Source of the DNA: Oculina patagonica
Lineage: Eukaryota
NCBI RefSeq assembly: GCF_052425735.1
Contig: NC_135761.1
Span: forward strand, 13,764,001 to 13,828,000
Direction: 5' to 3'
DNA length: 64,000 nt
Of this stretch, positions 1 to 64,000 are shown one piece after another. A model generated the notes under the pieces. It saw only the letters and a program-made list of their open reading frames with translations, was not told where the DNA came from and did not search any database. Position numbers and translations under genes: made by a program. Positions within the stretch are counted from its first letter, which is position 1. The number at the start of each line of letters is the position of its first letter.

Positions 1-120
1 CAGTTCTCTATTTCTTATTGCCAAAGGAAAAGAAATTTGGACTGAGTGTAATGTTTGAGTTGGGGCGGAAAGAGATACAAACGGTAGGAGACTCGGCACG
101 AGTATGTGATTATATCGAAA

Positions 121-500
121 TTAAAGGGACCCTGTCACGGCGATTTTAATGCTTTTCGGTAACAAGTATCAAAATTGGCGAATAGGTCTTCTCGTACATA
201 AAATGCACCTAGTACTTCAAAGAGATATAAAGTAAATTGTTTTTAAAGGAAGAAGGGACCCATTATAATTTTTAGGTGTTTTTTTTCCAGTCCACAAGGA
301 CAAAACTTGAAAAAATCAGCCTGATTTCTTCAAGTTGAGATCTAAAGTTCATGATGGCATCACAATAATATCACTTGTTTATCGCTTCAGTACACTTGCA
401 TGATGATTTTAAACAAAATTGGACCACTATTCGTAGCTTCCATATGTCTTTAGGCTTTTGCGGTTTTGAAGTGAAACTGGTGACAGTGTCGACCCTTTAA
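121..500. mobile_element. Kolobok-like MITE (TTAA-flanked, AGGG...CCCT termini)
   Basis: ttaaagggaccctgtcac ... gtgacagtgtcgaccctttaa. Same terminal family as 7427, 16572, 19189 and 21636. Confidence 0.6.
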
Positions 501-1320
501 GCGCAAATTATTGGTCAGCAGCACTCTCGCCTAGCTAACGCTCGCTCATCGAGCTCTTATTATTTTTTTAAACTGACTCATTTTTTTATTAATGAGCTTG
601 ATTGTCGCAGCTTCTCCTATCATTCCGTTTCTTACATTGTTTTATAAATCACACTTGGTATATTGCTGTGCCAATGTACATTTTTGCTGTTTTATATTGT
701 GTCGAAACCCGAAGTAACATATAACTCTCCTTGGTCGCATACTCCTGTCTTCGCACTCCGCGTGTTACTGGGAACAAACCGTCGCTGCCTGATGTCGGAC
801 TTTCCTATTATCTCTCTTACCCAAACTATTATTTCTCTAAGGAGTCCCCCGGAGTCCATGAGTTAGAATAAAACGATGTATCGCCACCCTCTCTCTCCTC
901 TGCAGAGGCCTTTTTTTCGTACAGGCTGGGAAATGCGGAGAGGTGAAAAATAAGCGAGCTGAGCATGGGAAAAATGGTAACGAAAGCGCGCTCTCCCTAT
1001 TTCTCATTTTTCTTGTTTTTTGGCCTTCCTGTACGTGAAGCGCGATTCTGATTGGTTGGCAACATCTTATTTTGAATTTGATTGTTTGCACGTGACTAAA
1101 CACGTCTATTTGTCAAGTCGTAAAAGAAAAGCTGTCGCGAAATTAAGTTTGAGGGTTTGAAAAGCCTTTGGAGTCCCCCTGTATTTTTTGATGGCCAAAA
1201 ATCGTCCCCAGAATATCTTAGGTAGCTTACTCCGCTATACTACAACGCAATGTCGTAACATCGGTCACTGAAGATCGATAAAAAAAGACTACACAATAAT
1301 AACAATCAGCACTTGAAGTT

Positions 1321-1326
1321 TTATTG
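1321..1326 (-). promoter_or_regulatory. Candidate Piezo polyadenylation signal (AATAAA)
   Basis: tttatt on + at about 1321-1326, followed on the minus strand by a GT-rich tract (gtgctgattgttattattgtgtagtc). Another AATAAA lies at about 2691. Confidence 0.35.
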
Positions 1327-2061
1327 AAAATACCATTTATCATTTGTTCTTTCCCTACACTAAAGTTCACCTCACAAAGACTACGAACCAACTATTCTGC
1401 AAAATATTTTTAATTCACCGGGTACAAAAATAGCTGAAAACGGATTTTATGTGACTACCAGCAACAATAATCGGAAAGTTGTCGAGCGCCACTAGCTAAT
1501 CTTTTTCGACTTTTGCAGCTTAAATTGAACATTTTACGGTATTCTCAAAATAGCTTTGAAAAATATGGCAAAATACTTATATAAAAACTGTTCTAGTTTT
1601 GAATCTGCTTGTAAAGCAATATAAGTTTACCAAGCACGAATTTTAAGAAGTCGAAGCGACAAAACATGCAATATGATTCGCAGCGACAAAAACTATAATT
1701 AAATGTCCAACCTCGTACAAAATGTCTGTTAATTGCGGTATTTTAGTGAAAAGGGGTCGAAACTCAAGTATTATAAACCTCTGAATTACAATAAATAACT
1801 CTGGTAAATTCCTTCAACAATTTACATCTCACAAGTATGATAAATCACGTCATTGGCTACAAACTTACATTTCGGGTAAGAGCAAACGATTTGCAACACA
1901 AATGCTCTTCGTAAGTAGCAGTAGCCATTATTTTGGTTATATTATAACTATGTTTTAAAATTTCTCCCTTGTGAAAAATAATCTATTTAATTTATTCTTC
2001 TTTTATAAACAAGTCACACTTTAACACTTATCAACTAGGAACTTACGGTTTGACTAACATT

Positions 2062-2372
2062 GAGCCTCTCTATGGGTACCTACGGTCTTCGTTTTCTTCG
2101 CAATTTTTTAGCAAATCTTCGTTTTTTTAAGCAGATCTTCGTTTTATCTTCGTTCGGCTTTTTTTCGTGATATGTGGTCAAATGACAAAATTCAGAAATA
2201 ACAGATATTTTCTGTAGTGTTTACGAGTTTTGTCAGTTTTATATCTGAGTGTTCAATATGATCACGCGAATTTTGGTCAATTTCAGATCTTCGCTTCAAC
2301 GATGAGATCTTCGTTTTTTCCGCGGTGATCTTCGCGTCTTCGATTTCTTCGGAAATACCCATAGAGAGGCTC
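2062..2372. mobile_element. MITE with 17-bp TIR and 6-bp TSD
   Basis: TIR gagcctctctatgggta / tacccatagagaggctc. Direct repeat aacatt at 2056-2061 and 2373-2378. Internal atcttcgttt repeats. Confidence 0.8.
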
Positions 2373-2856
2373 AACATTTAATCAGGCTACGACATATAAC
2401 GAGAACTTATTTTTCTTTTCTTTTAAAACTATCCATTCGTATTTAAAAATGCCGATCGCGACGGCAAATTATTTTTCCAGTTTTCCTCAGCCAGGATTCT
2501 TAAGCCTTAAAAACGTTTATGCAGGGCATATACTTTCTACACTGAACCTCGATATAACAAACGCAGAGTATGCCTGCCTGGATACTTTTTGCTATCATGA
2601 CGTAAAACGGCAAGAACGCACCACAAATAGCAAGAGCAATTAAAAGTAAAAACGCTTTTCATTAGTCAAGAAACAGCTCAGCTTTTAGCTTTTATTATTA
2701 TCGTGTCAATAAAAAAAAAATTCAAGGTTCATTCTTGCCGTTTTAGTTTTGCCTCCGATTGGAAGCAACACAATTAACATTCCAAAAGATGTATCTAGCA
2801 TTCTCAGGTTTTACTGTAAAGCGAAATTCAACTTAGATCAGATTTTTTCTTGCTAA

Positions 2857-5800
2857 CTAATGCCGCTTATACTTAGTCCATTTGATCAGTGTCTGCGGAG
2901 ACCGGTACAGGAACATGAGCTTAGCAAAAAGATCTTCCTCTAACTCGAGTTCTTTGCTTTCTCGCACCATGAAGATGTCAAGGCACAGCTTGAGTACTTT
3001 ATCGACGTTTGGCATCTCGTCAAACATGATTCGGTACGATATGGAGGTGAAGAACAAACGTACAAACTTGCCGACCAACCAAACGAATCCCACGTACAGT
3101 CCAATTATCCTGCAACAGAACATAGAACAGAAGATGTAAGTCAGAAAAGACGAAGTTAGGCTTAGTTTCTTGTCTGTGGACGAAACCCAGTAATAGCAAT
3201 GAAATGAAAGCTATTGAGCAGCACTTTCATGTGGTACTGTTTACTATGCTCAAGGGTTCAACTTTTGTTTTTTGATGTTTTTTTTTTTGTATAAGGTAGT
3301 TCTAACTTAAAAAGTCTGTGGCCATGAAACCCTAGTGTGTGATCATTCAAATGGATGCTATTAACATGACTTTCATGTGACGTACTTCTTTACATGCAGT
3401 GCAAGGTGGTTCTGAATGAAGTGCTCTTTGACCGTTCAAATAAAAGCTACTGAACAGTAATTTTATGGTGTACTGTTTATTAAGAGATTTTAAAACGAGT
3501 GATTTGATTTGCTTAATTTAAATTTCCTTTGTTAAAGATCTAGCCAATCAAATCAAGTGTCTCCAGAGCAACTTGTTCCTCGTGCCCCAGGCTCAGCCGG
3601 CTGAGAGGGACAAGCGGCTCTGGGACGAGAATGCGTTTAGTTACAATGAAGATCGTACCCAGTACTAGTGAAGAACGAGAAGTGAAGAGGTGGCACTAGA
3701 TCATTAAAAGTTATCATTTCCAGCACATTATCCTTGGCACCAAACAATGGATCAGGACTCTTCTGCGTTAGCTCCCACCAATCAAAGTCACCCTTCGAGC
3801 GCATGCGCAGGCGACACGTCACATAGTTAGATTTGTCATTGGAGAGAACCGCTGTAACCGAGCCGCTGGCTGGGACGCGTACGAAGCTTGGAAACAAGTC
3901 CTTTATAACCCTGTACAGTGAAAGATTAGAAACAATGTTAACGTCACGGACACGAAATTCAAGGGACACTGTCCTGCTGAAATAGCAAAATTTTTCTCAG
4001 CTTATTTCCAAATGCCACCAAATATACAGCTTAGTTGGATAAAAAGGTTCTATAGAGAAAAAAATAGAAGCAGTAGTTTCGAGATAAACTGCAGGATTGC
4101 AGGGATCCAAATGGATTACAGTTTATGAAATTTGATTTATTAACAGAATGTCAAGGAATCAAACTTGCCATTCTTGTGACGGTTTGACCTTTCTAGCCGT
4201 TATTTTGTTGTTGTTTATATTTCTTTGTCTTCTTTTTTTTAATGAAAAGCTAAAATTCCAAGCCTTTACTCTTCGTTGGAGCAAAGTGATCGGACGAAGG
4301 GCCTAACGCTCAAAACGTCAGCCTGTCCAAATTTGCTAAAGCTGTTTTTTTTTTTACTTTTATCAACTACCAGTTTTGCCCGCCAACGCAGCACAACTTA
4401 TAACTAATAACGAAGTTTTATAACTCTGTTCGTAGAAGGGTCGGTTTGCCAGATAATAGTATAACTGTATTGATAGGATGCCTCAGTAGAAATATCACCA
4501 CTGTTATATTGGTGAAACAACTGAACGACATTGAAATATATAATAAAACGGGCTCACATACACGTCATCACTTGTGGAATTTCCCTCTAACATGTCTGCC
4601 AGTTGCGTTTTAGTAGCATTGTCGAGGAGGACCTGGGTCACACCGGATATCGTCTCCTGTGCAAGTGCTGTTTTAGGCTCCCTATATATGGAAGAAAACG
4701 TTAGATGAAAGGTGCTTATCCACTTATGTCCACTTTATAGGCTTACCGTTTCGGGGCATTGCTTATGTGGTTACTATTACAAATTGGCGAAAAGGAAAAA
4801 AAAATTGCACGAGGGAGAAAAATATAGGAGAGGGAAAGGGATGTGTTGTCATGGATAAAATGGAATGAAAAGGATGTGTGGAAGAGAAAGAGGGAGAGGA
4901 GGGGAGAGAAAGAGGAGTAGCAGCAGTAGCAGCAGCATATAGTTACGCGTAGCGAGCGAAAAGACAGTGAAAGAAACATGAACGCAGTAATTGCATAAAA
5001 ATATCGAAGATCGATCCGATACCAGAATTCATTATAAAATTATAAAAAGACGTTCTCTGGTAAAAATTTGTTTTAAAATTATAAGCCTTTGACAGCCAGT
5101 CTACTGTCTTCGACGGATAAAAAACTATGTGATAAAATGGACCTAAATTTGATTATAGCACAACTAAAGTAAAGCGCGCGTTCTGATTGGTTAATTTAGC
5201 GTCTACTATTTGCCCATGGGTGCACGCTGACGTATGCCTTCTACCTGAGCGCGCGCGCTGATCTGATGCGACATGGTACAAGAAAGTGCCACTACTTCAC
5301 GAATTTTTACATGTTTTCTCGATTTTCCTGTGTATTTGAAAAAACTAAACATAAGAAAAACCATTTCTCCATAATGCTGAAAGACTTTGAGGTACAATGC
5401 AAATTTGAAATAATTCAAAAGTTTGTATGTTTGTTTTTTCTTCTAGGTTTTCGTCAGCGTTTACGCGAGCACTACATGCAATTGTTTAAATAAGCGCGCG
5501 CATTTTGAAAAGTTAAAAAAATTACAGTTAATGAGATATATACTTGTAGAAGTACAGACCTTGTAAATTCATAGCTAAAGCGCATTGTCACATTGTTGTC
5601 GGAAAGATACTTTGTCATAAGGTCACGTGACGGCGGGCTGATGGTCCAGATGGAGCTTGAATTACCCACAATCTTCACTTGAACCACCGTGCCTCTTCCT
5701 TTATAGCCCTGAAGGAATGCTTCCATCTACAACAAACACGCTTGTAATCAGCAAAACGTACTGAAACTGTCACATGCTTGGCACAGGCGTCAATTTTCAA

Positions 5801-8800
5801 AATTCCCTGACCTTTTCCCGATAAAAAAATTCTCTGACCAAATAAATACAAAACGTCAGATAAAGTAGCGACCTCCAGCTTCCACTTCCAAAAGAAAACA
5901 TCGCCGAGATCACATTGACATAAAAAGTTACTTCAATATCCCCCGACTTTTATTTAAAATGACGAAATGTCAATTTTTCCTGACTCAAAATAAAATTCCC
6001 TGACTTTTCCCTGACCTTGAAGAATTTTATTCTTTCCTGACCATTTCCTGACCTGTGGTAACCCTGTGTCATCACTGCGTGGATGGAAATGTTTAGTTTA
6101 AAGAATTTTCGTGGCATTTGAGAGAACATCGCATGCATTGTACAGTAAGAACCTGCATTTTCCCAAGTTAGCCTAAACGAGTTCTTACATAAAAGGTAAT
6201 TAGCACAAATTTAGGCTATTTAGGTTCTTAACAGGTTCTTATTTTCTGAGGAAAAATTTACATTGCTGCTAATAGAATTTTAGTGGTATTCGATCATCCT
6301 CTTCCTTATATGAAATTTGCACACCATTTTATCTATATTTATGTGATCGTATCAACAATAATATCATATGATTTTCAACATTGGCATTGACACTACAAAT
6401 GAAGCGATAAGGCTCCTAGGTGTCTCCAAGGAGGATTCAGAATGTCAACTTATCTTATTTCCCTAATTAAAGTAAACATTTTTTTATCGATTTTAGAAAA
6501 TAAGAATCTATTTCCAAATTTTAGGCTATAGAGGTTCCTTATATAGTGGGTGTCCAACTGACAAATTTTAGCCTAAGAGGTTCTTAAAAATGTAGGTTTT
6601 TACTGTATCGCAAAACAGATGCCTGACATTTCTCTCAATTTTATGTGATGCAAGTTTGGGAATGGTCAAAACGATTGTACTCACACAGTACCCACCAGTC
6701 TGCAAAAAGACAGGTGGTCTCTTCATGTAGCCTACCTTTCCCACCTTAAAAGATGGTGTCTTGTTTGTATAGCCCCCACTCTATCAGGAGTGGAAACTTA
6801 AAAAAATCTTCAAACTTCCTTCTGCCATTTCTCCCGCAATGCAAGCTTCATGCACACCTAATATGAAAGTCTCAACTTGAATTTTGAGGCCAATAATTTT
6901 TGTCTATTTGGCTAATCAGACAGATGGTGTCTTGCATAGCCCCCCCCCCCCCCCTACCCCTACACAAGGTGGATCCTCGTCGAGTACACTTGTTATGACC
7001 ACTTCCCTTAGTAATACCTAATCAAACAACGGAACTAAACAACTTAATTAAACCAGACTATATTTTTAACTGTAAGGCAAAAGTACCTCGGTTTCGGAGT
7101 ATCCACCGGGCCGGTCCTTCTTTATCTTGTCGATTTCTTTATCGTTCAGTTTGTTTAAAGATTTCTCCTGTGCACTTACTTTGAAAAGTGGCTGCAAAAT
7201 GAAAAATAAAAATCATACAAAAAGGAAATACCGTACCTCGTGAAGCTTAATTACTGTTTTTGGCCCGGACATTCTACTCACCTTCCACTATAGTTAACGT
7301 TTCTACTACACATGTAATGTATACGTTTAAAAGAAGGTAACACAGATTCTGTCTGCACTGTCAAAAAGAGATCATTTACCCTTAAATCTAAGGGAATATG
7401 TCACTAATGTAACTGTTTTTCAACTTTTAAAGGGACTATGTCACGGATTTTACCAGATTTTTGAACCGCCAAAATTTATATTTGTGTAGCATAAATAATG
7501 GTCCATTTTTATTAAAAATGGCTATATTAGAGGACTGAATCTGTTAACTGGCATCTTTGGATGCGGATGCCTCGGATGGAAACGGATTGCAATTTGAAAA
7601 CGTTAGGCAAACGTTTTCAAATTGTTTCCGCGCGTTTTCAAAAAAATCGATATTTACAGTTGTAGCTTGATTTCTATCCGCAAATTAAGGTTATATATTC
7701 CGAAATAGGAAGTTTAGATGTTCAAAGATAATGTCTTTCATGGGTTTAGTTGCCTACAACTTATTTTAGAACAGTTGTGACCAAAAAACTGTGAAATCCC
7801 AGTGACATAGTCCCTTTAATTCGTAAAACAACAGAATTCCCTCCCAAGCGCTGTTTAGGATGAGTCTGTCTCGCTTGACGAATTAAATTAATCGTTCTGA
7901 ATGCTTTACGTTGAACATACCTGATATCCACCAATAGAAAGCGTGAACGTGGCGTCCTGTGGTAGGTTGGCTGTGTACACAGAGTTGATATATGACATAA
8001 ACAGAAGTGGGAACCATATGACGATTACCAGCAGAGCCACCAACAGTCCACCTAAGCCCCACTTGCTCATGGTCCAATACTTCTGGCCCCTAGCTTGGAA
8101 CCACGTCTAAGCACAAGAAAGAAATAGAGATCTTAACAGTTCTACAAAAACGTCAGAAAGCAGAGTCAGTCAAATGATTCCAATTTGAAGTACAGTTTTC
8201 AAGGAAACCTCCACTCTCAGGACAAGTTGATGTAAAATTATTTGGAATACCTTATTATAGGAAATTGACGCTTGTGTTAATTAAGGTATTTGAAATTAAC
8301 GCGACTTAAATGAACACGAATTGAAGGAAAAATTACTTCCCAATATAGGAAATTAACGCGAAAGAAAGGGTAACATTTCAAAATGAAGGAAATTAACGCG
8401 ACGTACACAACAGGAACAAGTTTATTTCAACGCTTGTAGGCGTATAATCTTAAACGAAAACAATGTTCGTGGTACTTTTCCGACTTTGAGCGTTCTTCAC
8501 AGTATCAATGATAGTGGCAGATAAAATAATGCTTTTTCCTTGGAGTCAAGAACATCTGGACTGTAACGGAAAATTGGGGCTAAAAAAATGGAAATTAACG
8601 TCATGGAAATTAACGCTCCACTTAATTAACGGCGCGGAAATTAACGTTAAGAAAAATTAACGCGACTTAAATTAACGCGAAAGTTTGAAATTGGCATTAA
8701 TTTCATAACGCGTTAATTTCCTATAATAAGGTAATGTGTAAATTCCAAATTTTACGAGTCAAGGGAGAAGTGACATTTAATAGTAACAAAAACAGAAAAG

Positions 8801-11800
8801 GACTTTCGACCATTACACGTCATAAAATCCAAACGGCAAATTGACAGCTTTGTTTGCGGCTGAGTTTGCAGTTGCAGGACGCGTATCACATATGAACCCA
8901 GTAAATGGCCCAGCTCACCACGAGTCTCTCGTAGCTCAGTTGGTTAGAGTGTCCAGCCGGTATCTGGGAGGCCATTGGTTTGATTCCCGTCGGGGACTCA
9001 AATTTCTTCTTTGTTCCCCGCTCGCGTAACATTTCATCTTTATCGTCTCGTAATAAAATATCCCAACAATGGTTTGTCCTTATAAGCTGTCATGGAAACA
9101 ATCCTTCGGGCCCCTTTTGTTGCCCTTATTTGGATATCACGCAACCCATCTCCAACACGTTGCGTAACGCGAGAAAGCCTCTTTTCTCAGTAGACGCAAC
9201 GATTCTTAGAAGTCTTGGATAATGACCCAAATAACGGCTACAATAAAAAAAACCCCAAGCGGAGGAAGAGAAACAATTCCATTCAGCTTTTATAACTCTT
9301 CTTACCTTCTCTGATTCTCTGTAACACTTCAGCACATAAATATTAGCATAAATATCCTCCATCTTGAGCCAGTGATACAAGGTCAGCGTGGTATCTGTGC
9401 AGACCCAGTCCAACACACTGCGCAACTCCAGCAGGAAGGGAATGGCCTGGAAACTAGAGACAAGATAGCAGTAGATTTTATTAGGAAATAGCGACCTTTA
9501 AATTGGACTACAAGTACGAGATTGAGTACGTGTTTTCAAACCAAATTCGTGTGCCTCCTATAATCACTTATCACACCAATCTTATCCCTAACGTTTATTT
9601 ATGTGTTCCAAAGTCGTACTCGATCTCGTACTCGTAGTCAAATCTAAAGGTCGCTTATTTCGGATTCTGCAACATGACACAAGTCTCATTTAGGAAAAGA
9701 GAGATTTGCAATACTTCGAACATTAATTATATTTAATCCCCTCAACCATTCAACTGATTTTTTTACATCATTTACATTGTAACCTAAATAAAACATTTAC
9801 GCGTAATGAACCCATTCTTGAACTTACCCTTGGAAAAGAATACCGCTGGTCAGCGTATAGCTTTTCGTCAGGAAGTTACCCAGAATCCTGGTAGGGTAAC
9901 CACATCGCACTTGGTAAGCGGACAGGCCAAAGTACATGCATTTGAAGATGTACATGAAGATTGCTGGTATGTTCTCGATGAACGCTCTAGAGAAAAACGT
10001 CAGAGATACATGTCACAATGAGATCAATGCGTTGAAAATATTTTAGAACAAAATCAACGAAATACACAACGAAATATACAAAATATATACAAATATATCA
10101 CGAAATCATGAAATTATCGAAGTTATGAAATCAACTTTTTTAAATTTGTTGTTAAAATAATCATTGTGTCTAGATACCCGGCAGCCGGGAAGTGTTTTCA
10201 AAATACTACATACCCGGCAGTCTGAAATTATTCTAGAATTTCCACGGAAAAACCAACACCACGTGCCACCTTTGTCACGCCACTAAAGCGTCACACCGGA
10301 AGTTATATCGGTGGCGGACTTTCGTCACCGAACGCTCAAGCGTTTTGTAGCTATTTTGTACTACTTTGCCGAGGCAATTGTTGAGGCCTAAAGTCGGAAA
10401 ATCGCTTGGTATTTCTACACCGACATCTCAGCAGGTTCAAATGGAAATTTTGATGGAAAAACGGGAAGCATTTTTGACTGCCGGGTATGTAGTCTTTGAA
10501 ACATCGTGCCCGTGAGTCACATAAAGTTCGTACAATTTGTGCAAAACCAAACTGACATTGTAAAAACTCGCTTGGTATTTCCGACCGAAAATTGAAATAC
10601 TGAAATACTCTCGGGAGCTAGGTTTCAATGATCATTTTTGTGGATATTGAATGTATTGATTATTCATGAATTTTTGACTGCCGGGTATCTAGTCTTTTGA
10701 ACAACCGTGCCCGTGAGTCGAGGATTTTATAGTACGCCGAAGCCAAGAGAATTCGTCCACAACAAAAGCAAAACATTATTTAGAATCGCTTCGCATTTCT
10801 CAGCAAATATCGAATACTCTCGCAGGGTTTCAACTTCAGTTTTTGTAGAAATTATTCTATAAGAGTTGACACCGGAGTCAGAGTACGATTTTTTTCTAAG
10901 TGTCGAAGAATCAAGATTTTGTGGTATGCCCAAGCTCGAAAATTTCCTCAAACACAAAGCCAAAACTATAATTGAAATCGCTTGGCATTTCTAAGCAAAG
11001 ATCTATAGTTTTGAGGAGGATTGGATTGGTTTTTCCGTGGAAATTCTAGAATAATTTCAGACTGCCGGGTATGTAGTATTTTGAAAACACTTCCCGGCTG
11101 CCGGGTATCTAGACACAATGTAAAATAATAGTGCGTGTTTATGAACAAAAGTCTCTTTTTTCTTTGCTAGCGCAAAATAAGTCCTAGTTTATCGAAAAGG
11201 CTCGTCATTATATATCTACCATGTGTTCTTGTATATTGGCAATTCTCCACTCTACTACACTGTTATTTTGAGGTCTTGGGCGACTTACCTTTGCGTCACA
11301 AGTGGCACGATGAAAAACATGAACACGTGAAATAATATCACCAAACAAACATTGTAAATCAGCTTGGCGATCACAAACTTTCTGAGATATAAATATCTGG
11401 AAGAACAAAAATACATGATCACACTCAAGATAGTGTTTGTTACTGACTGCATACAGTCTCAAAACACGAAGTAAGGTTGGTTAAAGAAATTTACCTGTCA
11501 ATAATGATGAGAAAAAACTGCGTTAACAACATGTAAAGGAAGGTCTTCGGCACCTAAAAAAGCAAAGTGTATTTTTTAAATTTTAAAAATATGTTGTAAT
11601 TATTAGAACTATTACTTTGTAAGGAACTGTTTTTCAATGAAAAATGTACTGCGTTTATGAGATAAAGCTGCAAAGATAAGCCGCTAAATTCTAGTATTGC
11701 AGCGAAAAGAAGTTATTTAAGAAAAAAATAAACTTACCACGTTTTGTTCTATTATTTGCATGAACTGCGCTTGTGGCTTCGGCTGGAAAAAGGAATAAGA

Positions 11801-14800
11801 AAAAACTTTCTTTTTGGTTTCTTTGCCACGTTTTTCAATATTGAATGTTAATGTACTCATGTAGCCATATATATTTTTATGTGGCAAATCAGTAGAATCA
11901 AAAAAAAAGAATATGGTGACGCTACTTCATTGCAGGCTTACCCCATTGCAGTAAATTTGCCGGTACCCATTTATATACCTGGATGGAGAGAGGCACTGTG
12001 AGAGTAAAGTGCCTTGCCAAAGAACACAATGGAGGGGCCCTGGTCAGGGCTCAAACGCGAACCGCCCGATCCAGCGCTCTAGCTATTAGGCCACCGCGCC
12101 TTCCAATCGAGATAAACAAACAAACCCAACAAAATAAAATAACCCAACCCAGCTCCGTGAGTAAGTATTCTTAGTCAAGGCCTTATAACACAGAGAACGG
12201 GAAAGAGGCAAACAATCAAACAAACAAACCCACCTGCACAAGTCAATATTCTTAGTTAACGGTTCGTAACAGAGACTAACACCAACACAGCTTTTATAGC
12301 GAGGGTAATTCATTATGACAACAAATTCCTACCTCTGGCGAGGAGAAGGCAGACCAACTGAATACAATGATGATAAAGATAATGAACTGACAGGAAAACA
12401 TCATGGCGTACACATCCACAGCACCAGAGCCGATTTCAGGATCATAAATACGACGGAAAAACGTCGCCACAGGAAAACACAGGCCGCTAGAGAGAAAAAC
12501 AAAGGAAGGTTACATTTGATACCAGGATTGAACGCGCTAAAAGTACGCTATATCTCCTTGTTGTTGTTGGGTTTTTTTTCGGGGGGGGGGGGGGGGGTGT
12601 TGAAACTGATTGCAAAAATGAAAACTTGCGATGTATATCTCACCGTTCTTGATTCCTATGTCTTCCATCTTCGTCGGTCGCCTGAGTGTCCTAGAAACGA
12701 AAAAACAAACAAACAAAACAAAACAGTGATTAGCATCTGGTTTCTCCTAACAAAACAAATACAAAGTCAAACAAGCAAGGTTTGAGAAAAAAGGAGCAGA
12801 TCACCAAGAGTGTATATATACAATGGAAAGTTTACCACAAAAGTGGAATGATCTAATTATCAAGACGCTGCACAATCGGTCGTTAATAGCTAGTAACATG
12901 AAGTGTTTCAAATGTGATTAGGACTGTTGTCATCAGGCAATGTCACAGGTCGAGGTCCCACGTTCAAGAAACAACGTTCAAGCAGTTAAGGGATGTTACG
13001 CAGTACACACCTGTGATTGTTGTGTTGAAATGCTGCTCTCAATGGATATCGACCTGTCCAGCATAACAGAACCACCATAACCAGCACCAAAATGACCTTA
13101 AAAACATTAAGGAAGAGAAGATATTAAACGCTTGCTTGGCTCCACAGTGCAAACTGTTGCAAGGAAAATCACGTTTTGTTTATTTGTACGAGTAGCCACG
13201 CGCGTTTTCCCACCCCAGGCACAGATTACATGTTTTCCCGCGCGTTAGGCACCGGTCAGTCATTTTTACCGCGCTTGGCACCGGTTACATGTTTTCCCGC
13301 GCTTGGCACCGGTTACTTGGGGTGCTTTTTAAGCCAAACATTTCGGAAATTTCGGTCGGTAGACAAATGGGAGGGCACGTTTCGGTTCGGAGTGACCGGA
13401 ATATTCGGGTCCATCTCTGGAGGTGGTCCACTTTGACCGGTCGGACCAAAATTTACCATTCCATTTTGACAAACTGTTTAGTTTTCTTACTTTAGTCCAG
13501 TAGCTTCTCACTGATAAGGGGAACTGGGGAAAGGAATGCAAAATGGAAAGGACCGTTGCACTCGGTTGACCCGGATAAATCAGAAAATATCGTTCCATTT
13601 TACAACGGTCAGTTTGGTCCGACTGGTCGCACTTTTTTTTTAATAATGATTATGGCTTAATTGTTTACGTCAAAACTTGACAGATGACTGTTGGCAAGGA
13701 TGGATGTGGATTCGCAGACAAATCTTAAAATATAACAACTCAAGATGTTAATCAGTTTGTACCACAAGCTACTCGGAAAAAAAATTTTCCAACAGTCGAA
13801 CGAATGTCAGTCTCACGTTATAAAGTTTGACTTGAAATTCATATAAATCGTGTTGACATTGGAATTTTCTATCTAGAATTGCTATCTTTACTCAATGTGA
13901 CAATTATTCCATAAATTGCCGAGGGGATATTTCAGTCCTCGCTGTCATGTATTTATTACAGTTTTGGCGAACATCCGGTCACATTTTTTTTATTGCAACA
14001 CACGGAAAAAAATATATAGCCTACTTACAGAACAATTACTTAGTAATGGAAAGCACCCATGTTTTCCCGCGCGTTAGTCATTGGTCAGTCGTTTTCCCGC
14101 GCTTGGCACCGGTTACATATTTTCCCACGCGTTAGTCACCGTTCAGTCGTTTTCCCACACTTTGCACGTTTTTGATCTAATTGCTTTTGTTTCGATTTTA
14201 CGACAGTCAATAAAAAAAACTGCTTTAAATAAAATCTTTGTACCTGGAGGTGACGCAGGTGACATTGCTGTCTCGTCAGTTTCATCACCTTCGTCTTTGT
14301 TCGTTTGGTCTCTCCACAAACCGTGCACCTGACAAAAAAGACAAGTAATAACTGAGAAAATTCAATAATATCAGGGCAAGAAAAAAATCAAAACAGCTGC
14401 AAGCCACTAAACTCGGAAAAGTTATTTTGAAACAAGAATGTTTTGTTAAGTTTGAGATTGGTCCACGTCTAAACTGGGGGACAGAAAATATTAACAAAAA
14501 AACCTCAACAAAATGTTATAAAATTGAAATCAAATTTCATGCTAATTCTGGATTAGCTTAATCGTGCTTTAAACAACCGGGCCCTTATTCTCCGATTCCG
14601 TCGAGTGTGACTCGTCTTGCAACTCCGTCGGATTTTCGATTTTCACAAAGTTGAAATAGCTCTTACGACTTCAACTACGAATCCGTCGAAAGTGAAGCTA
14701 TTCGTACACATGCATACAATAGTCTTACCTTCAACGAATATCTATGAAAGAAGAGTACCAGAAGCAACAAGAGATCGTAGGCGGACGTGTGCGCATCTCG

Positions 14801-17800
14801 CTCAATTCCGAGCAATCTTGGAGGACACAGCGGACTGTTCTTCTCCAGCCCCTCGGCGCGATTACAGTCATTGATGTCGATAAACTGAAACTTGAACAAA
14901 TATTTCACCACGATCACGACCTGTGTGTACGTCATTACTGTGATCCAAAATATCTTGGTAGGTCTGGGGATGGACAGCATTCCCCACAGGAACACCAGGA
15001 AAGGCAGCGGCATCGACAGGACACTGGCGTACACCATGTGGTTTAGTATCATCAGCATGTAACATAGGATGTCTGTGTTGGCCAGCAGTGCGTACACGAA
15101 CGCTACTGTCAGGCGCGAAATACGCATGTTGGACTTCCGCCAATTCGCACTTCCGTCAGCTTCTTCCAGATCCAAATTGGAAGACGACCATGCGTCATCG
15201 TCCTCCATGGTAACGCGTGACGTCATACTCTGCGTATTGGAAAGTATATCAATTACAAAAATAATAAATGTCAAAATAAAATAGCAATAGCAATGGTAAT
15301 AGTTATAGCGAATTGCAGTCGATTCGCCTACGAGTAGATTCACTTACGACGAGTTCGCTAACGTATTAGGTCGATCCACCTACGTCTAAAGTCGTTTTGC
15401 TGACGGGATGTGATCACCCTTTGCTCACGATAAAAGAACGAGAAATATTCTAGGTCGTACTTTAAAGGGGAACTACAGCTCGTTGGCGAAACGACTTTAG
15501 ACGTTAGCGAACTGGTCGTTAGCGAATCCACTCATAGGCGAAACGACCGTTTACTGTTATACTGTAGCAATAGTGAACTTTTTTACACATTATAAATGTT
15601 GAATTCGTAAAGTTGGAGAGGTCGTGTGTAAATTAACAGGAAAATGACAAGAAAGATTAAATGCAAAACGTTTACAAATTCTAATTGATAACAGTTAAGC
15701 CACGCGTTGTGAAAACGATTTCGCATAGTCCTTGAATCAAAAAATGTATTGTGTATCTTGGATAGATTGTTCCACAATCAAGTGCCAATAGAAAACCGTG
15801 AAACATTCTAGAAACTTTAATTTTCGCTAAGAAATAATGATGCACTCACGTTAGAATGATAGAAATTTAAAAAGAGGGAAATAAATAAATAATAAATGAT
15901 TAAAAAATAAATAAATAAAGTTAGCAAGAGGCACCGTACCTTGGTGTCTGCTTCGGGGTCCGAAGCTTCTCCGAGTCGAACCCGAGCACTTCCGTAGCCG
16001 AACTTAGCACGGCGAAGCTTCTCGATTCTCTTCTCCTTCTGTTCTTTCTTGAGCTGGTCAGCAATCTCGCGGTAGTCTTTAGAAATGTCATTTAACAAAT
16101 CAATGACTTTGTCAACAGTTATAGCAATGTAGTAATACAGCCAGCTACACCAGCGCTTTATCTTGTTAACAAATCCCTCGGGTTGATCGTCATCTTCGGG
16201 CATTTCCGGGGCCACAACAGCTAGGAAGTCATCTTCGTCCTCTATTGAGCTGCTGGAACTTTTCCGTGCGCTGGATGAGGCTGCTGCTCCTGTGGCTTCT
16301 GTTGGTCGCTCTGTGCATAAAAGAAAGATACAGTTGAACCCTATTAAGCTGCCAATTGCCATTTCCCGGCTTTAAGAGGGTTCTACTTGTGACAAAAGTT
16401 CGCAAAGTTAAGGTTATTAAGAAATTTCTCTCTGGTTAGGTTGACAAATAGACAGACGGCCAAACCAAGGCCACTTTGACCTGTGGCATCTGTTGGTTGC
16501 TCTGGGCACAAAAGGGAAAAAGTTGTGACAAGAAATCGTCAAGTAACGCTTATTCAGAAATTCCTCGTTGATTAAAGGGACTGTGAAACTCTATGAAACT
16601 TACTTTTTGAAAAGAAATTACTTCTCGGGATCTAAATGTCAAAACTATAGCTTCATTGCAACCAAATTTGTCTTCCGGGTATTATAAGTTACGAGCAAAC
16701 AAAATTAAAATTGAAAACTGTTCAGTCCAACAACATTTCAAAAACCCATATCGCAATCCGTTTCAATCTTCGTCACTTTTGGTCATCCGTACCTCTCTTT
16801 TGTATTTGCTGTGTCATTGAAATGTTCTTTCACTGTTTTAAGAGGATATTTTTATATTGCGCCGAATTTGATGCTCATTTTCCATGCCTAAATTTGGCTA
16901 AAATCCGTAACACAGTCCCTGTAAGTTCATAAAGAGACAAACGGACAAGTCGAGACTGCTTTGACTTGGCCCAACGGCATAACACGTTCACTGTTGATAA
17001 ATTTCCAAACGCAAACCAACTCCCAATACTGTTTACAACGAAGAACAAAGTATACCTTTGTCTCCAGTCTCCTTGATCGCAGCCCGGTCTCCCTCTGGCT
17101 CACTGGGACTGCCACTCCTCTCATGAGATGGGCTCCCTGTGGGTGATTCACTTTCTAACTCCTCTTCTGATTCGGTTTCAAACCACTTGTAATCTCCTGA
17201 GTAGATCGCTGTTTGTCACAAAAAAAACAAAAACAGTTTCAATGCTTTCCCTCTCACGACATGAACGTCTTAAAAATTTATCCTAAAATTTTTAGTTCGT
17301 CAAGAAAACAGATTGTTTTCCATACTTAGAGTAAAAGAAACAGTGTATAAGCAATGTAACTGAACGTGATAAATCGGCGTGAGCGGAGTTTACCTTCATA
17401 GTGTGACTGAGGCTCGTACTGTTCTCCGGCCGGATGTAACTTGGCAAGTTTCTGCTTAAGCTTGTTTAGTCTGTTTTTAGAGAAACACAAAGAAAATAAG
17501 AAATCAGCATTCATCATGTTATGGCACCTTAGAATATTAAACAAAACTATAAAATCAAGTATCAGAAGTACGTCGAAGGAGTAAAGTATAGGGAATTAAA
17601 TCTTTTTCTCGCACCATCTAGCAATCAAGGAAGATGGCCCATTTCGGCCATTCAGGTGTTAATCCAACCTCTGTTTTCCGTTTTCTCCCTTTCCTTTTTT
17701 TTTTGGGGGGGCGGGGGTTATTTATCATCACGTGACAGTTGCCAAACAGCAGTGTAAAGTAAAGAATGCTGTACTCACGATTTCTTGATTCGATCCATTT

Positions 17801-20800
17801 TTCCTTTGTCCTCTCGTCTCACGGCATCTAGCTGTGTACGAACATGCTCATCAACAAGTTCGGCTCCCCTGAGGAGAAAAAAGGAAGAACAATGAATCTA
17901 AATTAACCACACAAGGAAAAAGAGGAAGGGCATGCGAAGGGACTCAGGAGAGCGTATAAACCACTTCTGGAAGTTACGTTTGATCCGCTTCTAAACTCTC
18001 CTAACTTGTTTCGAGGTTTTCTTTTTATGTTGACAGGCGGGAGAATTTATTAGTATATTCTCATGACCAGTATACGTAACTGCGCATTGATCAGTTTGGG
18101 GGAAAGGGAAGGGGGGGGGGGTGGGGATGAAATTGTACGTTGATCAATGTTGGTAGCTAAAAGAGTTTATGAAGGCTGCCAACGGTGAGATTGTAACAAA
18201 ATAGACTGTGAAATTGATTATATTTTAAGCTTTTTATTGTTCAGAGATTTCTTCATGATTTCATTCATATGAGCGAAATGTGTTTTCAAACTGCGAAAAC
18301 TTTTTTATCATGGAGTAAATGCCCTGCCAACACAACTTTGGTGAAAGAACAAAATTGCAGTCGTCCGTTTATAAATAAATTAAAGTCGGTTATTTTTGTG
18401 CATTTGTCTTCGTGAAGTTGCGCTTTTCATGTCACGCTTTTTGTCACGGCATCAGATTACCTTGGAGGACACAAGAGTATCGTGACATCCGTGACATCGC
18501 ACAGCGGGAGACTGGTTACATACCTGCTTGCCATGTCGGCCTGCTCTTTGTGATCTCGCACCACGTGTTTAAAATAATCTGACGTGAACACACAGTATTG
18601 CATGACAAGGAAAGTGAAGCATGCGCAGTCCATAGCCAGCCCCGTGTCATCAGGAGCCACGCAGTCACCAATGTCTGCCTGTCCCTTGTTCTTATATCCT
18701 CCTTGTCTTAAACAGAACAAGCTTAATAGCTGCAATGCCCAGCAGCCTGTGTGCTTCTTGACATACTCCACGTACACACAAGAGACGAGCTGGGGGAATG
18801 AAGAAAGATAGAAAATATGTTTAATAATTGAAATAAAGAAATAAGATGAGTAAACAAAAGTCCCAGCTTTTTGGGCATTTCCGGCATTTTTTTTGTCAAA
18901 AACCGTTCGCTGGGTGTCACATTTTCAACTCTCTTCTCGGTGTTTCGAAATGAGATGAAACACTGTCTCTTGTGTTTGATATATTACTTTAAATATAGTT
19001 ACGTTCACTTCGTTTGTCATTTTTGGTTTATAACTGGAGCCAGAAACTCGTAATGTAGCATGCTGTCACCAAGAAGGATCCAATCAGAATGAGCCTACAT
19101 GACGTAATGGCCAAACAGAATCTGAATCAAAAACATGTACCAGGGCCTTTTTTATCTTGTATTTTACCTGTTAGAAAATTGAATTTATTTAAAGGGGCTA
19201 TGTCACGCAATTTAAGGTAATTTCGGCACTGACTTTACATAACTGGTCATAGAATTAATGAAATATCACAATAACTGAAAACAAACAAAGAAAGGCCAAA
19301 AGGGGGCATGGGTCGGCAAAATTCGTTAAGATTACAACGGAGCGGTAAACTGAAACGTCGGGCCGAATTTTTTCAAGTTTATCTCAATTTGTTATAAGTG
19401 TCATTTACAATGCTCTTAAATCGTCCTTGTTTGTTATGTGGCCGTGATTGCCAAAAGACTTTTGCCCTGCCAATTTGAAGTTTAGAGCTCTTAAATAATG
19501 AATATAAAATAAAATTACCGAAAATACCGTGGCATAGCCCCTTTAATATACTTGTAGAACAGTTTCGCTTGTAATTTCAACTAAAAGTTTTCTGTGATTT
19601 TATACAACTATACAACTGTTTTACTTCTTTACCTGCAAACAAACTTTAGCTAAAAGCGTGAAGTAATTGTATCCTATGAAGATTTTCCATAATCTAAACA
19701 GCCTCGTTCTTGGCTGTAGGTACAGTGCTTGTCCATGCCACAAGAAGAAAAAGCACCACAGTATGAAACCAAAGTTGAAAATACTGATGGTACTTTGAAC
19801 AGTGATGTAAACAACGGCTAAAGTCACCCAGTACATGTGTTGAAAAACAACCACCTGAAATAAAATAGATACAAAATCACTTTCTGTATCAGAGCGAGTA
19901 TTTTCGTTTTTAACAGCAACTCACACAAATGTCCATATAGTGTACTTGTACTTGAATTACAGGAGGATAAAAATAAGCGTTACATATAGTATCGGCATTA
20001 TATATGTCTTTTTTTAAAAGAAAAACCAGGTTTAGTTTGTTTAAACTAGCTTAAGTATTATTCTTACATAATATTTAAATAATGCGTCTATCTCTTGGCA
20101 GTTTGAAAACGGGTGGGGACTCGGCTGATACTTGCATTTTCAGCGTCAATCCTGGACAAAACTAGCTGAGACAAACGAATATTACACACTTCTCGTGAAT
20201 GTGGTGACTTACAAGCGGATAAAAAATACATTATTCCCCTCTTCCACTACTCAAAGGTGTTTAGTGGGGTTTGCAATTTATCTGGCTTTGTTTTCACAGC
20301 AAGACAATATTGTCAACATTGAAAGGGTGGAGGGAAAAAATGAGCGGTAGTACCCAAATAAGTGGAAATTTAACCAAGTATCTTAACAGTTTTATCCATG
20401 ATTGTAGGACTGAAAATAAATTAAATTAACACAGGAACAGTTAGACAATAACTAAGTCACCTTGAAGAAGTCGAGCCATGTTATATTCCACATAAAGTCA
20501 GGAGTAGTTGTTTTGCCGCGGCTTCCTCTTCTGTTGGAATTGAAAGCTGCACTTGACGCGGTTTGTTCACTTGATCGTCTGAAGCGCTCGACAGAAAACA
20601 CGTTCTCTTGACAACACGCGAATAGCAGCTGGAAGAAGTCACCTGAAAACAAAAACATCATGCATTGTCACGCACATAAAAGTGTTATGTCACGACACAA
20701 AAACAAAACACAATGTCACGTCACAGGAACAAAACTCAATGTGACGGCTCAAGAACAACGCCCAACAAATAACGCAAAACACAATGTCACGATACGGAAA

Positions 20801-23800
20801 CAATACCCAATCTGACGGCACAAGAACAACGTCCAACAAAATAACGCCAATGTCACGGCACAAAATCAAAACCAAAACCTAATGTCACGGCACAAAACCA
20901 AAACCCAGTGTCACGGCACAGGAGCAACAACCAATGTGACGGCACAAGAACAACCTTCAACAAAATAACGCTAATGTCACGGCACAAAAAGGAAACCCAA
21001 TAACACGGCACAAAAACAGACCCAATGTCACGGCACAAAAACAAGCCCAATGTCTCTGGGCACAAAAACAAGTCCAATGTTTCAGGGCACAAAAACAAGC
21101 CCAATGTCTCACGGCAACAAGCCCAATGTCTCAGGACACAAAAACAAGCCCAATGTTTCACGGCACAAAAACGAGCCCAATGTCTCAGGGCACAAAAACA
21201 GACCCAATGTCACGGCACAAAAACAAGCCCAATGTCTCACGGCACAAAAACAAGCCCAATGTCTCACGGCACAAAAACGAGCCCAATGTCTCAGGGCACA
21301 AAAACAAGCCCAATGTCTCACGGCACTAAAACAAAAACCCAATGTCACGGCTCAAAAACAACACTCAATGTCACGGCAAGTAAAATCTTGTCATCACTAG
21401 AACGTCCACTGTCACGATACAGAAACAATGTCACGACATGAAAACAGCAACTGCTGTCACGGTATACTTACTGAATAGAAGCTTAGGATCGGGTGGAAGT
21501 TTGACATCAGTGAGATACAGCCAGTGAACAAGATTTGGGTTCAAAGCATTAGTCCATGGGTATGCTGAAAGAAAACAACAGTTGTTACACCAAACAAGGG
21601 AAGGGGTAAAACAGCCTAACAGTGCCTCTAGGTGCAAGGGACTGTGTCACGGCTGAATTTAGTCAATTTTAAAAACTTTTGCCAAATACTTGCTATGGAA
21701 CGTAATATCAGCGAAAAAAATTACTTCTAGGGATGTAAATGACAAAATCATAGCTTTATTTCAACCAAAAATTTCTCCAGGGCATTAGAATTTAAAGTGA
21801 CAAACAACCGAGACTAACTTTGAAAATGTTCAGCCTAACAGTATTCTAACAAAATCCCATATGGCAATCCGTTTCAATCTTTTTCAATTGCTATCCATCC
21901 GTACCTTCTTTTGTATCTGCTGTGTTACTGAAATGTTCCTGAACTGTTCTAGTTGGTTATTTTAATATTTCACCCAATTTGGTTGCAATTTCCGATGTCT
22001 AAATTTGGCTAAAACCCATGAAACAGCTCCTTTAAGGTGGCTCGTAATGGGAGTTTAGCCATTGCCCTCCTTGGAATTTATTTCAGTTGCACCAATAACG
22101 TTGAGAATAACAACTAGTAAAGCACATGTGAGAACGTATAGTCCCCACACGGCCACAGCAAAGCATTGAAATTTTATATAAGAATGTCAATAACAAAACA
22201 TGCATTTACAAAGACAAAATAAACATTTTCAACAGACGTTTTGTTCTTACCCAGGCAGAGTGCTGGAGGCCATCCAAGTACTAACAGGTACTGCAGTGGT
22301 AGGAGCACTGCTAAGAAGCCCACATACACGGGCCACACGATGGACGAGTTCTGCCGGCCCAGCACTAAAAAGGCCCCAAGCCAAATAGCGTACACAACAG
22401 ATGTGATGTCACAACGGACAGCCATGTTTATTACAATCATAACTAGACAAACCTGTGGAAAAAACAACATAGATTGGGCGATTAGTCTTTTGAATAAATC
22501 AACAATATTGTTTGTTTGGTTGAAAATTGAGAATTTTAGGCCGCAAATACTCTAGTAGGGCAGTCCTTCATCGCTTACGCGAGACGTCCCAAGCAGCCAG
22601 GGGTCAATGAGAAGGCTGTATCTGTAGGCTAAGGAAAGGTTAGAACGATTTCCACTTAGAGCGGTTTCACTTGAGTGTCGAAAGTATTGCGTTTGTTTGG
22701 TGCAACACGCTAGTGATTGGATCTCGCGCCACCCGAGCTCACCAACATCGTGACTCGCTCGCGCACATCCCGCGCCGGCCACTTGTATTGCTGAGTGATT
22801 GGTTCACTGGATTGTTTGTGCGGATGGTCAGAGTTTACTTTGGTTTTAGTTTACGACACTCAATTGAAAACTGCTCTATGCCTAGAAGTAATTCGCGTTT
22901 GCTTTGCTTTCGCGCGCATTACTGTACTTTGTGATTGTACTCTCGCCAATTTCTCGACCAATCAGAAGTAGAGCCAAAACCAATCGTGACTCGCTCACAC
23001 ACGTTACCTGCGTTTTGAGCCGTCTATGTATTTGATCGCATCAGTATGACGATAAGAAAAAAGCATCGAAAGAAAACGAATCAACAAAAGCGCATCGACA
23101 AAAAGGTACATGTATCAGGGTGGAAGAGGCCTTAATGTTCATTTCGGTGTTAAAACATATCCAAAACAACGCGACAACAGCTAAACAAATGCCGTGTACG
23201 GAAAACTCCGCCAATGAATATAAATAACAAAAATGATCACAAAAAAGGGCTGAAGTCTTACCTCCCAACCAAAGTGAAAGAAGAATTTATTAAACAAATA
23301 CTTGACGCAGTTAATAAAGTCTTCATCAGCATCAGGTCTTGTTATTCCAGGAAACAAGATTCCAGGATCTGGTTCTTTTAAATTCTTCCTCCAACGATAA
23401 AGTTTCTGTTGATATATAAAAATAATTAAAAACGGCAAAAACTTAACGGTTTGGTAGTTCACTCACGCGAAACTATCGATCTGTACTGGCAGGCAAGTAC
23501 AACATTAGGATAACGGGACAAATCACATTAAGTCACTCTGTTACGTGACTGAGTCGTTTTAAATTGCGTGACCTCGCCCGACCTACGTCATCCGTACGAT
23601 CAACCTTCCTGTTGCAATAACAATCTTGTCTCAGTTTAGACGATCGCGTCACTGGACAGTGCCGTTAATCCCCTGGCCTTGTCTACTATGTACACCTTCT
23701 CATACCCAAATTAGCATTAAAGAACCCACATCACTGTTCTAAAAAATTCTGGGGATCGTAGTCCCTGGTGTTGTGGTCACTTGGTATCATTTTTTCCCTT

Positions 23801-26263
23801 CAATATGAAGCAAAGTTTAAGCTCCTTTATTACCAATAGAACAACACACAAAAGTTTTTTTTCTTGCTCAGAAGCCCAGTGGTACTTGAATATGACGGAT
23901 TGACCACAAATGAACAGGTAAACAAAAAATTCTATTGGTTATTTTTCACCTACCTGGTGGTGCTTAATGACGGCGTGTAGCACAATGACTATAACAATCA
24001 GAAGGTATCCCTGTAAATGAAACAGAAATAACGTTTAAACACACTTAACAGTCACAACCTCGAATTGAGATAGTAAAGAGATCAGCTACAATATACCTGA
24101 AATTTCAATGAAATTAAACTACACCTAATACACAATTTCTCTCTTTGCGTGTTTAATTTTTCCCCTGTTTACTCAACCTTAAAAAAAATTGAACGCAACT
24201 TAACGCCTAATAATACGGGTAACCTTTTTCTTTCAACTTGTCCCGCAACATTATTGCATTGCAAGTTGTAAAGTGTTGTTGCGCGTATTATCACCTGTAT
24301 AGACCTTTTTCGCTTGGGCGGTTTGTTTTCCCATTTCAGACCACGTGATGTTCTCTAGAGAATATTCCTTTTATCCACATAAAATTTATTCATTCATATA
24401 CACGCGACTATTTGAAAATTTGAAAGCAAAAATTCTCAAGAGTATCATCACATGGCCTGTAATGGGGCGACAAAACGCCCAAGCGAGAAAGGTCTATTGC
24501 AAGTTGCGGCAACATGTTGCACAAAGCTGAACTCATGCTGCTGCAACTTGTAATGTAACAATTGGCCGTTGCTCGATTTTAAATTTTCGCGCGCAAGTAA
24601 CAACCAATCAGAGAACTGCACGGATCTCTATAGAGCTACGTCACCGCTATGGCAATTTTTGAGTTGAATCTGCATATCACAAACAATTTTTAGGATGTCT
24701 TTTGAGTTTTGAGCGGGTAACAATAAGTGCACGAAGAAAGGCTTTTGTCTTCTTAAATTATACACGCCGTGAACAGATCTGTTACCTTGATGTCCTCTGA
24801 GATGTTATCTGTCTTGTAAAAACCGACCCATAATGCATTGTTGACGAAGTGATTAAATGAAGACGGTCTCGGTAAACTCTGTAGAAAAGATAGATGTGTA
24901 TCAGATTAACTGGAAATTATACACGTTACATCAAACATGCCAAACTAAATTATAAATCTCATTCAAGCTACGTGTTGTTAGTTTTGGGGCGCGCGGGAGG
25001 GGGGGGGGGGGGAAGGGAGGGGGAGGATATCCTCAAATACAAACTAGGGGGACTGGTTACAGTAAATGTAGTTGTGTAAGCTTAAAATGACTTCCCATAT
25101 TTATAAACCTCAGTTTGACCTTGTAAGAAAAAAACCCGACCGCCTGATTGCAATTTTAGTTAATTGTTTTTGTGACACAACTTCCTTTCTCAGAAAACAT
25201 CACAGACAGTAAGCTGGAGTACAATAGAGACTTTCCTGTAAATACTTGAATCATTGTCACTGCACCACAAGTGAGGAAAATAGTAAATAGTCTGCGTTTA
25301 TTGCTGTTCATGAAGACTAGCAGTTAGGGAATACACGCGGGTCACGTCACATTTGGGAATATACACGCGCGAGTGGCGAAGCCGTGAGGACGAAAGCCGC
25401 AAGAAGACTCGTTCTCGCGGCTGAGCCTCTCGTGCGTATTCCCTCCAAATATGAGCCTGCTCGAAGGTTAACGGCATATTTCATTCTAAGTATTTATCTT
25501 GACTTACCTGGTCCGTACAGTTGTGTTGGAACAAGTCAGCCTGCACGAACCTCAGTTGATAAATCATTTTACTCAGAATCACGAGAGAGCTCCAGATTAA
25601 GAAACAGTACGACAACGCTCTCTGAAGAACACGAGACGGCATGGAGATTCCAAGAAGAATGATGATTACTGCGTTAATCGCACACACCTAACAATACAAG
25701 ATATTTGATTCGCTAGTTAGCTTCCAAAGAAAAAATTATGTATAGATCACGTAAAAAGCCGCTCTCATATTGAATGTTCGACAAAGTGAAACAAAAAACC
25801 CTTCTGAAAACCTATTGTTAACTCAAAATTAGTATTACAAGCCTAGTTTAGTAACGTGTCGGATTTCCGTAGCTGAGGAAAAAGGTCCCTGCTACTAACT
25901 GTGAACACCTAAGCCTGCGGACTTCGGGAGTCAATGGTATTACGACGCACCAGTACAGAAGTGAAATTTTTGATTTGATTTTTGACTCTGATTCATAAAC
26001 AACAAGTTCTGCTATTACCTGCATCAATAACTGACTAATACATGAGGTAGGCAGTACAAAATGACTTTAATTGTACCCTAATATTGTGTTTGAGAGATAT
26101 GCTAGTCTAATTAAATTCTAAAAACTAGGAAAAAGAAGTGTTCTTTCTGTGCATTTCTCTTTGATCTAAGAGAGTATCAATTGTCTTATAAACCTGCGTA
26201 CGGACTATAAACGTAGCGAAAGGCCCATAATTATTGACGAACGGACAGAAGGACCGATGGATG

Positions 26264-26306
<43 letters not shown>

Positions 26307-28111
26307 GGAAACAGATAGACAAAGATATACAGATAAAAACAAAGCAATGAAACTAAAATTAACTGACCTGATAAAGCACCACACAAATCAGTGTCAAATT
26401 GACAAGTTTTAACATGTGTAGCTCTCCAACTCTCCACAGGAAAACAGTTAAATCATTGTAAAAATTCACAATCTTGATAAGTACCACCACCAGAAATGAC
26501 TTCTGGGTACTCGGCCTAGTCTCCCTAGCAGGCTCTGAAGGCCCGGCTCCATCTTGTTGTGAGGTAGATGCTGGGGTATGCGGTTCTATGGCTCCCCTGG
26601 CTGCTGATTGGTGGGCTGTGGAACTAGCTCTTACTTTGAGATCGATCATGGCCAGAAATGGACGATGGAAGAAATGAAGCTGAATAACAATGATGATTGA
26701 GAACGCTGTAGGAGTGAGAAGTTCTAACAGGAGACTGGCTTTTGTGTGTTGCCGAAGTCCGAGGTTGTACAACCTGTTACCAAGACCAAAGTAAAGGTTT
26801 TTAATAGTTAATTTTTGTAATACACAATCATCTTGTAGCAAACAAAAACAATTCCAAAACAGTTGAAAAAAGAACAGTGGAACCTAACAGACACCTTCCG
26901 TAAGTGGACACTAATGGTGGATTTCCACTGACGCGTAATTTTACGTGCGAAAATTAGAGACAATGTATGAACGGCTTGCGTACACGTTACGCAGGCCGTT
27001 CATACATTGTCTCTAATTTTTTCACGCACGTAAAAACTTACGCGTCAGTGGAAATCCACCATAAGTCATGATCCCAGCCACATACAAAGACTGCATTTTT
27101 CCCCTTCCATAAGCACACCCCTGCTAAGCGGACACTTTTTCTAGCCCCAAAGGGGACACCTTACTAGAGAATCAGCTTTACTTGCAGGAAAAAGGTACAA
27201 ACTTCTGTTATATATGTACGATTTATATGCTTTTTTTCTTAACAAATATTCAACATCAATGATATTGTAAAATGTTTGTTATTTATGAATAAGGTCGCTG
27301 GTATCAAAGAGCCTCTTTTAGACCTATATTGGGAGGTGTCTTAAACAACACTCTTTTGTTTTAATCTTAATGTCAACCTTGTCCCCAGGGCTAACCACGT
27401 GACACCCACAACAGAGGACTCACCATGAGGACGAGATTGTTCTTAGTTAATGTTTACTGACAGTAGCTTTCAGAGAAAGGATTATCTTGCGTGATCAATA
27501 TACAATGTATCATTAGTTTTTGAGATAAAGTACATACTTCTTGCACAGAAATATAGACAGTTTTGAGCAAGACTTACCACTGATCTGACAGTCCCGTTGC
27601 ATTGTGCCAGTAGACAGGCATGTTATCGAACTGATATGTGTAGATTAATAACAAGATACAGATGGAATATATCACCATCACCCACCACAGAGGACGTAGA
27701 ATTAACCTCCAAGTAGCAATAGATATCTTGAAACAAATTAAAAAAAACTAACATTAGGAAAAAATGCCTTGTGACTATGCTCTTGGAAAAATAATCAGAG
27801 GGTACCCAGCAAGAAGTATATCACAACACAAAGGCTCGAGGGTGTTCATGCAAACAGTAACAACGTAATTATTTTTCTTGCACAATAAAACGTTTGTCAT
27901 CTTGAAATCCAATGTAAACAATGGATGCAGGCTCTTGAAAGAAAATCTGAAATCTGAAAGAGTTAATAGTCAGCTCCCCACAGGGCTTTTCAGTAACTAT
28001 TTACAATTTACAGAATTAAGGGATGAGACGGACACCAGCATATATAAGGCGCCATGGCAGCCGCTATCCGTCCATGTATGATCCACCCCACCGCCAACCC
28101 ATGGAATAGAA

Positions 28112-28143
<32 letters not shown>

Positions 28144-31100
28144 ACTTTGCGATGATGTGTGTTCTTTAACGTCCCCTGCGATACATGAGATGCAGGAGCG
28201 GGGCCACGGTTATCGTCCTCCGAGAAGACTAGAATGTCTAACCATTGCAGATGTAATTACAAAGGCAGCACATTCTCCTCAGTTATTTTAAGACCCGAGT
28301 GTTGGTCCGGTCTGGGAGTCGAACCCGAGACCTCCAGCACGACTGTCTGGTGCTCTACCTACTGAGCTAACCGGTCTTTACCTTAATCTGGTCAGAGACT
28401 CTTTTTTACCTAACAAATTCTTAAATCCATCAAAAATATGCTTCACATTTACATCTGTTTCATGATTTACATGTTTATTTTCAGGCTGTCTTCCTGTAAG
28501 ATCAAGTATGCATTTTAATGAAACCCTAATGGCCCACAAGGCTAGAGATTTATATCCCCAAATTCTGTAGCATTTAGCGACTAGGAGTTCCCTGGATGGG
28601 AAGCTAGTCCACTGTAGGGTTAGCCTGGGGCATTTGATTCGCTAGCACCCATTTATACACCTGGGTGGAGAGCGACAATGTGATAGAAAAGTGTCTTGCC
28701 CAAGAACACAAAGCACTGACCACAGCCAGGACTGGATCCAGACTGCTTGATAGATGACACACATCCTATTAGGGTAGTGCACCTGACACAATTCTTCAGT
28801 ACAGTCTCACAAGCTGTAGCCATACAGATACAATGTACAAAGGAAAGCCTATGTTTATGTCAGCCTGTGATCTTATTACCTGATAACAAATGAGAATGAA
28901 CAAAAATATTGCCATGTATCCAATCTGGTAAACCGACACCTCGTTCTGTAAACCAACCAATAGAAATGCACCACAGCAGAGTAGGATCCAGTACTTTGCC
29001 AGCACTGATTTGACCCACATCATGAGTGCCTTAGCATCATCAGACGCTTTGGGATCCAGCGTGTCAGCTTCCTCTGAACCAACAGCTAAAGGGAAAGAAT
29101 GATTATGTTAGAATTGGTTCATCTGTTAGAACTGGTTCAAATTGCTCCCTTTTAAGTATCTGACCGCAGTTGTTCAAGTCTCTGACCCCAGTTGGACATA
29201 AAACATATTTATAAACTGCTTTATAAAATTCCAATACTCAGTATTTGAAAATCAAAATAGAATAAGAGGCAGTTTTAGAAAGCAGAGCATGTACATGTAA
29301 TTTCCTTTTTCTAATTTTTAAAAGTACATTTCAATTTTTTACCATTCAATGAACTCACTATAACATGGGTAATTTTAAGAGTTTTTAACTAAGTTTAGTG
29401 TTAACCCTTGCCTTTTTAATGCAAAGAATTTCAACAAAGATTTATTTTATATCATTTAAGTTAGCAGTTTAAATAATAATTCATTAGAAAAGTTATAGGT
29501 AACTCCACAATTTAAAGCTCACAAAATGTTATTTTAGTTTTAATTGGAAAGTTCAACAGATTTCAGCTAATTACTTTTTTACTAAATACAAGAAGAACAC
29601 ATAAAAATAAAAAGCATTTTTCACCAAATAATAGCAAGCTAGGGGAAGATATTTTTATTGTTTGTTGCATAAAGAAGTGAACAAAGTAAATATTGATACA
29701 GATTGTTCCTGAAAGGGGGGATTGGGGGGGGGGGGGATTTAGGCGAGTGACAAGAGCTATTATTTGAGGAAATACTGCAAAAGATTAATATTTATATATT
29801 TAAAGCAGACTTTAAGGGGACTACACTTATTTACAATTTATACCTGACGAAGATGATGATTCCATGGAGGCTTTATAAAGACAACAAGAAAAGATATTTA
29901 GCCATTAAACTGCAGTCGACAGCGATTATAATTATTTTTATTTTTGACTTGGAACATTAAACATTACGCTTACAAAAGATATTTTTTATTTGGTGACATA
30001 CAGAATTCAAATTATGTCAATTTCAACAAAAAAGAAGTTATTTTAGGGAACTTAATAAAGCAACTTACAAGTACAAGCTTTAGTAACAGTACAGTTTTTG
30101 AATTTTAATTCTGTTTTATACATGTGTACAATCCAGGAGCCCTCACTCCTCCCTGTTGGTGGCCAGTTCAATACCTGAGACTAGCACTGCAAGCTTGGTG
30201 TGAAACATGATAATCGAAAACACAAACACTTTGTTGAAAAGTCAAGCTCATAATCAATCTCATACATGTACTTCAAGCTACAAGTCCCTACGTACTGCCA
30301 TGAACCACTCTTGACTGCAGGTTTCTGCACAATCATTTTACTGTACTTTAAAGATTTTTTTTGTTATTTTATTCTTTTATTTCAGTTATTCACCTCTCCA
30401 CTTTATAACAATGAAGAACACTAGATTTATAATTTAAAGTTTAACACTATAATTTATACATTTAAACATTAAAATGTTGTCTTCAATTAAATTAAATAAT
30501 GCAAACTATGTATTTGTGCTTTAAAATTATAGCTACTGTAATTTGTAATTAAACTTTCTTTTTAAGCGTTACCATCTGAACTGAATCCCAAACAATTGCA
30601 AGTGAGTCATTTGTCTTCCAAACATAAATAGCAGAGAGTTAAATAGCATACAAAGGAATTACCATTTCTCAAAACCCTTGATTTCTCAAAACCTGATATC
30701 TCGAATTGAATAGCTTGATGCAAAGGTATGCTAAGTGACTTTTAAGATGAAAAATCGTTTTTTTCCTTCAAACGTGCCCGAATTTTTGCATGTGGTCTTC
30801 AATTTAATGGAAAAACATTGTCCTCGAATTAAAATTTCTGGTTTGCACCTTGTCTTCGAGAAAACTAGAACTATGGTCACTTTAAAACAATAACACGCGG
30901 CAAAGAGAGAAAGAGGATTAAACTTAGCAGTTACAGTAAAGTAAAGTTAGGGTCAGCTAGTGTTAAGGTTAGGGTTAAGTGTCACGAATGTTATATAAAC
31001 ATTGAACTTGACCGATCGACAAACTTGAGCGACTGAACAGTGAAAAGAAGTGAAAAATATATAGCAAAATGAACGAGAAATCCTTAAACAAAAACGACTT

Positions 31101-34100
31101 ACGCCGTTGCCCTTTCCTCTCGCCAGCTTCTAACCACAAATGCACTCGCCAAATGTTCAATGTTTCGTTTTCAGTCAGCAAATTTAGGCTGCTAAAGGTT
31201 AATCCATAATATGTTTTCGCTTTTCCCCAGTTTCTCTCCGTAGTCACGCGTAACGCAATTTGATCTTGACTCACAAGCAACGATCGTTCTTTTAAACATT
31301 CAGGCCTTTTATTCCTGGAAAGGATCGCAGCTTAGGGCTAGTTTTTGTCGAAATGAAGCAATTTGTTGCTTTTCTTGGTAAAAATTATCCTTTTCTGTCG
31401 ATTCTGTTGTGTTCTGTTGATTGAGTGAGCGTTTTCCGTCTTTGCCGTGCCGAACGAACTTTGTTTATTGTGACAATGCGTATCGAATGACGTATCCATT
31501 AAAGATTATTATGGGATATCCCTGAGTAGCTGAAATACGGGAAGTCCTATCGCCAAATCTAAGAGAATTTTTATAAGTCTAAAAGCACCTCCTTATTTCC
31601 AAACGTTCAACGCGGCAACACGAGGCAAATGAGCCAAAACTTCGAGAATATAACGTTTTTTGGAACAGAAGTTGCTTCTAGACCTCGCCTGGCTCAATGC
31701 GCCTTCGAAAGCCAAGTTTACCGCCAGTCTTGGCAGGGCTTAGCAATCTTCAGGCAGGTACACATCTCGCTTCTTTGAGATATGCTAGTGGCTTACGGGT
31801 TTCCAGACTTAATGATGTCCTTTTACCACCAGACGGGCGTAAATATGTGTCAAATAAGCGAAAATAAGCGGACTTCTAATGCGTAAGGTGAGTTTTCAAC
31901 TGGTCTGATTGAAAGTCTCGTTGCCTCGGCTTCGCGCGCCAAAATAATTCAAACGTAAGCTTACGTCACAAAGTAGTTTAAGAAATTCATTTCCAGATCC
32001 CGTTTTTGAGCGAGCGAATAAATTCCCCCCCCCCCCCCCCAACAAAAGGACAACGATTTTCTATTTAATCGAAGACCACACGCAAAAATTCTGGCACGTT
32101 TGAGCAAAAATTCAGGCGCGTTTGAAGGAAAAAACGATTTTTCATCTTAAAAGTCACTTAGCATACCTTTGCATCAAGCTATTCAATTACTGTTTCCCTT
32201 GGAGATTTAAAAAATCAGGATTCTCTTTATGAACAAAGAGATACTTACACATCTTCCTAAGTGCCTTGAGAAATGGGTGAGCAAGGTTTCTAAGTGGAAG
32301 GGATTCTTCACTTTCTCTTTCCCTTCTCTTCATTTTCTTCTCTCTGATGTGCTGTCGTAATGTCACCCAGAACACCCAAGTAAAGAGAGTCTGTTGAATG
32401 TTAAAATGACTTAAACATTTCAGTTTATTTGATTACCATTTAGGAATGTTTTCTGCAAGATGCTGTGTTTGGTTGTTTAAAGTTGATTGATTCAGATCAA
32501 CAATGAGAAAATACACATGTAGAATGCAAGACAACAGCTACATTGTATATGATTTTTTGTGTCATAAGTATCTTAATCTCTTGAGCACACTAATGTACAG
32601 TCAGGCGTACATTACTTTGATTGGCTAGATCTACAGTTCAACAGAACATGATATGGAATGTGCCAATGACAAAGTCATGCAACTTGTCACACTATCAACT
32701 CTCTTAGTCTCAGAAAGTGCAACTTTCCATACATTTGTACAGTGTGATTATCATACTAAAAGGACAGCATTTCTTGCACCACTTGGGAGAGCTCTTAGCT
32801 TTCTTTACTGGTTAGTGCTGTATATCTGTCGTAACACACTCTCCCCTCATGATCTCCACTGCATTAAGTGTGCATCAATTTGTCTGTAAGGCCTCACAGC
32901 TAAATCATGGCTTTGCCAGCCATGATTTACATAAAAGTTATGCAATGTAACTTTAATTTGTTCTGTTAATGTATATATACAGTAAATAAACATCTTACCT
33001 GTGCACCCAAGTGTAAACATGGGAATTGCCATTTCTTCAGTCCCAGCTCAGAATAGTCAAATGTTCCTGTGGGATCTTGTAGTGGTAATTCATCATCAGT
33101 AAGCTGAAGGCCATAAATGTACTGCACAAGGAGAAGTAACTCGGCATAGATCACCAGCCCTGGAGAGGAAACCATACAGAACCACCGTGCAAATGGAGTG
33201 ATCCAAATGAGACACGCCCATAACAGCAGGACAAATGTCAGCCACGAGTGGTATGTGATGCTCCATGCCTGATGTAAACAAAATAATATTTGTAAAATAT
33301 TATCATACAACCACATAGTACCACAGATGAAATCATTTATAGAAAACATACAGTGAGCTAATGTATGTGGGTTGAGATGAGTTGACCTGACTTCCTTGAC
33401 CAAAAAAACTATCCACCCTGCAGCACATCAGCAATTCATTTTGTGCATGCGCACAATCTAGTATGCACTTTTTTTAACAAAATCAAGCTCAGTGAGGAAG
33501 ATATGTTAAAATACATATTTAATACCAGGTAACGTGTATAATATTTGGCTCTAGATCATTTATCATTTTACGGTCTGCGAGCCATATATTTAATTGTCCG
33601 GCCCTTCCACTTAGTCAATTAAAGCTCAATATCAACCCCAAGTCTTGATGTACTACCAAATTATCACACCAACATGGAGCAAAAGAAATGTATACTGCTC
33701 AGTAAGGAGAAATTACTTACCATCATAATAATCAGAGCGGCAATGTAGCTCTGTCGCATGAGGAACATCATGATGCTTCCCAGAGTTCCCTGCACTCCTG
33801 GATATTCATCCGGCTCCCTGATTGGTTGAACTGGCTCTTCAGCCACCACATTTTCAGGTAGAGGGCCCAAGGTGTTGTAGTTGGTCTGACGCCCTGCCAT
33901 AAGCGACTGAAAAACATACGACATGTTACATGTAAATGCAGTCGAACCCTTTTAAAAGGACACCATGTTGTGGTTCTATCAGTTTTATTTTACCCTAGGG
34001 AAAGTTTCAATTGGTATTTTCCATTGTTTTATGTTCAGTATCGTGTATTACTGTACCATACACCAGAACAATGAAAAATATCAATTATTTTACCAAGCCT

Positions 34101-36279
34101 GGAGTAAAACTGAACCACATCATATGCACTGTCAAATGAATCCAGATAATTCACACCATTGGTAACTGGAACCTCCTGCTATTTCAAACCTTTTCAATTT
34201 ACCTTATTGTTACTTATTTTCGCGGGAACTTAATTTCGCGAAAATGAAACAGGTATATTTCGCGGAACTTAGTTTCCGCGATTTGGCCAAAAAATACGTA
34301 ATTAACATAAAAAATACAATAGAAAACGTTTGAAATAAATTTTCGCAGGTCTTTAATTTTGCGATTTTCAAAAAATCGCGAAAATCGCAAAAATTAAGTC
34401 CCGCGAAAATAAGTAACAATAAGGTACCTCCAACTCCCTCCTCCCCCCACCCCCTGACAACTTAAACCATTTTTGATTCTCCTCATGTCTCCCAGAAGGT
34501 TCAAGTTACCAGGATTGAACTGTACTTTTTGTAACAGAATTTGCAAGGAATTTGTTTTTGAAGGGCAAAATTACCTGTCTCTCAGATGTGTAGGATTGCG
34601 GCCAAGTTCTAGGGTCCCACCAGTGAGATTGATTTTCATACCTAGATCCATTTTCCTGTTACAAACAAATATGCAGCAGTCTTAAACAACTAGTAAAATT
34701 ATTAATTGAAAAACATTATGTTTAGGATAGGAATGGCATGCAAACTCTGTAAATGCCAACTTTTTTTCCAAGTGAAAGGTGTGAGGTTTCTATTCTCAGT
34801 GCCAGGATTTTTGAAGACAAGACCATAATTATCTTTGAAAATTTCTGAGGAGGTTCATGGACCAAGTATGCAGGAATGAGAATGTGGTTGTTTGACAACC
34901 TTGCTGCAAGTACATGTAATTCTCTTTTCTACAATGTAAAATCAGAGAATCAGGGTAATGTACCATTATATACATGTACAAGTTTACACATACTTTTTTT
35001 CCAGCACTGTTACAAATTAACATAATTTTAGAAAGGATACCTGCTATAATTGTCATAGCAGGTAAAATTTTCAACTAGGCCTGAGAAATTGGTCTGTAAG
35101 CATAAGAAAGTGCTCAAGAGATAAAAGTTTGTAACCCACAGCTGTGTGACTCATGCATCAATGTGAATTGGCAGACCAAAACCCTTTTATTTCTTTGGAG
35201 GGGGTGCACATCCAGGATTTTTCTTAGGAGGGGGTGCACACTAAGGAATGGTGTGACTGACTAGTGATGTAAACAAATTTTAAAAGCGAATACTAAGCTG
35301 CAGGTCATCTCAGGGAGGGGTGCGCACCCCCTGCACCCTCCCCCTACATCCACCCCTGAAACATGAACATGAATCAAGCAATGATTGATACATACATTTA
35401 CGAAGTAAAATCTTGTCTCTGTTGCTAACAGCCAGTAAAGAGCTAAGATTACACCAGGTGACGCACACTGAGGCCAGTCCAGGTATGGTCTTACATGAAG
35501 TGCAAGAGGAGCACTGCAGTCTGTGTAAATTATTCCCACAAGGCCAAATAATCTAACAGAGAAAATAATTATTTATTAGACGTGTTTAATACATGTATAC
35601 CTACAGCAAACTAAATTTGGGTAAATAGTTTTCCTCCTTCTTCTATCATGGTAATTCACTATTCACTCATCAAAATAAGTTATAATCTGGAGCTTTTTAT
35701 TTATACTAGTAATAGTTCTCACTATAAAGCTGCCCCCGCCTTTTTATACTTGGGCTTATAACATTCAAAATAAACTTACATTGTACAATAATTTCCAGGC
35801 CAAAAAACCTAAAAAAATTCCACGAGTAACAAAATATGGCACAAGATTCGAGAAAACAACCCACTCTTTGGATCAAATAATCTGACAGTTTGTTAGCGAA
35901 ACGAATTACATGACAAAGTTCACGCTTTTGTTTATTACTCGTTGTAACTTGTAAGATGTATACGATACAACAAACCTCCGAAAGCAAACCTTACAAATGT
36001 ATAAACGCTTGGAACATAGGTAGCCGGCACGTAGCCAAGAACATGAAACCAATTGCTCGAAATCTTTCGACGTATTACTAACATTTGCTTCAAATATCAC
36101 TTAACACAACCAAAGCAGAGAAACCGCTCGAACAAATCTGTGAACACGCGTAGGCCAAAACCGGAAAACAAAACGCTGCTAGCAGATGGTGAAGCTCAAA
36201 ACGCGAAGGTGACCAAACGCGACCTCGTGGTTGCAAGTACCCGACACCACCGTGCGCGCTTGCAAAAATATTACCCGTC

Positions 36280-36315
<36 letters not shown>

Positions 36316-39300
36316 GCTTTGCCCACTACAGACACATTTCTTACTTTTTCAACAAATATTCATTGTCCTTGTATGTATACACCCGGGGACTCCTAGTGTG
36401 CCTCCTCGGGTTTTGGCCTATGGGCCAAAACCCTGCGGGGGCAAAAACAATGTTTAAAACATGTTATTACCCCACAAGTTTCCGTACATGATATATACAT
36501 GTACAGTACATGTTCTAGTTTTAAAATGAATTAAAAATGAATCAGAATGATTTGGAACTAGTTTGATTTGTATTTTTCTATGTTAAAGGATTTGTTATGG
36601 AAATAAAATATGGAACAAAGAAAAACACAGATCATTCAAACTAGTTTAGAATTCACTTTATCTATTTGCACAAACAAATAATTACTGCATTTGTTTAAGC
36701 TTGATCTCTAATGCCCCTTTCTCTGGGGCTTGTTTTCCCCTGCCATTCCTGTGGGTTGTCCAATGGTTTAGCTAGGGATCAAACCCACCAAATGTCTGCT
36801 GAGCATGTGTAACTTTATCTGTAGCTCAAAATATTATTATTTATAATATTAATTGTTACATAAATAATACTTGACAACCTCACCTGGCAAGTAAGCTATC
36901 TGGAGGAAGAACCTTTTGAAAAAATTGGAACTGATACATGTAGAACGTCAAAACATGCAGACCAGAGTAAACCATGAGCGAAAATCTAACGTAGGCAAAT
37001 GCTCTTTTCCTTCGCAGTCTAAATGCCTTGTGGCAGGCCCACATTGTTCCTAAGATCAAGAATGTCACAAAGTATATCACGGAAGCTAGTGATGGCAGCA
37101 TTATGCCCCCAACAAGCAACATGGCCGCAATGAAATAAGGCATCACGTTATCCCATGTAGTTGAGTCAGATGACAGCCTTATATGTTGCGGAGTCTCTGG
37201 ACGAAGCGGAGAGGACTCAATTAAACCTCGGCAACATACAACACATGTTATGGATACAGCTATAACTGCCACGTCTGGAACAATGATTCTGCATATATCC
37301 AGTGCTGAAGCACCATCAAACCTACAGGATCAAAATAATCTGATGTCAATGTACTGTTGTGTGTGAGGTGCAGTGGCCTAATGGCTAGTGTGCTGGACTC
37401 CGGATCAAGCAGTCTGATAATAGGTATAGGTATACGTATTTTATTTAAAGTCGGTAACGTTGGTAGTGGTTGCCCAATCTCCCGAGCCAGGGGCTCATGT
37501 TAAAACACAGGCGGCCCAAGCTCTCTATCAGATCACCTTTGGACGTGACTCTTGTTTACGAGCGGTGTTGTGTTACAAAGATTCAAATTTTAAGGGTTTG
37601 TATGGGAAACAACGGTTTTGCTTTAAAAGTAAAAAACGATGTATATTTTGTAAATAAAGTTGACTTACCCTGATTCGTTGTTTCATTCTTTGTTGTATTC
37701 CAGCTTCTCAGGTCGATTCAACACGTTTTCGGCGAGTTATCGTTATTTAGGTGTTCCACTGCTAAAATAAAGACAAGGCTTTACAGTGGAACACCTAAAT
37801 AACGATAACTCGCCGAAAACGCGTCGAATCGACCTGAGAAGCTGGAATACAACAAAGAATGAAACAACGAATCAGGGTAACTCAACTTTATTCACAAAAT
37901 ATACATTTTTTTTTACTTTTAAAGCAAAACCGTTGTTTCCCATACAAACCCTTATAATTGGAATCTTTGTAACACAACACCGCTCGTAAACAAGAGTCAC
38001 GTCCAAAGGTAATCTGATAGAGAGCTTGGGCCGCCTGTGGTTTAAAATGCACGACTACCGGTATTTACAATAAAATTAATTACATTACTATTACATTAAA
38101 ATCATTAAAAATAGAATTTAAAAAGAGATGCTAATATAAATATAGAATAAAATCAAAGTCTCTTGGAGATATCGATGTTTTTGCATGAAGTATGAGTCGA
38201 AGGTTTATCCTGTGCATTGTTCTTCGAACTTATTATTACAGTTTCTTTGTAGTTTAGTTTGTAGTTTAGTTTAATTTCCTATCTTCGCGGAGGAAATGCA
38301 GCCATATAATTTTGTCAAAAATGGCTCGTCCGCGCCGGGTATTTATACACATATTCCTTAACATTACACAAATAAACAGTGCAAATTTCACCGAGATCTG
38401 ACGATTCTATACTTTAAAATTGCAAGGACCTTTCGAGGCAGTCAATTACGGCAGCGAAATTAGCAAATGAAACAGCAAAATATGCGTTCGACGCTTCGTT
38501 TTTGCGAGGCCATATTTGAATTGTTATAGGTAGACCGCTGTTCAATGTGTTCAAGGCTGTATCGTTACGATTGCTCCACGAAAAAGCACGAAACAAAATA
38601 CGGATGTTTCCGACTACTGTCGGAGAAAACATTGCACATATAATTGCGGCGTAAACCAATCGTTACACTCAAGCTGCGTTTTGTCTAGGCTCTGCGAGGG
38701 TCGGATATCAAGACCCAGGATTAAACAAAAGCCATATATACAGTGAATGCTTTCGAATTATATTTGAAGATGAAATACGAAAGAATTTTGCTGTCTTTGA
38801 CTGAAATTCCACTCGAACTGCGTAGATACGATCGCATGTTGTAAAGCCGATTCATGCAATATTGCTGTCAACGCGAGGTCTCGTCCCTAACGACCTAGGC
38901 TGATGACGAAATAGAATAGCGCTTGTAGCGACCAAATTTGGCCTAATTTTTAACCGCTCCTATAAGCGAAAAGAAGCCCCCATCTCTTGCATTTGTTTTA
39001 ACTTCAATAATATCTTTGAAAAGAGCGAGTTTTTTGGTATGGTTTATTTTTGACGTTTGTAATTTTTAAACGATGTAAGTGCTAGTGATTATTTATTCGT
39101 GTTTTAGTTACGCAATCCATTGTTTGTGCGACGCTTTTTATAGATCGCCTTTCAGACACACGTGCGTTGAGATAAGAAAGCTGACATGTCACTTTTAAAA
39201 TTGTTATATAACGTTTGTAAATGTGACAAGTCACGTTTTTCCCATGAGATCGCAAGTGATCACCCACAGCGGAAAGTAATCCCTTGAGAAATTAAAACAG

Positions 39301-42300
39301 TCCCTTGAGAAATTAAAAAAGTCCCTTGAGAGTTTACAAATATGTGGTTCCAAATTTTGTTCACATAACCCCTATTCTACCATTTTAGCTTGTAAACAAG
39401 CAAAAACGTCGAAAAAATGAAAGCAACTAATCCTAATATTAAAAATTTAAAAATTTGCACAAAGAAGCAAAACAATATATGAAGGGGCAAGAGCAAGAAA
39501 CGCACTTTGAGTTTTGGCCAAATTGAAAATTGTCACAAACAACTCCAAATTTCGCACGCAAGTTCGTTTACGTGTGGTTAACATTGATCTGTATTCAAAT
39601 TCGCTGGATCTAGCTTCGTTTTTTAGAAATTATGTATGCAAAGAACAAAGGCGTTTTGCAAAGCTTAGTACGTTCTCCACAGTCAGCCAGCAGTATAAGT
39701 TTTTCGACACATCGCGTGTTAATCTTTCCTTCTAGCGTTATTTAACTGTCCGGGGAGGTTGAAAAACGTGTCAGAGCCATGCTTTTAGTTTCTAGCCGCC
39801 ATTGTTGAGGATTCGCTTTAAGAAAAGGACTGGATAACACATTGTGATGCGATGTCACCTGATGGGTGTTACGTGAGAGGAAAGAGAAAAAAATGGCCGT
39901 TTGTTCCTGAAAATCAAAGCCTTTGGTTAGTTTTAGCGTAAGTGCGGCTGCCATGTGGTTGAAGGACATCATTAAGTCTGAATACCCGTAAGTTAAAAGC
40001 ATCGCTCGAAGAACTTAGGGATGTTCCTGCCTTTGTTGTGTACAACAGCGCTGTTTAGTGCTCCAGAAAAACGTTGCACAAACCAAGGTAGTTTTGAGCC
40101 TGGCAGAATAAAAGCCTAAAACGAGAGTTTCTTGCCGGGAACTTTGTCAAGGCGAGTTTTGCAGTGTCCGCTTGGATGCTGCCGCGACAAAGTTGCCAAG
40201 AAGTGACCTGGTTTTAGACTTATAAGATATTTGTGAGTGCCCGGAGCGCTACCTGCCATCGCAAATTTGTTTTCGCTACCTCATTAAATATGCATGTATG
40301 GATCGGTCAAAAAGTGCATGCGATCTTGTCTTGATTACGCGCGCAGGGTCTTGTAGATCTAGATTGTGTGATGTAATAATGTAAGGATAGGAGATGGGAG
40401 AGCAAACAGTGCTTTACTGAAAGCAAAAGCAAGCTGTAATTGGAAAACCAGCCATTTACTTGGCCTTCCTTAAATCGGATCAACGGCACGCGTGTCACAG
40501 AAGTTGAGTGTTGTGCAGGCGCTTTATCGAGAAAACTTATCAAAATAGTGTTGCCCCAAACAACAAAAAACAGCTAACCGCAAGCAGGCTGCAGTGAAAG
40601 CTAACTGCAAGCAAACTGGAGTAAAAGCTTACGGCAAGAAAAGCGCGATCTTATAGGGTTAAGGCCGACTCAGATCTTAACCCTAACTTGAAACGCTAAC
40701 CCTAACTTGATTTTGTAAACGCTAACCCCAACCCTGAGCCTCAGGGTTCGCTTTTGCCTTAGGGTTAAGCACTTAAACCCTAACTTGGAACATTAACCCT
40801 AACCTTAGGGTTAGAGTTGTTTGAGTTATAGTTTGATCCTTAAAACGTTTGCTGGTTTCATTGTTTTAAGGAACAAAAGGGTTCCTTTGTTTATCGTTTG
40901 TCAAAGAAAATTCCTTAATATGCCGCCAGCAAAAACCTTGTCTTTTTGCATGTGTTATTTTTCGAAAACGAAGGAAAGACCAGCAAAATTAAATACAGGG
41001 CAGTGTTGAGCACACGTAAACGAACTTGCGTGTGAAATTTGGAGTTGCTTGTGACAATTTTCAATTTGGCCAAAACTCAAAGTGCGTTTCTTTCTATTAT
41101 ACAGTTCATACACTGGCACCCAGCAAACTTTATGCCATTTAAACTACCTTGAAAATGTGCCAAGGTGGTCGAGGATTTGGCGTTAGCTAGCAACTGGTTC
41201 CAAAAGTGAGCAATTAAATACAGAAAGGAGTTGTGCATGACAGGGCTGTTATATGGGGGTTGCACAACATTTGAGCCTCTACGTCGTAAAATCATAATTA
41301 GTTAACCTAATCATAACTTCCAAAGGAACTAGGGCTCTGATTTTTTACTCAGTGTTTGTTATTGTTTGCTTTGTCGCTCATTTTCATTGATCATATTGCA
41401 CTCTTTCTTTTTCTTGTACCTCATTATTGGGTTTTTAACTTTTATAATGTGAAATATTTTATTTGAGGACCCATCAGTTTCTGTAAACCACCGTAAAGGT
41501 GAAGTTGGTTTTCATTGATAAAGATTACTCTCACATGTAGCTAGTAAGGCTCGGGAAACATTTTGTAAAAAAAAAGCCTGCCACGATGAACATTGTTTAG
41601 CAACTTGGTAATATTTATCATTTATTATATATTCGCAAATGTTTTACTGGAAAATAGATCACTCGTAAAATTCATATGAAACTACATGTACATCCGGGAT
41701 TGTAGTGGCCTATTTTCCATATCCTCACTTGTGAGGATATTGATGACATCATTTCCCGCCGTTACACGGTTGTTTGTGCAAAGCTGCCAACGCCGGTTGG
41801 AAATGGTGAGCTATCGATTAGTGAAGTGAAGCCAAAATAAAATCTTTCACTGAGGAGCAGATAAATGCTAACACGAAGAAAAGACTTCACATGACATAAA
41901 ATTATTTAAAAGAGCTTCTTGCTGGTGGAGAGTCAGATTGGCAATTTGCTCAATTGTTATATTTAGCCGTCAATCGTGTTTAACCTCTTGATGAATAAAT
42001 TAAAATGTTTTAACTTTTACTTCATGCATGATGTTTGTCTATATAATAAAAAGAAAATTACACGTTGGCTTGAAGATATGAATTTTATTTTCTCGTGGTA
42101 AAAGCAATATTTCACTCATTCACTGCGCTCATTCGTAAAATATTGCTTTACCACTCGAAAATAAAATTCATATCTTCATGCCGCCGTGTAATATCCTCTA
42201 TTGAGTGTTTGTACATGTATATGTTGTGATTTAAATTAATCTTTGGTTTAAAAATTTTCAAAGTTTGATTTTAGTTTTCATTGTCTCATTATTAGTCATT

Positions 42301-44827
42301 ATGTAATCATAAATTGAAGTAAAGTGAAATAAAAATCAAACTGGTTTGAAAAAATTTTAAACCAAAGATTAAATTAAACCACAATGCATACAAAGAAACT
42401 AACAATAATAATAATGATAATAATAATAATAATAATTAATAACTATTATGCATCTAAATTGCACAGGCTTCATGGATATATGATCACCTGCACATCACAA
42501 TAAGTTAAAATTGAATAAAATCACATATTAAAGAATAAGTACCCAAAAGATCTAACTAATTCACATACTACATGTAAATAAGCTAATTTAACACAAGATC
42601 CTAAAATTGAATGAAATATAAGAGTACATTGTATCTCAGAGTACTTTTTATGCAATATGCACACATCATGTACAGAAAAAATGTCTTAACCTACCTACTA
42701 AGTCCAATTTGTCTGGTAAGTTGTTCATACATTGAACCTGTCAATCAAAGTGTTGGTTACAAATGTCAGGTCCAAGAAAATCACTTTACAATGAAAAGGC
42801 TCAAAAATCCAGGATTGATTTTGAACAGCACAACAAATGAAACAGCAATACACAACAGTTGATTGTACAATAGGCTTACAGTTTGGAAAGAAATGTCCAT
42901 AGGGTGGTAAAGCTCCCAAGACTATCTGGAAAATAATCTGCGCCATCAAGGCAAACACTGAGAGACCCAACAGTGCCTTCTGAAAGTGTCCTGTAGCACC
43001 CAAAGCTGTAGAGATAAAATATATACAGCAATAGTTTATTATAAGAAGCTTGATCAATTTAATATGAGGTGACTTTCGGGATTGGATGCCAGTCCAAATC
43101 GTAGGTTTACATCTCCACTCTCCTTCCCTACACATTTTTATTGTCAAGTTGCCCTGATGATGATTTGCTGGTAGGGAGAGATACTGTGAGAGTATAAAGT
43201 GTATAGCCCGAGAACATGAAACAATGATATCCCTGCCAGTAGTCCAATCTAGGTACTCGGAAACTTGATCTGAAGTCCAAAACACTGGGCAGTAGCCATA
43301 AGCCGACTACCTTACCAATAAACATCTTAGGGTACATTTTCAAACTAAGCAGTAAAAACAGCAACTACCGGTAAGTCAAGGGATGAAATTAACACTGTGT
43401 GGTTCCAGAAAAGTGTCTACATTCACCCATTGAGAATGTCACTGGAAATTCTAATGGGGTGGATTTTATTTTTTTTATTTTACTTGTTATTTATGAGGGC
43501 TCCACTGAAAACTGCTTTTGCACTTGATGGATTCCCTTGTTAAATATATTCTTCTAGTTAATATTATTATTATTGAACTTTTCAAAACTAGGAGAAGCCA
43601 CGAGCCAAGCGGCCCACCCTGCCGGAGCTTATCCCGGTTTCCGTAGCATTAAGCGGCTAGGAATATTTCTACTCCCCCCTGGATGGGATGCTAGTCCATC
43701 GCAGGGTTTCCCCCCAGCATTATGTCGCCGGTACCCATTTATACACCTGGGTGGAGAGAGGCACTATGAGAGTAAAGTGTCTTGCCCAAGAACACAACAC
43801 AATTGACCCCAGCCGGGGCTCGAACTCGGACCGCTCGATCCGGAGTCCAGCGCTCTAACCATTAGGCCACCGCACCTCCCAGTTTTTCAAAACTAACTGG
43901 AATCCAAATCAAACCTTCCCCCCACCCCCTGGCCTCCCCTATGATGTAGGCCTGCAGATTTATGGTTCATCTAATGAGTATGGTCTGGGTCCCTGCATTG
44001 ATTGCAAATGTATTTCATGACAAAAGTTAGCAAGTGATCTTTCAAACCTCTTGATGGATTAGGTAGGAGAGGAATAGCCAGAAGACAACACAAGTAGATG
44101 ACAGAGAAACCATTGAATCTGAAACAACAAGCTGAAAAAGAAACAAACTTTGACATTTTAATTTATTTATGGAAAACAAATTAGAAGAGATCAATTCAGT
44201 ACTGAGTGAGGGCAGCAAATTTTAAGAGATATTAATCCACGGCAATGCAATGGCGCAGATACCAAATGAGAACTTTATACAAACGGGCAGTTTTGATAGT
44301 GTAGTCAAATTACCAACAAATTACGTCACCGCGGGCAATGTGATAGAGTTGTTTAACTCGGCGACTTCTTTTGAACTGTTTCGATACTTTGAGGCCAAGA
44401 TAGATATCGTTTTAATCATTCTTTAAATCTCTCTTAAAGAAACTACTTATTTGCTCAGTAAAAGGTTTTACACACTCCTGGTTTAGTGACTTTTCAAATT
44501 GAATTTGTTATGCGTCTGAGCAGGTCGGTGATCTTCGCCGAAACTGCGCGCAGTTTCTGGTCCTTTTTACACAAATAAGAAAAGCTGCCCCGCTACACGA
44601 AAGAAATTCCAGTGCAAAGCAATTTAGAGTTAAGTGCAAACTGTTTAACTAAAATATACACAAGAAATGCACCCCAGTATTCCCGCGCAGTGATTTTATT
44701 CGTGCGCTGCACTGCTTGAAGAGCTGTGTTATGAAATGAACATGAAACGAAATTTACACCCACCTCCTAACAATACAAGAGGAAGAATCCATCTAAAGAG
44801 AAATGTGCAAGCTACAGGCGAAGACAT
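2857..44827 (-). CDS. piezo: Piezo-type mechanosensitive ion channel, complete 43-exon gene (about 2327 aa)
   Basis: Exons read by hand, all GT-AG and phase-consistent: 44827-44764, 44131-44048, 43005-42880, 42737-42695, 37321-36884, 35552-35396, 34655-34575, 33906-33721, 33268-32999, 32390-32249, 29870-29844, 29085-28880, 27726-27578, 26773-26368, 25687-25508, 24878-24786, 24010-23954, 23405-23262, 22452-22251, 21564-21472, 20642-20461, 19854-19633, 18789-18524, 17868-17779, 17470-17394, 17208-17056, 16310-15940, 15229-14729, 14328-14244, 13096-13011, 12690-12644, 12486-12333, 11782-11738, 11553-11495, 11396-11289, 9986-9828, 9453-9306, 8106-7921, 7191-7087, 5726-5560, 4681-4562, 3910-3659, 3109-2857. 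Sum 6984 nt. Piezo hallmarks: N-terminus MSSPVACTFLFRWILPLVLLGACCFRFNGFS, AWSITYHSWLTFVLLLWACLIW, latch AIYSGDYKWFETESEEE, GYPTRILGNFLTK, PFLLELRSVLDW, IWFPLLFMS, C-terminus [25 protein letters not shown]. The exon 2 donor (GTTTGA) and the small exons in disordered loops are less certain. Confidence 0.96.
4270..4420 (+). mobile_element. Degenerate Penelope-like fragment with decayed hammerhead motif
   Basis: cggacgaagggcctaacgctcaaaacgtcag resembles the CTGACGA-stem-GAAACGTCAG minimal hammerhead of Penelope-like elements, with the core mutated. Confidence 0.4.
6143..6605. mobile_element. Tc1/mariner-type MITE (TA TSD)
   Basis: ta|cagtaagaacctgcatttt ... aaaatgtaggtttttactg|ta. Confidence 0.65.
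7427..7819. mobile_element. Kolobok-like MITE
   Basis: ttaaagggactatgtcac ... gtgacatagtccctttaa. Perfect TIR with TTAA on both sides. Confidence 0.75.
8250..8731. mobile_element. TA-flanked MITE with internal aattaacgcg repeats
   Basis: ta|ccttattataggaaatt ... aatttcctataataagg|ta. TIR start shared with 34202-34424. Confidence 0.7.
8870..9045 (+). mobile_element. tRNA-derived SINE-like repeat
   Basis: A box tagctcagttggttagag and degenerate B box ggtttgattcc. No closing acceptor stem. Confidence 0.55.
9490..9656. mobile_element. Short palindromic MITE
   Basis: agcgacctttaaattggactacaagtacgagattgagtac / gtactcgatctcgtactcgtagtcaaatctaaaggtcgct. Confidence 0.6.
10162..11120. mobile_element. 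Non-autonomous Mutator-like (MULE) DNA transposon
   Basis: About 96-bp perfect TIR starting cattgtgtctagatacccggcagcc. 9-bp TSD taaaataat at 10153-10161 and 11121-11129. Confidence 0.85.
11930..12102 (-). mobile_element. tRNA-derived CORE/MIR-like SINE, partial
   Basis: ggtacccatttatatacctggatggagagaggcactgtgagagtaaagtgccttgcc. Same family as 43590-43881. Confidence 0.7.
13195..14165. repeat. Two clusters of a 28-bp minisatellite (gttttcccgcgcttggcaccggttacat)
   Basis: Tandem units at about 13195-13320 and 14060-14165. Confidence 0.65.
16572..16924. mobile_element. Kolobok-like MITE (diverged)
   Basis: ttaaagggactgtg ... cacagtccctgtaa. Internal gcaatccgtttcaatctt shared with 21636-22035. 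Confidence 0.65.
19189..19546. mobile_element. Kolobok-like MITE
   Basis: ttaaaggggctatgtcacg ... cgtggcatagcccctttaa. Confidence 0.7.
20660..21440. repeat. Intronic minisatellite with a 25-27 bp unit (caatgtctcacggcacaaaaacaagcc)
   Basis: Head-to-tail units fill most of Piezo intron 20 and produce the repetitive HGTKTSPMS-type ORFs in all frames. Confidence 0.9.
21636..22035. mobile_element. Kolobok-like MITE (diverged)
   Basis: aagggactgtgtcacgg ... ccatgaaacagctcctttaa. Confidence 0.6.
26263..26305. repeat. (GACA)n microsatellite
   Basis: About 10 tandem gaca units. Confidence 0.95.
26915..27061. mobile_element. Palindromic PIF/Harbinger-type MITE (TAA TSD)
   Basis: taa|tggtggatttccactgacgcgtaa ... 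ttacgcgtcagtggaaatccacca|taa. The whole element folds back and is nested in an older repeat. Confidence 0.75.
27965..28376 (-). mobile_element. tRNA-derived Deu/Nin-domain SINE, near full length
   Basis: Minus strand: tRNA head accggttagctcagtaggtagagcacc...ggttcgactcc, then ggacgttaaagaac...gaagttcccggtgttgtggtc, which resembles the Deu/Nin domain. A head of the same family lies at 57575. Confidence 0.75.
28560..28750 (-). mobile_element. Degenerate CORE/MIR-like SINE
   Basis: cccatttatacacctgggtggagagcgac...aagtgtcttgcccaagaacac. Confidence 0.65.
30708..32184. mobile_element. 1.48-kb non-autonomous TIR transposon with AATT TSD (Sola1-like)
   Basis: About 80-bp TIR gaatagcttgatgcaaaggtatgctaagtgacttttaag. 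aatt at 30704-30707 and 32185-32188. No transposase ORF. Confidence 0.75.
34202..34424. mobile_element. TA-flanked MITE
   Basis: ta|ccttattgttacttattttcgcggga ... tcccgcgaaaataagtaacaataagg|ta. Confidence 0.75.
37506..38039. mobile_element. Foldback MITE with about 255-bp arms and CACAG...CTGTG termini (P-element-like)
   Basis: Near-perfect inverted arms at 37506-37761 and 37784-38039. Flanks gttaaaa / gtttaaaa look like a 7-8 bp TSD. Confidence 0.8.
39490..41095. mobile_element. 1.6-kb element with about 170-bp imperfect TIRs and an internal telomere-like tract
   Basis: aagaaacgcactttgagttttggccaaattgaaaattgtcacaa... is inverted at 41005-41092. TAACCC/GGGTTA repeats at 40654-40815. Confidence 0.7.
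41096..41300 (-). mobile_element. 5'-truncated CR1/L2-clade LINE, ORF2 C-terminus
   Basis: LRRRGSNVVQPPYNSPVMHNSFLYLIAHFWNQL...FQGSL...GCQCMNC fits the SFxY..WNxL..FK..L C-terminal pattern. Probable 3' UTR and tail at 37418-38155. Confidence 0.6.
42040..42385. repeat. Two adjacent palindromic repeats
   Basis: gaagatatgaattttattttctcgtggtaaa / tttaccactcgaaaataaaattcatatcttc, and aattaatctttggtttaaaaatttt / aaaattttaaaccaaagattaaatt. Confidence 0.6.
43590..43881 (-). mobile_element. tRNA-derived CORE/MIR-like SINE, near full length
   Basis: Minus strand: gggaggtgcggtggcctaatggttagagcgctggactccggatcgagcggtccgagttcgagcccc (A and B boxes), then the gttcttgggcaagacactttactc core. Confidence 0.85.
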
Positions 44828-46279
44828 TCTCTTGTTCCTTGGTAGATACACGTCTTCTACTTGATCCTCAAAAGAAAAAGACGACGATCTCGTTCGCGCT
44901 GTGAGTCACGTAGTCCAAAGTCTCAACCCCCGAATCGGGGGACATGAACGTACGGCTTCCGATAAAACCCGCTTGTAATAACGAACTTAACTAAAATTTC
45001 GATGAAAATAGGAAATAATACTGAAAAAGAAAACTTTCACGTTAGTTTGAATGTCAAATTCCCAGAAAAGAAACCGAAATAAAAAGTAACATGATAGATT
45101 TGCCTCAAATTTCGAAACGAAAACACAGTGAGCCCACGGCTTATCAACTGGTGGTCAGCTGAGCAGAAAAACTGTTTCATAGCAACTCTCCGTCATGTAA
45201 AGCATCCCATTGTGTCAAATTGAATTTTCGAGGGGCGCCCGTTCTACATTGATTAGCTTACATTGTTCAGAGTAAATCTGTTAATACCGGCGAATTTAGA
45301 CCACAGGAGGGTATGGATCGCTAATTTTGAATCCCTATAGCTAAACTGTTAATTATTTGAATACCGTTTCCGTCATGTTCAGTATTTCTTCTTCATTCCG
45401 TTTAAGGAGGCTCGACGTAGTTTTTTTTAGCCGAGGGGTGGTTGTATTGAAAATTAAAATTATCAAGGAAGCCAATGCTCGATTTTTGCCAAAATACACC
45501 ATAATGATCAAATATGACCAAATTTTTATTTTTTACCCGTCACTTAATCACAAAGGTTACCATAGCAACCACTGACGTTTTCTGTTGTTCTCAAACAAGC
45601 TTGATTTTCTCGAAATCTAGATTGACTCTTGGTATTCATTTTTTGATATGTTCAAGTATAGTAGGCTGACTACCTGTACACAAAATTTTAGGAAAATCTG
45701 TAAGAGCGTTTTCAAGTAAATCAAGAATGAAATTTTCAGAAAAACCCCGTTTTAATCTAATTTTATGACATTGCTTAATAACGTTGTTATAAGGGTTTGT
45801 ATGGGAATATAACGATCGTAAAAAATAATTCAAAATAAAGAGAAAATATCCGATAAAGTCGACTTACCTATCCTCTTCTATGTAAATCTTGTGCTTCTAT
45901 GCCGTTTGGGGGCGTTTTGAAGCGATTCCAGTGGGTTTTAGGTTCGCTGGTTTCCTCTCTCTACATAATTATATAGAGAAAAAAAAACCCACCGGAATCG
46001 CTTCAAAACGTCCCCAAACGGCAACTCCAACTCGGCATAGATTGTGTTTAAGTTTTCTAATGTCGGATTCACAGGGAAAGCTTACCTTAACCAGCGAAAG
46101 CGGAACCGGCGGGAAAAACTTCAAGTATAACTTATGAGATATGACTCGACATGACATTTAGAGCACCTTTCCCAGGGGGAGGGGACCCTGGGGTTACTCC
46201 CTTGTAACCACAGCTTTATAGGTATATGCGGCGTCAAAGGATAAATTTTCCGTGCCGTTTTGGTTTGGAACTCGAGGAT

Positions 46280-46700
46280 GAGGGGGGGGGGGGTACTCCC
46301 TATAATGGCCTATACGAGGAAGCTCCGCCCGAAAGGGGTACCTTTTTTAGGATTCAGGTATGAAAAAGGGTAGGATTTCACAAGTTTAAGTATGTGAAAG
46401 GGTGCGAAAATCTGTCATTTAGGTATTTAAAAGGGCCTATAATTAAAATATTTCGAACAGACGCAATTTATGGCTATATTATTTTAATTTATTAAGCGCT
46501 ACATGAAAATAACAAGAAAACGTCTTGTTCTAAGTCTATGCCATGCCTTTTACATATATGATAGGCATACCTTTTTTCAGCAAAAGGTATACGAAAGGGG
46601 TACAATTTCTATCAAAATGGTATATAAAAGGGTAAGGGGTTAAAGATCGGGGCGGAGCCTCCTCGTACAAAACGTTTTTGTGTAGCCCCCCCCCCCCCGG
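46280..46700. mobile_element. MITE with poly-G/poly-C termini
   Basis: gggggggtactccc...tacgaggaagctccgccc / gggcggagcctcctcgtac...ccccccccggg. Confidence 0.55.
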
Positions 46701-47207
46701 GGGGGGTTTGGAATGGGTATAGATTTTGACCACTTTAATTTGATGTAAAGAAAGTAAGGTCTACGCTATGCACTCCTATCAGCAATTACCGGTAGGTATC
46801 TTGGAATACACTATTTTCATCGCTTTTGTTATTCCACTATTAAGTCATTTCTGTACATTTGCAATATTAGGTCAGGAAAACACGCAAAATACCATGCGTT
46901 ATTACACTGCAGTATTCCGTTTAGCCTGATGACAGGCTCCTTAATGGGGTATAGCTAAGATTCCGAAGAAAATGGGCGAGTAAGGCGAGCCGAGAAAAAT
47001 CGAAAAGACGAGCATGTTCTCGCATCGGAGTCATCTGCGAGATCTTCCTACCAAGACCGCGCTCGGCTCACCCCACTAGGGAGCTTGTTGGCAATATTCC
47101 TCATTACAATTTAGGGCTCCATGTGGTAGCTAAATGACAAGAAAAATGCAGAAGAATAATACATCCCTTATTCGAGGGTTTAATAGATAAAATAGGACAC
47201 GCAGATA

Positions 47208-47388
47208 CGAAAATGTCCTGCGCAGCGTTAATTTAAATGAACACATTGGATTAAATGTAAAGTTTAACGCTGGAAAGTTCAATGTAAAATACTAAACGTT
47301 TCGGCAGTGCTGATGAAGGCAGCACTGCCGAAACGTTTATTATTTTACATTGAACTTTCCAGCGTTAAACTTTACATTTAATCCAATG
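47208..47388. mobile_element. Penelope-like element remnant: inverted pseudo-LTR with hammerhead core
   Basis: Palindrome with arms 47244-47312 and 47320-47388. CTGATGA (47310-47316), ggcag-ca-ctgcc stem, GAAA (47330-47333). Flanked by a 14-bp direct repeat aggacacgcagata at 47194-47207 and 47389-47402. Confidence 0.7.
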
Positions 47389-47931
47389 AGGACACGCAGA
47401 TATTTTACCCTCATTCCTCGCTTTTTCAACAGTTTTTTTCGGTTAAAAGGTTGTGCAATAAATCTCTTATGACCCAACCTCGATCGGGACTACTCTGGGA
47501 GAACATTGACTCTAGCTCGGTCTTTTCTATACGAAACTTTGCTGCTGTGTTCGATTCGTACTGTCAATTTTTACGGATGTTATCCAAATACGGCCTTTGC
47601 ATGATAAGGAAAATCGCACATTATAATCAAGTGGTGGGCCGCATGTGGTCATGTGTTTCACCTTATAAAAAGTCTGGTAATGTTTGACCTGAAAAAAAGT
47701 TTGGTCGTGCGGTTGACATGCAATTTAACTTCCAAAAGCTTTAAGTATAAGAGTTTCCTTATACTTATTTCTTTCTTTATCTTGGCGTAATGTGCAGTGG
47801 AGGGGTTTCTCAATGGCTGGGCCGGACCCCATCGGCGGTCTCTTCGCACGCACTATCGAGACTTGTACATGCATTTTAAATGGCTAAGAGAAGAAGCAAC
47901 TCATCATTCTCTTCAGGGGGCTTAAATGAAC

Positions 47932-48058
47932 AGGGGCGGATATAGGGGGATGACCTACGGCTTAGTATTCGCTTTTAAAATTTCTTTACGTCGCCAGTCA
48001 GTTACGCCATTCCTTAGTGGTGCACCCCCTCCTAAGAAAAATCCTGAATTCGCCCCTG
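47932..48058. mobile_element. Short hAT-like MITE (CAGGGG termini); related copy at about 35196-35358
   Basis: caggggcggatatagg ... cctgaattcgcccctg. Internal ccattccttagtg...tgcaccccctcctaagaaaaatcctg is inverted at 35205-35250. Confidence 0.55.
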
Positions 48059-48069
48059 ATTCATCTGTG

Positions 48070-48190
48070 TGTTGAAGAAAAATATTTATCTAGGAAATAC
48101 TAATACCCTTATTCTGGTCTATAGAGCCTTGTCCTTCGATTTCTGATTGATGGTGGTTCATCCTACTCTACTGCAGAAGATCGGTTGTCG

Positions 48191-48225
<35 letters not shown>

Positions 48226-48960
48226 TATAATAATAATAATAATAATAATAATAACTAAAACGTGTCTCCCTTTAATAGTATATGCTCGCAGTGAGAACTG
48301 TTTATGTCAAAATCATTGTTTTATTGACGAAGTGAGGTTGAGATTATATTCAATATCTGAATATCTTTTATTAAAACAAATTATAGTTGACCACGTAGAA
48401 TCATGAGTATAAAAAATAAAAATTACAACCAATTTCAGAGAAATGATTCAGGCCAACATTTTCATTCGGCATATGTCACTTAAGCTTCTTTCTTAAATCT
48501 AATTGAAATAAATCTAAGTTGGCGTGTTTTGTTAACACTTTTTTGACTATAAAAACCGTTCCTATAGACACTGCTATGACCAAATGTCTTACAGTGTGCA
48601 AAGTACCTACATTTCAAATAAGCTAAAGATGAAATCACGCAACATTACTACAAAATAAATTTAACAACTATTTAAATTTTCTGAATCTTGACCCAACACT
48701 TAAGAAAATCGTTGTTATTCCTCAGATTACAACACAGGATATATTCTTTTAAACTGTTTTACATTTATATTCAAGATCAAGACTCACAAGCAATCACGCA
48801 TATTCTCATATACAGACACCATACTAAATACATGCATTTGTAATGTCGTATAAAGCAATATTATTAATTTTACACAGCAATTTCATAAAAATTAGCTTTC
48901 TAAACTGAAGGATTGATATACTTGTACACTATACATAATTACGAATAGGACGGCTAACTA
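48070..48960. repeat. Duplicated NLR 3' flank/UTR, paralogous to about 58395-59240
   Basis: Shared blocks include aaacaaattatagttgaccacgtag.atcatgagtataaaaaata and ttttacatttatat...acaagcaatcac.catattctc. Confidence 0.85.
48191..48254. repeat. (AAT)n microsatellite
   Basis: About 21 units, absent from the paralogous flank at about 58505. Explains the poly-Ile ORF. Confidence 0.95.
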
Positions 48961-48976
48961 CAAGTCGTACAAATCA

Positions 48977-51190
48977 CTAAAGAAATTGTGGTTCGAGCTG
49001 TACGCTGCAGGTGCTATTCACTGTTTGTGCATCTGACAGGGAAGCGCGACAAGTAGGACCAATCCTGTTCAAACTCAAATCCAAATGAGACAACGTGATA
49101 TTCACTGTAAGAGCCTTAGAGAGAAAACCAGCACCAGAAGCACCAATCCAGTTCTCACTCAAATCCAAATCAGTCACTGTGGTATTAACAGTAAGAGCCC
49201 TAGAGAGAAAACCAGCACCAGAATCACCAATCCCGTTCGCACTCAAATTCAAGTCAGTCACTGTGGTATTCACTGCCAGAGCCTTAGAGAGAAAACCAGC
49301 ACCAGAATGACCAATCTTGTTCCCTCTCAAATTCAAGTAAGTAATTGTGGTCCTTTTATTAACAGTAAGAGCCCTAGAGAGGGAACCAGTACCAGAATCA
49401 CCAATCATGTTCCCACTCAAATCCAAATGCGTCAATGTGGTATTCACTACGAGAGCCTTAGAAAGAGAACCAGCACCAGAATAACCAATCCCGTTCCCTC
49501 TCAAATTCAAATACGTAATTGTGGTATTAACAGTAAGAGCACTAGAGAGTGAACCAGCACCAGAATCACAAATCGTGTTCCCACTCAAATCCAAATAAGC
49601 CAAAGCGGCATTCACTGTAAGAGCCTTAGAGAGAAAACCAGCACCAGAATGACCGATGCTGTTTCGACTTAAATCCAAATAAGCCAATGTGGTATTCACT
49701 GTAAGGGCCTTAGCAAGGGAACAAGCACCAGAATCACCAATCCTGTTCTCACTCAAATCCAAATGAGCCAATGCGGTATTCACTGTAAGAGCCTTAGAGA
49801 GAGAACCAGCACCAGAATCACCAATCGTATTCCGACTTAAAACCAAATGAGTTAATGTGGTATTCACTGTAAGAGCATCAGAGAGAGAACCAGCACCAGA
49901 ATTACCAATCCGGTTGCAAATTAAATTTAAATTAGCCAATGTGGTATTCACTACAAGTGCGTTAGAGAGTGAATCAGCACCAAAATCACCAATCCTGTTC
50001 CCACTCAAATCCAAATGAGTCAATGTGGTATTCACTGTAAGGGCCTTAGAGAGAGAACCAGCACCAGGATGACCTATCCCGTTCCGACTTAAATTCAAAT
50101 CAGTTAAAGTGGCATTAACTGTAAGCGCATCTGAGAGGAAACACGCCTCAGAATCACTAATCTCTAATGTTAAAGTTTCAAGGTCAAGGTGGGAACCAAA
50201 AGTATGCGCCAATCGAGACTGAAGGTTTTCTTTACAAGTTATACACTCCGTTATACAGTCAAAAGCGAAGCGCACATTTTTGGCTGTAACTTCAAGCTTA
50301 TTAAAAAGAGTACTGCGACCGCCGCAATTTATATGCTTAGTTATGCTTTTTACAAGACACACGGCGGTTTCTTCGCATTGTGACGTAACAATTCCACTCA
50401 TGAACAAAAATACTTGTTTAAGTTCAGTTAAATACCTCTTATCAGTCACTTCTGTATCCAAGTCAATTTCTTCGCTGAGAATCTTGGTGGCGAGATAGAA
50501 ACCAGCGAAGAACTCTTGAAAGCTCTTGTGTAAAAATCCGTAACGCAGGCAGGTTTTCCTTCTACTGCCTGCAGCTTGGACTGACAGAAATCCAAACTTG
50601 GTTAAAGCAGTTGAATTGCTACCAGATTCGCTTTCTTCAATATATAGCTCTCCTTTACGTAGAGAAATTAACGCCATAAGCCCCAGACATATTAGCTCTT
50701 TCTTGTAAACTTTAATTAGGTCTTCGTTGTTGCTAGCTAAGCCATTCTTCTTTTCGTATCTTCTCAAAACACAGAGAACAATTTCAATGTACAATTGAGT
50801 CCTGCTCGTCGGAAGATCACCCTCAAAATCCTCCCAGAGTACACAAAGTAAAGCTGTGTTTAGAGGATTTGACGTCAGTTCGCGTAAGTGATCAATAGAT
50901 CGAGGCCAGAAACATTCCACTAGTTCTTCTGGCCTATCGCCCAAGAAATCAGATCCATAAAGTTTCGTTAGAAGTTTGTCAGCCATAGGTTTGTTGTTTT
51001 TAAAGTGCTTGAAGATGAAACTTCGTGCATCTAGATAGGTGAATCCAACAATTTCCCACAGGGTATCACAGAAGCGCCTAAATTTCATTCCAACTTCATG
51101 TCTAGATGTAAGAATGATGCGACATTCAGGCAGCTCTCTACTTTCAACAAGTTTGATATACATTGGTAGTTTACTGGGGTCAGCTTCGTC
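48977..51190 (-). CDS. NLR-A: C-terminal part of NACHT + HD/WH + about 14 RI-type 28-aa LRRs (NLRC3/NLRC4-like)
   Basis: Open frame of about 738 codons: DEADPSKLP...ILTSR (sensor 1)...NPLNTALLC...FLHKSFQEFFAG, then LxxLxLxxNxIGxxGAxxLxxALxxNxT repeats. The first 31 aa of ORF 48977..51283 come from the LINE insertion. Confidence 0.85.
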   Translation of the reverse strand, partial: DEADPSKLPMYIKLVESRELPECRIILTSRHEVGMKFRRFCDTLWEIVGFTYLDARSFIFKHFKNNKPMADKLLTKLYGSDFLGDRPEELVECFWPRSIDHLRELTSNPLNTALLCVLWEDFEGDLPTSRTQLYIEIVLCVLRRYEKKNGLASNNEDLIKVYKKELICLGLMALISLRKGELYIEESESGSNSTALTKFGFLSVQAAGSRRKTCLRYGFLHKSFQEFFAGFYLATKILSEEIDLDTEVTDKRYLTELKQVFLFMSGIVTSQCEETAVCLVKSITKHINCGGRSTLFNKLEVTAKNVRFAFDCITECITCKENLQSRLAHTFGSHLDLETLTLEISDSEACFLSDALTVNATLTDLNLSRNGIGHPGAGSLSKALTVNTTLTHLDLSGNRIGDFGADSLSNALVVNTTLANLNLICNRIGNSGAGSLSDALTVNTTLTHLVLSRNTIGDSGAGSLSKALTVNTALAHLDLSENRIGDSGACSLAKALTVNTTLAYLDLSRNSIGHSGAGFLSKALTVNAALAYLDLSGNTICDSGAGSLSSALTVNTTITYLNLRGNGIGYSGAGSLSKALVVNTTLTHLDLSGNMIGDSGTGSLSRALTVNKRTTITYLNLRGNKIGHSGAGFLSKALAVNTTVTDLNLSANGIGDSGAGFLSRALTVNTTVTDLDLSENWIGASGAGFLSKALTVNITLSHLDLSLNRIGPTCRASLSDAQTVNSTCSVQLEPQFL

Positions 51191-51508
51191 TTTTGGGGAT
51201 AGAGCCTTTTGGGGATAGAGCCTTTGCCAAGGCAGGCCCCTCCCTGTGGAATGAGCTTCCTGTTGACATTCGCAAAGCGTCATCAGTGGAGACTTTTAAA
51301 AGTCAATTGAAGACTTTCCTTTTTAAGAAAGCATTTCGCGTTTAAGCGTTTTAACTTTTCAATCACACTGTTTCTAGTTTGATTTGTATGTAGGTTCATT
51401 CTAATTTTTATATTTTTATATTATTTTTACATATAGTAAACAGCGCTTTAGAATATTTATAGTTTTTAGCGCTATATAAATGTATAAATTAATTATTTAT
51501 TATTATAT
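51191..51508 (+). mobile_element. 5'-truncated L2-type LINE 3' end inserted in NACHT Walker B
   Basis: Encodes FGDRAFAKAGPSLWNELPVDIRKASSVETFKSQLKTFLFKKAF*, then an AT-rich 3' UTR and (tta)n tail. gtc is duplicated at 51188-51190 and 51509-51511. Antisense to the NLR. Confidence 0.9.
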
Positions 51509-51585
51509 GTCTAATCCATCAAGCACTAACAAAACTTTGGACTGTTTTTCACGAATGAATTTGAAAAAGCTCTCTTTCGATTCTT
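51509..51585 (-). pseudogene. NLR-A NACHT remnant (ESFFKFIREKQSKVLLVLDGLD) ending at a deletion junction
   Basis: Matches NLR-B at about 61643-61718, then joins directly to intron sequence equivalent to 62155. The 436 bp carrying the splice acceptor and Walker A are missing. Confidence 0.9.
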
Positions 51586-51980
51586 GAAAACATCAACACG
51601 ATCAGCACACTTTCTTTTCGAAACTTGATAGTGAATGGGGTGACAAGAGGATATGTTGGGACCTTATTGCATTCTTGTGTAAATTCGATTAACGTAGCCA
51701 TAACATCAGAAAAATCTAACGATCACAAGTGCAAACTGTTTATTAAATCGAAAGGGTTTCTAAGCTGGAATGGTTACACGGAAATTCACACAAGCCCCTA
51801 CGACCGCGCTGCAGGCAATATTGAATTTGAGGTGTTTAATAAAAAGAGCAGCTTTAGAATTCAACCAAGTTCTTGTATCAGAAGAGAAGTACAGACAAGT
51901 GAAATTTCACAGCGAATATCAGCAGAAAAAATTCCCACTTCGTTTTATGTCTACTTGTAAATTAAAACCTTTACAGTTAC

Positions 51981-52180
51981 CTTGATAGTCATCACCAGCA
52001 TTCAGTCTGTTAATTCCTAGCTAACGTTTGCAATCTCACAAAATTTACTTGACATTGTTATTTCGGCAATTCCAAAACTACGTGCCGTACCTGCATGCCG
52101 CTCACCAGTCATTCTCTGAGTACCCTGGGTGGTAGGTGAGGCTGACATTCCGCTTTTTGTGTGAGATGAGCTCTGGCAAT
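51981..52180 (-). CDS. NLR-A linker exons (52180-52091 and probably 52016-51981), both phase 1-1
   Basis: ctatag|AT TGC CAG...CAT GCA G|gtacgg and ctag|GA ATT AAC...TAT CAA G|gtaactg. The second acceptor is weak. Confidence 0.5.
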
Positions 52181-52542
52181 CTATAGAACACGACAACATA
52201 TACAAAAAGTATTTTTTTGACAATGTTTTTCTTATTTTAACTTTGGAAGTACCCGAACAGCAAAAGGGGTTTTGCTTTACGAATCATGTATAGTTAATTC
52301 TTTGATCGGTTAAATTTGTGCTCATCATGTTACGCGCAATAGCGGAAAAACGGCAAAAGTAAGCTTAATAATGGTTAACTGTTTTCCTACTTCTCTTAAT
52401 TAATAATATGGACCAGCGCGAAAAAGTTAAAAATCTACGTTTTTTTACGCAAGTCATCATTGTTTATTGGGCAAGAAACAGATTCTTTGCGACATATAAT
52501 TTACACATACATAATGTAAAAGGTTGTCACTATAATCCATAC

Positions 52543-53734
52543 CGTTGGTGATGCTGATCATCTTGGTAACAAGACTTTGACTTTGTTTTGCCCAGCTGTA
52601 TTTCTTCTCATAGGAAGAACGTAACACTTCAGCTTCCTGAAGTCGCGTCTCTCTGTCTTCTTTCCAGATTCCATTGATTGCTTCAGCCCATACCTTGGCA
52701 TCCTCGGAATCAATCACACACGATGAACCAAACGGTACCACATGTAGAGCTTCTCCAAATCCCGAATTCTTGCTTACAAGCACCGGGAGACCAGCTGATA
52801 AGGCTTCCAGACCTGTTAAGCCAAATCCTTCTGTTCTGGAAGGCATAAGCACAAGATCCACTTCGCAGAACAATCGTTTCAAATCCTCTCGGCTTTGCAG
52901 GAAGCTTCTTACTGTCAGGCGGCTAGCAGGAATCCCACACTCGAGTAGACGCTTCGCTATGTCCTCGTGCTTTCCTTCAGGGGCACCAACAAAAACAAGA
53001 TGAGCGTCCTTTAACTGAGCAATTGCTTTGCCTGCAATGTCAAAACCTTTTAACTGAAAATCTTCAGCATCTCCACGGCCAAACACTAAAACGCCACACC
53101 GTTTCCTCTCTTCAGCAGCGTGTTCAACATTCACAAAATCGTTAAAGACACCAGGGGTGAAGTCAAGAACGGTTTGATCTTTCTTGCACCAGCGAAGATA
53201 TGAACGAAAGGCCTCGCTCAACTTGGGCCCAACTCCTACAACAAAGTCAGCCTTTTCGCAAAGTTCTACTTCTGTTTTGTGTTTGTTCTCACCCTTTGAA
53301 ATCGGATTTTCGTAGGATTTAAACATTCCCAGTTCCTCAGGGTCTGTGTGGACAACTTGAACCCACCTACATTTGTGCGATTTTCTTATAACTTGTGCTT
53401 GGTGACCGAGCTTCACCCCATGGCCAACAATTACATCAATCTGCAAATCATCTGGCGGAAAGCTAAGCCACTCAAGTTCCTCATAACCAGGCCAACTTGT
53501 TGCTTCAACAATTTTAATGTTGAGGCTAAGGGCCGCTCTTTTGTCTTCTTCGCTGCAATGGGGCACAAAAAAAGTTATTTCTACCTCAGGGCATTTAGCC
53601 AACTGTATGGCCAATTCTCTGTTAATGGTCGACAGTCCGCCTTTACTCGACCCCCATTCCGATGCTAGAATTGTCACTTTTAATTTGCTAGCGAAAGAAT
53701 GTAGCTCTTCATGTTCTTGACCATGTTGTGCCAT
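52543..53734 (-). CDS. NLR-A N-terminal GT4 (GT-B fold, Glycos_transf_1) glycosyltransferase exon
   Basis: SEWGSSKGGLSTINRELA N-terminal GG loop, FGRG..KGFD, and PSRTEGFGLTGLEALSAGLPV (EX7E motif). Phase-1 donor AAC G|gtatgg. Glycosyltransferase-NLR fusions are known from corals. Confidence 0.9.
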
Positions 53735-54015
53735 GTTCTTGAGCTTGCTGTAAAGAAGACGTCATGGCATGCCGAGACGCCAAACACCTATCAAAAAAAA
53801 TATAACACCTTTGAGTGTGCAAACTTTGGTTTTGCATATTGAATAATTTGAGTCCTGGAGCGCGCGCCTTTTGTTAACCAAACATAAAGATAAACTAAAA
53901 AAGCAAAGTAACCTTTTCGTTAAGTATGGATGGGTGAAAGCGTGGACGTTAATAGCTGGAAAATGCTGAAATAGCTTCAAGTCTCAATCTAAGGGTTTTA
54001 ATCAGTAAATTGGCC

Positions 54016-54475
54016 AATCTCGTCCCCAGAGCATGCCTTTATTTTGGTCACCACTACGACCAACGCTTGACCAGTTCCAAGACACCTTTTTAAGCCAATT
54101 GTTGTTTTTTTGTGTTCATGCTGATCTTCCCTCTAAGCCTCGTCAGCATGTACAAATACAAAAGAATTTGAACTGCAAAGGGCAACAAACACAAAAATTA
54201 AAGAAAAGTAAACAGCATGAAAAAGGTCTACATGTATTTGCAAGTCCGCTATTCGTGGGCTTCCGCTCTCAGCCTCCTTCCCAGTCGTCCCAGACCTCCT
54301 CCGCCTACCTGCACAACGCAAATTGGCCTGGGGACGAGGCTTAGCAGCTGTAATCTGGTTGGCTGATAATCCAAAATGAGCACCGTGCGCATGTTTAAAA
54401 AACGAAACTGGCCATGGGCAAAATCTGCGTTCTTAGTGCTGACAAAAATGTTAGCGGACTCTGGAAACGAGATTA
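54016..54475. mobile_element. MITE (aatctcgtccccagag...ctctggaaacgagatt) with a nested element at 54134-54342
   Basis: Outer inverted termini plus inner taagcctcgtc...gacgaggctta. Confidence 0.55.
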
Positions 54476-55142
54476 TAAATTGACGGCAGGTTCTTCCCTT
54501 TTATACATGCACAGTCAATACCGAAGCAGTTCAGTTTAGTTTAGTTGTTTTGAAGCATTTTCAGTGTGTACAAGAGAAACGATGCACGTTTCGAAAACCA
54601 CAGTGTGCACGCGACAAGTGACTTTTGCCAGCAGACAATAGTTCTTGCAAACAGATGACCAAAAATTGTCATAAAAAATAAATAAACTACGTGTACATAA
54701 TGTATCTAACGAAAGTCTGAAATGGAAAAAAGTTTATTCAAGAATTGAAAGACAAGAAAGGTTGCTTGAAACGAACAGTATCAACGTGAAGGATGCGCAT
54801 GAGTTCATTTGTCGCTGACCGTATTTCAGCTGGCTGACAGAGTAACTTGTATTAAAACAAGCTAAAAGTAAAAAATAAATGTTCATGAACTGTTTGAACA
54901 CCGACTATGTTATTTTTTTAATTTTTAAGTGAATGGAGTGTTAAAAGTGAGCCGTGTTAATTATTTCGCAACTGTATGGCGTGTTGACATTCAATTAGAC
55001 GAGTCACGCTACACCAACTATGTATACATTAGAATACGTTCGTGCTCTTTTGTTTTCCTTTTCTAATTTTTTCAAAGATGTAAATTACATTGTGTTGTTT
55101 CGCATGGTGGTTAATGAGCGGCAGTGAAGGAGCAACTAATTA

Positions 55143-55334
55143 CAGCGGAATCCCGATTTCTTGAACCTGCAAGTGAAACGAAAAACTGGTTCGAGCAATC
55201 GGGAGTTTGAAAAATGAGGGGTAACAATTGCAGCGCCGTTCGACTTAGTGAAGCAAATCCAGAGGATACGGCTTTCGGTTCGAGTTATCGGCAGGTTCGA
55301 GATATCGAGCATTCGAGAAATCGGGATTCTACTG
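55143..55334. mobile_element. TA-flanked Tc1/pogo-type MITE; the empty paralogous site is at about 56490-56545
   Basis: ta|cagcggaatcccgatttc ... gaaatcgggattctactg|ta. The flanks aaggagcaactaattaca...gtgagtttcgtctgtct recur at 56489-56546 without the insert. Confidence 0.75.
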
Positions 55335-57574
55335 TAATAACAAAATAGAGAACAAACTGTTTGTGAGTTTCGTCTGTCTTTAGCCTCACAATTCCTTCGC
55401 GGTAATCAAATCATAGCTGGGAGAAGGGTCCAAAACAGAAGTCGCAAGATGCAGCCATGCATCAGTGGCTGTTAATTGTGTTCGACTCTAAACAATTACT
55501 AAAACTATGAGCCATAGATTGTTTTAGAAAATTTTGTAAGGATCGCTTATGTATTAAAAAGGCTAACAAGGCCTTCTTTCCTATGGAGAAAGGGTTTTGT
55601 TTGCACATTTCGCATTTATTTGGCGCGCTGAAAGATTTAATGCTATTGACACCAACTTTGTATACATTAGAATACGTTCGTGCTCTTTTGTCTTTCTTCG
55701 TCTGTTAAGCAGTTTGTTTTTTAAGAAAATTACTTGTACTCAGCTTCACTCAGGCTAGTTCTTAAAAAGTTATAACCATTTGAGTTTGTCTTGTACTGTT
55801 CGGTTATGAATGAGTGTAGAACTGATGTGCTTGACAAAACCTGTACTCTGACAGTTAACACAGGGTATCATTTACATAAAATATAGCAAATTAAATTTTC
55901 ACGACTCCATGAGCATTTCATTTCATTAACATTTGATGAGCCTTTATCAATTTTTCTAGTATCTTATCTATTATTTAGTATTTAGAAATCATATGTAGCT
56001 ATCTTCCTTTCAAATTGTAGTTTCGCAGTACTCTCCGCACTCTTAGCAGCCATAGTCGCTTGAATGATCATCAAGAGCCTTGGTCGGCACACTGATGTCG
56101 TCCATTCGAATTGTAGTAAAACAAATATTTTGCAATGATTAAATCACGCCACTGTGATAAGTCAGTAAAATGCTTTTCTCTGGCCGAAGATGTTATAAAT
56201 CACATTGTGTTTATTTCGATGAGTATCGAATGAGTTACAAATATATCGGTTTCGTGGCTGCAGAGGAATATAAATGGAATAAGAATAACAAAAATCTTTG
56301 CAGTGGAATGGCCCTGGTTTTCGAGAATAACGGAATAATGGAAACGATGTTTCCTTTGGAAAATTCGGCGACATTTCTCTGGAATAATGTATTTTTTTCT
56401 TGACTGTAATCAGAAGGGAATAATGGAAATTTGAGAGCAGGAATAATGAACGCCACATTATTCCTCGTCACGGTTAATGATCGGTAGTAAAGGAGCAACT
56501 AATTACAAAGTATGAAAACAAACTAAACTGTGAGTTTCGTCTGTCTGTAGCTTCACAGTTCATTCGTGATTGTCAAATACAGAAGCCGCTGGATTCAATA
56601 TCAAGAGCTATCATTCTTGAAGAATGTTTTAAAATTAAACTTAACAACTGAGCCAGAGCAGTAGATTGTTTTGAAGATTCTTGCGGGATTCAAATGCAAT
56701 CGCTAATGAAAAAGGTACAATGGCTTCCTTCGCTCGGAGAAAGGATTTGGTTAATAGAAATGAAATCACAGCCGCTGTGATCCCGCAAGAATGCTGGCTA
56801 GTAGAGGCAACATTACTTTAAAGAAACAGAAGTCTACGATCAAGTGTTACCAATATACTAAATACACCCAGATGGAATTATGAAATTACAATGAAACACC
56901 TATACATATCAAGAAACATACCTGCAACGGCATTCACGAACGTCCAAAGAGCAGTAACTGTTAAAGACAGTTATACAATGACAAGCTCAAAATGAAAGTG
57001 GAAGTTAAACTAGAGTAAGAAGACGCGGGGAACGGACCATTAGGGCGGATGACATCATCGTCCTGTCTCCTTGGCAATAAGAGGTGTCACGCTATGTTAT
57101 TTTGGTCGTTCCGCTTCCAGGTTCGCTCTCGCGCTATTATTCTCACGCTTCGCCGGGCGGCAAAACAAGAGAACATGCCCACAAGCTAGTTCACCCAGGA
57201 AGCAAATGGAGTTAGCGACGAACTGGGACACCTTTGAAGATCTAATCTTTTTAATTTCTGCGCTTTTCAATTATTTTTTATCTCTCTTCAAAGGATGCTT
57301 GCACTTGATCTGTAAGAGCTACAGTATAACAGGAGTTTGATTCAAAATCAAAAATCTAGGTGAATCAGTCTAGGGAAACGCCTGCAGGAAGCTTCAATCG
57401 ATAAAACAGATGGACAACTACGGATTATGGGATGGGTTCAGGAGTGTTTCAGTGAATGAAATGTAGCAGATGAGGAGGACCTGGAGCACACCACCCGATG
57501 AAAATGGCTATGAGAAAGTGATGTTATATGTGTTAAAATAGAATAATCACCAGGGTATCTAAAAACATATTCAA

Positions 57575-57720
57575 CCGCCATCCGGTTAGCTCCGTTGGTA
57601 GAGCGCCGGACTGTTGTGCGCGGGGAGGTCTCAGGTTCGACTCCCAGACTGGACCAACATTTAGGTACTTAAAATAACTGAAGAGAATGTGTTGCCTTTG
57701 CAATGTGACATCTGAAAATG
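57575..57720 (+). mobile_element. Head of a Deu/Nin-type tRNA SINE
   Basis: ggttagctccgttggtagagcgc...ggttcgactccc, then cttaaaataactgaagagaatgtg. Same family as 27965-28376. Confidence 0.7.
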
Positions 57721-59234
57721 GAAAAATATATTTTTCAATCACCAGGGTATTTAAAAAAAATATTTCTATGAGATGGACAAGTACCTAAAATGCAACGGGT
57801 TAGGTAGAAAACAACAATCAGTGCATGTTTGAAGATCTCCGTGTTAGGTCACAGGGCGTGGCTACCCTGCGTCCCCGCCTCTTACCCGAAGTAGGTTTGA
57901 CCTTCAGTCAAGAAAGCGACCCTATAGTGAAGAAGGGAAAAGAGCGATTGCTCACAGTCTAACTTAATTTAAACGTGACTCTTTAGGAATTGACGTTTTA
58001 AGCGGTAAAGGAACGAGGCATTTTCTGGATAACATTTTTGTAATGCAAGAAATGTAATCCCCTTCAAAAGGTAGGAGTAACCGCGTTCCCAAGGTGTTCT
58101 AGCTCTTTCAGCTTTGGGAGTCGAGTCAAGATTGGCTGATTTAAGTCGAATTACCAATAATTCACATCACCTGCAATGTGAAAGAGTCTTTTTTAACTGG
58201 CCAACTTCTCCGTTTGAACGGTTAGGATACTTAAGGTCGAAATAATATTTATCGTTGTATCCCTCTACAAAAAACCTACTAAATTGCTCAGTAAACAGGT
58301 TACTCGCTGCTGGTTTAGTCCATCGTGTATTTTTGTCCGGTGGCATTGGTTGGAGTAGTCAAACTGTAAGGGGGCTTAAGTTTATCTGAGTTTTGGAGAG
58401 AAATATTTATCTAGTAAACACTGATACCCTAATTCTGGTCTAAAAAGCATTTTCCTTTGATACTTGATTGGTAGTGGTTCATCTTACTCTACTGTACAAG
58501 ATTGGTTGTCAGTGGCTAAAACGTGCCTCCCATAGCTCAGCTTCACATGGGCAGAGAGCCTATGCTTGCAGTGAGAATGGTTTACTGAGGGTCAAAATCG
58601 GTGTGTTTATTATCAGCGGACGGAGAGAGCTTGATATTGTATTCAATATCTAATTATCTTTTATTTAAACAAATTATAGTTGACCACGTAGCATCATGAG
58701 TATAAAAAAATAGAAATTACAACAATTAACACAGAAATGATTCGGGCCAACACCTTCATTCGGTATATGTCACTTAAAATTATTTCTAACATCTAATTGA
58801 AATAAATCAAAATTGGTATGCCTACAAAAACCGTTCCTATATATGGGCATTGCTATGTACAAATGTATTCCAGTTTACAATGGACCTAAATTTCAATTTA
58901 GCTAATGATGAAATAACGCAACGATATTTCAAAATAATTTTAACAACTGTTTAGAGGTTTTGAATCTTGACCTAACACTTAAATAAGAGAAACGTTATCA
59001 TTGATCAGATTACAACATAGAATTCATGCCATAAAACTGTTTTTACATTTATATAATAAAGATCAGAGTTACAAGCAATCACACATATTCTCTTATAGAC
59101 GCGAAGCTGTACACCTGTATTTGCTACTGTCATGTCAGACCATAACTAACTATGGTCAGACAATATAACCGATTTAAATAGAATGTAAATCGTTTATTTT
59201 TTTTTTCAAACCGAAGGATTGAAATACTTGTACA

Positions 59235-60161
59235 CTACGTAATCACAAACAAGACGCAAAAATACCTTACGCTGCAGGTGTTATTGACCGTTTGTACTTT
59301 TGAAAGGAAAGCGTGACCAGAATCACCAATCCAGTTCCCACTCTGTAAGGGCCTTAGATAGAGACCACCAGCACCAGAAACACCAATCCCGTTCCCTGTC
59401 AAATCCAAATGAGTCAATGCGGTATTCACTGTAAGGGCCTTAGAGAGAGAACCAGCACCAGAAACACCAATCCCGTTCCCTGTCAAGTCCAAATGAGTCA
59501 ATGCGGTATTCACTGTAAGGGCCTTAGAGAGAGAACCAGCACCAGAATCACCAATCTTGTTCTTACTCAAATTAAAATGAGTCAACGTGGTATTCACTGT
59601 AAGCGTCTCAGAGAGAAAACCAGCTCCAGAATCACCAATCCTGTTCTCACTCAAATCCAAATGAGTCAATGTGGTATTCAGTATAAGGGCCTTAGAAAGA
59701 GCACCAGCACCAAAAACACCAATTTTGTTATCATTCAAATTCAACTCAGCCAACGTGGTATTCACTGTAAGAGCATCTGAGAGAGACCTAGCACCATAAT
59801 CAACAATATTGTTAGCAGCTAAGTTCAAATTAGTCAGTGTGGTATTCACTCTAAGGGCCTCAGAGAGGAAACCGGCACCAGAACCACCAATTTCGTTTAC
59901 ACCCAAATTCAAATGAGCAAGTGTGGTATTCACTGTAAGCGCCTCAGAGAGAGAACCAGCACCAGAATCACCAATCCTGTTCTCACTCAAATTTAAATGA
60001 GTCAATGTGGTATTCACTCTTAGAGAATCAGAAAGAGAACCAGCACCAGAATCACAAAGACCGTCGCCACGTAAATTTAAATAAGTAATGGTGTTATTAA
60101 CAGTAAGAGCATCAGAGATTGAAGCAACAACAGAAGGATGCACCCTATGGCAATTAGACAT
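59235..60161 (-). pseudogene. NLR-B distal LRR array (about 10-11 repeats), out of frame with the upstream NACHT ORF
   Basis: 28-aa LRRs separated from 60154..61962 by a 4-nt CATG insertion. Two near-identical 84-nt units and an internal deletion lie near the C-terminus. Confidence 0.8.
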
Positions 60162-62144
60162 GCAAATCCAACTTAGTCAATGCGGTATTTGCCTCTAGAG
60201 CTTTGGAAAGGGAAACACCAGCAGCCAGTTTCTGGCCAAGCCAGTTTCCACCCAAATCCAAATCAGTCAATGTGGCATTGGCTGTAAGAGCCTCCGAAAG
60301 GGAATCAACACACGAAACATCAATGCTGTTAGCTCTTAAACGCAAACTAGTCAATGTGGTATTGACTAAAAGAGCCTGAAAAAGAGAATCAGCACCAGAG
60401 TTTTCAATTGCATTAAATTTCAAATTCATATCAGCCAGTGTGGTATTGACTGCAAGCGCCTTAGAGAGAGAACCTGCACCGGAAGGACCAATTTTGTTCC
60501 CACTTAAATCTAAATTAGTCAACGTGGTGTTGACTGCAAGAGCATCAGAGACCAAACCTGCACCGCAAGGATCTATCTCGTTTTCACTCAAACGCAAACT
60601 AGTCAGTTTGGTATTAACAGCGAGGGCCTCAGCGAAATACTCAATGCAGTGACTATCCAAACGATCATGTAATTCTAAAGTTTGAAGGTCAAGGTGGGAA
60701 CCAAAACTACACACCAAACGGGACCGGAGGTTTTCCTGACGGGACACACATTCCTTTATACAGTCAAAAGCGAGCTTCACATTGCTGTTAATTTCGTTTT
60801 CGCCATTGGGAGTACAGCTGCCGAGGCAATTTATATGTGCGGTCATACTTTTTACAAGACACACCGCGGTTTCTTCGCACTGTGAGACAATAATTCCACT
60901 CATGAACAAAAATACTTGTTTCAGTTCATTTAAATATCTCTTATCAGCCACTACAGTGTCCAAGTCAATTTCTCCGCTAAGAATCTTAGAAGCGAGATAG
61001 AAACCAGCTAAGAATTCCTGAAAGCTCTTGTGTAGAAATCCATAACGCAGGCAGCGTTTCCTTCTACTGCCTGCAGCTTGGACTGACAGAAATCCAAACT
61101 TGCTTAAAGCGGTTGAATTGCTACTTCGTTTGCTTTTTTCGATATATAGCTCTCCGTTACGCAGAGAAATTAACGCCATATGCCCCAGATGTATTAGCTC
61201 TTCCTTGTAAACTTTTATAAGGTCTTCGCTGTCGCTCGACAAGTCTCTCTTGTTTTCATATCTTCTTAAAACACAGAGTACAATTTCAATGTACAATTCG
61301 GTCCTGCTCTTCGGAAGATCACCCTCGAAATCCTCACAAAGTACACAAAGTAAAGCTGTGTTTAGAGGATTTGACGTCATTTCCCGTAAATGGCGAGATC
61401 CTGACCGATGAGAAAGTTTTCGTAGAAGTTTGTCAGCCAAATGTTTCATGTCTTTAAAGTGCTTGAAGATGAAACTTTGCGCGTCTTTCCAGGTAAATCC
61501 AACAATTTCCCACAGGGTATCACAGAGCCGCCTAAATTTCATTCCAGCTTCATGTCTAGATGTAAGAATGACGCGACATTCAGGAAGCTCTCTACTTTCA
61601 ACAAGTTTGATATACATTGGCAGTTTACTGGGGTCAGCTTCGTCTAATCCATCAAGCACTAACAAAACTTTGGACTGATTTTCACGGATGAATTTGAAAA
61701 AGTTTTCTTTTGATTCTTCGTCAATATCTTCAGGAAGAATTTGATCATCGATAGCTTCCCAGATGCTAGATTTGATATCATGGCATCTAAGCAGCAGCAG
61801 TAATTCAATCTCGGGAAAAGACTCGTCCCATTCTTCCTGCCTGTTTGCCCAGTCATACGCCAGCTTTTGACAGTAGGTTGTCTTTCCCTTTCCAGGATCT
61901 CCTTCAATCAAAACAGTCCTTGGCTTCTGACATCCTTCATGTGCTTTGAAGATAGCTGTCATGTTGGTGATTTCCTCAGTCAGTGTTCCTCTTGTTTTTT
62001 CTCTGTTAACAATCCTGAGCCTGGTGAAAATCTCACTTAGATGAAAGCTGAAATCATCACACCAAGGAACTGGTAGAACGCGTTCTTCACGGGTTTTGTA
62101 GATCTGGCGAATCCTTTCTATGACGTGGGATGGATAAGATATAT
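60154..62144 (-). CDS. NLR-B NACHT NTPase + first about 6 LRRs (truncated by frameshift)
   Basis: Phase-1 acceptor ttctag|AT ATA TCT. PVPWCDDFSFHLSEIFTRL, Walker A GDPGKGKT, Walker B LLVLDGLDE, ILTSR, NPLNTALLC, FLHKSFQEFLAG. Confidence 0.9.
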
Positions 62145-62573
62145 CTAGAAAGCAGAAAACATCAACACGATCAGCACACTTCCTTTTCGAAACTTGATAG
62201 TGAATGGGGTGTCAAGAGGATATGTTGGGACCTTATTGCATTCCTGTGTTAATTCGATAAACGTAGCCATAACATCAGAAAAATCTAACGATCACAAATG
62301 CAAATAACTTGCTTCAATGCAAACTGTAATTTATTAAATCGAAAGGGTTTCTAAGTTGGACTGGTTACACGGAAATTCACACAAGCTCCTACGACCGCGC
62401 TGCAGGCAATATTGAATTTGAGGTGTTTAATAAAAAGTGCAGCTTTAGAATTCAACCAAGTTCTTGTATCAGAAGAGAAGTACAGACAAGTGAAATTATC
62501 ACACGAAAATCAGCAGAAAAAATTACCATTTCGCATTATCTAACAACATGTATAGTCACAGCTCAAAACTCAC

Positions 62574-63224
62574 CTTCTTCTCCAGAAGCTTCCATCACAC
62601 TCTCCAGTTCATTCATTTTGTCCTTTACGCAGTTCTCGTTCTTCTTCCACTGTTTGAAAAGCTCCTTGTAGTGTTCCTCGGTGAGAGGGTCCATGTTCTG
62701 ATTCTTCATTTCATCCACGGCGTCTCCATAACCAGCTCCTCCTAGTCTCACCAGCATCTCCCGGATGTTCTCCCAGTAGTCCATAAATACTGCATCACTA
62801 ACAAAGGCTTTGTCTTCATGGCTAAACACAGTATTAATGAAATACCTCACACGGGCAATGTCAGCCTCACGACTGCAGTCTGCTGCAAGTGGAGGTGTGT
62901 CCCAGCCAGCTGTTGGAGGGGTCAACTCACAAATTGTTCTCAGTAGAACCATCAGGAGTGTGGGGTCGAAGTCTTTTGATGACACAGAGGAGGCATGTGC
63001 TGGATACAGTTGACCCCACTGTTTGGAACTGAGGATTCCTTGCTTTCGAAGTGATTGCAGTGTCTCATGTACTCGGAAGCCTTTCAAATGTTTCTGAAGG
63101 TTTTTTGGTGGAATGACTCTGTCAAATGTTTCACTCAGGACCCCTGAGCCCACGGTGACCAGAAGCTGACACAACCTTGCATAGTTGGATTCCTCATTGG
63201 AAGAGGTAAATTTGGGGACAGTGC
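62574..63224 (-). CDS. NLR-B DZIP3/hRUL138-like HEPN domain exon (phase 1-1, 651 nt)
   Basis: SNYARLCQLLVTVG...QWGQLYP...FDPTLLMVLLRTIC..PPTAGWD...ADIARVRYFINTVFSH matches the DZIP3-type HEPN found in cnidarian NLRs. Confidence 0.85.
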
Positions 63225-63729
63225 CTACAACAGTTCATAAAACAAACACTTGATGAGTCAACGCATTACATTCTGAGGTGAGGTAAGGTTATGTTATCAT
63301 GGTCCTAAAAGGGCTGATTCCTTAGACATTATCTTCTTTAGCATTTTCACCACTGATGATGCTTCATGGTTGTAAAAACGTCTGGTGTGATCGTCCAGGT
63401 GAGGTAGTTCTTATATGGTAACGGACTTATTTGCTCAGGCTTGAACATAACGTCGGTTTCGTCATAACGTCCGTTACCAAAAACAGAGTTTTCAAGACTA
63501 ACTTCACCACGATGATCACACTAAACGACCAACCGATACCCCTAAGATCAAACAAGTTTAAGTAATTGGTTTCTAACTAGACAAAAACATGTTGGGACTT
63601 AATTTTACCATTGGTGCAATTTGGTGTAGACTTTGGGGTCAACAACATTACGAAAATGGTCATTGAGTATAGCGTACAGAGCACATTATGTCTTAGTTAC
63701 TATTCTTAAATCAAATCCTTTACAGTTAC

Positions 63730-64000
63730 CTTGTCCTTGTTAAAGACTCACATAGTGTTTCTCGTGAATGTGTCCCAGCACAAGTGGGATGGTGTTGTCG
63801 ACAGTGCCATGATCTGGAGTGATGATTACATCACAGTCAAGACTGCTAATAACACGGATACGAGTTTTGTAGCAGTTTGCTGCAGCACGGAGAATCAAAT
63901 GATCGCCCCAGGTGCCATCTTTTCCCATGCCTCTTAGGTAATCAGCCCAGGAGGGATATCCATGGACAAAGTTGAACAGGTCTGTTCCATCGGGCTTTGT
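63730..64000 (-). CDS. NLR-B OTU-family deubiquitinase domain, C-terminal half (continues beyond window), with in-frame TAA at 63740-63742
   Basis: WADYLRGMGKDGTWGDHLILRAAANCYKTRIRVISS...LVLGHIHEKHYVSL gives the OTU WG motif and HY His box. Phase-1 donor CAA G|gtaact at 63730. Confidence 0.8.

Follow-up and report, generated by a model that had tools for sequence, protein, structure and literature searches.

Enzyme-headed NLR-like proteins follow a common logic, in which a sensor repeat and a STAND NTPase are coupled to an effector. In the bNACHT/Avs proteins of fungi and bacteria that effector is enzymatic and is switched on by assembly (bioRxiv 2022.07.19.500537); the locus described here is built in the same way, except that bNACHT/Avs proteins usually carry one effector whereas it stacks three different predicted enzymes. 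In anthozoans the HEPN_DZIP3-NACHT-LRR family is greatly expanded (Emery et al., 2021, PMC8260672; Noel et al., 2023, PMC10236652), and the fusion of a GT4-conflict domain, as a predicted effector, with a STAND NTPase is described from corals and bacteria and is massively expanded in corals (Hamada et al., 2013, cited in PMC8260672; Kaur et al., 2021, PMC8195603). In the supplement of Kaur et al. GT4 occurs with NACHT 114 times; their catalogue gives OTU with GT4 five times, both passages shown concerning amphioxus, and holds no entry for OTU with NACHT, OTU with HEPN or GT4 with HEPN and NACHT (PMC8195603). Likewise, neither the texts of PMC8260672 and PMC10236652 nor the supplements searched name OTU together with NACHT. 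According to the original prediction no receptor of OTU-HEPN-NACHT-LRR type was known to have been characterised, and in the literature searched we indeed found neither a paper describing one nor a report of an OTU effector on a NACHT protein. The architecture is, however, already present in public automatic annotation, in the Oculina patagonica models ACROYT_G012405 and ACROYT_G012413.

The locus lies on the minus strand of NC_135761.1, a chromosome-scale contig of O. patagonica, and runs out of the 64,000-nt window that was analysed (Table 1). We consider it, with a probability of roughly 80%, to be one multi-exon gene with the order GT4-conflict, linker, OTU (two exons), HEPN_DZIP3 and NACHT-LRR, which now persists as a transcribed pseudogene. 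The C-terminal half of the OTU, the HEPN and the NACHT-LRR lie on one strand where they had been predicted, with GT..AG phase-1 joints at both junctions between them. Extension past position 64000 recovered the OTU Cys box, as had been anticipated, but also showed the head of the gene to be larger than had been proposed, with linker and GT4-conflict exons as well; together with the Cys box these lie 0.8-4.4 kb past the window end. All five introns have GT..AG ends with matching phases, and the OTU exon 2 donor, CAAG/GTA, is kept in five paralogs.

Table 1. Features of the locus. Positions are those of the window; those marked extended lie past 64000 and equal the contig position minus 13764000.
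Feature	Position	Strand	Remarks
Candidate start ATG (MASSLQQ), likely	~68352 (extended)	minus	in GT4-conflict exon
GT4-conflict exon	68352-67152 (extended)	minus	donor CACG/GT, phase 1
Linker exon	65598-65504 (extended)	minus	95 nt vs 90 nt in paralog
Lesion 1, 5-bp tandem duplication ATGAT	65521-65530 (extended), linker exon	minus	TGA in frame homologous to paralog linker
OTU exon 1	65090-64840 (extended)	minus	phase 1 in, phase 0 out
OTU Cys box SGNCMF	64959-64942 (extended)	minus	OTU exon 1
OTU intron, 845 nt	64839-63995	minus	only 63995-64000 inside window; rest past window end
OTU exon 2 (C-terminal half)	63994-63730	minus	phase 0 in, phase 1 out
OTU TWGDH	63913-63899	minus	exon 2
OTU His box HEKHY	63766-63752	minus	exon 2
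Lesion 2, in-frame TAA between OTU His box and donor	63742-63740	minus	sense codon in five paralogs
Intron OTU exon 2 to HEPN, 505 nt	63225-63729	minus	GT..AG
HEPN_DZIP3 cassette exon, 651 nt	63224-62574	minus	phase 1 both ends
Intron HEPN to NACHT, 429 nt	62145-62573	minus	GT..AG
NACHT-LRR exon acceptor AG	62146-62145	minus	phase 1
NACHT-LRR exon (last large exon)	62144-59235	minus	ORFs + Pfam; frame broken within LRR part
ORFs in NACHT-LRR exon	60154-61962 and 59235-60161	minus	differing frames
Lesion 3, LRR frameshift near 60160, into TAA at 60156-60154	60154-60163	minus	
NACHT-LRR exon stop TAG	59237-59235	minus	

The last large exon encodes the parts of an NLR, that is, a NACHT domain (PF05729, E = 9.6e-21, 75 bits, residues 75-231 of the exon translation, 61920-61450) with Walker A (GDPGKGKT, 61902-61879) and Walker B (LLVLDGLDE, 61665-61639), followed by C-terminal LRRs (LRR_6, E = 5e-41, 136 bits on 59238-60161 and E = 1e-14 on the upper exon part), although its frame is interrupted. 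The HEPN_DZIP3 exon matches the full profile 1-144 of PF18738 (E = 6e-51, 172.4 bits against a cut-off of 27; 63108-62668), and its position was also recovered by a genome-wide HEPN family search, which puts the number of HEPN exons in the genome at 150 or more. Within it the conserved stretch ARVRYFINTVFSH (62856-62818) has R, N and H invariant across five sequences, with an R-to-H spacing of 8 or 10 residues as against the textbook Rx4-6H. The active site of the HEPN_DZIP3 family has been rated "mostly conserved" (PMC3710099), and a search for a solved structure of a HEPN_DZIP3 relative found none. The GT4-conflict domain (PF20706) scores 285 bits over profile positions 2-385 in its exon and includes EGFGLTGLE (67440-67414, extended), an EX7E motif, which is a mark of GT4 enzymes. 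Each half of the OTU falls just short of the Pfam cut-off of 23.3 bits for PF02338 (21.9 for exon 2, 22.1 for exon 1), and the joined domain, as it stands in the GenBank product of the locus (P0320), exceeds it at 41.3 bits.

In placing HEPN directly before NACHT with RI-type LRRs the locus resembles the cnidarian HEPN_DZIP3-NACHT-LRR receptors, but differs from them in having GT4 and OTU modules ahead of the HEPN. Relatives with OTU-NACHT-LRR do occur as predicted proteins in Pocillopora and Porites, in HEPN-less form. Specifically, P0327 and P0328 (Pocillopora verrucosa), P0324 (Porites lutea) and P0326 (P. lobata) are predicted GT4-OTU-NACHT proteins, all but P0328 with LRRs; these automatic models differ from the locus in lacking HEPN, and in P0327, which is annotated "NLRC5-like", residue 600 is the last of the OTU and the NACHT exon follows from 605. 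P0327 is otherwise collinear with the locus exon by exon, with identities of 72% for GT4, 77% for OTU exon 2 and 52% for NACHT-LRR. The locus belongs with the P0327-type lineage by module order and by an OTU ancestry shared with P0327 and the paralog P0319; in the OTU tree the three form a clade (support 99/97), while the Porites NLR OTUs have no resolved placement and P0328 falls among ROCO-type OTUs. The GT4-OTU pair, in the same order and with 54-63% OTU identity, is also found in many coral ROCO proteins (e.g., P0278, P0276 and P0294 of Stylophora; P0299 and P0304 of Oculina; P0280-P0286 of Porites). In the ROCO proteins, however, the NTPase that accompanies the LRRs is Roc-COR and the pair is C-terminal, whereas at the locus the NTPase is NACHT and the pair N-terminal; a search of ~30 kb upstream of the GT4 exon turned up no Roc-COR exon.

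Within the genome the locus is one of the six or seven GT4-headed genes of a tandem array, in which OTU is present in some copies and absent in others. In the paralog P0319 the modules follow one another as they do at the locus. HEPN cassettes ~88% identical to that of the locus lie in the neighbouring array genes 5 and 6, and the locus HEPN is close to those of OTU-less neighbours but very distant from that of the other OTU-bearing copy. Against array gene 4, the HEPN has dS above 1.1, whereas the adjoining OTU exon 2 has dS 0.15; dN/dS is 0.17-0.57 in every module. As each head module is a cassette bounded by phase-1 introns, its gain, loss or exchange need not disturb the reading frame, and the array shows this in the mixed presence of OTU and the discordant HEPN.

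The evidence for splicing comes from short Logan contigs of public runs that are not recorded as RNA; such contigs can be chimeras of paralogs, and a single full-length transcript is beyond their reach. Four of the five introns are spliced out in them, with lengths of 429, 505, 845 and 1553 nt as predicted. Both junctions that had been proposed, 62574 to 62144 and 63730 to 63224, are found, the former as an exact match and the latter with its exact 505-nt length, and the joining contigs uphold the stacked OTU, HEPN, NACHT and LRR as one spliced gene. The stretch 62145-62573 is skipped exactly in one contig of run X6 and two of run X7, with ends CT..AC on the plus strand. A contig of run X1 covers 147 nt of the HEPN exon, with no mismatch, and 41 nt of OTU exon 2, and the 505-nt skip recurs in one X6 contig; the joint between these two exons is drawn 3 nt off in the contig alignment because one letter differs (TGC vs TAC). 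Further upstream, an X7 contig skips exactly the 845 nt between the two OTU exons, an X1 contig skips exactly the 1553 nt that separate the GT4 exon from the linker exon, and one 610-nt contig joins OTU exon 2, OTU exon 1 and the GT4 exon. The junction from the linker to OTU exon 1 was not seen directly among the Logan contigs.

Although transcribed and spliced, the window copy is a pseudogene with at least three disabling lesions, as read from one assembly. That this copy is damaged had been part of the original prediction; the TAA of OTU exon 2 and the frameshift near 60160 bear this out, and there is a third lesion in the linker exon. The latter exon aligns with the linker of gene 4, and homologous linkers occur in genes 1, 5 and 6. 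At the position of the TAA, which sits three codons ahead of the OTU exon 2 donor, five paralogs have AAA, CAA, CAA, CTA and GTA. Near 60160 one frame reads LDLHV and then a stop, and the LRR pattern resumes as SNCHRVHPSVVASISDAL in another; the tblastn alignment of the paralog P0345 falls into two pieces (62145-60163; 60161-59412) that differ in frame but are collinear across the break, which is a shift of 1 nt and lies in no homopolymer. A possible fourth lesion is a patch near 59360 that is out of frame. The window copy could yield a GT4-only fragment at most. A working form had been expected as an allele or a paralog; in this genome such a paralog is not clearly intact, the only other OTU-HEPN-NACHT copy having ~1 kb inserted in its LRR exon. 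As both such copies in the genome are damaged, it may be that precisely this set of five modules is not used.

Other accounts of this gene structure have to be weighed. Since the TAA stands so closely before the donor, the locus might comprise two genes, a GT4-OTU gene ending at this stop and a separate HEPN-NACHT-LRR gene downstream, the joining contigs being read-through or chimeras; array gene 3 is GT4-OTU with no HEPN or NACHT match before the next array gene, and in coral ROCO proteins, such as P0278, the GT4-OTU pair is C-terminal and only a few residues follow the OTU. We regard this as very unlikely, because the HEPN exon begins at a phase-1 AG acceptor and brings no start codon, five paralogs keep both a sense codon in place of the TAA and the phase-1 donor, contigs of two runs remove the exact 505-nt intron, and both P0319 and the Pocillopora RefSeq model P0327 run on from the OTU into the next module. 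Conversely, the gene might be intact as the GenBank model ACROYT_G012405 (P0320, 1712 aa), which maps to the locus exons with 97-100% identity per exon and has an open product with all five domains. It bypasses lesions 1 and 2 via bridging exons, avoiding the TAA by splicing from 63751, where a strong GTGAGT donor lies, into an unsupported mini-exon, and takes a shorter LRR as the native end. Nevertheless, the bridges (P0320 residues 562-604 and 802-831) are intron-derived or could not be located, are matched by no paralog and are shown by no Logan contig among those listed, which have the 505-nt and 1553-nt introns instead. The TGA that arises from the 5-bp duplication lies in the frame homologous to the paralog linker, and the model stops at the frameshift where P0345 goes ~250 residues further through the same DNA in the other frame, so that an intact gene appears highly improbable.

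Nor does the single transcribed pseudogene readily give way to the idea that the lesions are assembly errors or the null allele of one individual, in a species with a working GT4-OTU-HEPN-NACHT-LRR gene at this locus. NLR arrays commonly carry presence/absence and null alleles, the locus is transcribed and spliced, and its dN/dS against paralogs is as low as between other copies, so that any decay would be recent. However, there are three or four independent lesions of unlike kinds (a 5-bp duplication, a substitution, a 1-nt shift and the out-of-frame patch), whose coincidence as assembly errors is unlikely, and we judge this account to be quite unlikely. A separate question is the part played by the OTU. 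Its AlphaFold2 model (pLDDT 87, pTM 0.80) has as best PDB fold matches OTUD1, OTUD3 and OTUD5 (TM 0.66-0.71, E about 1e-6), and resembles these human enzymes (OTUD5 being DUBA) and the nairovirus and Wolbachia OTUs with a Foldseek probability of 1.0 (e.g., 4bop, 4bou, 3tmp). The catalytic Cys and His align with those of OTUD1/3/5-type deubiquitinases at an identity of 18-24%, although the domain differs from these in being embedded in a receptor and in having Ser at the position of OTUD5 Asp221. As regards the third residue of the catalytic triad (acidic or Asn), this position (Cys-3) is Ser in the locus OTU and its coral clade, and over 41 sequences the column is S in 19, D in 12, G in 5 and E in 3; His+2 is Val. 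The Ser in place of the acidic residue, the placement between two other enzymatic modules and the role proposed for OTU domains within bacterial polymorphic toxins, as processing peptidase or as toxin (PMC3482391), could indicate that it is not a deubiquitinating effector but an integrated decoy for pathogen factors that target host OTUs, or a processing protease that releases the GT4/HEPN head. We find this rather unlikely, as the closest folds are true deubiquitinases and deISGylases, dN/dS of OTU exon 2 is 0.22-0.29, and 41 cassettes from NLR, ROCO, GPCR, kinase and Death contexts show no variation at the Cys and the His or in the flanking G-N-C-x-F and H-Y, an invariance which weakens the decoy reading. 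In the plant NLR-ID concept, an integrated decoy is copied from the target of a pathogen, and its catalysis is often dispensable. From the sequences, a retained catalytic role of this putative enzyme fits these residues better than a decoy does, and together with the low dN/dS they argue for retained enzymology, with which use as bait would still be compatible.

In intact members, the LRRs would sense a ligand and the NACHT would oligomerise, bringing the enzymes of the head together and switching them on. HEPN RNases commonly work as dimers, so that the HEPN module would be well served by induced proximity. Proteins of the host or of an invader would be stripped of ubiquitin or a ubiquitin-like modifier by the OTU, and the GT4 would glycosylate a target; this whole scheme, including the activation of the protease by oligomerisation, is inferred. 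Tentatively, and conceding that it may well prove wrong, we propose that stony corals possess a portable two-enzyme effector unit, GT4 plus OTU, which is fitted to two different switches, N-terminally in NACHT-LRR receptors and C-terminally in LRR-Roc-COR GTPases, and to which Oculina adds HEPN, and that in intact members assembly on a ligand would directly activate the deubiquitinase. If true, such receptors would make up a class of animal NLRs whose signal is the editing of ubiquitin, rather than one passed on via death-fold adaptors.

One further X1 contig joins GT4 straight to HEPN with two extra letters, and its source could be an OTU-less paralog or exon skipping. Inside the 845-nt OTU intron there is also an antisense fragment of a LINE reverse transcriptase (64146-64553).

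The gene under study, whose GenBank model is P0320 (ACROYT_G012405), has the module order GT4-linker-OTU-HEPN-NACHT-LRR. Using a genome search we placed the window at C4:13764001-13828000 of the 529-Mb Oculina patagonica assembly and read the adjoining DNA past its end, where the OTU Cys box and the further N-terminal module that the original prediction had looked for beyond position 64000 were both found, as OTU exon 1, a linker exon and a GT4-conflict exon that retains the EX7E motif and ends in a phase-1 donor. OTU exon 1 is entered in phase 1 and meets exon 2 at a phase-0 joint across an 845-nt intron, while the proposed OTU-to-HEPN and HEPN-to-NACHT junctions are indeed both GT..AG and phase 1. 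Two modules form symmetrical phase-1 cassettes: HEPN, in a single exon of 651 nt, and OTU, in two exons totalling 516 nt (251 + 265). The NACHT domain carries the Walker A motif GDPGKGKT and the Walker B motif LLVLDGLDE.

Features of the locus gene, its tandem array and genome-wide copies (positions above 64000 are extended, i.e., C4 position minus 13764000)
Feature	Position	Strand	Remarks
GT4-conflict glycosyltransferase exon	68352-67152	minus	PF20706, 285 bits
Linker exon, 95 nt	65598-65504	minus	upstream of OTU exon 1
OTU exon 1 (N-terminal half)	65090-64840	minus	Cys box DNPASGNCMF; past window end
OTU exon 2 (C-terminal half)	63994-63730	minus	TWGDH and HIHEKHY, by translation
HEPN, complete, DZIP3-type	63224-62574, 651 nt	minus	PF18738, E = 6e-51
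NACHT, then RI-type LRRs	62144 to stop at 59235	minus	NACHT E = 1e-20
Lesion 1, tandem ATGAT duplication	65521-65530	minus	linker 95 nt versus 90 nt in paralog
Lesion 2, TAA	63742-63740	minus	paralogs open there
Lesion 3, frameshift ending the frame	near 60160	minus	comparison with P0345
Lesion 4, short out-of-frame patch	near 59360	minus	
g1, GT4 + partial NACHT + LRR	48977-53728	minus	within window
g3, GT4-OTU only	C4:13880772-13883607	minus	
g4, GT4-linker-OTU-HEPN-NACHT-LRR		minus	P0319, ACROYT_G012413
g5 and g6, GT4-linker-HEPN-NACHT-LRR		minus	P0339, P0345
Seventh GT4 exon	far end of array	minus	
Remote OTU examples	C4:31821367, C2:33694629, C10:13657502		
HEPN_DZIP3 cluster examples	C8:26.6-27.1 Mb, C8:29.5-30.5 Mb, C9:12.4-13.5 Mb		

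Spliced RNA is recognised by introns that are missing at GT..AG borders. We aligned contigs from four public runs (X1, X2, X6 and X7), which are not recorded as RNA, to 5.95 kb spanning the junctions. Exactly 429 nt are skipped between HEPN and NACHT, with CT..AC ends on the plus strand (X6 and X7 contigs), and exactly 845 nt between the two OTU exons (an X7 contig), the latter joint being present also in X1 and X2 contigs with 10-12 diverged letters. From OTU exon 2 to HEPN 505 nt are skipped, in an X1 contig consisting of 147 nt of mismatch-free HEPN exon and 41 nt of OTU exon 2, and the same joint is present in an X6 contig; from GT4 to the linker 1553 nt are skipped (an X1 contig). Both of these last joints are placed 2-3 nt off the canonical site because of one differing letter in each. 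In addition, a 610-nt X7 contig (88-92% identical to the locus) chains OTU exon 2 and OTU exon 1 to the GT4 exon through 139 unmatched letters, a length for which the linker plus diverged exon ends would roughly account. Splicing of OTU to HEPN, on which the original prediction depended, is therefore borne out, since contigs with this joint exist and introns are lost from the contigs at GT..AG borders. The contigs are short, so that they cannot show one full-length molecule and may mix paralogs.

Two introns of the gene contain repeats. In the OTU intron there is an antisense fragment of a LINE reverse transcriptase (extended 64146-64553, plus strand), with a 135-aa open frame of the kind found at the C-terminal end of LINE reverse transcriptases and no Pfam match. 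Contigs are deep over it and have many loose ends, as for a repeat. The GT4-linker intron holds an interspersed repeat of ~755 bp (extended 65780-66580) with 43 matching pieces, most of 88-97% identity (40 scored of 472 candidate genome places), and a contig depth above 1000 in run X7; it has the appearance of a non-autonomous element that is young and expressed. The high-depth stretch at extended 65780-66575 was also considered as a non-coding RNA, which we reject as the stretch is this interspersed repeat, and Rfam gave only a sub-threshold chance match there (CRISPR-DR21, 30 bits against a cut-off of 48).

In stony corals the OTU cassette occurs commonly and in many domain contexts, one of which is the C-terminus of ROCO proteins, after LRR-Roc-COR-GT4, in Stylophora, Pocillopora, Porites and Oculina. 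We also considered whether the GT4-OTU part of our gene terminates a ROCO gene lying upstream. In tblastn, whole LRR-Roc-COR-GT4-OTU proteins (P0299 and P0304 from Oculina, P0278 from Stylophora) matched no Roc or COR exon in the ~30 kb upstream that was searched, the sole extra match being weak, 46 residues long and at the far edge (extended 97863-98000), and we reject this reading. The public gene model presents a different problem. P0320 (1712 aa; GT4, OTU, HEPN_DZIP3, NACHT and LRR_6) is 97-100% identical to the locus exons, exon by exon, but past HEKHY it takes the GTGAGT donor at 63751 followed by a 30-residue intron-derived mini-exon, and it also inserts one further exon between GT4 and the linker, after which the linker is read in a non-homologous frame. 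These mini-exons (residues 562-604 and 802-831) match no paralog and are among none of the listed joints, and were rejected. P0320 also begins with an 88-residue exon at extended 75320-75583, which lies ~7 kb upstream of GT4, while the paralog model P0319 begins at the GT4 exon; this additional N-terminus may be part of another gene or an artefact of prediction.

What the model bypasses is damage, as had been proposed for this copy. The ATGAT duplication in the linker creates a TGA in the homologous frame, and the TAA in OTU exon 2 stands where five paralogs have AAA, CAA, CAA, CTA and GTA, the CAAG|GTA donor being kept. The paralog protein P0345 is collinear through the third lesion and continues for ~250 residues beyond it in another frame of the same DNA. 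The locus is thus a transcribed pseudogene, or encodes a GT4-only fragment at most, and P0320 is untrustworthy, an artefact hiding a pseudogene. It follows that "novel domain combinations" counted from automatic coral annotations need checks at the DNA level.

We joined and mapped 210 kb (C4:13764001-13974000) and found a tandem array with all copies on the minus strand. In g1 (region 48977-53761) the GT4-conflict exon, at 53728-52544, is 89% identical to that of the locus gene, and a linker exon at ~52096-52196 is followed by a NACHT region reduced to its C-terminal 62%, the P-loop part missing, and then LRRs. In g3 the GT4 exon and both OTU exons have open frames and an intact phase-1 donor, and no HEPN or NACHT match was found downstream as far as the next array gene. 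About 1 kb of non-coding DNA (C4:13908026-13909038) splits the LRR exon of g4; its long A-runs and tRNA-like segment give it the look of a SINE. The GenBank model of g4 stops at the resulting stop, and a further LRR frame with the conserved C-terminus lies beyond the insertion. With g4 interrupted in this way, neither of the two OTU-HEPN-NACHT copies of the genome is clearly intact. Pairwise dN/dS is 0.17-0.25 for GT4, 0.41-0.57 for OTU exon 1, 0.22-0.29 for OTU exon 2, 0.25-0.38 for HEPN and 0.21-0.30 for NACHT; every module, OTU included, evolved under constraint, and the decay of the locus copy is recent. The HEPN cassette of the locus has a dS of 0.14-0.21 against g5 and g6 but above 1.1 against g4, whereas OTU exon 2 (dS 0.15) and NACHT (dS 0.33) are close between the locus and g4, which shows that a cassette was exchanged between array copies. 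Exon shuffling is clear in the array, where phase-1 OTU and HEPN cassettes are present, absent or replaced between neighbours.

Outside this genome, the predicted proteins of Pocillopora verrucosa (P0327, named "NLRC5-like", as well as P0328), of Porites lutea (P0324) and of Porites lobata (P0326) include GT4-OTU-NACHT(-LRR) forms that lack HEPN. P0327 is collinear with the locus, and its OTU directly adjoins the NACHT exon, unlike the locus, where HEPN lies between. This architecture surfaced only with a long GT4-OTU protein as the query; the NACHT exon alone returned only proteins of at most 1158 aa, none with OTU, owing to a length-window effect, and OTU exon 2 against 50%-identity representatives yielded fragments for the most part and no protein pairing OTU with NACHT. 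A maximum-likelihood tree of 41 OTU cassettes groups the locus copy with P0319 and P0327 in one clade (support 99/97), leaves the Porites NLR cassettes without a resolved place and puts P0328 among ROCO-type cassettes; from the last placement it follows that OTU and NACHT were joined more than once, or exchanged. Further partners of the cassette are Death, PNP_UDP, GPCR, kinase and caspase-ROCO domains and an integrase. In Stylophora pistillata (P0025 and P0273) a ~60% identical cassette is C-terminal on an LRR-containing, GRL101-like rhodopsin-type GPCR, another unexpected receptor-OTU combination.

In 41/41 sequences the OTU Cys and His do not vary, nor do the residues that flank them in G-N-C-x-F and H-Y. 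Its AlphaFold2 model on the 41-sequence alignment (pLDDT 87, pTM 0.80) best matches the solved folds of OTUD1, OTUD3 and OTUD5, then Wolbachia and nairovirus OTUs (TM 0.66-0.71), and OTUD5 is also the top match by sequence (E = 0.004). Judged from alignment and model, the OTU is likely to be fully competent as an enzyme, but this is unproven because a Ser in this coral clade aligns with Asp221 of OTUD5. In the HEPN motif ARVRYFINTVFSH the R, N and H are invariant in 5/5 sequences, with a spacing that differs from the textbook Rx4-6H. HEPN RNases commonly act as dimers, so induced proximity would suit this module. The active site of the DZIP3-type family has been rated "mostly conserved" (PMC3710099), and a search for a solved structural relative of the HEPN domain found none.

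By analogy with STAND receptors, we propose that the LRRs would sense a ligand, upon which NACHT would assemble and bring the head domains together. The OTU could then remove ubiquitin or a related modifier from proteins of the host or of an invader, and GT4 could modify some target, as has been suggested for GT4 effectors (PMC8195603). Alternatively, the OTU may be a processing protease or a decoy (PMC3482391). An OTU protease whose Cys-His pair is intact has been kept under purifying selection; it is common to Oculina and Pocillopora NLRs and is reused on ROCO proteins. Its retention gives enzyme-headed receptors a concrete, assayable candidate output, the predicted cleavage of ubiquitin or ubiquitin-like proteins.

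Animal NLRs are understood mostly through death-fold signalling, whereas cnidarians have hundreds of NLRs with enzymatic heads. Cnidarian HEPN-NACHT and glycosyltransferase-NACHT receptors are already known (PMC8260672, PMC10236652, PMC8195603). The PMC8195603 supplement has OTU with GT4 five times, the two instances examined both being from amphioxus, and it has no entry for OTU with NACHT or with HEPN; nor was OTU with NACHT found in the accessible text and supplements of two coral NLR surveys (PMC8260672, PMC10236652), and a literature search for a cnidarian OTU-NACHT pairing found no paper. The OTU-HEPN-NACHT architecture is therefore present in automatic annotation, yet undescribed.

Genome-wide, there are ~25 close OTU cassettes. 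Another ~30 matches are remote (34-47% identity); they are embedded in open frames of great length, up to 2,457 aa, and are probably transposon-encoded; coral orthogroups joining OTU with PIF1 helicase or hAT domains are listed in the supplement of PMC10236652. HEPN_DZIP3 has at least 150 matches above the Pfam cut-off, from 264 candidates, with large tandem clusters, and the copies on contig C9 lie in single open frames of ~1,350-1,580 aa.
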